Part shown: positions 1-36,785 of the stretch, in pieces | Layout of the letters: the number at the start of each line of letters is the position of its first letter | How positions within the stretch are numbered: position 1 is the stretch's first letter | Virus record (IMG/VR): IMGVR_UViG_3300034072_000647 | Direction: 5' to 3' (one strand) | Source: a virus | Lineage: Duplodnaviria > Heunggongvirae > Uroviricota > Caudoviricetes | Length of the DNA stretch: 36,785 bases | Notes under the pieces: model-generated | Database searches by the model: none | The model's input: only the letters and a program-made list of their open reading frames with translations | Told to the model about the DNA's origin: nothing | Program-made: the position numbers and the translations under genes

Positions 1-918
1 GCTTGGTCCGGTCAGTTGCATAAAGGCTGGAATCTATTAACTGTTAAACCCGCAGGCACCGCCGCTGTAAATCCTAATGGATCAAGCTGGACAGTAGCCG
101 GTGGATTTTTAGATTCGGACACAGTCAACGGCATTGAAGTGCAAATAAGCACCAATGGAGCAGTGGAGACCGAGATCTATCTTGGCGGTATATTCTACCA
201 TACAGCTGTACCTACCAGAGGTGCTGTGATGTTTGGTTTTGATAAATACGGAGAAGCCTCTATACCTGGAAAAGCTCTTCCAATTCTTAAAGCACAGGGC
301 TTCAAGGGATATTGGGCGGGTGACGCCAATCTTATTGAAAATCCAAGCTCTAGTCTCAGTCTACTATCTCAGGTGTACGAAGAAGGTTGGGATGCAATTA
401 CGCAGGGTAAAGACCACGGAGACTATACGCAGCCGGCTAATAAAGCTCTTCTAGCTTCTCACATTGACTACGCTAGAGGTATAATGTCTAAATGGAGCTT
501 TACCAGAGCCATAAATCTATTTAGTTATCCCCTATCTGCTAATGATGTAGATACGGACGCGATATTAGCTAAAAAAGACGTTCCTATGGCTAGGTCTGGG
601 TGGGCATGGGTTATTCATCCTAATCAATACAACGCCGGTCCCAAGCTGTTAGGTTATGGAGCTCTTAATCTTGGCGGTAAGACCTTTACCACGGCCAAAA
701 ACTATGTAGATATGGCAGAACAACTAGGAGTTACTGTAGATATTTTTTGCCACGGTTTAACGGCCGGAGGTACTGGATCGACCCCGCCAGCAGATACATT
801 GTATTGGTATGAGGAGGACTATAGAAGTCTCGTGGCGTACGTAAAGACTAAAGTCTCTGCAGGCACCTTAGACTGTATGATCCCTAGTGAATTTGTAAAG
901 AAAAGAATTAATACATAA
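1..918 (+). CDS. Partial (5'-truncated) protein with a C-terminal NodB/CE4 polysaccharide-deacetylase-like domain, possibly virion-associated
   Basis: Frame is open from base 1 (AWSGQLHK...), so the TTG at 16 is probably not the start. CE4-like spacing: VMFGFDKYG, EEGWDAITQGKDH, FSYP, IFCH. Catalytic motifs are degenerate. Confidence 0.6.
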   Translation, partial: AWSGQLHKGWNLLTVKPAGTAAVNPNGSSWTVAGGFLDSDTVNGIEVQISTNGAVETEIYLGGIFYHTAVPTRGAVMFGFDKYGEASIPGKALPILKAQGFKGYWAGDANLIENPSSSLSLLSQVYEEGWDAITQGKDHGDYTQPANKALLASHIDYARGIMSKWSFTRAINLFSYPLSANDVDTDAILAKKDVPMARSGWAWVIHPNQYNAGPKLLGYGALNLGGKTFTTAKNYVDMAEQLGVTVDIFCHGLTAGGTGSTPPADTLYWYEEDYRSLVAYVKTKVSAGTLDCMIPSEFVKKRINT

Positions 919-939
919 AGCCATACAGCTGATTTTAGC

Positions 940-978
940 ATCCCTAGGAAAAATTGTCCTTGACTTTATCCTAGGGAT
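940..978. repeat. Perfect 10-bp inverted repeat (ATCCCTAGGA ... TCCTAGGGAT) with a 19-nt spacer that contains the -35 box
   Basis: Arms read directly at 940-949 and 969-978. Confidence 0.85.
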
Positions 979-988
979 CGACTATACT
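960..988 (+). promoter_or_regulatory. Sigma70-type promoter P1: TTGACT-N17-TATACT
   Basis: -35 at 960-965, -10 at 983-988, A-tract upstream, predicted +1 near 995, SD AGGAG at 1001-1005. Confidence 0.85.
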
Positions 989-1010
989 TGTGTGAATAAA
1001 AGGAGAAGTG

Positions 1011-1400
1011 GTGAGTACCGATTTAAAGAGAGATCCGATCAAATATGTTCGAGATAAAGCCAAAGCTAACTATAAAAAAGGATCAGAGTGCTTTATTTGT
1101 GGAACTAGAGACAATTTAGATTTCCATCACTTCTATACGCTTACTCCGCTCTTTAACAAATGGTTAAAGGCAAACAAGCTTTCAATCAATACTGAGCAGG
1201 ACGTTCTTAGTGTACGTGACAGGTTTATAGATGAGCATCAAGCAGAGTTGTACGATCACACAGTAACTCTTTGTCACGAACACCACATGCAGCTTCACTC
1301 AGTATATGGTAAAGACCCGCCGTTGCATTTCGCTAAGAAAGAAATGCGTTGGGTAAATATACAGAGAGAAAAACATGGGCTTCCTCCAGTGGACAGTTAA
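1011..1400 (+). CDS. HNH endonuclease, similar to the T5 nicking/packaging-associated nuclease
   Basis: CFICG...LDFHH...LCHEHHMQLH motifs; sits directly before the portal as in T5. GTG at 1011 fits the SD better than GTG at 1008. Confidence 0.75.
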   Translation: MSTDLKRDPIKYVRDKAKANYKKGSECFICGTRDNLDFHHFYTLTPLFNKWLKANKLSINTEQDVLSVRDRFIDEHQAELYDHTVTLCHEHHMQLHSVYGKDPPLHFAKKEMRWVNIQREKHGLPPVDS

Positions 1401-2559
1401 TAAGATTAATGTCGCACCAAATTATACGGAAGGAAGAGAAGAAGTCGCTAGCGAGTCTCCTACTTATTCATATCAGCAATGTTATGAGCAGATCGAAATA
1501 GTCAACCGAGCCGTTAACATGATTGTTGATGACGCGGCCGCTATTAAGAACAAGATCGGAGAGCCTAGAACGACCAGTGTCGTACCTGGAGTAAAGAAAA
1601 AGACTCTAGATAGACTACTTAACCTTGAGCCTAATCCGTATCAGGACATTGACTCCTTTAGACGAGCCATGATCCTAGACCTGATTATAGATGGAAATAT
1701 TTTCATCTATTTTGATGGTGTGCACATGTATCACTTACCTGCGGTTAAGATGACCGTAATAAGTGACCCAAAGATTTACGTTTCTGGATATAAGTATGAC
1801 GGCGGAGATACATTCTCGCCTAAAGAAATCATACATATCAAAGACAACACATATAAGACTCTGTTTAGAGGAAGTTCCCGTCTTGAACCTGCGTTGAGAA
1901 CAATGCGACTCATTTTAGAAATGAGAAAGTTTCAGGATAACTTCTTTAAGAACGGAGCCGTTCCTGGTTTAGTACTTAAAACGGAAAGCACTCTAAACCA
2001 GCGTTTAAAAGACAGATTAACTGCTGAGTGGTCACAGAAGTTCCGCCCTAGTGCTGGTGGTAAAAGACCAATTATTCTTGACGGCGGTCTAGAGATTGAT
2101 GCTATCTCAAACGTTAGTTTCAAAGACTTAGACTTCCAAAATGCTATTCTTGAGTGTGAGAAGGTCGTTGTAAAGGCTATTGGTGTTCCTCCGGTTCTGC
2201 TGGACAGTGGCAACAATGCTAACCTTAGACCAAATCACAGATTGTACTATCTTGAGACGATTATTCCGATCATGAACAAGATAAACTCAGCAATGGAGCA
2301 TTTCTTCGGTTTTGAGGTGTATGAAGATACAGCTTATATCGAAGCTCTACGACCTGAGTTACAAGAAGAAGCAGCTTATTACCAATCTCTAGTTAACGGT
2401 GGCATTATGAAGCCGAACGAAGCTAGAGTAGCTTTGAGTCTTCCTCCAGACGAAGACCCAATGAGCGATAAGTTAAGAATACCAGCTAATATTGCGGGCA
2501 GTGCTGCTAACCCTATAGAAGGTGGTGCGCCTAAAAAGGAGCCAACCAATGGCAAGTAA
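1375..2559 (+). CDS. Portal protein (HK97/T5 pb7-like)
   Basis: 394 aa with DGNIFIY, IIHIK, FFKNGAVPG, ILDGGLE, IGVPPVLL and GGIMKPNEAR motifs typical of HK97-family portals. Confidence 0.93.
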   Translation: MGFLQWTVNKINVAPNYTEGREEVASESPTYSYQQCYEQIEIVNRAVNMIVDDAAAIKNKIGEPRTTSVVPGVKKKTLDRLLNLEPNPYQDIDSFRRAMILDLIIDGNIFIYFDGVHMYHLPAVKMTVISDPKIYVSGYKYDGGDTFSPKEIIHIKDNTYKTLFRGSSRLEPALRTMRLILEMRKFQDNFFKNGAVPGLVLKTESTLNQRLKDRLTAEWSQKFRPSAGGKRPIILDGGLEIDAISNVSFKDLDFQNAILECEKVVVKAIGVPPVLLDSGNNANLRPNHRLYYLETIIPIMNKINSAMEHFFGFEVYEDTAYIEALRPELQEEAAYYQSLVNGGIMKPNEARVALSLPPDEDPMSDKLRIPANIAGSAANPIEGGAPKKEPTNGK

Positions 2560-3250
2560 AACGAAGGCTATTGAGACTTTAGCCGAGTACTTTAAAGAAA
2601 AGGGCCGTGTACTAAGTTATCAAGAGTATTCTCGCGAACTAGACACCCCCATACGTGTCCAGCAAATCCGCAGTATGTTCGGAACCTGGAATAAAGTGGA
2701 GAAATTATTAATGGCAAGAGAAGGTAGAACTGCACCAGATGTTATTACTGACATCGACGACGTTCTTGCAGCCCGTAACAAGGCAGCCGCCGAACTAGAA
2801 GCCTCTTGGAAGGAAGCTAGTGAGAATCAGGACAAGAAGGCTCGTAGAGAAGCAGAAGCTCAGGTAGTTGCAGAGACACTTGCTAAGAATGCTGCTACTC
2901 CAGAGGGTGCAAACGCAAACAAGATTGCAATCGGTGGTCCGCTGCCAGGCGAGCAGCCAAAGTACGAGCTAGCAGGTGCTACTGTTAATGTAGACCCTGT
3001 AACTAAGGAACGTACGGTTGTTGACGTTCAGCCGGAAATTGTTGACCCTAAGGTCACTTCCGATACTCCAGCCGGTATCAAGGCTAAGGTTGAAGCTGAA
3101 AATGCTGTAAAGACCACTGACGTTAAGACTGGCGATGCCACTGACGGTGGTAGCCAGGGTAGCGCTTCTATCGCAACCGTAGCTGCTCTAGGCGGTGAAG
3201 GTGAAGAGAAGAAGACCACCACGACTGCTAAGGCAACCGACAAGAAGTAA
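2549..3250 (+). CDS. Unknown head-module protein: N-terminal HTH/HNH-associated-repeat-like domain plus a long low-complexity tail
   Basis: SD AAGGAG at 2536-2541 supports ATG 2549. N-terminus KGRVLSYQEY...IRSMFGTW; C-terminus rich in A/T/K/E. Occupies the T5 decoration-gene position. Confidence 0.55.
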   Translation: MASKTKAIETLAEYFKEKGRVLSYQEYSRELDTPIRVQQIRSMFGTWNKVEKLLMAREGRTAPDVITDIDDVLAARNKAAAELEASWKEASENQDKKARREAEAQVVAETLAKNAATPEGANANKIAIGGPLPGEQPKYELAGATVNVDPVTKERTVVDVQPEIVDPKVTSDTPAGIKAKVEAENAVKTTDVKTGDATDGGSQGSASIATVAALGGEGEEKKTTTTAKATDKK

Positions 3251-3259
3251 TATACGCTG

Positions 3260-5254
3260 ATGGCGCATATCTTTAAACTACTATCCCCAATCGAGAAGAT
3301 TGAAGAGGATAATGATCAGCTGAAGATCTCGGGATATGCGAGCACAGCTGATACGGACAGGGTCGGGGACGTCGTACTCCCCGACGCCTGGCTAAAGGGT
3401 GGCCTAGAGAATTTCAAGAAAAACCCAATCATCCTTTTCAACCACAACTACGGTAGACCAATCGGTAAGGCTGTAGATATTGAGGTTGATGCCATCGGTC
3501 TGAAGATCACTTGCTTAATTAGCAGGTCTGCCGGCGAGGCTTATGGGTTAATCAAAGACGGCGTGCTAACCACATTCTCAGTTGGTTTCATGATTAAAGA
3601 CGCGGATTATAACCAAGTCACCGACGGCTACATTATTAAGGAAGCGGAACTCCTAGAAGTATCTGTAGTTTCTGTTCCTTGCAACCAAGCAGCAACCTTC
3701 AGCATTGCAAAGTCATTGCAGTCTGCAGAAGATCGTGCTAATTTTAACAAAGAAGTAAATGCTCTCAAAGGCCAGCAGGAAGTTATTACCGAAGTAAATA
3801 CTCCGGACGACGACAGCTCACCTAAGAAGGATGCTAAAGAAGCATCAACGGAGATTAAAAGAATGAACCCAGAAGATATTGCTGCACTGGCTAAGCAAGT
3901 TGCTCTTGATGCTATTGCTGCTCAGGAAGAAGCTAAGGCTAAGGCTGCAAAGGACGCTGCTGAGAAGGAAGCTTCTGAGAAGGCAATTGCCGAAAAGGCA
4001 ACCATTGCTGCTCAGGCTATCGTAGAGACTCGTGAAGAAGCTCTAATGAAGGCCTTCGATGAAAAGTTAAAGGCTAATGGTGAAGACCTACAGAAGACCA
4101 TTGGCGAGCTAAAGACTGACCTTGAGGAAAAGAATGCTGAGCTGCTTAAGATGCGCGAAAGCAAGAAGATCTTCGGTGAGCGTGGCCTAGGCGACGACTG
4201 GTCTAAGAATAAGGACTTCATGCAGGACGCTGAGGACGCTTTCGTTCTTGGTAAGGTTCTAGGAAAGGGATTCTCCGACACCAAGCTTGGTAAGGAAGTA
4301 TCCGAGAAGTTCAACACACACTCTACCGTCACTGTTGGTACCGACCGTCTAGAAACGACCGTTAGCACCAATATTGAGCGCGATATCTGGAACGAGCTGA
4401 TTCTTGCTCCTCTGTTCCGTGAAATCAACATGAACAGCGCTCAGATGACGTTCCCAATCATGCCAGACGCTGGTTACGCTGAAATTACCAGCAACACCAC
4501 TGCTTCTGGTACACAGCCAAACGGTAACATGGATCAGCGTGGTGCTGGTTACGGAGCTCCTTACCAGGGTATCACCCTAACTGAGAAGATCCTAAGCACT
4601 GTCAAGATGATCAGTAAGTCCTATCTTGGTAACGAGACTGAAGAAGACGCAATTCTTCCAATTCTACCTCTTATCAAGGAGAGCATGGCTCGTTCACACG
4701 CTCGCGGTGTCGAGAATATGCTTCTTGCAGGTAATCACGTTGATGGTGTTTATACCTCCGGTGCTGCTAACGGACTTCTTAGCTTTGCTAGCACCAACGG
4801 TCGTACACTTACCACCGCTGCTACCAACACCAAGCTTACCAGCGCTGCTCTATTCGGTATGCGTAAGCTTATGGGTAAGTACGGACTTAACCCACGCGAC
4901 ATCATCTACGTTGTCTCTCAGCAGGCTTACTTCGAGCTTATCGAAGATCCAGAGTTCGCTGATATGGACCTTGTTGGCAGCCAGGCTAACAAGCTTACCG
5001 GTGAAGTCGGTCGCCTATACGGCTCCCAGGTTGTTATGTGCGACGAGTTCGCCGCTCCTGCAGCCGGCAAGTACTTCGCTCTTGCTCTTAACCGTCGCAA
5101 CTTCGTTGTTCCACGTCTTCGTGGTCTTACCGTTGAAAGCGAATATCAGGTTGAGAATCAGAGAAAGGTTCTTGTTACCAGCCAGCGCCTTGGTTTCGAC
5201 GAGATCATCCCTAACGCCACGAGCGTTGTTGGTCTCAAGTACGCAGCCAGCTAA
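3260..5254 (+). CDS. Fused HK97-type prohead protease (aa ~1-200) and T5-like major capsid protein with delta scaffold domain
   Basis: Protease motifs GYAST..DRVGD, LFNHN, FSVGF, LLEVSVVSVP, then a coiled coil, then an HK97-fold capsid region (LAPLFREINM, LYGSQVV, RLGFDEI). No stop between the parts. Confidence 0.92.
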   Translation: MAHIFKLLSPIEKIEEDNDQLKISGYASTADTDRVGDVVLPDAWLKGGLENFKKNPIILFNHNYGRPIGKAVDIEVDAIGLKITCLISRSAGEAYGLIKDGVLTTFSVGFMIKDADYNQVTDGYIIKEAELLEVSVVSVPCNQAATFSIAKSLQSAEDRANFNKEVNALKGQQEVITEVNTPDDDSSPKKDAKEASTEIKRMNPEDIAALAKQVALDAIAAQEEAKAKAAKDAAEKEASEKAIAEKATIAAQAIVETREEALMKAFDEKLKANGEDLQKTIGELKTDLEEKNAELLKMRESKKIFGERGLGDDWSKNKDFMQDAEDAFVLGKVLGKGFSDTKLGKEVSEKFNTHSTVTVGTDRLETTVSTNIERDIWNELILAPLFREINMNSAQMTFPIMPDAGYAEITSNTTASGTQPNGNMDQRGAGYGAPYQGITLTEKILSTVKMISKSYLGNETEEDAILPILPLIKESMARSHARGVENMLLAGNHVDGVYTSGAANGLLSFASTNGRTLTTAATNTKLTSAALFGMRKLMGKYGLNPRDIIYVVSQQAYFELIEDPEFADMDLVGSQANKLTGEVGRLYGSQVVMCDEFAAPAAGKYFALALNRRNFVVPRLRGLTVESEYQVENQRKVLVTSQRLGFDEIIPNATSVVGLKYAAS

Positions 5255-5261
5255 GACAAGT

Positions 5262-5292
5262 TGGGAGGGGTCCGCCCCTCCCACGGTTTTTA
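5262..5292 (+). terminator. Intrinsic terminator after the capsid gene
   Basis: TGGGAGGGG-TCCG-CCCCTCCCA (9-bp stem) followed by CGGTTTTTA. Confidence 0.8.
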
Positions 5293-5299
5293 TTAGATT

Positions 5300-5878
5300 A
5301 TGACAGACCTAATTACACTTCAAGAATTTAAAAATTATATGGGTCTTAGGAAACCCGATGATGATACTAAAATTAGTTTTCTAATTTCTTCGGTAAGTAG
5401 TTTAATAAAAGCCTATCTAGGATACGACTTAACAGGCAACTACGACACTCCGGTCGTAGAGTACGCCAGTTTCGACTATGACACAAATGTCTATTTTCCT
5501 AAGCTATGGCCAATTAGAGACGTTGTAGAGATTACAGAACAGGATAGATACACGTGGGATAGCACAATTCACGTCCCTCTAACAGCCGAAAGCGACTATT
5601 ACGTATCGGGAGATACTATTGTAAGAGTTCCCGGTACCGGAGGTTTCGGATACTGGCCCCAGGGTCCTAATACAGTTAAAATCACTTATCGAGCCGGATA
5701 TGAAGATACTCCTAGCGATGTGAAGCTAGCTGCTATAGAACTCGTAAACTACTATAAAGAAGAGCAGTTTAGACAATCTAAGACTATTATGGGAAGTACT
5801 ATTATAAACACACTTACCAAAGCTGATGAGTGGCCTTCGCATATTAGACTATTGTTAGATAACTATAGGAATTACTAA
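5300..5878 (+). CDS. Head-tail adaptor (gp6/gp15-like, T5 p144 position)
   Basis: LITLQEFKNYM...DDTKI, YRAGY, P.DVKLAAIELV motifs; immediately follows the capsid gene. Confidence 0.8.
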   Translation: MTDLITLQEFKNYMGLRKPDDDTKISFLISSVSSLIKAYLGYDLTGNYDTPVVEYASFDYDTNVYFPKLWPIRDVVEITEQDRYTWDSTIHVPLTAESDYYVSGDTIVRVPGTGGFGYWPQGPNTVKITYRAGYEDTPSDVKLAAIELVNYYKEEQFRQSKTIMGSTIINTLTKADEWPSHIRLLLDNYRNY

Positions 5879-7122
5879 TGTCAAAGGCTAGATTACAAGC
5901 GGCGCTTAATGCGTTAACGGAAATTTCTACCAAGCAATATAGAGCAGAGGTAGGAGATCGCTTCGTAACTAGCCTTTACGTGTCTCCGGAGCTTATAGAA
6001 CGCGAGATAATGTCCGAAATAGCTTTCGTACGCCCAACTAAACGCGGGGATGTGCCAAAGCCCATTAAAGACAATGCCAAACAGCTAGCACAGGAATGCT
6101 ACAACAATATTCTAGCTAAGGCTAGAAATAGTAGTATCGTCTCTGTGGAACCTTATGGGTCTAACGGCTCGGTGATCACAGCAGATGGTTCTGGTAGTAA
6201 CTTTAAAGCTATTTATGAAGTTACTAAATCCGCGACTGGTCTTCTAAAAAATCGAATTAATAGACTCTTAGAGAAAGTAAATTTTGACCCGATTAAAGAC
6301 AATATCTTTGATATAGGGCATAATGAAGGGTCTAACGCTGATATTCAAATAGGGCAGGCTTTCGCTAGAGCTATTAATGATACTCCTACGAAGCAGTTTT
6401 TAGCAACCCTACCACTACCAGAAATAAAGCATATCAGCGAAATAGCCTCTAGTTTCTCAAGAAACGGAGACAAAAGATTCGTAGTTCAGACTATATTAGA
6501 GGCTAAAGGGCCTAACAGAGCTAAAAACGAAGCATTATTCCGAAAAATATTCTTATCAGAAGCAAGAAAGTTCATTGATAACAATGATTGGGCTAACCAA
6601 GAGTCTTCAGACTCCTACCTTGATACTGTTAGAAAAGAACTAATTAATGCCGGTGTCAGAAAGAAGGGTCGTGCTAAGAAGGAGACTATTAATAGAACCT
6701 CATCTAGAGCCACTAAAACTGACACTATTAAAGGTAAGGGAGGTAAGGTAGAGCCTTTTGACCCAGACCTTACAACTGGTATAAAGAAGAAAAGTCAAGG
6801 ATCTTATATCAGTATGATAAATCTAATAAACGCCAGACTACCTCCCGCTATTCGCGCGAATATGACTGGTCCTAGACTACACAACAAGACGGGAAGGTTT
6901 TCTGAGAGTGCAAAGGTTATATCTATTACGGAGACCCCACAAGGTTATCCTAGACTAAACTACACATATCAACGAAGCCCTTACGACGTGTTCGACCCTG
7001 TATTAGGCAAGGCTCCTTGGAATACTCCAGGTAGAGACCCTAAAGCACTAATCGAACGATCCATTAGAGATATAGCTAAAGATTTAGCTATAGGCAGATT
7101 TTATGTTAAGAGGGCTACATGA
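5878..7122 (+). CDS. Neck/tail completion protein (T5 p143-like, N-terminally extended)
   Basis: C-terminal LINARLP...RLHNKTGRF...YTYQ..PY.VF...RDP..LIERSIR.IA resembles the p143 family; synteny. Confidence 0.6.
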   Translation: MSKARLQAALNALTEISTKQYRAEVGDRFVTSLYVSPELIEREIMSEIAFVRPTKRGDVPKPIKDNAKQLAQECYNNILAKARNSSIVSVEPYGSNGSVITADGSGSNFKAIYEVTKSATGLLKNRINRLLEKVNFDPIKDNIFDIGHNEGSNADIQIGQAFARAINDTPTKQFLATLPLPEIKHISEIASSFSRNGDKRFVVQTILEAKGPNRAKNEALFRKIFLSEARKFIDNNDWANQESSDSYLDTVRKELINAGVRKKGRAKKETINRTSSRATKTDTIKGKGGKVEPFDPDLTTGIKKKSQGSYISMINLINARLPPAIRANMTGPRLHNKTGRFSESAKVISITETPQGYPRLNYTYQRSPYDVFDPVLGKAPWNTPGRDPKALIERSIRDIAKDLAIGRFYVKRAT

Positions 7123-7571
7123 CTACTAGAAGTTTTACTACTAAGAGGAATTCAATAGCTAAGTCTATTGCTGAACTACTTAAACAAATTGATGGTACTG
7201 GCTCTTACAATACAAATCTATATGAAAACGTACACCCTAAACTGCTTTTCTGGGATGAAATTTCAGAATATCCAGCCGTCCATTTAACTCCCGGCGAGGA
7301 GCTAAGAGAATACCAAGGTGGCGGGTATAAAGATCGTTATCTATATGTAACTGTCAGATGTTACGTACAAGATGATGACGCAGCGGAAGTACTAGAGGGA
7401 CTCCTAGAGGATATTGAGACTGTAATTGAAGAAAATGGCAGGTTGGCTTATCAAGATTCTCTAGGAACTACCAATTTCACTCACGATATTCGTATTGAAC
7501 GTATTAATACGGATGAGGGAGCTCTAAATCCCATAGGCGTAGGAGAAATACTACTCCAAGTTCATTATTGA
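7119..7571 (+). CDS. Tail terminator protein (T5 p142-like)
   Basis: 150 aa, YPAVHLTPGEE.REY, LLEDIETVIE, TDEG.L.P.GVGE motifs; directly before the tail tube gene. Confidence 0.75.
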   Translation: MTTRSFTTKRNSIAKSIAELLKQIDGTGSYNTNLYENVHPKLLFWDEISEYPAVHLTPGEELREYQGGGYKDRYLYVTVRCYVQDDDAAEVLEGLLEDIETVIEENGRLAYQDSLGTTNFTHDIRIERINTDEGALNPIGVGEILLQVHY

Positions 7572-7632
7572 AAATACCAGACACGAACAATTGTTCAGGA
7601 TCTAGGTCTTTTCGAGACTATAGGAGAATTTA

Positions 7633-8787
7633 ATGCCAGTAGCAGCAGGTGCTTCCAATCTATACTTCGGTAAGGATACCAGAGTATACATTCAGCAAGG
7701 CTCTAACATTTGGGAAATTCCAGTTCTATCTGGATATTCCTACAATCAGACTACAAACACTTCTGAAGTGACTCTCAATGAAATGGCCGACTCCGCAGGC
7801 AATAGCCGTCGCGGTAGAGCTTATTTCACTGACTCGTTCGCTCCTTCAGAATGGAGTTTTGACACTTACGTACGTCCTTATCTTGTAACTGGTACCCCAA
7901 ACAAGATGAGAGCAGTTGAAGAGGCACTTTGGGCTAACTTTGTAGCCGCAAATACCTTCACACCAGCAACCCCAGCCTGGGCTAGCGGTGTTACTATTGG
8001 CGCTACAGCGCTCGATATCAACTTCAACTCTTCTAATAAGACTACGCTAGGTGTATTTGACATCTACTTCGTACTAGGCGCCTCTAAGGCCAGCCCAGGT
8101 ACAGCAGCATTTAGTTATCTTGCGGACGGTGACACTACTATCTACAAGATTGCAGATGCTTCCATCAACGAAGCCGCTATTACCTTCGATATCGAAGGTA
8201 TCGCCACCATTTCTTGGAGTGGTATGGGTGGTAGCGTAAAGGAAGTTACTTCCTTCAATGCAAGCACTGCTATTGTTGCCGGTACGAATCAGACCAACAA
8301 CTTCATCCGTAACAAGCTTACACAGCTGCAAGCTGTTAGCTCTGTTTCCGGATCGTCTAAGACTTATGCGATTACCCTTACCGGTGGTAGCATTACAATT
8401 AGCAACAACCTTACCTACTTGATCCCAGAAGTTCTAGGACGAGTAAACCAGCCGCTAGGACACATCACGGGTGCTAGAACGGTCTCCGGTAACTTCACTT
8501 GCTATCTGGACGAAAAGACTAATGGCTCTATCGAACTATTCGAGGATCTTTCTAACGCAACTACCGCAATCACTAACTCGTTCGCTTTGGACTTCTATGT
8601 TGGTGGTAAGGCCGCTGGTGACGCACCTGTAGGGCCTGGTGTTCAGTTTAAGATTCCTCAGGCTCACTTGTCACTACCATCATTTGATACGGGTGACGTT
8701 ATTTCCGTAGACGTAGCCTTCGCAGCGCTTCCAAGCACTATCGGTGCTACGGACGAAATCTCTAAGATTTCCTACGTTGGAGTCTAA
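7633..8787 (+). CDS. Major tail tube protein (T5 pb6-like; no C-terminal Ig domain apparent)
   Basis: SD AGGAG; GYSYNQ.T, EWSF.TY.RP, FDIEGIATI.WSG, G.RTVSGNFTCY motifs; synteny. Confidence 0.85.
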   Translation: MPVAAGASNLYFGKDTRVYIQQGSNIWEIPVLSGYSYNQTTNTSEVTLNEMADSAGNSRRGRAYFTDSFAPSEWSFDTYVRPYLVTGTPNKMRAVEEALWANFVAANTFTPATPAWASGVTIGATALDINFNSSNKTTLGVFDIYFVLGASKASPGTAAFSYLADGDTTIYKIADASINEAAITFDIEGIATISWSGMGGSVKEVTSFNASTAIVAGTNQTNNFIRNKLTQLQAVSSVSGSSKTYAITLTGGSITISNNLTYLIPEVLGRVNQPLGHITGARTVSGNFTCYLDEKTNGSIELFEDLSNATTAITNSFALDFYVGGKAAGDAPVGPGVQFKIPQAHLSLPSFDTGDVISVDVAFAALPSTIGATDEISKISYVGV

Positions 8788-8798
8788 CAAAATAGTTC

Positions 8799-8827
8799 TT
8801 GACTTTTTGGTCTGAAAACATTATACT
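8799..8827 (+). promoter_or_regulatory. Sigma70-type promoter P2: TTGACT-N17-TATACT
   Basis: -35 at 8799-8804, -10 at 8822-8827, upstream AAAAT tract; same hexamers as P1. Confidence 0.85.
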
Positions 8828-8836
8828 GTAAACAAA

Positions 8837-8860
8837 TAGGGGAGCGTTTGTGCTCCCCTA
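8837..8860 (+). terminator. GC-rich hairpin (weak terminator or 5'-UTR stem) just after P2
   Basis: TAGGGGAGC-GTTTGT-GCTCCCCTA (9 bp); the following U-tract is poor (CGCGTTTC). Confidence 0.5.
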
Positions 8861-8880
8861 CGCGTTTCAGGAACCAGGAT

Positions 8881-9795
8881 ATGCCTTTTTATAATTTTAA
8901 ACAAAAGACAAAATTGTACCTAGTGTATGCTGGTAATCAATACTCTGTAGATATATATCCAGACGTATCTTTCTCCCAGACTTTCAATGAAACGCCAATA
9001 GAAGTAAAAACGCTGCACAATCAATATAATATGTTCGATAAAGCCACGATTACTAGAGCTAATCCGGCTAATTTTAACTTCACTATACCATTGTTAAGAC
9101 AATCGGATCTTAAAGTTATATTCGATTTATTAATTGATTATGATACAACTAATACTGAAGTAACTTTGAAAAGGTTCGATTTATACTTCAAATTAGATAC
9201 AGTTACGTATGCTATTAATAATTGCGTGATTGAATCTGGCGTCTTCCAAATAGTTAAAGATAGATTTATATCTTTAGCTGTTTCTGGTTCTGGTAGTAAG
9301 CTATATGAATTTACTGGTACTATTCCAGGAGTAGTGATTGCTAGATCTAGTTCTAGTACGTATGTAGCCCCTAACGCTATGAGTATTCAGGTAAATTCCA
9401 TAACTCAAGCCTACGTAACGGCAGTTTCGTTAGAGGTTTCCAATAGTGTACAATGGTTAGATTACGACACCCTGCATAAAAGCTTATCCATTACGGACGT
9501 CTCGGGAACTATGTATCCTGAGACTTTTGTTGTGTCTAAAAGAAACGTATCAGGCTCCATACAGAAATATATCACAGATGATAATAATTCCACGGTCAAC
9601 AGTTGGGCCGTAGATGTACCTCTAAGAATAAGAGTAGGCGCTTCTAGCTCCGCTTATTTATTAGATTTTAACCTCCCTACTGTCGTCTACACGAATAGGC
9701 TAGACGTTCAGGATATTTACATACAGAGCTTTGATTTTAGATTAACGTCAAGCCCTACTAGCCTATCGACTATTATAAGTTTAAATACTATTTAA
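8881..9795 (+). CDS. Baseplate/minor tail tube protein (T5 p140-like)
   Basis: ATG 8881 has AGGA upstream; the ORF-track TTG at 8848 lies inside the hairpin. Tube-like SFSQTF and NPANF.F motifs; synteny. Confidence 0.7.
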   Translation: MPFYNFKQKTKLYLVYAGNQYSVDIYPDVSFSQTFNETPIEVKTLHNQYNMFDKATITRANPANFNFTIPLLRQSDLKVIFDLLIDYDTTNTEVTLKRFDLYFKLDTVTYAINNCVIESGVFQIVKDRFISLAVSGSGSKLYEFTGTIPGVVIARSSSSTYVAPNAMSIQVNSITQAYVTAVSLEVSNSVQWLDYDTLHKSLSITDVSGTMYPETFVVSKRNVSGSIQKYITDDNNSTVNSWAVDVPLRIRVGASSSAYLLDFNLPTVVYTNRLDVQDIYIQSFDFRLTSSPTSLSTIISLNTI

Positions 9796-9804
9796 GGAGT
9801 AATA

Positions 9805-10251
9805 ATGAATTTAAAGAATCTTATGGTTGACACCAAGTCCGCTTGGGTAGATTTTCCTGGTATGGAAGGTTTCGAGGTCGAACTGGTTAACCTAGGTAGA
9901 GACCGTCTAGTATCCCTTCGTAAGGAATGCACTTACACAAAGGTAGATAGAAAGACCAGAGTCCCGTATGAGACGCTAGACGAGAAAAAGTTTGTTCGAG
10001 CTTTCACGGATGCTACGATTACAAACTGGAAAGGTCTTAAATTAAAGTATCTTGAAGAGCTCATGCTTGTAGACCTTACTGGTCAAGACCCGGAAGCCGT
10101 TCTGGACTATGATCAGGAAAACGCCCATCTTCTAGTATCTAACTCTTCTGAGTTTGATACCTGGTTGAACGAGGAGGTCTTTAACTTAGATAACTTTCGT
10201 ACAGGACCAAAAGGAAGAAGCGTGGAAGCGTCTGGAGAGGTGGCAGAATAA
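9805..10251 (+). CDS. Tail assembly chaperone (gpG-like, T5 p139 position)
   Basis: SD AAGGAG; acidic 148-aa protein between the tube genes and the tape measure gene; ends in ...LDNFR... Confidence 0.75.
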   Translation: MNLKNLMVDTKSAWVDFPGMEGFEVELVNLGRDRLVSLRKECTYTKVDRKTRVPYETLDEKKFVRAFTDATITNWKGLKLKYLEELMLVDLTGQDPEAVLDYDQENAHLLVSNSSEFDTWLNEEVFNLDNFRTGPKGRSVEASGEVAE

Positions 10252-10597
10252 CACTGAATCGGGCATGACGTATGAGAAATACATGCGCATGTGTGAGCAG
10301 TTGAATGAAGAGCCAAACCCGGATAAGATTCCACCGGAATTATCCGATCTTCCGGATGATATGCAGAAAGCGATTGTAGTATTTAACAAATTAGGGGATA
10401 GGCTTGTAGCAGATATTGGTTATCTGGGAAAAGACTATTCCCCTCTTCAAGTCCATATGGACGTAATGAAGGTACAAGATAAAGAAATGTTCCTAGAGAC
10501 TATGCTTAGACTAGATAGCAGAGTTATCGAAAAGTCCCGAGAAGCAGTAGCTAGGAAGCGAAAAGAAATGGAATCACAGGCTAAACGAGGAGCCTAA
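10190..10597 (+). CDS. Second tail chaperone frame (gpT-like), probably reached by +1 frameshift at TTT-CGT (10195-10200)
   Basis: The +1 frame is open from 10190 (after TAG at 10187) to TAA at 10595-10597; ATG 10265 has no clear SD. Confidence 0.6.
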   Translation: MTFVQDQKEEAWKRLERWQNNTESGMTYEKYMRMCEQLNEEPNPDKIPPELSDLPDDMQKAIVVFNKLGDRLVADIGYLGKDYSPLQVHMDVMKVQDKEMFLETMLRLDSRVIEKSREAVARKRKEMESQAKRGA

Positions 10598-10620
10598 GAC
10601 CTTTTGGTTGGTCTCATATT

Positions 10621-13600
10621 ATGGCACAAAATAAAGTAACTTTTGAGGTAATAGTAACCGACAAAGGTACGCAAAAAATAGTAATAAAAGATCTTGAAGC
10701 TCTTGGTGATAGCGTCGAGAGAGTAAAGAAGCGCCAGAAGGATGCAGACAAAACCGGTAAAGAGTTCTTTGACACTCAGAAGAAGGGTGTTATTGGAACT
10801 GCCAACTCTACTAAGAGTTTCTCGAAGTTAGCCGAAACTTTAGGCAGCGGTTCGGGAGGCGTTGTTGGGGCGTATGCTACGCTTGCAGCTAACGTCTTCG
10901 CGGTAACTGCTGCCTTTAATGCTTTAAGGCAGGCTTCACAGGTAGAGCAGGTTTTCAGAGGCTTAGAAGCTGCCGGAGCTAGAACTGGGCAGACTCTGTC
11001 TATTGTAGCCGAAAACCTAAAGACCGTTACCGGTAATGCTATTAGTACTGAGCAAGCGTTACGTTCAACCGCTCAGATTGCATCCGCCGGATTCGGCGCA
11101 AAAGAAATTGAGGCTTTAGGTAAAGCTGCGAGAGATACTTCGTTCGCGCTGGGTCGCAATCTAACAGATTCCCTAGATCGTTTGACCAGAGGTGTCGTTA
11201 AGCTAGAGCCAGAACTATTAGACGAACTTGGTATTATGACCAAGATTAATGAGTCTAATACTAAGTATGCAGCTGTTCTAAATAAGAACGTATCTCAGTT
11301 GAGTAACTTTGAAAAGCGTCAAGGTTTCTTAAATGCTGTTCTTGACGAAGCTAATCTTAAGTTTGGAGGATTATCTGAAAGCGCTGGTAATAGTACAGCG
11401 TACGATAAGCTGGCGTCTAATTTCAGCGACTTAACTAATACTATTCTTAACTTTATTAATGTAGCGGCAAAACCTTTAGCAGGTATTCTGGGGTCTTCCC
11501 AGGGAGCCTTAGCGGGAGCTGCTGTATTATTTGCTGCAGGAATTTCTAAACAACTTCTACCTGGCTTAGCCAATCTTTCCAAGAAATCTCTAGAGACTGC
11601 GGCAGCCTCTAAAGAGCAAGCCAAGCAAGCTCGTGCAGCAGCCACCGCAGAGTTGGCTAAGGCTAAAGCCGCTGGGCAGGCGGCAATAGATGCCGCTAGA
11701 AGTAAAGTATCGGCAGTTCCTAAAGGTCCGAAAGCGTTCAACGATACAGCAGAATCTATAGCCAAGGGCACGGCCTCTGTGCAAGAACAAGATCGCGCTT
11801 ACTCCGCTCTCAATAGATCCATTAATACGCACCAAAAACAGCTAGATAAAATGGATGCATCGGATACGGCCAATATAGCTAGAAAAAATGCAATTATAGA
11901 TCAATTAAAAGCACAGCGAGATGCTATAGATCGAGTAAGAACGGCTGAAATAGAATCAGCCAATACTACTTTCAGAGCTACTGCAGACGCGCAGGCCGCG
12001 GAACAGAGAGCTTTGGCTGCTTCTCAAAAGTCTAAGGCAGCTGATAGAGCAGCTAACGCCACTATCTATGCTTCCCAACTCCAAATCTCTAGCGCATACA
12101 AAAATATAGCTAGTGCTATAGCTTCTTACTCTAGATCGGAGAAAACCGCTAACAACGGAGCAATATCCCGTTTAGGGGCTTTACGTGTTGCAGCATTCGC
12201 AGCGTCCGTAAGTATAAGGGCTATAGGAGCCGCTTTCCTAGCTGCTATACCAATAGTCGGTCAGATAATGTTAGCTGTTGGCTTACTTACTACCGCTTGG
12301 GACGCTTTGAAAAGTGACAAGGTTAAAGCACAAGAAAAAGCCTTAGAAGATTTCTTGGAGGTTATTCGCACCGTTGCCAAGTCCCAGTCAGAATACAATA
12401 AGATCCAACTATCTACAGCTTCTGAGTCTCTTAGAGCTCAGCAGGCTATAACTATTCAGTCCAATAGCGTGCAGGAAATTGTAGACGCATACAATGCAGC
12501 TACAAAAGCTCAGTCTGATTTTATTAAGCAGTCTGGAGAGTCTTCTAGCGTAGCCACCTTCTGGGAATCGTTCACTGATAAGCGCAGTCTAGTTAGCTAC
12601 AGAACTGGTATAGCTCAGAATTCCAAGGTACTGAACCTATTCCAGAAAGACCTAGAAAACGTATCTACTTGGAAATTTAGGTCTCTTACTGATGAACTAA
12701 AGCCTTCTATGCTAGCTTTAGATAACTTAGCAAAGAGTGCGCCAGAAGCTACTGAAGAAGTTATTAACTTACATGGTGGTTTCAAAACCATAGAGAGTCT
12801 ACGAACAGATAAAAAACTTCAGGTAATCTCACAGGCAATCAATGAGATCAATCAGAGAAGCGGTCCAGCCGCCGAAATGGTAAAGGATCTAGTAGAAGCC
12901 TTAAAGGAAGCCGATCAGGCTGCTGGTGAGTTTTTCCGAGGAGCAGTTCAAACCACCTCTTACGATAAACTAGCTCTCACCATAGATCAGGTAGTCAACT
13001 CTATCAACGCGTTCGAACTATCGGTAGCGAAAGGATCTCAGGTAAGCAAGGATTGGGAAGCTATCTTAAAGGGTATTGGACCAAATATCGGTAGGTTACT
13101 AAGTCCAGACTCCGCTAAATTAATAGAGCAGAGTAACAGATTAGACGCTATAATCCAGAACTATAAAAGCATGGTTGGCATGGGTAAGGAGCTATCTATA
13201 CAAGAAAAGGCTCAGCTCGCAAATGCACAAGACCAGAAAAAGATCCTGGAGCAACGAGCTGGTATAATTTCTGCTGATATTAAGAAAGCTCAAGAAATGG
13301 TCGATCTCGCTCAGCGAACCGAACGATCAATCAAAGCCCAGCTAACTCTAGCGCAGGCTAGACTGACTGCTAACCAAGCCAACTATCAGGTAACAGCTCA
13401 AGGTGAAGGAGCTAGAATAACTGCTGAAAATAAGATTAAGGATCTTCAGATTCAGAGCCTAAAAACTCAGCAGGCTATCGTTAACGCATCCCTGGCACAG
13501 CAACGCGCCAAGCTTACCCAGCTAGAAATAGAAAGTAAGATAACCGAAGAGCTCAAAAAGCAAGGTACTGAGCAATTAAAGAACAACATAGAGACCGCAA

Positions 13601-16600
13601 GAGCAGCACTAGACTCTGCGAATAGAGATGCTGCCGAAAGAAAGATTAATCTTGCTATGAAGGATTATATAGCCGTTCGTCGCGCTATGTCTGCAGATGA
13701 TCTAGCAGTTGTTCAGCGAGTGGAAGCTGCCGATAAGGCCTTGACTGAAGCTACTAAACGATACGCTGACCTAGAACAGTTTAAGGGTATCGAGAAAGAA
13801 ATCGCGGCACTAGAGGATGCTTCTAAGTCTTTAGCCAACGAAATCGCTGCTATATTTGAGAGCAAAATAACTCCGGCAGAGAAATTAGCGGCTATGGCGT
13901 CCAAGGAAGTAGAAATTCAAAGCGCTAGATTAGCTACTTTAGCTGCTCAGAGAAATACGGCGGAAGAGATTAATCAGGAATACCTAAAGCAATCAGCAAT
14001 GATTTCTGGTAGAACTGATACTCTAAAGGAACAGTTGAGAATACTAACTGCTACTTACGCCTTAGATAAGAAGCACTCGGACGAGGATTATGCTTCTAAG
14101 AGAGCCGCATTGCAGGATAAACTGCGTGTAGCAGATGCTGCTTCGGCGCGCGCTCAGACTCAGGAAGATAAAACCGCTAACCAGGCTCTGAAAGACTACT
14201 ATGCTCAAGAGCTATCTCTGTTAGATCAAGGCTATAAACTAGATCAGCAGAGGCTTGAAGTTATGTATCAAACTGCTACTTTAGAAAAAGTTCTATTTGA
14301 TACAAGAAAAGAAGGTCTGGAGTGGCAGCAAACCTCTTTAGAGTATCTAAGCAAGGCAAGAGACGCACAGAAGTCATTAGTAGAAGCTACAAATGATCAA
14401 ATCGCAGCACAAACTAAGTTGAATCTCAAGAAGAGAGGCTTGGAATTAAGCGATGAAGGTCAGCAAGCTATAGAAATACGAGCTGCTGCTGCAGCCTATA
14501 AGCTAGCAGTAGAAGAGGTAAACATCAAGAAAGGCCTAATAGACCTAGAATATGCTTTACTAGATGCTCAAAGACAGCAGCTTAAGGAAGAGTTAACCCA
14601 AAGAAGAGACAGGCTAGTAGAGCTTAACAAGGATGGGGTATTTAATAGTAGGATAGCTCAGCTAAATACTACTATTGATAGAATAACTACCGTAGATACT
14701 GGCTCAATCGCCGAGAGTCTAAAGAAGGCTTTAGACGTTAATCTTTCTACACAAGAAGCAGAACTTCGCGCCTTAATGCTGCCTGTGGTGAAAGGTAATA
14801 ACTCTATCATATCTTTCATGGAGGGTATAAGGGCCAGAAGAAATGCTAGAGAAGAGGCCAGAGACGCTCTTAATACTAAGCCCAGGGCTGTTGAGAGAAT
14901 TGCAAAGGCGGATAATCTTTCAGACAAAAATCCAGCACTTGATAAGGCTACACAGCAAACTCAAGAATTAGTATTAAGTAATACAAATCTTATTACTGCT
15001 ATCAATGACTGGATTTCTGCCATCCAAAAGCAGATAGATACTACATCATCTTCCCAGGTTCTCAATGCCAGCGTGCAGAAAAGTGCTAAGGAAGCTATGG
15101 AATTCTTTATAAAGCAGGGCTGGACTGCTGCTCAAGCAGCAGGAATTGTAGGAAATCTACAACAAGAGTCCGGCAAGAATCTAAATACTAGAGCTGATAA
15201 TGGCAAGCATGTAGGTATAGCTCAGTGGGACCCTGCTAGAGCCGCTGCTTTTGCCAAGATGTTCGGCAAAGAAGTAAAGGATGCTACGCTGCAAGAGCAG
15301 TTAAAGTTCATACAATATGAGCTTGAAACTACCCATAAGACAGCCGCCGTACTATTAAAGGCATCTACCAGCGCCGAAGAAGCGGCAAAGGCATTCGAGA
15401 AGAGATACGAAATAGCGGGAGGCCCTAGCGCTGCTGGTTATCAGAATCGAATCAACAATGCTAAAGCTTTAGTATCTGCGGCACCAGTAACTACTCCAAT
15501 AAAGCCAACTATAACTAGAGATACGATTCAATCCGCTGTTACTGCGGCTGCCTCAAATGATAACGATCCTATAGTCGTTAACGCTGGGCTTAATTATGAT
15601 CCAACTCTAGGTAACTTAGAGGGTATTATTCCTAAGATAGGAATTCCTCCAATTATAGTACCAGTCGAGATAGATTGGCGCAGGAACAGAAGCTTCGATG
15701 GAGCCCAAGACTTCTTAGATACCTTCGACCAGCTAACTTCAGGTATAAAGGACAAAATGTCTGAACTTGGACCTGAGGGAGAAGTACTATCTTCAGTTAT
15801 TACTGGAATAAGCTCAATTGGTAACGCCTCTCTAGACGCCTTGAGAGTCTTCGACTCTTCTACCTCGACTATGGCAGATAAAATATCTGCAGTAGCTACG
15901 GTAATGAACTCCGCTCTTTCAACTATTCAATCTGTAGTTTCTGCAGCAGCAGATGCTAAGATTACGAATATTGATAGAGAGATCGCGGCAGAGCAGAAGA
16001 GAGACGGTAAAAGTGCAGAAAGTCTTGCTAAGATTCAATCTCTTGAGAAGAAGAAGGACGAAATAGCTAAAAAGCAGTTCAATACCAATAAGAAGCTGAT
16101 GATGGCTCAGGCCGTTATTTCAACTGCTGCTGGTGTTGCTCAGGCTCTAAGCTATGGCCCTATAGCAGGACCTATTCTGGCCGCTCTTATAGCTGCTATG
16201 GGTGCCGCTCAGATTGCTATCATTTCTGGCACTAGTTACCAAAGCACAGCCAATGCAGCATCTACTGCCTCCACTAACTCTAGCCTAACTATTGGTAAGA
16301 GAGGTGAAAGCGTAGATCTTGCTAAGTCTAATAACAATCTTGGGGGCGAGTTAGGTTATATAAGAGGTCAATCCGGTTATGGTAATAACTCTTCTAACTA
16401 CGCTCTTGTAGGTTCCGCTTACGGCGGTGACTTACCAAGAGGTTACGGCAATACCGCCTACATGGTAGGCGAAAAGGGCCCTGAAATTCTTACACCAGAA
16501 ACACCCGTAAGTATCACTCCAGTGAATGATAATCAGAAGTCTTCACCAATCAGTGCAGAGATTAACATTCACGCAATAGATGCTAAGGGTATGGAAGGAG

Positions 16601-16725
16601 TACTAAGGGACCAGAGAGGTAATATTATTTCAATGTTGAGAGAAGCTGCCAACTCTAATGGCCAGCGTTTCCTAGAAGATGTAGACGTAAATGTCTATAC
16701 TAGACCAAATGTAGGTAGATTATAA
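10621..16725 (+). CDS. Tape measure protein with an internal phage-tail-lysozyme-like domain
   Basis: 2034 aa, helical and Ala-rich, with hydrophobic segments; AAGIVGNLQQESG...GIAQW at ~15091-15470; C-terminal VGEKGPE motif. Confidence 0.92.
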   Translation: MAQNKVTFEVIVTDKGTQKIVIKDLEALGDSVERVKKRQKDADKTGKEFFDTQKKGVIGTANSTKSFSKLAETLGSGSGGVVGAYATLAANVFAVTAAFNALRQASQVEQVFRGLEAAGARTGQTLSIVAENLKTVTGNAISTEQALRSTAQIASAGFGAKEIEALGKAARDTSFALGRNLTDSLDRLTRGVVKLEPELLDELGIMTKINESNTKYAAVLNKNVSQLSNFEKRQGFLNAVLDEANLKFGGLSESAGNSTAYDKLASNFSDLTNTILNFINVAAKPLAGILGSSQGALAGAAVLFAAGISKQLLPGLANLSKKSLETAAASKEQAKQARAAATAELAKAKAAGQAAIDAARSKVSAVPKGPKAFNDTAESIAKGTASVQEQDRAYSALNRSINTHQKQLDKMDASDTANIARKNAIIDQLKAQRDAIDRVRTAEIESANTTFRATADAQAAEQRALAASQKSKAADRAANATIYASQLQISSAYKNIASAIASYSRSEKTANNGAISRLGALRVAAFAASVSIRAIGAAFLAAIPIVGQIMLAVGLLTTAWDALKSDKVKAQEKALEDFLEVIRTVAKSQSEYNKIQLSTASESLRAQQAITIQSNSVQEIVDAYNAATKAQSDFIKQSGESSSVATFWESFTDKRSLVSYRTGIAQNSKVLNLFQKDLENVSTWKFRSLTDELKPSMLALDNLAKSAPEATEEVINLHGGFKTIESLRTDKKLQVISQAINEINQRSGPAAEMVKDLVEALKEADQAAGEFFRGAVQTTSYDKLALTIDQVVNSINAFELSVAKGSQVSKDWEAILKGIGPNIGRLLSPDSAKLIEQSNRLDAIIQNYKSMVGMGKELSIQEKAQLANAQDQKKILEQRAGIISADIKKAQEMVDLAQRTERSIKAQLTLAQARLTANQANYQVTAQGEGARITAENKIKDLQIQSLKTQQAIVNASLAQQRAKLTQLEIESKITEELKKQGTEQLKNNIETARAALDSANRDAAERKINLAMKDYIAVRRAMSADDLAVVQRVEAADKALTEATKRYADLEQFKGIEKEIAALEDASKSLANEIAAIFESKITPAEKLAAMASKEVEIQSARLATLAAQRNTAEEINQEYLKQSAMISGRTDTLKEQLRILTATYALDKKHSDEDYASKRAALQDKLRVADAASARAQTQEDKTANQALKDYYAQELSLLDQGYKLDQQRLEVMYQTATLEKVLFDTRKEGLEWQQTSLEYLSKARDAQKSLVEATNDQIAAQTKLNLKKRGLELSDEGQQAIEIRAAAAAYKLAVEEVNIKKGLIDLEYALLDAQRQQLKEELTQRRDRLVELNKDGVFNSRIAQLNTTIDRITTVDTGSIAESLKKALDVNLSTQEAELRALMLPVVKGNNSIISFMEGIRARRNAREEARDALNTKPRAVERIAKADNLSDKNPALDKATQQTQELVLSNTNLITAINDWISAIQKQIDTTSSSQVLNASVQKSAKEAMEFFIKQGWTAAQAAGIVGNLQQESGKNLNTRADNGKHVGIAQWDPARAAAFAKMFGKEVKDATLQEQLKFIQYELETTHKTAAVLLKASTSAEEAAKAFEKRYEIAGGPSAAGYQNRINNAKALVSAAPVTTPIKPTITRDTIQSAVTAAASNDNDPIVVNAGLNYDPTLGNLEGIIPKIGIPPIIVPVEIDWRRNRSFDGAQDFLDTFDQLTSGIKDKMSELGPEGEVLSSVITGISSIGNASLDALRVFDSSTSTMADKISAVATVMNSALSTIQSVVSAAADAKITNIDREIAAEQKRDGKSAESLAKIQSLEKKKDEIAKKQFNTNKKLMMAQAVISTAAGVAQALSYGPIAGPILAALIAAMGAAQIAIISGTSYQSTANAASTASTNSSLTIGKRGESVDLAKSNNNLGGELGYIRGQSGYGNNSSNYALVGSAYGGDLPRGYGNTAYMVGEKGPEILTPETPVSITPVNDNQKSSPISAEINIHAIDAKGMEGVLRDQRGNIISMLREAANSNGQRFLEDVDVNVYTRPNVGRL

Positions 16726-17456
16726 TGGCAACTTTTAACTCATTCAGTGATATTCTTCCTGATCCTATTTATAAGATAACTGATGCGGGAAGTCTGGACC
16801 AAACAAGCGGAAGCGCTGGTCCAGGCTTCGCCTCCATGAGACTACGCTCAGTTAAAGAATCTCAGGTGAGCAGAACAAAGAGTGGTAGGGGTATTCACAG
16901 AGGGCCAGACTCTCAGAACTGGGAAATAGATATTACGTATCATCAGATGCTAAGATCTCAGTTCGACCCCGTAGACGCGTTCCTACTTTCTAGGGGGCGT
17001 CTACTACCATTCTTCGTAGTGCTGCCTCAGCACTCTAAACCTAAAGATCCCGTATTTGCAGCGTATGCTGCTGCTAATTCTATAACTGTAAATGGTGCAC
17101 ATAATGCAGGTTCTTCTGTTCTTAACATTAAATCTGCTACCACTATTTCAGGAGATCCTAAGCCTAAAGATTTGATTACTATATCAGATCCTGCCAATGC
17201 TAATCACCTGAAGGCCTACATGATAACCAGAGTGGAAACCGCAGCTTTATATCAAGCAGGTACAACAGCTCCTACTACGGCACAGAGGCGCATACATATC
17301 AGCCCTCCGTTAGAGAGGAATACAGCCGATAATTCAGTTGTAAATTTTATCAGCCCGAAAATCAGAGTTATACCTAAAGGTGATGTACAGGAGTATGATC
17401 TTAATACAGATAATTTGTATAATTTCTCATTGTCACTAGAAGAGATCCAACCATAA
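16725..17456 (+). CDS. Distal tail protein (T5 pb9-like)
   Basis: 243 aa after the tape measure gene (TAATG overlap); GPGFASM, W.IDITY, F.V.LPQ, NL..FSLSLEE motifs. Confidence 0.75.
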   Translation: MATFNSFSDILPDPIYKITDAGSLDQTSGSAGPGFASMRLRSVKESQVSRTKSGRGIHRGPDSQNWEIDITYHQMLRSQFDPVDAFLLSRGRLLPFFVVLPQHSKPKDPVFAAYAAANSITVNGAHNAGSSVLNIKSATTISGDPKPKDLITISDPANANHLKAYMITRVETAALYQAGTTAPTTAQRRIHISPPLERNTADNSVVNFISPKIRVIPKGDVQEYDLNTDNLYNFSLSLEEIQP

Positions 17457-17476
17457 ATGCTCCGAAAAAATTTAGC

Positions 17477-17505
17477 TTGACTTTTCTTGGGGTCGATGTT
17501 ATAAT
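17477..17505 (+). promoter_or_regulatory. Near-consensus sigma70 promoter P3: TTGACT-N17-TATAAT with extended -10 (TGn)
   Basis: -35 at 17477-17482, TG at 17497-17498, -10 at 17500-17505, A-tract upstream; predicted +1 at 17512. Confidence 0.88.
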
Positions 17506-17511
17506 TGCAGC

Positions 17512-17586
17512 ATGACTTTGGCTAATAACACAATTTTTAAGAATACTTATACCCGTCTTTTGGCGGGTATTTTTGTTGGGATTTAA
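17512..17586 (+). CDS. Candidate leaderless 24-aa upstream ORF (MTLANNTIFKNTYTRLLAGIFVGI)
   Basis: ATG coincides with the predicted +1 of P3; frame runs through the terminator and stops 3 nt before the hub gene. Not in the ORF track. Confidence 0.4.
   Translation: MTLANNTIFKNTYTRLLAGIFVGI
17549..17577 (+). terminator. Intrinsic terminator between P3 and the hub gene
   Basis: ATACCCGTC-TTTT-GGCGGGTAT (9 bp, one G.U pair) followed by TTTTGTT. Confidence 0.75.
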
Positions 17587-17589
17587 GTT

Positions 17590-20500
17590 ATGTTAACAGA
17601 ACGTCCAGTACACGCAGACCTTCGTACGATGCTAATGGCTAATCAGCCGTTCGTATACGCACATCTAATTAAGTTCGAAAGGCCCTATAGAATGGCCGCT
17701 AACGGAGTGGCCTCTACCTCAAAAGAGAAGTACGCTTACCTAACAGATGCTAGCAGAGATGTTAACTTTGATGACGGCAGTACCAACCTCAACGGGGTGG
17801 CTAATGGAAGCCAGGTATACGTAGCCAATAAAGTACTAGAAGTATCCGGCGTAGCCGAGCAAACCGAAGCAAAAGCCAGTAATTTCTCTATAACATTAGA
17901 CGGTAATGCTATTGGTGCCTATGCTAAAGGTTCCGTAGCTATCGCTACTGTAAATAGTACTACTTATGATCTAACTTGGCCCGCAGACGTAGATCTAACC
18001 TTAGCAGGTTTTAGGGAGGGCGACAAAGTAACCATAACTGCTTTAAACTATTCTGGTGATTTTAACATACAGGGTTTCAGAGCAGGAAACGTATTAAGAA
18101 TCACGAAAATAGAAGACACTATGGATCCTGCTGGAACCGTAGATCTAGAAATGTCTCTGGCCTCCGAAGAAATTAAATCCATACTGCTTGACAAGAATAT
18201 TCCTGAGTATGCCTCTTTTGTTAATAGGGAGGTATTCATTTACAGGGGGTATTTCAGAGATGGCACAGTAGTGGGTTCCCCTGTTTTAATCTTCAAAGGT
18301 ATTATTTCTAATGTATCCTTTGAAGACGGAGACAGTGCTATTAATGTTACCTGGGGTCTTACCAGTCACTGGGGCGACTTCTCTCAGGTAAAAGGAAGAA
18401 TTACTTCTGATGATTTCCACAGAGCACTAGACCAGAACGGTAATCCTCAACCGCAGTCTACACTAAAATTAGAGTATGCTTACGATAAAGGGTTCGCTCA
18501 CTCTGAAACATCTATTAATATGCTCTCTACCTACACGGTTCAGGTGGAAAAGCAAACCGTTAAAGCTAAAAACGGTTTTATGGGTATAGGCTCCAAAGTT
18601 AAAGTAAAGAAAACTATGGTGGATGAGGCTCGTACCACTGACCTAGATTTCCAACTGCAAGCTAAGTCTATCCCAGTTATATACGGAGTAAGAAATACTA
18701 CTGGTATCCCATTCTTTGCCGATACATTAAAGAACGATAGCTCTACCGTCTATGTTGCTTACGCACTTAGTGAGGGTGAGATTGGTGGTGTATACGATGT
18801 ATATATTGACGGAAATTCTTTAATTTGTAATGATAAGGCCGATTTCGATGCTAGAAGTCAGCAGACTGCAGATAATACTGTAGAGCTAATCTGTAGAGGG
18901 CGAGCCGATAGAGGTGACGTATTGGGGGGTGCAACTTCCGTAAGTACCGCCGCTACTATAGACTTCTACTCTGGACAAGATTACCTACTAACAAACTTGC
19001 CATATAATTTAATAAGAAATACCGGGTATAAGAATTATGTAGCACCTGTAACTACTGTAGCAGAGACTACAGGTAAGGGCGTTATTGACGGAGAAAGCAT
19101 TAAGTTAACCTCTCCTCAAGAGATAACTTTAGACGTATTTTCCGGTAAAACAGGTCAAAAAGCATCCTCGCAGTTAGTATCTATTGCCAAGGCTAACAAC
19201 TTCAAAGTTCAAAATGACTATTGGACCGGAGCGGATACCGCAGAGTACTGGGGTCCTAACCACAGGGTATTAGATACTGCTTATATATTAGGTAAATTCA
19301 AAATTGCGGAAGGGGAGACAAGTATCCCCTCCCTAGAGTTTATTATAAAAGGCAAAAGTATTAATTGCTATAATTACGATTATAGTTATAGTCATTATAA
19401 TAAAGCTACCGGTGAAAATGCTAATAACTTCCTACTGGGAGATATGGTAACTCTTTACAATATGAGCGGTGTAGCTATAACAGCTTCTCCTGTTCAGATT
19501 GTAGATAAATGGACTTTTATAAATCCAGACGGTACCTCAAATACTCGTTTTATATTTGACATCCCACCGCCACTAGGTCTTGTCAATGGAGTACCTTCTG
19601 TAACGCAATTCTACATGCAAAGCTCGGGCGGAGCTAAGTGGACAATGATTACCCACAATTTTGTAGAGTTTAATGGAGGCATACAGCAGGCCATGTCCGC
19701 TGCAGTAACTGGACAAGCTACCGCCGGTGGATATTCAGTTATTAACTTTGCTTCCACTACCGGAATGAATAGCGGGGGGGATAGTACTGAGTCCACTGCC
19801 GTGTTTAGTCTGGTTAAGCCTAATGGTACGAGATACTCTAACAATAGGTATTTCAACTCAGATATGCTTATTCAAGGTTCTTCTGCTACAACTACGTCCG
19901 TAACCACAAAGTTACTCGCTAGTGCCGTAAGTTCCTCTCTAGCACAAGCTATTACTGATGGAGCCTCAATAGTCTCTAGAAATACTATACGACTGAATGC
20001 CGCGGCCTCTTCTGTTGCCGGCTACTATAATGGCCACATAGTTAAAGTAATCAGGTACAATAGCACCCTAGATAGGCAAATAGTACAGGAATATGAAATT
20101 ATAGGATACACCGGCGGTACCGATAAGATAGCTACTATTGACGGCTTGTGGGACCCGGAATATATTCCCACCACCACCGATTCCGTACAAATATTCCCAA
20201 AGTATAGGGATAGCAGGGTAAGTATTAATCCAGCTATTCAAACATTAGATTATATAACCTCTACCACATACGGAAGAGGTCTGGATGTGTACAAGGACCT
20301 AGATTTACCTTCGTGGTTAGAATCTGGTAGGGCTTGCGATGTTAGATCAAACGTAACAGTACAAAGCGTAACCACAGGCTCTTATCCAGTAAGTGGCCAC
20401 GTATACAGGTATCCCGCTTCTGGTACTATGCTTTGGCAGGGTACCTACGTAGGCAGGGATGGCCAGTTCTTAGAGTTTACTAATATACTGGGGAAGCTAA

Positions 20501-21981
20501 CTAACGCCTGGAATAACTGGAAATCCTATAAGCTCCAAGAGTTGGTATATTACGGCACTAACCTATATGAGGTAACTGCGGCGGGCGTAAAAACTACTGC
20601 GCCTACACATACTTCGGGAACCGTTAACGGGTTACTTTATAAATCCAGTCTCTCGCTAACTAGCACTAATGGCGGCCCCGGCATCGACCTAGCTATAGAT
20701 GGCAATCCTATCCGCGCTATGAAGAATGGGTCCAAAATATCTGGTTATTCTTTGTATGACTCTGACGAGGTAGATTATTGGAGGCTACTGGGCTGGGATG
20801 AAAATAATCAGAGATATGTAACTCGACACCAAACTAATCTATCTATAGATACTTCTTTAGCTTTGTTCGATAACATGAATAGTTTATTGGAGCATTTTGG
20901 AGGTATTCTACGCTATAGCGGCAACAAATACTATCTAGAGGTAGAGGAGGCTGAGGGTGTTATAGCTTCAGACGATAATGAAGTCAGGAATATAACAGCC
21001 GATCAGATAATCGGTAAGATTAGGCTGTCTGATGAAGGCATAAAAAGTGCATTTAATTCTCTTACTGCGGCTTATGCTGATCCTGCTAATAAGTTTGAAG
21101 CTAGAAATATAAGCTTCTTTAATTCTGATTATCTGAAAGCCGATAGAAACGTACCTAAAAAGGGTAGTGTTACTGTTCCTGGTATAACTAATTATTATAA
21201 TACCAGAATTCTGGCAGATAAATATCTAAATAAGACTAGATTTGGTCTTACTGTGTCATTCAATATGGCCCCAAGAGGGCTATTACTGCTAGCGGGTAAG
21301 GTTATCCAAATACAGTATCCTAGATATGGTTGGGTAGATAAAAAATTTAGAATATCTACTCTAACACATCAGCAGGACGCAACTGTAGATATTGTAGCCG
21401 AAGAGTATGATGATAGCTTCTATGTATTAAGTAAGATTAGTAAACAAGCAGCGTCAGGGTTAGGTGGATTAGCTGGACAAACCACTATCGCTTCTCCTAC
21501 GGGATTAAGAGCCACCAGCCTAGATAATGGTGACGAAGCGTATTCAAGTGTTAACGTTACTTGGGTCAACAACCCGTTAGCTAATACAAAAAATGTATAT
21601 ACAGAACTATATAGTTCTTCTTCGAGTAACCTGTACTTAACGGTTAATACTATCTCAGATAACGTATTAACGTCCACAGTTGCTCATGAGTTACAGCTAG
21701 GAGACCAAGTCACTAGCCAGGTAACTTTAAACGGCTTGGAAGTGGGAAAAACTTACTTCGTTAAAAGCATACCGTCTTCTACCCAGTTCACTTTATCTGA
21801 TACTAAGGAGGGGGCCATAACTGGACTAACTAACGGCACCTCTTTGGGGGCTATAATTCAGACAGCCTCTTTACTACAAACGCTACCAATACCTACCAGT
21901 TCCTTTATAGATCCTGTGGGTAGTGTCCATGGTAGGATAGTCAGGTATTATTGGGTAAGACACAAGATTATTCAAGGATAA
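17590..21981 (+). CDS. Baseplate hub/Tal protein (T5 pb3-like, lambda J N-terminal-like) with inserted domains and a C-terminal FN3-like region
   Basis: 1463 aa; SHWGDF.QVKGR.TSD, IPVIYG, NPA.Q.LDY, FGGIL.YS, NSL.AAY.DP.N.F, YYWVRH motifs; follows the distal tail gene. Confidence 0.82.
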   Translation: MLTERPVHADLRTMLMANQPFVYAHLIKFERPYRMAANGVASTSKEKYAYLTDASRDVNFDDGSTNLNGVANGSQVYVANKVLEVSGVAEQTEAKASNFSITLDGNAIGAYAKGSVAIATVNSTTYDLTWPADVDLTLAGFREGDKVTITALNYSGDFNIQGFRAGNVLRITKIEDTMDPAGTVDLEMSLASEEIKSILLDKNIPEYASFVNREVFIYRGYFRDGTVVGSPVLIFKGIISNVSFEDGDSAINVTWGLTSHWGDFSQVKGRITSDDFHRALDQNGNPQPQSTLKLEYAYDKGFAHSETSINMLSTYTVQVEKQTVKAKNGFMGIGSKVKVKKTMVDEARTTDLDFQLQAKSIPVIYGVRNTTGIPFFADTLKNDSSTVYVAYALSEGEIGGVYDVYIDGNSLICNDKADFDARSQQTADNTVELICRGRADRGDVLGGATSVSTAATIDFYSGQDYLLTNLPYNLIRNTGYKNYVAPVTTVAETTGKGVIDGESIKLTSPQEITLDVFSGKTGQKASSQLVSIAKANNFKVQNDYWTGADTAEYWGPNHRVLDTAYILGKFKIAEGETSIPSLEFIIKGKSINCYNYDYSYSHYNKATGENANNFLLGDMVTLYNMSGVAITASPVQIVDKWTFINPDGTSNTRFIFDIPPPLGLVNGVPSVTQFYMQSSGGAKWTMITHNFVEFNGGIQQAMSAAVTGQATAGGYSVINFASTTGMNSGGDSTESTAVFSLVKPNGTRYSNNRYFNSDMLIQGSSATTTSVTTKLLASAVSSSLAQAITDGASIVSRNTIRLNAAASSVAGYYNGHIVKVIRYNSTLDRQIVQEYEIIGYTGGTDKIATIDGLWDPEYIPTTTDSVQIFPKYRDSRVSINPAIQTLDYITSTTYGRGLDVYKDLDLPSWLESGRACDVRSNVTVQSVTTGSYPVSGHVYRYPASGTMLWQGTYVGRDGQFLEFTNILGKLTNAWNNWKSYKLQELVYYGTNLYEVTAAGVKTTAPTHTSGTVNGLLYKSSLSLTSTNGGPGIDLAIDGNPIRAMKNGSKISGYSLYDSDEVDYWRLLGWDENNQRYVTRHQTNLSIDTSLALFDNMNSLLEHFGGILRYSGNKYYLEVEEAEGVIASDDNEVRNITADQIIGKIRLSDEGIKSAFNSLTAAYADPANKFEARNISFFNSDYLKADRNVPKKGSVTVPGITNYYNTRILADKYLNKTRFGLTVSFNMAPRGLLLLAGKVIQIQYPRYGWVDKKFRISTLTHQQDATVDIVAEEYDDSFYVLSKISKQAASGLGGLAGQTTIASPTGLRATSLDNGDEAYSSVNVTWVNNPLANTKNVYTELYSSSSSNLYLTVNTISDNVLTSTVAHELQLGDQVTSQVTLNGLEVGKTYFVKSIPSSTQFTLSDTKEGAITGLTNGTSLGAIIQTASLLQTLPIPTSSFIDPVGSVHGRIVRYYWVRHKIIQG

Positions 21982-24900
21982 TGATGGCAAAGACTTACTA
22001 CTCACCTTTCTTCCCGCTACCAGAGGTTGGTGGAGCTAAAGGCTCCACCATACCTATTGTCACGCCTGGTACAGTTCAAGATATTATTGATAAGACAGAA
22101 CAGCTACAACAATCAGACTCGGTTACGGGAGAAAAATTAAGTCAATTAGAGTCCGATATAATCAATAGCAATATAGCTATAAATAATGCTAACCTGTTAA
22201 TAAATTCCCTGGAATCAAGCGTCTCGGCGGACTTCTCCGAGGTCAACGACGCGCTCTCCTCGCTCAACGGTGAAGTCGATACTGTGCAGGGCAACATCAC
22301 CAGCCTGCAGGGCACCACCAGCGCTATTCAGCAGAGCGTGGGTACGCTTCAGCAGGATATGGCCGGCGCGCAGGCCAGTCTCTCTAGCTTGCAGACCTTC
22401 GCCAACAGTGCGGGCAATGATCTGGCGACGCTGAACAGCTCGGTCTCCACCCTGCAGGCTCAGGCGAACTCGCTCCAGCAGAGCGTCAACAATGTCACTA
22501 GCGATCTGGGTAACGCCGTAGGCCGCATTACCGCCGCCGAAGGCGAGGTCGATGCGCTGCAGACGCTGACGGCAACGCAGGGTGGACAGATCTCGTCGAA
22601 CGCTGTCGCGATCAGCAACGTCGAAGGCAGTTTGTCGGCGCTGCAAACCCGCGTGTCGGCAGGGCGCGTCAACATTCTGGAGTTCGGCAGCTTCGAGCTG
22701 GGCATGGTCGGTTGGCAGAACCCCGGCCCGTACAACTGGAATTTCGGCTACGGCTTCGATTGGGGCAGTATCGCTCTGCTTATTGCTCCGGCGAACGGCA
22801 CCTATGTTTTGGAAAGCAAGCCGTTCAACATCCGGGCGGGTAACAGCTACACCATTTCGGCCGACACGGTGCTGTACGCTGATGGGGGCGTCGTTTATGT
22901 AGACATGATCTACTACGACGCGAACGGCCAGGTCGTGTTGGATGGGCCGCAGAACCCCCGTGGGCATGGCCACGACTTCTCGAACAACAGCGCCGATCGC
23001 GGGCTTGTAGCTGTCTCGTCGACCGCTCCGGCGAACGCGGCGACGGCCACCGCCCGGTTCGTCGTCTCCGGTGTGGTCAATTGTCAGTATGCCGGCGTTC
23101 GCCAGATCAAGGTCGAAAACGGCTTTGAGTGGTCGAACTACACTGATGAAGCGACTGTCGTTAATCGGGCGACTGCGCTTCAGACCGCCGAAGGTCAGAT
23201 CGCGAGCCTGACCACCCGCGTTGGCACCGCCGAAGCCTCGATCACGACCAACGCCACGGCCGTCACGAACGCGCAGGGCAGTATCGCAACGCTGGAGACA
23301 ACGGTCTCGTCGCAGGGCGGCTCGATCACCTCGCTGCAATCCTCGGTGTCCGACATCAACGGCACGGTGTCGACCCTGTCCCAGACGGTCTCGTCGCAGG
23401 GCGGCTCGATCACCTCGCTCCAAACGGCAGTGTCGACGGCGGAAGGCAACCTTTCCTCGCTGACGACCCGCGTGGACACAGGCAGCAAGCCCAATCTTAT
23501 CGTCAACGGTGACTTCGCCAACGGGTTGAACAACTGGGTCTACACCCATAACGGGTGGTATTCCACCCTGTCCGGCTCGTGGGGTCAGGTGGCAGGTAAC
23601 CAGTCGCTCGGCACGCTGGGTGGCCAAACCCACACCTATCTCGAAACCGAAGACATTCCGGTCTACGGCGGCGTCAACCACACGGTGTCGTTCGAGACCT
23701 CATGCAACGTCTCGGACCCGGCCGCTTATACCTACGGCGAGATCGTCTATTGGGATGCGGCCAACAACGTGGTGGGTCAGTTCAACGGCCCGATGCGTGC
23801 GGCTGGCGGCGACTTTAGCCAGGACAACAGCGCTCGTAAGGCGCAGACTTTTACCAGCCTATCCCCCGCTGGTTCGGTGCGCGCTCGCGTCCGCGTGGTG
23901 CTGAACCGGATGAACGGCAATATCATCCATTTCCACGTTCGCCAGGTCAAGCTGGAGACCGGCGCAAGTGCCTCGCCCTTCAACAGCGCCGCGAGCGTCG
24001 TGCAGCAGTGGAAGTCGTTCAATGATCTGAATAGCAGCTTCGCCTCTTTGTCGACGACGGTCTCGTCGCAGGGCGGATCGATCAGCACGCTGCAGCAGAG
24101 CTACACCAATCTCAACGGGACGGTGTCGTCGCACACGACGACGATCAACACGCATAACGCCAATATCCAGACGCTGCAGACGGCGACATCTACCCTTCAG
24201 GGTGATACCGCCACCCTCAAGACGCAGGTGTCCGCAGGCGCTGGCAATCTGCTGCCGAACACCGATTTTGCCACGGGTGCGCAAGGGTGGTTGACCTACC
24301 ACAACGGCGTCGGCGCCTTCGTCAGCGGCCGTGATATACTGGGCGACAATTGGCGCCCCCCTAATGAGCATGTCTATGTGTTGGGGCAAGGGGACGCCAA
24401 CGCCGGCTATTACGCCAGCTTCTTCATCGACCAATATATTCCGGTTGAGGCGGGCAAGTGGTACGAGTGGAGCGGGTACATCGGCGCGCACCGGTGCGGC
24501 GGTAACATCCTTGTGCAGTTCTTCGACAGCAACAACACGAACATCGCGAACCACTACGGCACCGGCTACGGTCCGGGCAGCTACAGCGGGTACGCCATCG
24601 GTCAATACGCGCGCCCGTACCTTAAAATGCAAACCCCGGCGGGCGCTGTGTCGTGCCGCATGGTGTTCGAGAAGGCCGCAACTTCTTCGGGCAACGATAG
24701 CTATCTCGTCATCCTTCGTCCGCAGATGAAGGAGGTCTTCGAGACCTCCGTGTCGCCGGCGGCCTACACGATCGGCGGCGCCGGCGCGGTCCTTTCACAG
24801 CAGGCTACCGCCCTGTCGACACTGAACAGCAGCTTTGCCTCGCTGGAAACCCGCGTGTCTTCTGCCGAAGGTAGCGTCACGTCGCTGTCGCAGTCGATGA

Positions 24901-27554
24901 CGAGTGCAAACGGATCCATCAGCTCGCTACAGGGCAGTGTGAACAGCCTGAACGGCAGCGTCAGCACGCTCCAGCAGTCGTCGTCTACGCAGGCGGGGCA
25001 AATCAGCACGTTGCAATCGACGGTGCAGACCCAAGGTTCGTCGATCAGTAGCAATGGGCAGGCGATCACGACTTTGCAGGGCAGCGTCGCCAACCTGAAC
25101 AATGTTGTATCTGCTTCGAGCAGCCCGAACCTTGTCCCTAATGGCGGGTTCGAGAACATGCTACGCGGATGGGAGCAGAACGGGACTTGGGGTGTCTACA
25201 CATGGGCATGGGGTCGTTACGCTGAAGTCAATCAGCCTTTCGGCAACACGAGCAATGACTATGTGTTTTTCTATATCACCTCGACGATATTCCCCTGCGC
25301 GCCGGGGCCGAACGGTCACGCCCAGTCGTTCGATTATGAGTTGTCCGGGGACGGCCTGATTTGTTACGGCGAAATGGTTTGGTATGATAGCAATCAAGGC
25401 TATATCACCCAGACCAAAACACCGGACCTTGGGCCGAAGGGGTTCGATCAGTCTGGCAACAGCCGCGTTCGCCACGTCCATACACCGCCGAATAACGCCT
25501 CGTGGGCGCGGAGCCGTTTTGTTGTAGCGATCCCGCCGCAGCGCGTACTGACGGGTGGTCGGGTGCGTCAGATGAAGGTCGAACTGGGTAGCACGTCCAC
25601 GCCGTATAGCGGCGAAGCGACGGCGGCGCAGATGTTCCAAGCCTACGCCGATCTGAATAGCAGCCATGCGTCGCTGGAAACGACCGTCTCCAGCCAAGGT
25701 GGCTCGATTAGCTCGCTCCAGTCTACGACCTCGACACTAAACGGCACAGTCTCCAGCCTGTCGAACACCGTGTCGGCGCAAGGTACTTCGATCAGTAACC
25801 TGCAGTCGGTTCAGGCCACGCAGGGTGGCACGATCTCGACCCTGCTGCAGCGCGTGACGGTCGGCGGCAACCTGCTCCAGAACACCGAGTTTGCCGTCGG
25901 CACCGAGGGGTGGGGTTTCTACTCCCACGATAGCGGCAATACTTCGGGTTTCACCTGGGGACGAGACGGTGCCGGCGATGACTGGCGTCCTGAAGGCGAG
26001 CATAACCTGTTCATCAATCAACAGGACAACGTCAATTGGCGTGCCGCTCAGTGGTACTCGAGCCATGTCAGCGTCGTCGGCGGCCGCTGGTACGAGGCCA
26101 GCGTCTATGCCGCCACACATCGTTGCTATTGTAACATGAAGATCGAGTGGTACGATGCCAACGGGACTAACGTGGGCGTGTCCGATGGTCCGCGCAGTGA
26201 TAGCTACCCCGGTTTCGCCCAGTCGAACGGTGGTCGGACTATCGGCAGTTACCAGCGGTTGTGGGTCAAGGCGCAAGCTCCGGCCAACGCCACCCGCGCG
26301 CTGCTGAATTGGGTCAAGCACGGAACGTCGCAGGATGGGGGGTGGAATGGTGCGACCGACAGCTGGGGTTGGATGGTCCGCCCGCAGATCGCTGAGGTCT
26401 ACAGCGACACCAATTCGCCGACAGCCTACTTCCCCGGCCGCACCTCTGCGTCGTTCACGCTTCAGCAGACCTCGATCAACAGCCTGAATGGCCAGTATTC
26501 AAGCCTGTCGCAGACGGTGGCCACGCAGGGCAGCTCGATCAGCAGCCAAGCGACGTCGATCTCGAACCTTGAGGGTACGCAAGCCAGCTTGTCGCAGACG
26601 GTCCAGTCGCAGGGTAGCTCGATCAGCACGTTGCAGACGGCAACCTCCAACCTGCAAGGCGACACCGCAACCCTGCGCACCCAGGTCACCTCGGGGAACC
26701 CGAACTTGCTGCGGAACGGCGGTTTTGAGCTGGGGAATCTAGACTACTGGAGTGCCTACAACGCGTCGTTCAGCACTTATGGCGGCACGGACACTTGGGG
26801 GACTTATGCCGTCAACGGCAATAACGTGCCGGACAATAGCTGGACCTATATTGAAAGTAACCCCGTCAATATCGAGCGGGATTGGTACACGCTCACTTGT
26901 GACGTCGGGTACTTTTTGTCTGGAACTGGCCACACCTATCTGGAACTGATCTGGCTCAATAGCTCTGGCGGCTACCTAGCCACCTCTGGCGGCCCGGCGA
27001 TTTCTCCGGGGCGCAACTTCAGTTCAGATGGCTCGACCCGTCGGGATCTGAAAGTGACTGCATTTGCCCCGGAGGGCGCGGCTAAGGTTCAGGCCCGGAT
27101 CATCTGGTACAAGGGCAGCGGCACTGCGCAGAGCATGCACGTTCGTCAGGTGAAGCTGGAGCGCGGTCAGAATGCCACGCCGTATACTGCCGAGGCCTCT
27201 GCACGTCAGAGCTTCGAGATGGTCAACACGCTGAACGGTCAATACGCCTCGCTCAACAGCACCGTGTCGACGCAGGGCGTTAGCATTAGTCAAAATATAA
27301 CGGCTATTAGCACTGCTCAAAATGGTGTAAATACATTAATGGGTAAGGCGGGTATAACTTTGGATGTTAATGGCTATATAACAGGTTGGGCTCTTAATAA
27401 CAATGGATCATCTGGAAACATGGTTATTAATGCAGATAGCTTTTCTATTGTTAAGCCTGGTGGAGGAGCAAGAACTGAGTATAATAACGGGGCTTGGAAA
27501 GTATTTGACGCCTCAGGAATAAAAAGAGTACAACTAGGTAATCTAGATGCTTAA
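21981..27554 (+). CDS. Long modular tail fibre/adhesin: coiled-coil linkers, six carbohydrate-binding-like domains and a J-like C-terminal domain
   Basis: Start ATG at 21981 or 21984 (TAATG overlap, AAGGA upstream). Six NL(I/L/V)xNxxF...W-type domains; C-terminal NGYITGW...NADSFSI. Confidence 0.82.
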   Translation: MMAKTYYSPFFPLPEVGGAKGSTIPIVTPGTVQDIIDKTEQLQQSDSVTGEKLSQLESDIINSNIAINNANLLINSLESSVSADFSEVNDALSSLNGEVDTVQGNITSLQGTTSAIQQSVGTLQQDMAGAQASLSSLQTFANSAGNDLATLNSSVSTLQAQANSLQQSVNNVTSDLGNAVGRITAAEGEVDALQTLTATQGGQISSNAVAISNVEGSLSALQTRVSAGRVNILEFGSFELGMVGWQNPGPYNWNFGYGFDWGSIALLIAPANGTYVLESKPFNIRAGNSYTISADTVLYADGGVVYVDMIYYDANGQVVLDGPQNPRGHGHDFSNNSADRGLVAVSSTAPANAATATARFVVSGVVNCQYAGVRQIKVENGFEWSNYTDEATVVNRATALQTAEGQIASLTTRVGTAEASITTNATAVTNAQGSIATLETTVSSQGGSITSLQSSVSDINGTVSTLSQTVSSQGGSITSLQTAVSTAEGNLSSLTTRVDTGSKPNLIVNGDFANGLNNWVYTHNGWYSTLSGSWGQVAGNQSLGTLGGQTHTYLETEDIPVYGGVNHTVSFETSCNVSDPAAYTYGEIVYWDAANNVVGQFNGPMRAAGGDFSQDNSARKAQTFTSLSPAGSVRARVRVVLNRMNGNIIHFHVRQVKLETGASASPFNSAASVVQQWKSFNDLNSSFASLSTTVSSQGGSISTLQQSYTNLNGTVSSHTTTINTHNANIQTLQTATSTLQGDTATLKTQVSAGAGNLLPNTDFATGAQGWLTYHNGVGAFVSGRDILGDNWRPPNEHVYVLGQGDANAGYYASFFIDQYIPVEAGKWYEWSGYIGAHRCGGNILVQFFDSNNTNIANHYGTGYGPGSYSGYAIGQYARPYLKMQTPAGAVSCRMVFEKAATSSGNDSYLVILRPQMKEVFETSVSPAAYTIGGAGAVLSQQATALSTLNSSFASLETRVSSAEGSVTSLSQSMTSANGSISSLQGSVNSLNGSVSTLQQSSSTQAGQISTLQSTVQTQGSSISSNGQAITTLQGSVANLNNVVSASSSPNLVPNGGFENMLRGWEQNGTWGVYTWAWGRYAEVNQPFGNTSNDYVFFYITSTIFPCAPGPNGHAQSFDYELSGDGLICYGEMVWYDSNQGYITQTKTPDLGPKGFDQSGNSRVRHVHTPPNNASWARSRFVVAIPPQRVLTGGRVRQMKVELGSTSTPYSGEATAAQMFQAYADLNSSHASLETTVSSQGGSISSLQSTTSTLNGTVSSLSNTVSAQGTSISNLQSVQATQGGTISTLLQRVTVGGNLLQNTEFAVGTEGWGFYSHDSGNTSGFTWGRDGAGDDWRPEGEHNLFINQQDNVNWRAAQWYSSHVSVVGGRWYEASVYAATHRCYCNMKIEWYDANGTNVGVSDGPRSDSYPGFAQSNGGRTIGSYQRLWVKAQAPANATRALLNWVKHGTSQDGGWNGATDSWGWMVRPQIAEVYSDTNSPTAYFPGRTSASFTLQQTSINSLNGQYSSLSQTVATQGSSISSQATSISNLEGTQASLSQTVQSQGSSISTLQTATSNLQGDTATLRTQVTSGNPNLLRNGGFELGNLDYWSAYNASFSTYGGTDTWGTYAVNGNNVPDNSWTYIESNPVNIERDWYTLTCDVGYFLSGTGHTYLELIWLNSSGGYLATSGGPAISPGRNFSSDGSTRRDLKVTAFAPEGAAKVQARIIWYKGSGTAQSMHVRQVKLERGQNATPYTAEASARQSFEMVNTLNGQYASLNSTVSTQGVSISQNITAISTAQNGVNTLMGKAGITLDVNGYITGWALNNNGSSGNMVINADSFSIVKPGGGARTEYNNGAWKVFDASGIKRVQLGNLDA
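22215..27280. other. GC-rich in-frame block inside the tail fibre gene (probable horizontal domain swap)
   Basis: Hand counts: 17/60 G+C at 22141-22200 versus 41/60 at 23221-23280 and 32/60 at 25201-25260. Codon style switches from CTA/ATA/AGA/GTA to CTG/TCG/ACG/GGC. Boundaries are approximate. Confidence 0.85.
23301..23419 (+). repeat. 35-nt exact direct repeat (23301-23335 and 23385-23419; 84-nt period) with a 20-nt third copy at 24057-24076
   Basis: ACGGTCTCGTCGCAGGGCGGCTCGATCACCTCGCT read at both positions; encodes TVSSQGGSITSL in heptad linkers. Confidence 0.85.
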
Positions 27555-27587
27555 GGGTTAAACCCAAGTAAAAGGAGTAATTTTAAA

Positions 27588-27920
27588 ATGCCAACACAAG
27601 AAGAAATTAACAATGCATATAATCTCATCTACAACGAAGAGAAGAGGTTAACTACAGAACTTTTGGAAAAGCTAGATGCTTTTAAAGACTACATTAACTC
27701 TATTAATGGGGCGATCCCTTCACAAGCAAGCGGGTCTATTCTTAAAAACTTTCTTAATCAGGTAAACATGGCCCATGACGGCTTCAAGTTTTCTTATGAT
27801 AATTTGAAGAATACTTATGGGTTGAATGCTAATACAACTACGCCACTAGCATATGTTGACTCTGCAAACAACACCGAATCTAATACAGTAGCGCTTTCAA
27901 GTGATACTGGTCAGGTTTAA
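27588..27920 (+). CDS. Hypothetical helical protein after the fibre gene
   Basis: SD AAGGAG, 110 aa, no motif recognised. Confidence 0.6.
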   Translation: MPTQEEINNAYNLIYNEEKRLTTELLEKLDAFKDYINSINGAIPSQASGSILKNFLNQVNMAHDGFKFSYDNLKNTYGLNANTTTPLAYVDSANNTESNTVALSSDTGQV

Positions 27921-28338
27921 AGAAACTTTCCGAGAGAGAGCGCCTGAATGGGCGCTCTCAGCCGGATTATTAGCTTGGGGCCTGCTAGCTCTAAGCGCTC
28001 CCGGTCTCTTTCAAGAGCAAGTATTTTTCCATCCACTACTTAGAATAATGTCACAAGACTGGTGGGGTGCGATAGCTCTGATTATAGGTAGCGTACGATT
28101 AGTATTTCTAGTTATTAATGGAGCATGGAGACCCTCTGCACACATAAGAGCAGTAGGGGCTTTTGCCGGATCCATGATCTGGACCGTACTCCTTATAGCA
28201 GCCTTTAGTCTAGAGTGGGTAACTCCAACCGCAGCATTATATTCCTTGCTTCTATCCTTAGATATGTTATCTCTTTGGTTCGCTGCAGGAGATGCAAAGC
28301 TGGCCGATTTAGAAGCCAAGAGAAGAAAGGTAATCTAA
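27901..28338 (+). CDS. Multi-pass membrane protein, putative holin
   Basis: About four hydrophobic segments, basic C-terminus (KRRKVI), upstream of the endolysin. Confidence 0.5.
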   Translation: MILVRFKETFRERAPEWALSAGLLAWGLLALSAPGLFQEQVFFHPLLRIMSQDWWGAIALIIGSVRLVFLVINGAWRPSAHIRAVGAFAGSMIWTVLLIAAFSLEWVTPTAALYSLLLSLDMLSLWFAAGDAKLADLEAKRRKVI

Positions 28339-28339
28339 A

Positions 28340-28714
28340 ATGGATGCGAGTTCACTACCAGTATGGGCACAGACGGCGGGAACAATAGCTATAGCTATAG
28401 TGGCCGCCGTCATTGGTGTACTTAGATATATAAAGACCCAACCAAAAGACACCGCAAGTAAAGATACAGCCACTGTTGTTAGTGCCAGCTTCTTAGACTC
28501 AAAGCTAGTAAAAGAATTAATAGAAGCTCTCAGAGAGCATCAAGAAGAATCCGGTAGAGATATTAAGAGAATTCTGCGATCCGTTCAGGATCTTCGAGAT
28601 GCCGTATTGGAAAATACAGAAGCTCTAGTAGTTCAAACTGATACCTCTGCCAATATGTTGAGGTTTATCACTCGATTAACTAGATTGGAGAATAATCATG
28701 ACAAAATTAGCTAA
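28340..28714 (+). CDS. Single N-terminal TM plus coiled-coil protein (holin, antiholin or i-spanin-like)
   Basis: TAGTIAIAIVAAVIGVL followed by a charged helical region; within the lysis cassette. Confidence 0.45.
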   Translation: MDASSLPVWAQTAGTIAIAIVAAVIGVLRYIKTQPKDTASKDTATVVSASFLDSKLVKELIEALREHQEESGRDIKRILRSVQDLRDAVLENTEALVVQTDTSANMLRFITRLTRLENNHDKIS

Positions 28715-29327
28715 ACCAGCCGCCTTTTTCGATAGCATTAGAAAGGGAAACCTCCTAGGTCCCGCCCTTACTACTGATGAAGTTAAAGGCTGCGAAGCCA
28801 TTCTAAAAGCCTGCGGCAATGCCAACTGGCCTGTAGGGTGGACAGCCTATGCACTGGCAACAGCTTATCACGAAACGGCTCATACTATGCAACCAATTAA
28901 AGAACTAGGAGGTACTGCCTATTTCATCAGAATGTATGACATTAAGGGAAATAGACCAACCCTAGCAAAAGCACACGGTAATACTACCCCAGGCGACGGA
29001 GCAAAGTATTTCGGTAGGGGCTATGTTCAGCTTACATGGAAAGACAACTATGCCAAGGCTGAGAAATTAGTCCCTATCCCAGGGCTGGTAGCGAACCCGG
29101 ACTTGGCACTAACTGTAGATAATGCCTCGAAAATAATGATTAGAGGAATGTCAGAGGGCTGGTTCACGGGTAAATCCTGTGGAACCTATATGTCTAAGAC
29201 AGGACCTGCTACCACTGCACAGTTCACAAATGCTCGTAGAATTATAAACGGCGTAGATAAGAATACAACGATAGCAGAATATGCTAATCAATTTCAGGCC
29301 GCCCTGCTTATCGGAGGGTGGGCATAA
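28698..29327 (+). CDS. Endolysin, glycoside hydrolase family 19
   Basis: LATAYHET, YFGRGYVQLTW.DNY and ARRIING motifs. Confidence 0.9.
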   Translation: MTKLAKPAAFFDSIRKGNLLGPALTTDEVKGCEAILKACGNANWPVGWTAYALATAYHETAHTMQPIKELGGTAYFIRMYDIKGNRPTLAKAHGNTTPGDGAKYFGRGYVQLTWKDNYAKAEKLVPIPGLVANPDLALTVDNASKIMIRGMSEGWFTGKSCGTYMSKTGPATTAQFTNARRIINGVDKNTTIAEYANQFQAALLIGGWA

Positions 29328-29331
29328 ATAA

Positions 29332-29364
29332 AGCCCCGTAACTTGCGTTACGGGGCTATTTTTA
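29332..29364. terminator. Bidirectional intrinsic terminator between the convergent operons
   Basis: AGCCCCGTAAC-TTGC-GTTACGGGGCT (11 bp), ATTTTT to the right and an A-rich tract to the left. Confidence 0.88.
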
Positions 29365-29760
29365 TTTCAGGTCAATCTCTTCGCGAGTTTCCTTAACCGT
29401 AATTGGTATCACGTTAGTTCCAAGCCTAAACTTGATTAGAGTCTTAGCTTCTCCAGGCTCTTCCCCTTCGGGAGTAACTATAGCTTGTCTATAGATAATA
29501 CCATCCCTAGGAATAGTAATGCGTCTAGCATTAACTCCCGGAATATTCAACTCGAAATTCAACCTAGGTACTACGGATTTAATTACATCGTAGCTATTTT
29601 CTACATAAACACTGGTGATACCTTCCCCAATATCAAAGAAAATCCCACATTTAGTGTTAGGTCTATCTTCCAGCGACCCTTCCGCCACCTCTTCAAAGGC
29701 TAGAATAGACTCGGGCATGATATCTACGTAACCTTGGTTCTCAATTTTTAAACTTAACAT
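29362..29760 (-). CDS. Hypothetical protein with two tandem FlbD-like beta domains
   Basis: SD AAGGAG; both halves end in V.E(N/T)(S/R)...I and resemble each other in hydrophobic spacing. Confidence 0.45.
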   Translation of the reverse strand: MLSLKIENQGYVDIMPESILAFEEVAEGSLEDRPNTKCGIFFDIGEGITSVYVENSYDVIKSVVPRLNFELNIPGVNARRITIPRDGIIYRQAIVTPEGEEPGEAKTLIKFRLGTNVIPITVKETREEIDLK

Positions 29761-29769
29761 CGCTACTCC

Positions 29770-31734
29770 TTATTTAATAGGGCAAGCGCCTGTAGCGCAT
29801 TCTTCGCCCTGAATTTCATCAAAGCTATCGGCGTTCTCTAGATTAACTGGCAACAGTGTGGCAACATACTTTTCGTATGTTTCCTTAGAGACTACTTCCT
29901 GAGGCAAGAATAAATATCCTAAGTCAGCCGCGGTCTTAGTAGGGTCGGCCCTGTAAAGGAACGACACGCCAACGTAAATATCCCAATTATGGAGTAGCCA
30001 ATCAATAATTTCTGGAACTTCTTCGGGACTATAACTGATAGTAACCGAAGTATTCTGCTGCGTCCAGTTAGTCTGAAGAAGCTTATACTTCTCTAGCTGA
30101 TCGACAGCACTATCTAGATTAACCTCTAGACCGTTCACCTTGTGGAACGGCACGTCTTCCCATACGACCGGGAATGTGATTAGTACTGCGTCAGGGTCTG
30201 TAGGGTGATTAACTACCTTATACTTAGCTGCCTTCATCCTCTCGACAATAGGATCATGCTTACCGAAAGTAACATTATTGAAAATGTACTTACCTAACGG
30301 CTTGTGAACGCCTTCAGTAGTATCCATAATCTTGGACAGTGTTCCGCTTGGCTTAACGCAGGTAACGTTCTTAGGGTACGGTAAGCCGAGTTCCTCGGCC
30401 ATGCTAATCGCAGAAGCTGTAGCTGTACGCTTTAGATATTCGTACTCATAAGACCCCATATCCGGACGCTTAGCAATACCCGTGAGACCAACACCGCAGA
30501 GGCGTAGGAACTCATTGTTAAGGTGCCACGCTTCCTGTAGGATGCCGTCGTTAAGATTTACACAGGTCTGACGATAGTTCGCTCTAGCGGCCAATCTCGT
30601 AGCATAGTGAAGACCTGCATTATCTCCCTTAAACTTACCGAGGTCGATCTCTGTGAGATTACAGAAAGATTTGTTTCCAAGCAAGATTTCGACACAAGGA
30701 TTACATCCCTTGAACCATGGTGCTCTACGAAGCGCTTCGGCGCCATTAATGAAGCCAGGTTCTGATCCCCCCGCTTCCTGCATGAGTTGGAAGATATGCT
30801 CAAGGTCTGCACGCTCCGGCCTATCGTTAAATACTAGAGAGTTATTAGACTGGGTTCTGTGCTCATTATCGTGAAGCCAGAAATCCTTCTTAGCAATAGC
30901 GAACTCTTCCCATTCTGGCTGACCATACTCGAAAAGAGCAATTTCAGCAGAACGACGAGAACTAAGAATAGTTCCCAGCCAGTTCACAATATCCAGAATA
31001 TCCATTCTAGAGAGAAGGCTATCCGCGCGACCATTGAGAATATTAGCAATAGCTACGTAGGCCTTGCTAATTGCACCATCTCCAGAACTAATCCAGCCAT
31101 AACCCTTTAGACGTTCACCAGCAGGACGGAGTTCAGAAAAGTCCAGTACCAATGTATTGGCTGGATACTTACCTGCGATTAGCTTGCCAATGGACTTAGC
31201 CCACGCTTCGGCGCTATCACCTACGCGAATTGTCCAAGTCTTGGTATCCGCATCCCAAATCTCGGTATTTGTCTCTTTGCCGCCCTTTACAGTGCGTGTG
31301 CTGTTAATAACCTTGATATTCTTGATCGGCTTAGAAAAGCCGTTCAAAGTACCGACTACAGGCCTAAAGCCTACACCGCAACCCTGAAGAAGAAGCCACA
31401 GAACGTCAACAATATCATAAGCTGTTTCAACGTTAGTAAAGCTACAGTTAAACTGACTGGCTTCACGGTTCTTAGATACGCTGGTTCCTCCTAGCCAAAG
31501 AGTACGTCCTGACATGGAGATCTTACGAGCCAGCATCAACTGCTCTAAGTCGTAAAGCTCCGCATACTCAAGGTCTGTAAGGTCTCTACCTGCTGCTCGC
31601 TCCCAAAGCCACTCTTGGTGGCCGATAACTCTTGAGACTGTTTCCGGCCATGTCTCAAATACTTTTCCACTTTCATCGAGAGGTCTGTTGTACGTTCTAC
31701 GCGTTATAATTTGTGCTCTTGTGCTTACTGTCAT
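29770..31734 (-). CDS. nrdJ: Class II (adenosylcobalamin-dependent) ribonucleotide reductase
   Basis: FNCSF, NPCVEI, TCVKPSGT and C-terminal CATGACPIK redox pair; monomeric RTPR-type N-terminus (RRTYNRP); no intein seen. Confidence 0.92.
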   Translation of the reverse strand: MTVSTRAQIITRRTYNRPLDESGKVFETWPETVSRVIGHQEWLWERAAGRDLTDLEYAELYDLEQLMLARKISMSGRTLWLGGTSVSKNREASQFNCSFTNVETAYDIVDVLWLLLQGCGVGFRPVVGTLNGFSKPIKNIKVINSTRTVKGGKETNTEIWDADTKTWTIRVGDSAEAWAKSIGKLIAGKYPANTLVLDFSELRPAGERLKGYGWISSGDGAISKAYVAIANILNGRADSLLSRMDILDIVNWLGTILSSRRSAEIALFEYGQPEWEEFAIAKKDFWLHDNEHRTQSNNSLVFNDRPERADLEHIFQLMQEAGGSEPGFINGAEALRRAPWFKGCNPCVEILLGNKSFCNLTEIDLGKFKGDNAGLHYATRLAARANYRQTCVNLNDGILQEAWHLNNEFLRLCGVGLTGIAKRPDMGSYEYEYLKRTATASAISMAEELGLPYPKNVTCVKPSGTLSKIMDTTEGVHKPLGKYIFNNVTFGKHDPIVERMKAAKYKVVNHPTDPDAVLITFPVVWEDVPFHKVNGLEVNLDSAVDQLEKYKLLQTNWTQQNTSVTISYSPEEVPEIIDWLLHNWDIYVGVSFLYRADPTKTAADLGYLFLPQEVVSKETYEKYVATLLPVNLENADSFDEIQGEECATGACPIK

Positions 31735-31822
31735 TTGCTTCCTTTTTAGCTTGAGACTCTAGTCTCTTTAATTTCTCTTGGTATAGGCGTTCATGCTCTT
31801 CGGCACTAACTAATTTTACCAT
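31697..31822 (-). CDS. Candidate 41-aa charged helical protein (MVKLVSAEEHERLYQEKLKRLESQAKKEANDSKHKSTNYNA)
   Basis: ATG overlaps the flap-endonuclease stop (TAATG); fills the gap to nrdJ and overlaps its start by 38 nt. Not in the ORF track. Confidence 0.4.
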   Translation of the reverse strand: MVKLVSAEEHERLYQEKLKRLESQAKKEANDSKHKSTNYNA

Positions 31823-32670
31823 TATGTAAACTCCAAATCGTGTTCTCGCTTATCGTTCATGATAAGTCTGCGACCTAAATCAGCAACATTTTCTCGTCCA
31901 ATAGCTTCCTCGCAGTAAGTAAGCAAGTCCATTAGCTCATGATTCATTAAAATCTGATCGCGACACTGATTAAGGTTCTGGATGTACTTATACTTACTGT
32001 CAATAGGTATAGCATCGCAAATATCTAAAGCACTTCCGTAAGTGTCGATCAGTTGCTTAGCTTTAACAGGACCTACTCCAGGCACTCCAGGAACGTTATC
32101 GCCCTTATCGCCCATAAGGCACTTTAAGCACAGATACTGTTCCGGAGTAACATCGTAAGGCCATGTATCGAGAGTAATCTCCTGCCTAGTGACAGTACTG
32201 AAGCGGCTTACATCTTCGTTAATCAGAAGATCCCAGTCTCGGTCGGAACTGATTAGCCATATCTTCTCGAAGCCATATAGTTTTCTCTTGGCTACTATGT
32301 ATGCGGCGAGGTCGTCAGCTTCGACTCCGGGGTATCGAAGTACCAGGTACTTCTTTTCCAACGCTTCGAGTACGCGCTCATACTCGTCGAAAAATTCCTT
32401 AGACTCTTTCTTTTCCTGAGCCGTTTGAGCGTCTGCAAGCTCCTTCCGATTCTCTTTATATGCAGGGTAGATCTCTTTTCGATACGTCGAACCCTTCATA
32501 TCTGCAGCGATGATAATTTGCCCACAATCATATGACCGGGCCAGCGAACTCACCGTGCCGAGATAGTCTTGCACGAAATTTTTTGCTTTTTGGTGTTTCC
32601 AACGGAACGCGACGTTCATGGCGTCGACAATCATAACATTGGTCACGGGCATTTCTTTTACAAAAGCCAT
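31822..32670 (-). CDS. 5'-3' exonuclease/flap endonuclease (T5 D15-like)
   Basis: IVDAMNVAFR, YKENRK, GVEADD, SSDRDWD, LMGDKGDNVPGVPGVG motifs; ATG 32670 has a purine-rich SD. Confidence 0.92.
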   Translation of the reverse strand: MAFVKEMPVTNVMIVDAMNVAFRWKHQKAKNFVQDYLGTVSSLARSYDCGQIIIAADMKGSTYRKEIYPAYKENRKELADAQTAQEKKESKEFFDEYERVLEALEKKYLVLRYPGVEADDLAAYIVAKRKLYGFEKIWLISSDRDWDLLINEDVSRFSTVTRQEITLDTWPYDVTPEQYLCLKCLMGDKGDNVPGVPGVGPVKAKQLIDTYGSALDICDAIPIDSKYKYIQNLNQCRDQILMNHELMDLLTYCEEAIGRENVADLGRRLIMNDKREHDLEFT

Positions 32671-33119
32671 TTTATGCTTTCCTTTCCTAGCCACTCTTCG
32701 GCCAATATAATATAGCAGTCTAACCATGAAATGTAAATATATTTCTCAACTACATCTGGAAATATATCTGTAACTACATATATCTTAGAGCGATCGTACT
32801 TAAAGAAAAGCAGAGGGTCTTGATTACATTCGCTAGATTGCTTTTTTAATTTCTCCCACCATAAGATAAGATTATTAGTTTTGCTAGTAAAAATCTTGTC
32901 TGATAGCGGGCTTTCTTTATAGTTTTTAACTTCTATACAGAATCTGTTTGCGCTATTCGGGAGCATTAAGTCGCCTTTCATCTGGTACTTAACGTCAAGT
33001 GCCCCAGATAAGGGAGTCCTTACCCAGGGCAGCTTGGTATGCTTTATAAGCAGATCTTTTACGAGATTCTCTCCGCGCGCGCCTTTTGCTCGTGCATCAA
33101 CCAATCTCTTTTCTCCCAT
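32658..33119 (-). CDS. Holliday-junction-resolvase-like PD-(D/E)xK nuclease (T5 D14-like)
   Basis: DARAKGARGE, PLSGA, KGDL, IEVKNY, PLLFFK.DRSK motifs. The true start may be TTG at 33104. Confidence 0.8.
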   Translation of the reverse strand: MGEKRLVDARAKGARGENLVKDLLIKHTKLPWVRTPLSGALDVKYQMKGDLMLPNSANRFCIEVKNYKESPLSDKIFTSKTNNLILWWEKLKKQSSECNQDPLLFFKYDRSKIYVVTDIFPDVVEKYIYISWLDCYIILAEEWLGKESIKWLL

Positions 33120-33513
33120 GTGTTAGTGTTCTATAGCGATTTTCATTAGGTAGATACTCTCTCCATAGATGAAACCATGGTCCTCTAATAGATATTACCC
33201 AACTAGTTCCTATAGAATCTACTTTGTGAAAATCGTCTCTGTGTATAATGAACGGTTTTAAAGAGGGCTGATAGTATCTTTCTAACGTATACTCTTCGTT
33301 ATTAGGTAGTATTCTTTTATCTAATAGCTTTTCTACTAATCTACCTTTAATCAACCAATTTAAGCAGTTAAAGGCATGAGTATGGTATGCCTCCCTACTC
33401 TTACCTTCAAACTTCAACAACACTACAGAAAATAGTGATTTCAGCTCTATTAACCAATATCCGGTGACGGTGCTTTCAGCACCGCCATCCTTCATCTTTT
33501 TAAAGAATTTCAT
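33097..33513 (-). CDS. Cupin-fold putative metalloprotein
   Basis: YHTHAF...E...FHKV metal-ligand spacing; GGAGG SD precedes ATG 33513. Confidence 0.6.
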   Translation of the reverse strand: MKFFKKMKDGGAESTVTGYWLIELKSLFSVVLLKFEGKSREAYHTHAFNCLNWLIKGRLVEKLLDKRILPNNEEYTLERYYQPSLKPFIIHRDDFHKVDSIGTSWVISIRGPWFHLWREYLPNENRYRTLTHGRKEIG

Positions 33514-33515
33514 TT

Positions 33516-33566
33516 TCAACCTCCAGGAAGTTCTTCCTCAAAGGGTAGTTCAAGCTGTTCAGTCAT
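33516..33566 (-). CDS. Candidate 16-aa peptide MTEQLELPFEEELPGG with a beta-clamp-binding-like motif
   Basis: SD AGGA 6 nt before the ATG; start overlaps the end of the D13-like gene (ATGACTGA); stop lies 2 nt before the cupin ATG. Not in the ORF track. Confidence 0.5.
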   Translation of the reverse strand: MTEQLELPFEEELPGG

Positions 33567-35364
33567 GCTCAATCCTACTGATGTTATCCTCTTTGATAAC
33601 TTCAAGCTTGGTCAATAGTGGGTGACTCCAGCCGTGAGAAACAATGTAGGTATTTAGCTCTTCATTTAGAAGAACTTCCACTAGTTTTTCCCTACCTGCC
33701 TCATCAAGAACGTTGATAACTTCGTCCAAGAATAGAACATTAATTCTAGACTTAGAGATACTGCTCATTAACTTTCGCAGCGCGAGAAGAGTAGACGTGT
33801 TAACACGTGCCAACTCACCAGAAGATAGAGCAAGTATGTCAACGTTATTGCCGTTATCGGTAATATTAACATTGAGTTTGTCTGACATAACACTAAACTC
33901 AATAGTAAAGCGGCCGTCGGAGAGTTCAGCAAGATAATCGTTCGTAAGCTCTTCCAGGTCTTTCACCATGTTCTCGATCTTATAAGCGACTAAACCATTA
34001 GTACTAAACGATTTCTTAAGCAACTCTAAGTTGTTAAGATTAGCCAACTCTTTGTCGAGCTTGGCAGAGTATTCCGCCAGTTCCTCTTGGAACTTATCAG
34101 ACTGCTCTAAAAAGACATTAACTCTAGAATTGTGCTTCGCAACTTCTTGATTTTGCTGAGTTATCTTTTTCAGCTTATCTCTAGCATTAGATATTCTGAT
34201 GCTTAGATTAGAAAGTTCATCAACTAAGTCTTGCTTGTTGATTGTTGCTGAGGGCAGAGTCTTGTTGATTGAAGAAAATAACTCCTCCCATTCCTTGATA
34301 CTGTCCTGCTTATGTTTGTACCTAGAGTTATTAGACTTAATAGAGTCAATAGTCTTTTTAATTTCTTCAATTTTTGACTCCACCGATTTCAGAGATGCTT
34401 TATCTCCTTCTATTAGCTTTTGTTTGAAGTCGGGATCAATGCTTTGCTCACAAGTAGGACAAGTATCTCCTAAGCTATTAAGGTTTCTAATAGACTTAGT
34501 TATACGAAGCTTTTCCGACTCTAGTCCGCCTAGCTGAGATTGTTCGTCGTCATAGGACAAAGTAGGCTCAGCTTCGATAGCATTGATTTCTTCTATATTT
34601 ATAGCTGCCAGCAATTCTTTATACTGGTTGTTCTTATTGATAGCTCTATTGGTCTTGTCAATGTTGGTGATTTCCAAGGATAGCTTTGCTACCTCTGCTT
34701 CATCGCTTGACAAATCAAGATCATCTACGGGAATTAACTCCTTTATAGATGTGTCCTGCAGGCTATTTTGCGCTATCCATTTTTCTACTGTAGCGATCTG
34801 TCCCTGTATCTTAGATACAGTTCCTGCATGTTGCTTAACAGCTTCCTTGAACAATTCAAACAGTGCTACATACTGCTCTAACTGCAGTAGATCAATTAAG
34901 AACTTCTTGCGGTTAGTATCGGTAGCTACCAAGAATTGTAAGCTAGTGTTAGTATTCTGATATACTAGCTGAGAGAATGTCTTGAAATCTTGCCCAACAA
35001 TCTCTTCGATGGCTTTAAAGGTATTGGTAGCAGTATGACTACTGATATCTTCGCCATTTTTAATTAGTTTAACCTTTACGGTTGCTGCCTTTCGATCAAT
35101 ATGAATCTCATATTCACTATCATCTTTATCGAAAGTTAGTTTTATATTATAGCCCTTTTTAAGGTATCTATTAGGAATATCCGCCTTCTTAATACCTTTG
35201 GAGTTTTTATTAAATATTGCTTCTTCAATAATTAACGGAATGGAGGATTTCCCCATTCCGTTCAGTCCTAAGATCTGTGTAACAGTATCAGAGGTTAGAT
35301 CCAGTTTATTATTGGGGCCGTAGCTGAAACAATTACTCCACTCCAATGTCTTTAGCGTAATCAT
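33559..35364 (-). CDS. SbcC/Rad50-like recombination ATPase (T5 D13-like)
   Basis: Walker A GLNGMGKSS, zinc hook CPTC, signature LSSGE, Walker B LFLDE. Confidence 0.93.
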   Translation of the reverse strand: MITLKTLEWSNCFSYGPNNKLDLTSDTVTQILGLNGMGKSSIPLIIEEAIFNKNSKGIKKADIPNRYLKKGYNIKLTFDKDDSEYEIHIDRKAATVKVKLIKNGEDISSHTATNTFKAIEEIVGQDFKTFSQLVYQNTNTSLQFLVATDTNRKKFLIDLLQLEQYVALFELFKEAVKQHAGTVSKIQGQIATVEKWIAQNSLQDTSIKELIPVDDLDLSSDEAEVAKLSLEITNIDKTNRAINKNNQYKELLAAINIEEINAIEAEPTLSYDDEQSQLGGLESEKLRITKSIRNLNSLGDTCPTCEQSIDPDFKQKLIEGDKASLKSVESKIEEIKKTIDSIKSNNSRYKHKQDSIKEWEELFSSINKTLPSATINKQDLVDELSNLSIRISNARDKLKKITQQNQEVAKHNSRVNVFLEQSDKFQEELAEYSAKLDKELANLNNLELLKKSFSTNGLVAYKIENMVKDLEELTNDYLAELSDGRFTIEFSVMSDKLNVNITDNGNNVDILALSSGELARVNTSTLLALRKLMSSISKSRINVLFLDEVINVLDEAGREKLVEVLLNEELNTYIVSHGWSHPLLTKLEVIKEDNISRIEHD

Positions 35365-36289
35365 TAAACGTACTCACAGCCTCCTGTATCTTGTCCTCCG
35401 GAAGTTCTAACACAAAGGTTAGATACTCTACTAGCTCGTCTTGTATTGTCATATCCTTACTAAGGATCAAGCTAGTATCCGTACTTCTCTTAACTAATTT
35501 CTTGTCTAGTAGTTCGTTTGTCTTCACATTACTAAGATCTACTACATCACCTTCCAGCTCATAGATAGTGTGATCCGGGCTAGTAGGTATCATGTCGGCC
35601 TCGTTAGAGACCGTTTTTCTTAGCAATTGGGGTAAGTCGAATTCTTCCCAAGTCCATTCAGTGAGATCTTTATCATCAATGAGAATGTAGCCAGTAGACA
35701 CACGGCTCCGATGAAAACTAGTAACCATTGGGGAACCGGGATAAACCATGTTTCGCTGGCAATTAGAATGGCTGTGTAAGTCACCCAAATACACGACAGG
35801 GAACATTTCGATGAGGTCAAGATCAATCTCCGGTTTCACATGTGGGGGAATCTCACCTCTAATGTGACTAAATAATGCTTTGCTCTTGTCTAGCGAATCC
35901 CATACACCTTTCTTGTGTATGAACTCATAAGGTACTATCGTGAAGTTATCTTCTTCATAGATCTCATCAATAATAGTTACCAGTGGGTTTAGCCTATGGG
36001 TAGCTTCTTTTAAGTGAGAAAAGAAGGTCTGGCCTTTCTTAGTGGCTTCATGGTTGCCCGCATAGATTAAAGTACGCACTGTCATACCACTAACGAATTC
36101 AAAGTATAACTCAAGTTCTTCCATGTTAGGTAACTTGTCGAAAAGGTCTCCTCCGATAATATGAAGATTAACTCTTTTCTCTAATTCTTTGACCTGCTTG
36201 AAAAACAGTCTGTACCTATTTATAGCCCATTCTTTGGGTACATTCTTTTGGCCTATTTTTAAGTGTATATCTGCGGTGAATAGTATCAT
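35333..36289 (-). CDS. SbcD/Mre11-like nuclease (T5 D12-like)
   Basis: Metallophosphoesterase motifs ADIH, GGDLFD, GNHE, GDLH. Confidence 0.92.
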   Translation of the reverse strand: MILFTADIHLKIGQKNVPKEWAINRYRLFFKQVKELEKRVNLHIIGGDLFDKLPNMEELELYFEFVSGMTVRTLIYAGNHEATKKGQTFFSHLKEATHRLNPLVTIIDEIYEEDNFTIVPYEFIHKKGVWDSLDKSKALFSHIRGEIPPHVKPEIDLDLIEMFPVVYLGDLHSHSNCQRNMVYPGSPMVTSFHRSRVSTGYILIDDKDLTEWTWEEFDLPQLLRKTVSNEADMIPTSPDHTIYELEGDVVDLSNVKTNELLDKKLVKRSTDTSLILSKDMTIQDELVEYLTFVLELPEDKIQEAVSTFNDYAKDIGVE

Positions 36290-36785
36290 ATCGCTCTCCT
36301 ATATCTGTATATAGAAGTCAAACTAATTCCAGTTAATTCATTAATTTCAGGCCCGGAAAGCCCTTTATTATGCAGTTCTTTGATCTGAGACTTTTGTTCC
36401 TCGGTAAGAGAATTAGCTCTCCTACCCTGAGCAGGTTTAGCGATAGGTCCGGGAGACTTAGGCCAAGTTTTGCCTGTCACTATTTTACTGATAGTAACTG
36501 CAGGCCTATTATACCTAGCTGCTATAGATTGCTGACTTTCGCCCTTAGAATAGGACAATCTTATATCTATAACATCCCTCTCCGTAAGCTTTGCTTTACC
36601 GTTTTTCTCGCCAGATCTGTCAGGCTCATTATAGGGGAAACAACCTCCAGGGTGTACGTTTAAAGAGGCTTTATACTTATTTATATATTCCGCTTCTTTA
36701 GCATATATAAAACCTTTTTCACCTGTTAGCAATATCTCTATTTTGAGACCTTTTTCTCCTTTTAACTTAAAATTTCCTGACCCAT
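36286..36785 (-). mobile_element. Free-standing GIY-YIG-like homing endonuclease with C-terminal HTH repeats (5'-truncated by the window edge)
   Basis: Frame is open to the edge (...GSGNFKLKGEKGLKIEIL); E..YI.KY...LN...GG catalytic-type segment; GEKNGKAKLTE.DV..IR and a second HTH. Confidence 0.7.

Follow-up and report, generated by a model that had tools for sequence, protein, structure and literature searches.

A 16-codon micro-ORF (positions 33566..33516, minus strand) in an uncultured T5-like phage encodes a peptide built around the hexamer QLELPF, a clamp-binding-type motif with acidic residues on either side, and the peptide sequence is conserved by selection in related phages. The best explanation appears to be that a free 16-residue peptide is made, essentially one hexameric beta-clamp-binding motif (CBM) with acidic flanks, which would compete at the beta clamp of the host. 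We give this full explanation a probability of about 0.5. The stretch of phage DNA analyzed, termed the window, is 36,785 nt long.

The micro-ORF begins with an ATG at 33566 and ends with a TGA at 33518–33516. It is identical in the sequences L090–L094, and orthologues are present in L224 and L227. An initial reading of this DNA, made from its letters only (the sequence-only reading), had quoted a 16 aa peptide at this locus; translation of the minus strand at 33566..33516 gives that peptide and then TGA, and translation of the plus strand at 33516–33566 shows no corresponding peptide. The QLELPF motif is encoded by codons 4–9 (33540..33557, minus strand). A Shine-Dalgarno-like AGGA (33573..33576, minus strand) lies 6 nt 5′ of the ATG, within the last codons of the upstream D13-like gene, as had been described. 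The ATG itself is within the last 8 nt of the D13-like gene, in the +1 frame (D13 stop codon 33561–33559), and the stop codon of the micro-ORF is 2 nt before the ATG of the downstream cupin gene at 33513; the overlap and the short distance had both been read correctly. The size of the gap between the two genes, given as 39 nt, needs correction: the D13 stop codon and the cupin ATG are 45 nt apart, and 39 nt reaches only an upstream in-frame TTG at 33519.

A GGAGG sequence (33520..33524, minus strand), probably the ribosome-binding site of the cupin gene with a 6-nt spacing, overlaps the two final Gly codons of the peptide, and L224 and L227 are alike in this respect. Because GGAGG is located there, the GG end of the peptide is probably fixed by the cupin ribosome-binding site and not by the function of the peptide.

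The start codon, the Shine-Dalgarno-like sequence and in-frame purifying selection (see below) are all present, the combination by which translated small open reading frames are recognized at the sequence level. The micro-ORF is uncalled in every deposited copy of the phage. Two other forms of the product were considered and rejected. It is not an N-terminal extension of the cupin, since it is in a different frame and has its own stop codon. A 29 aa form starting from a TTG at 33605 displays no Shine-Dalgarno sequence, and several orthologues have an upstream stop codon in that frame. A promoter and terminator scan showed none at the D13–cupin junction, with no excess over shuffled sequences.

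The upstream gene (33559..35364, minus strand) encodes a 601 aa D13-like SbcC/Rad50 ATPase (phrog_77, E-value = 1e-99) with the Rad50 zinc hook (PF04423). The downstream gene (33097..33513, minus strand) encodes a 138 aa cupin-like protein (phrog_4786, E-value = 2e-16), and is followed by a D14-like Holliday junction resolvase gene (32658..33119, minus strand). PHROG matches for the D14/D12/D15 block are phrog_244, phrog_100 and phrog_107. The overall gene order is polymerase A, helicase, SSB, D12 (SbcD-like), D13 (SbcC-like), micro-ORF, cupin, D14, D15, reductase, and the D14 resolvase together with D12, D13 and the D15 flap nuclease forms a T5-type recombination block. The phage genome is 115 kb and was recovered in several metagenome assemblies; the sequencing runs that match it best are subsurface metagenomes. 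Cultured relatives are remote, with at most 37% aa identity in D13 and 46%–48% in the polymerase.

Natural clamp-binding motifs follow the pattern Q-phi-x-[L/M]-[F/L] or Q-phi-x-[L/M]-x-[F/L]; the tightest binders are QLxLF and QLxLxF, and the flanks are mostly acidic (PMC11139829). QLELPF fits the hexameric CBM definition and has the high-affinity QLxLxF form. It resembles the hexameric CBMs Hda QLSLPL, Pol IV QLVLGL and Pol III alpha QVELEF (PMC11139829) in Q at position 1, an aliphatic residue at 2, Leu/Met at 4, Phe/Leu at 6 and the acidic flanks, but these known motifs are tethers on enzymes and regulators, whereas here the motif is the entire product of a phage gene. The 16 aa peptide contains five Glu and no Lys or Arg and is too short for a fold; in longer carriers the motif is terminal.

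Seven variants are found in 13 other phages: QLELPF, QLRLPF, QLWLPM, QLWLPL, QLEMEF, QLEMDF and QLELGL. Across these unlike carriers Q1, L2, [LM]4 and a hydrophobic residue at position 6 are fixed, and positions 3 and 5 vary. The commonest variant has Met at position 6, which is outside the published F/L/I set, and it retains in addition DYTQ, for which the clamp pocket offers no explanation. For E. coli beta, affinities of 0.44 and 0.39 uM have been measured with the Hda QLSLPL and Pol IV QLVLGL peptides; binding of hexamers to the B. subtilis clamp is 10–20-fold weaker (bioRxiv 10.64898/2026.05.27.728225). Thus the affinity of the phage peptide would depend on the host.

QLxLP[FLM] occurs once in the 73,566 six-frame codons of the window. 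When the 45-nt gap is shuffled, a clamp-type hexamer or pentamer appears in 0.5% of 20,000 trials, a figure that is post hoc. Support beyond chance rests chiefly on recurrence of the motif in relatives that were fetched blind.

Junctions were gathered by way of cupin homologues, which gave 14 distinct D13–cupin junctions besides that of the window; retrieval was blind to the motif with the exception of L100, picked on a hint in a called N-terminus. A small open reading frame with QLx[LM]x[FLM] is present in 12 of the 14, and in the last round of blind retrieval all four junctions had it. Direct orthologues with QLELPF are found in L224 (18 aa) and L227 (15 aa). Seven sequences (L001, L095, L100, L102, L104, L105 and L226) encode peptides of 26–32 aa with QLWLP[ML]DYTQ. 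The remaining three have longer carriers: L225 has a 63 aa Zn-ribbon open reading frame with QLRLPF at its end, L126 has a 47 aa open reading frame with QLEMDF close to its end, and L106 has two tandem open reading frames (44 and 49 aa) terminating in QLEMEF and QLELGL. In L141, which was found by pattern, the peptide is retained and fused to an apparent cupin tail. The sequence-only reading had proposed that loss of the motif where the short open reading frame persists would count against its function; across the junctions the motif is kept wherever that open reading frame is found.

The two junctions without the motif are L096, with an unrelated 35 aa open reading frame instead, and L110, which has no gap, D13 and cupin being coupled directly by an ATGA overlap. 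Absence from these two phages indicates that the peptide is dispensable. In a D13 tree, from which L110, L126 and L142 were omitted as partial or distant, the 13 motif-bearing rows cluster with moderate support (89/89) and L096 is outside the cluster. D13 identity to the window is ~64%–82% among relatives, and the D13 proteins of the phages with the three bare 15–18 aa versions are 71%–82% identical. Since the carriers are kin, they count as a single trait of the clade rather than 13 separate events; that the motif sits in different carriers in L106 and L225 is more telling than the number of junctions.

The peptide is absent from more distant D13 junctions (>100 loci, mostly cupin-less), a few unrelated open reading frames aside, and is thus limited to this clade. 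A tblastn search of cultured phages with the 31 aa and 49 aa relatives gave no real match, and a homologue search with the 44 aa and 49 aa carriers yielded self-matches and one match to a repeat protein. The cultured Demerecviridae pVp-1 and VspSw_1 have no called micro-ORF at the junction; in pVp-1 a 97-codon hypothetical gene occupies the slot, and in VspSw_1 D13 overlaps D14 directly.

Other small genes are found in the same slot. A sister group (L007, L008 and L009) has small Zn-ribbon genes, free of the motif and unrelated to the peptide, which follow the D13 stop codon and start at the same −8 position. The Zn ribbon of L225 (positions 2313–2504) looks like such a slot gene fused to the peptide. 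In distant T5-like phages a 62–66 aa open reading frame is present in the D13–D14 interval (L035, positions 5094–5282; also L038, L047, L041 and L032), whose N-terminal part has QLEFNF, QVKLQL or QTQLQL and whose C-terminal part has a hydrophobic stretch. These may possibly represent a membrane-anchored clamp-type motif.

Differences among the copies are concentrated in synonymous positions. In the seven QLWLP[ML] copies the numbers of variable columns at codon positions 1, 2 and 3 are 1, 0 and 9. Pairwise codon differences, which are not independent counts, are 88 synonymous vs 10 non-synonymous in the frame of the peptide, and 5/87 and 18/74 in the other two forward frames. The motif codons of the three QLELPF copies display nine synonymous differences and no non-synonymous ones. 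In addition, close strains represented in three sequencing runs from three other studies (X5, X9 and X13) have lost most of the cupin gene and kept the peptide, and the sole listed change in the peptide of these strains is synonymous. In X5 and X13, 665 other bases replace the 3′ end of D13 together with the first two codons of the peptide, and the start is outside view. The synonymous bias and the survival in these strains indicate that the peptide sequence is under selection that is independent of the integrity of either neighbor.

The peptide was modeled in complex with E. coli beta as a stand-in for the host clamp, using a 30 aa construct that includes 14 upstream in-frame residues. The model has a score of 0.86, as compared with 0.01 for the best of three controls; the score mark is reached by 51 of 78 solved pairs and by 2 of 108 mismatched pairs. 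Model runs share at least 69% of contacts and the partner pLDDT is at least 58. The Gln is placed at M362/M364/N320/H175 and Leu4 at T172/G174/L177/V360/P242, which are the canonical subsites I and II. The pass is probably owed to the many solved beta–CBM complexes, so that the model displays likeness and not binding.

Overall, the peptide probably binds the clamp; whether it acts as a free competitor for the clamp pocket we rate as an even chance. In the proposed mechanism, coupling to D13, suggested by the overlap, would let the peptide be produced alongside the products of the recombination and replication genes, and it is predicted to bind the host beta clamp in the pocket where partner proteins dock. 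Having no other domain to deliver, it would be a competitor. Access could then be lowered for the clamp loader and host Pol III, TLS polymerases, MutS/L, Hda and ligase, while the phage uses its own Pol A. An unstructured 16-mer is probably short-lived, and competition would need high levels.

A minimal phage-encoded clamp competitor that could block host replication or repair had been proposed from the sequence. Conservation of the micro-ORF and the fit of the hexamer to the consensus are in favor of the competitor; the idea that it blocks host replication is weakened by an A1 homologue in a 99% complete relative (41% identity to T5 A1, E-value = 1e-95). A1 is annotated in the T5 record as involved in host DNA degradation. 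Since a relative in the clade encodes this homologue, something else probably halts host replication at an earlier stage, and there is therefore no obvious need for the peptide to block it. The likelier benefit would be that host clamp-dependent machinery is kept off phage forks, nicks and recombination intermediates, and we rank protection of phage DNA in this way above shut-off of the host chromosome.

An open reading frame in this position could merely serve to couple D13 and the gene after it in translation, in which case its sequence would be immaterial. It overlaps the D13 stop codon, fills the gap exactly and holds the cupin Shine-Dalgarno sequence in its final codons, all in accordance with such a role, but the motif shows synonymous variation only and is kept in carriers of 15–63 aa, and L110 couples D13 to the cupin with no spacer. 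The sequence-only reading had allowed for coupling as the sole function; selection at the codon level is not explained by it. Being under protein-level selection, the peptide is therefore more than a coupling spacer, and the coupling-only explanation appears largely refuted and is very improbable. Somewhat less so, though still improbable, is a +1 ribosomal frameshift at the D13 stop codon, by which a fraction of D13 (SbcC) would acquire a C-terminal clamp-binding tail. This would agree with the motif being always in the +1 frame directly after the D13 stop codon, and with the lack of an ATG at −8 in L100 and L104. However, these two have upstream ATGs behind AAGGA and GGAGG, and most copies have ATG or GTG with a Shine-Dalgarno sequence at −8, a start shared with the unrelated genes of L007–L009. 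No conserved slippery site is present across the stop codons TGA, TAA and TAG, the second L106 open reading frame is not beside D13, and the 665 other bases in X5 and X13 part the peptide from D13.

Other explanations accept the motif as selected. Its target may be a different one, such as a pocket protein of the phage itself (a truncated clamp, for example), some protease or adaptor, or a further host hub that recognizes Q-L-x-L-P-hydrophobic. Two features of most relatives, the Met at position 6 and the conserved DYTQ that extends the motif, point in this direction, as does the terminal EQLELPF[DE] of many small proteins, which indicates a general docking tag, whatever its partner. Against this, the fixed and variable positions follow the CBM rule one by one, and the complete relative G001 (99% complete) matches none of the three DnaN domains, so that a phage-encoded clamp is not an obvious partner (the search for a clamp-like gene in the source phage itself covered ~47 of 115 kb). 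We consider a different partner unlikely. More doubtful is a peptide that binds the clamp and does not block it, either as a shrunken remnant or minimal form of CBM-tagged platform users like MuC, or as a modulator of clamp loading or turnover for the phage. Longer carriers with the motif in their tails are found in the same slot (L225, 63 aa; L106, 44 and 49 aa; L126, 47 aa), and MuC recruits the clamp through CBMs for transcription (PMC12867686); yet there are three bare 15–18 aa versions with synonymous-only change in the motif and no second recruiting surface, and a dead remnant would not display such selection.

A mimic of the SSB C-terminal tail was also considered and rejected. That tail is defined by a stretch of acidic residues and a final Pro-Phe whose C-terminal carboxylate is free. 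In the micro-ORF product the Phe is residue 9 of 16 and is not terminal, and the variants ending in PM, EF, DF and GL have no PF.

Several agents that act on the clamp are known. SocB is a clamp-targeting toxin of a chromosomal toxin–antitoxin system and griselimycin is a clamp pocket inhibitor. Natural pocket inhibitors and synthetic CBM peptides compete for the same pocket as that predicted here, but they are non-ribosomal or synthetic, and the phage micro-peptide would be a ribosomal product of a replication operon. MuC of phage Mu, a member of the Mor/MuC family, has terminal CBMs that bind host DnaN, and its overexpression is toxic through that binding (PMC12867686). A phage-borne CBM for host DnaN is thus a shared feature (PMC12867686), predicted in the case of the peptide; however, MuC is a folded, DNA-binding activator of transcription that has pentameric motifs and makes use of the clamp, and the peptide, with its hexameric motif and no effector domain, is not of the MuC type. 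Gp168 of Twort, a small staphylococcal phage protein, inhibits the host beta clamp by plugging the DNA channel and not the peptide pocket (PMC8565349). The micro-ORF product is not of this type either, as Gp168 is a folded channel plug and the peptide is a 16 aa linear motif modeled in the pocket, with no relation in sequence or motif. RipA, a clamp-targeting toxin of S. pneumoniae, acts on the clamp and leads to replication stress (PMC12795458), but unlike the phage micro-peptide it belongs to a chromosomal toxin–antitoxin system. No stand-alone phage CBM peptide was found in the searchable literature, which most subscription papers are outside of.

As a hub, the beta-clamp pocket is conserved, and it is also a target for antibiotics. 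If the proposed role is correct, a stand-alone selected motif would be a third mode beside the Gp168 channel plug and the MuC tether, with a panel of variants supplied by evolution, and the question of why T5-type phages with their own polymerase engage the host clamp would become a concrete one. It would also show that functional genes of fewer than 20 codons sit unannotated within phage core operons.

The motif is also found outside the T5-like phages. In IMG/VR, 114 stretches contain DNA for EQL(or F)EL(or F)PF[DE], as compared with 8 that contain a scrambled pattern of equal composition. Among distinct contexts of the heptamer, 48 of 65 are at most 12 residues from an ATG or a stop codon (2 of 6 for the controls), and these are mostly small proteins. 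Many unrelated small viral proteins (L228–L341) bear EQLELPF[DE] at one terminus, N or C, and a large family of ~104–126 aa is among them. One example is a 14 aa micro-ORF in an unrelated GC-rich phage (L307, positions 7437–7481), which consists of QLELPF and an acidic tail. It has an 8-nt overlap with the stop codon of a probable holin gene and carries the Shine-Dalgarno sequence of the next gene, the same layout as that of the window peptide. The motif is thus a tag often placed at the ends of small viral proteins, with the window open reading frame as its barest form. More tentatively, T5-like and other phages may encode free CBM-only micro-peptides of 14–18 residues as natural inhibitors that compete for the beta-clamp pocket, which could be the smallest form of a widespread and overlooked strategy located in gaps skipped by gene callers.

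The neighboring cupin has 525 homologues, found in unrelated neighborhoods in jumbo and other phages (L086–L089, L002–L005), and its PHROG label is “cysteine dioxygenase”; no cupin relatives were found in the genome contigs searched. The cupin gene is mobile, and it is also dispensable, since close strains have lost it and retained the peptide. The deletion in X5, X9 and X13 (window positions 33116–33484) is in frame and removes most of the cupin, and the 15-codon remnant still overlaps the start of D14. The exchange of the D13 3′ end for 665 other bases in X5 and X13 (window positions 33561–33627) might be a homing-endonuclease-type insertion, although this is a guess.

Two open reading frames near the reductase gene, one of 41 aa in the D15–reductase interval (31697–31822, minus strand) and one of 132 aa after the reductase (29362–29760, minus strand), have no PHROG or Pfam match. 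The reductase itself, located after D15 (29770–31734), is probably a class II (B12) ribonucleotide reductase. In L141 and L225 apparent class I reductase subunits are present at that position instead.
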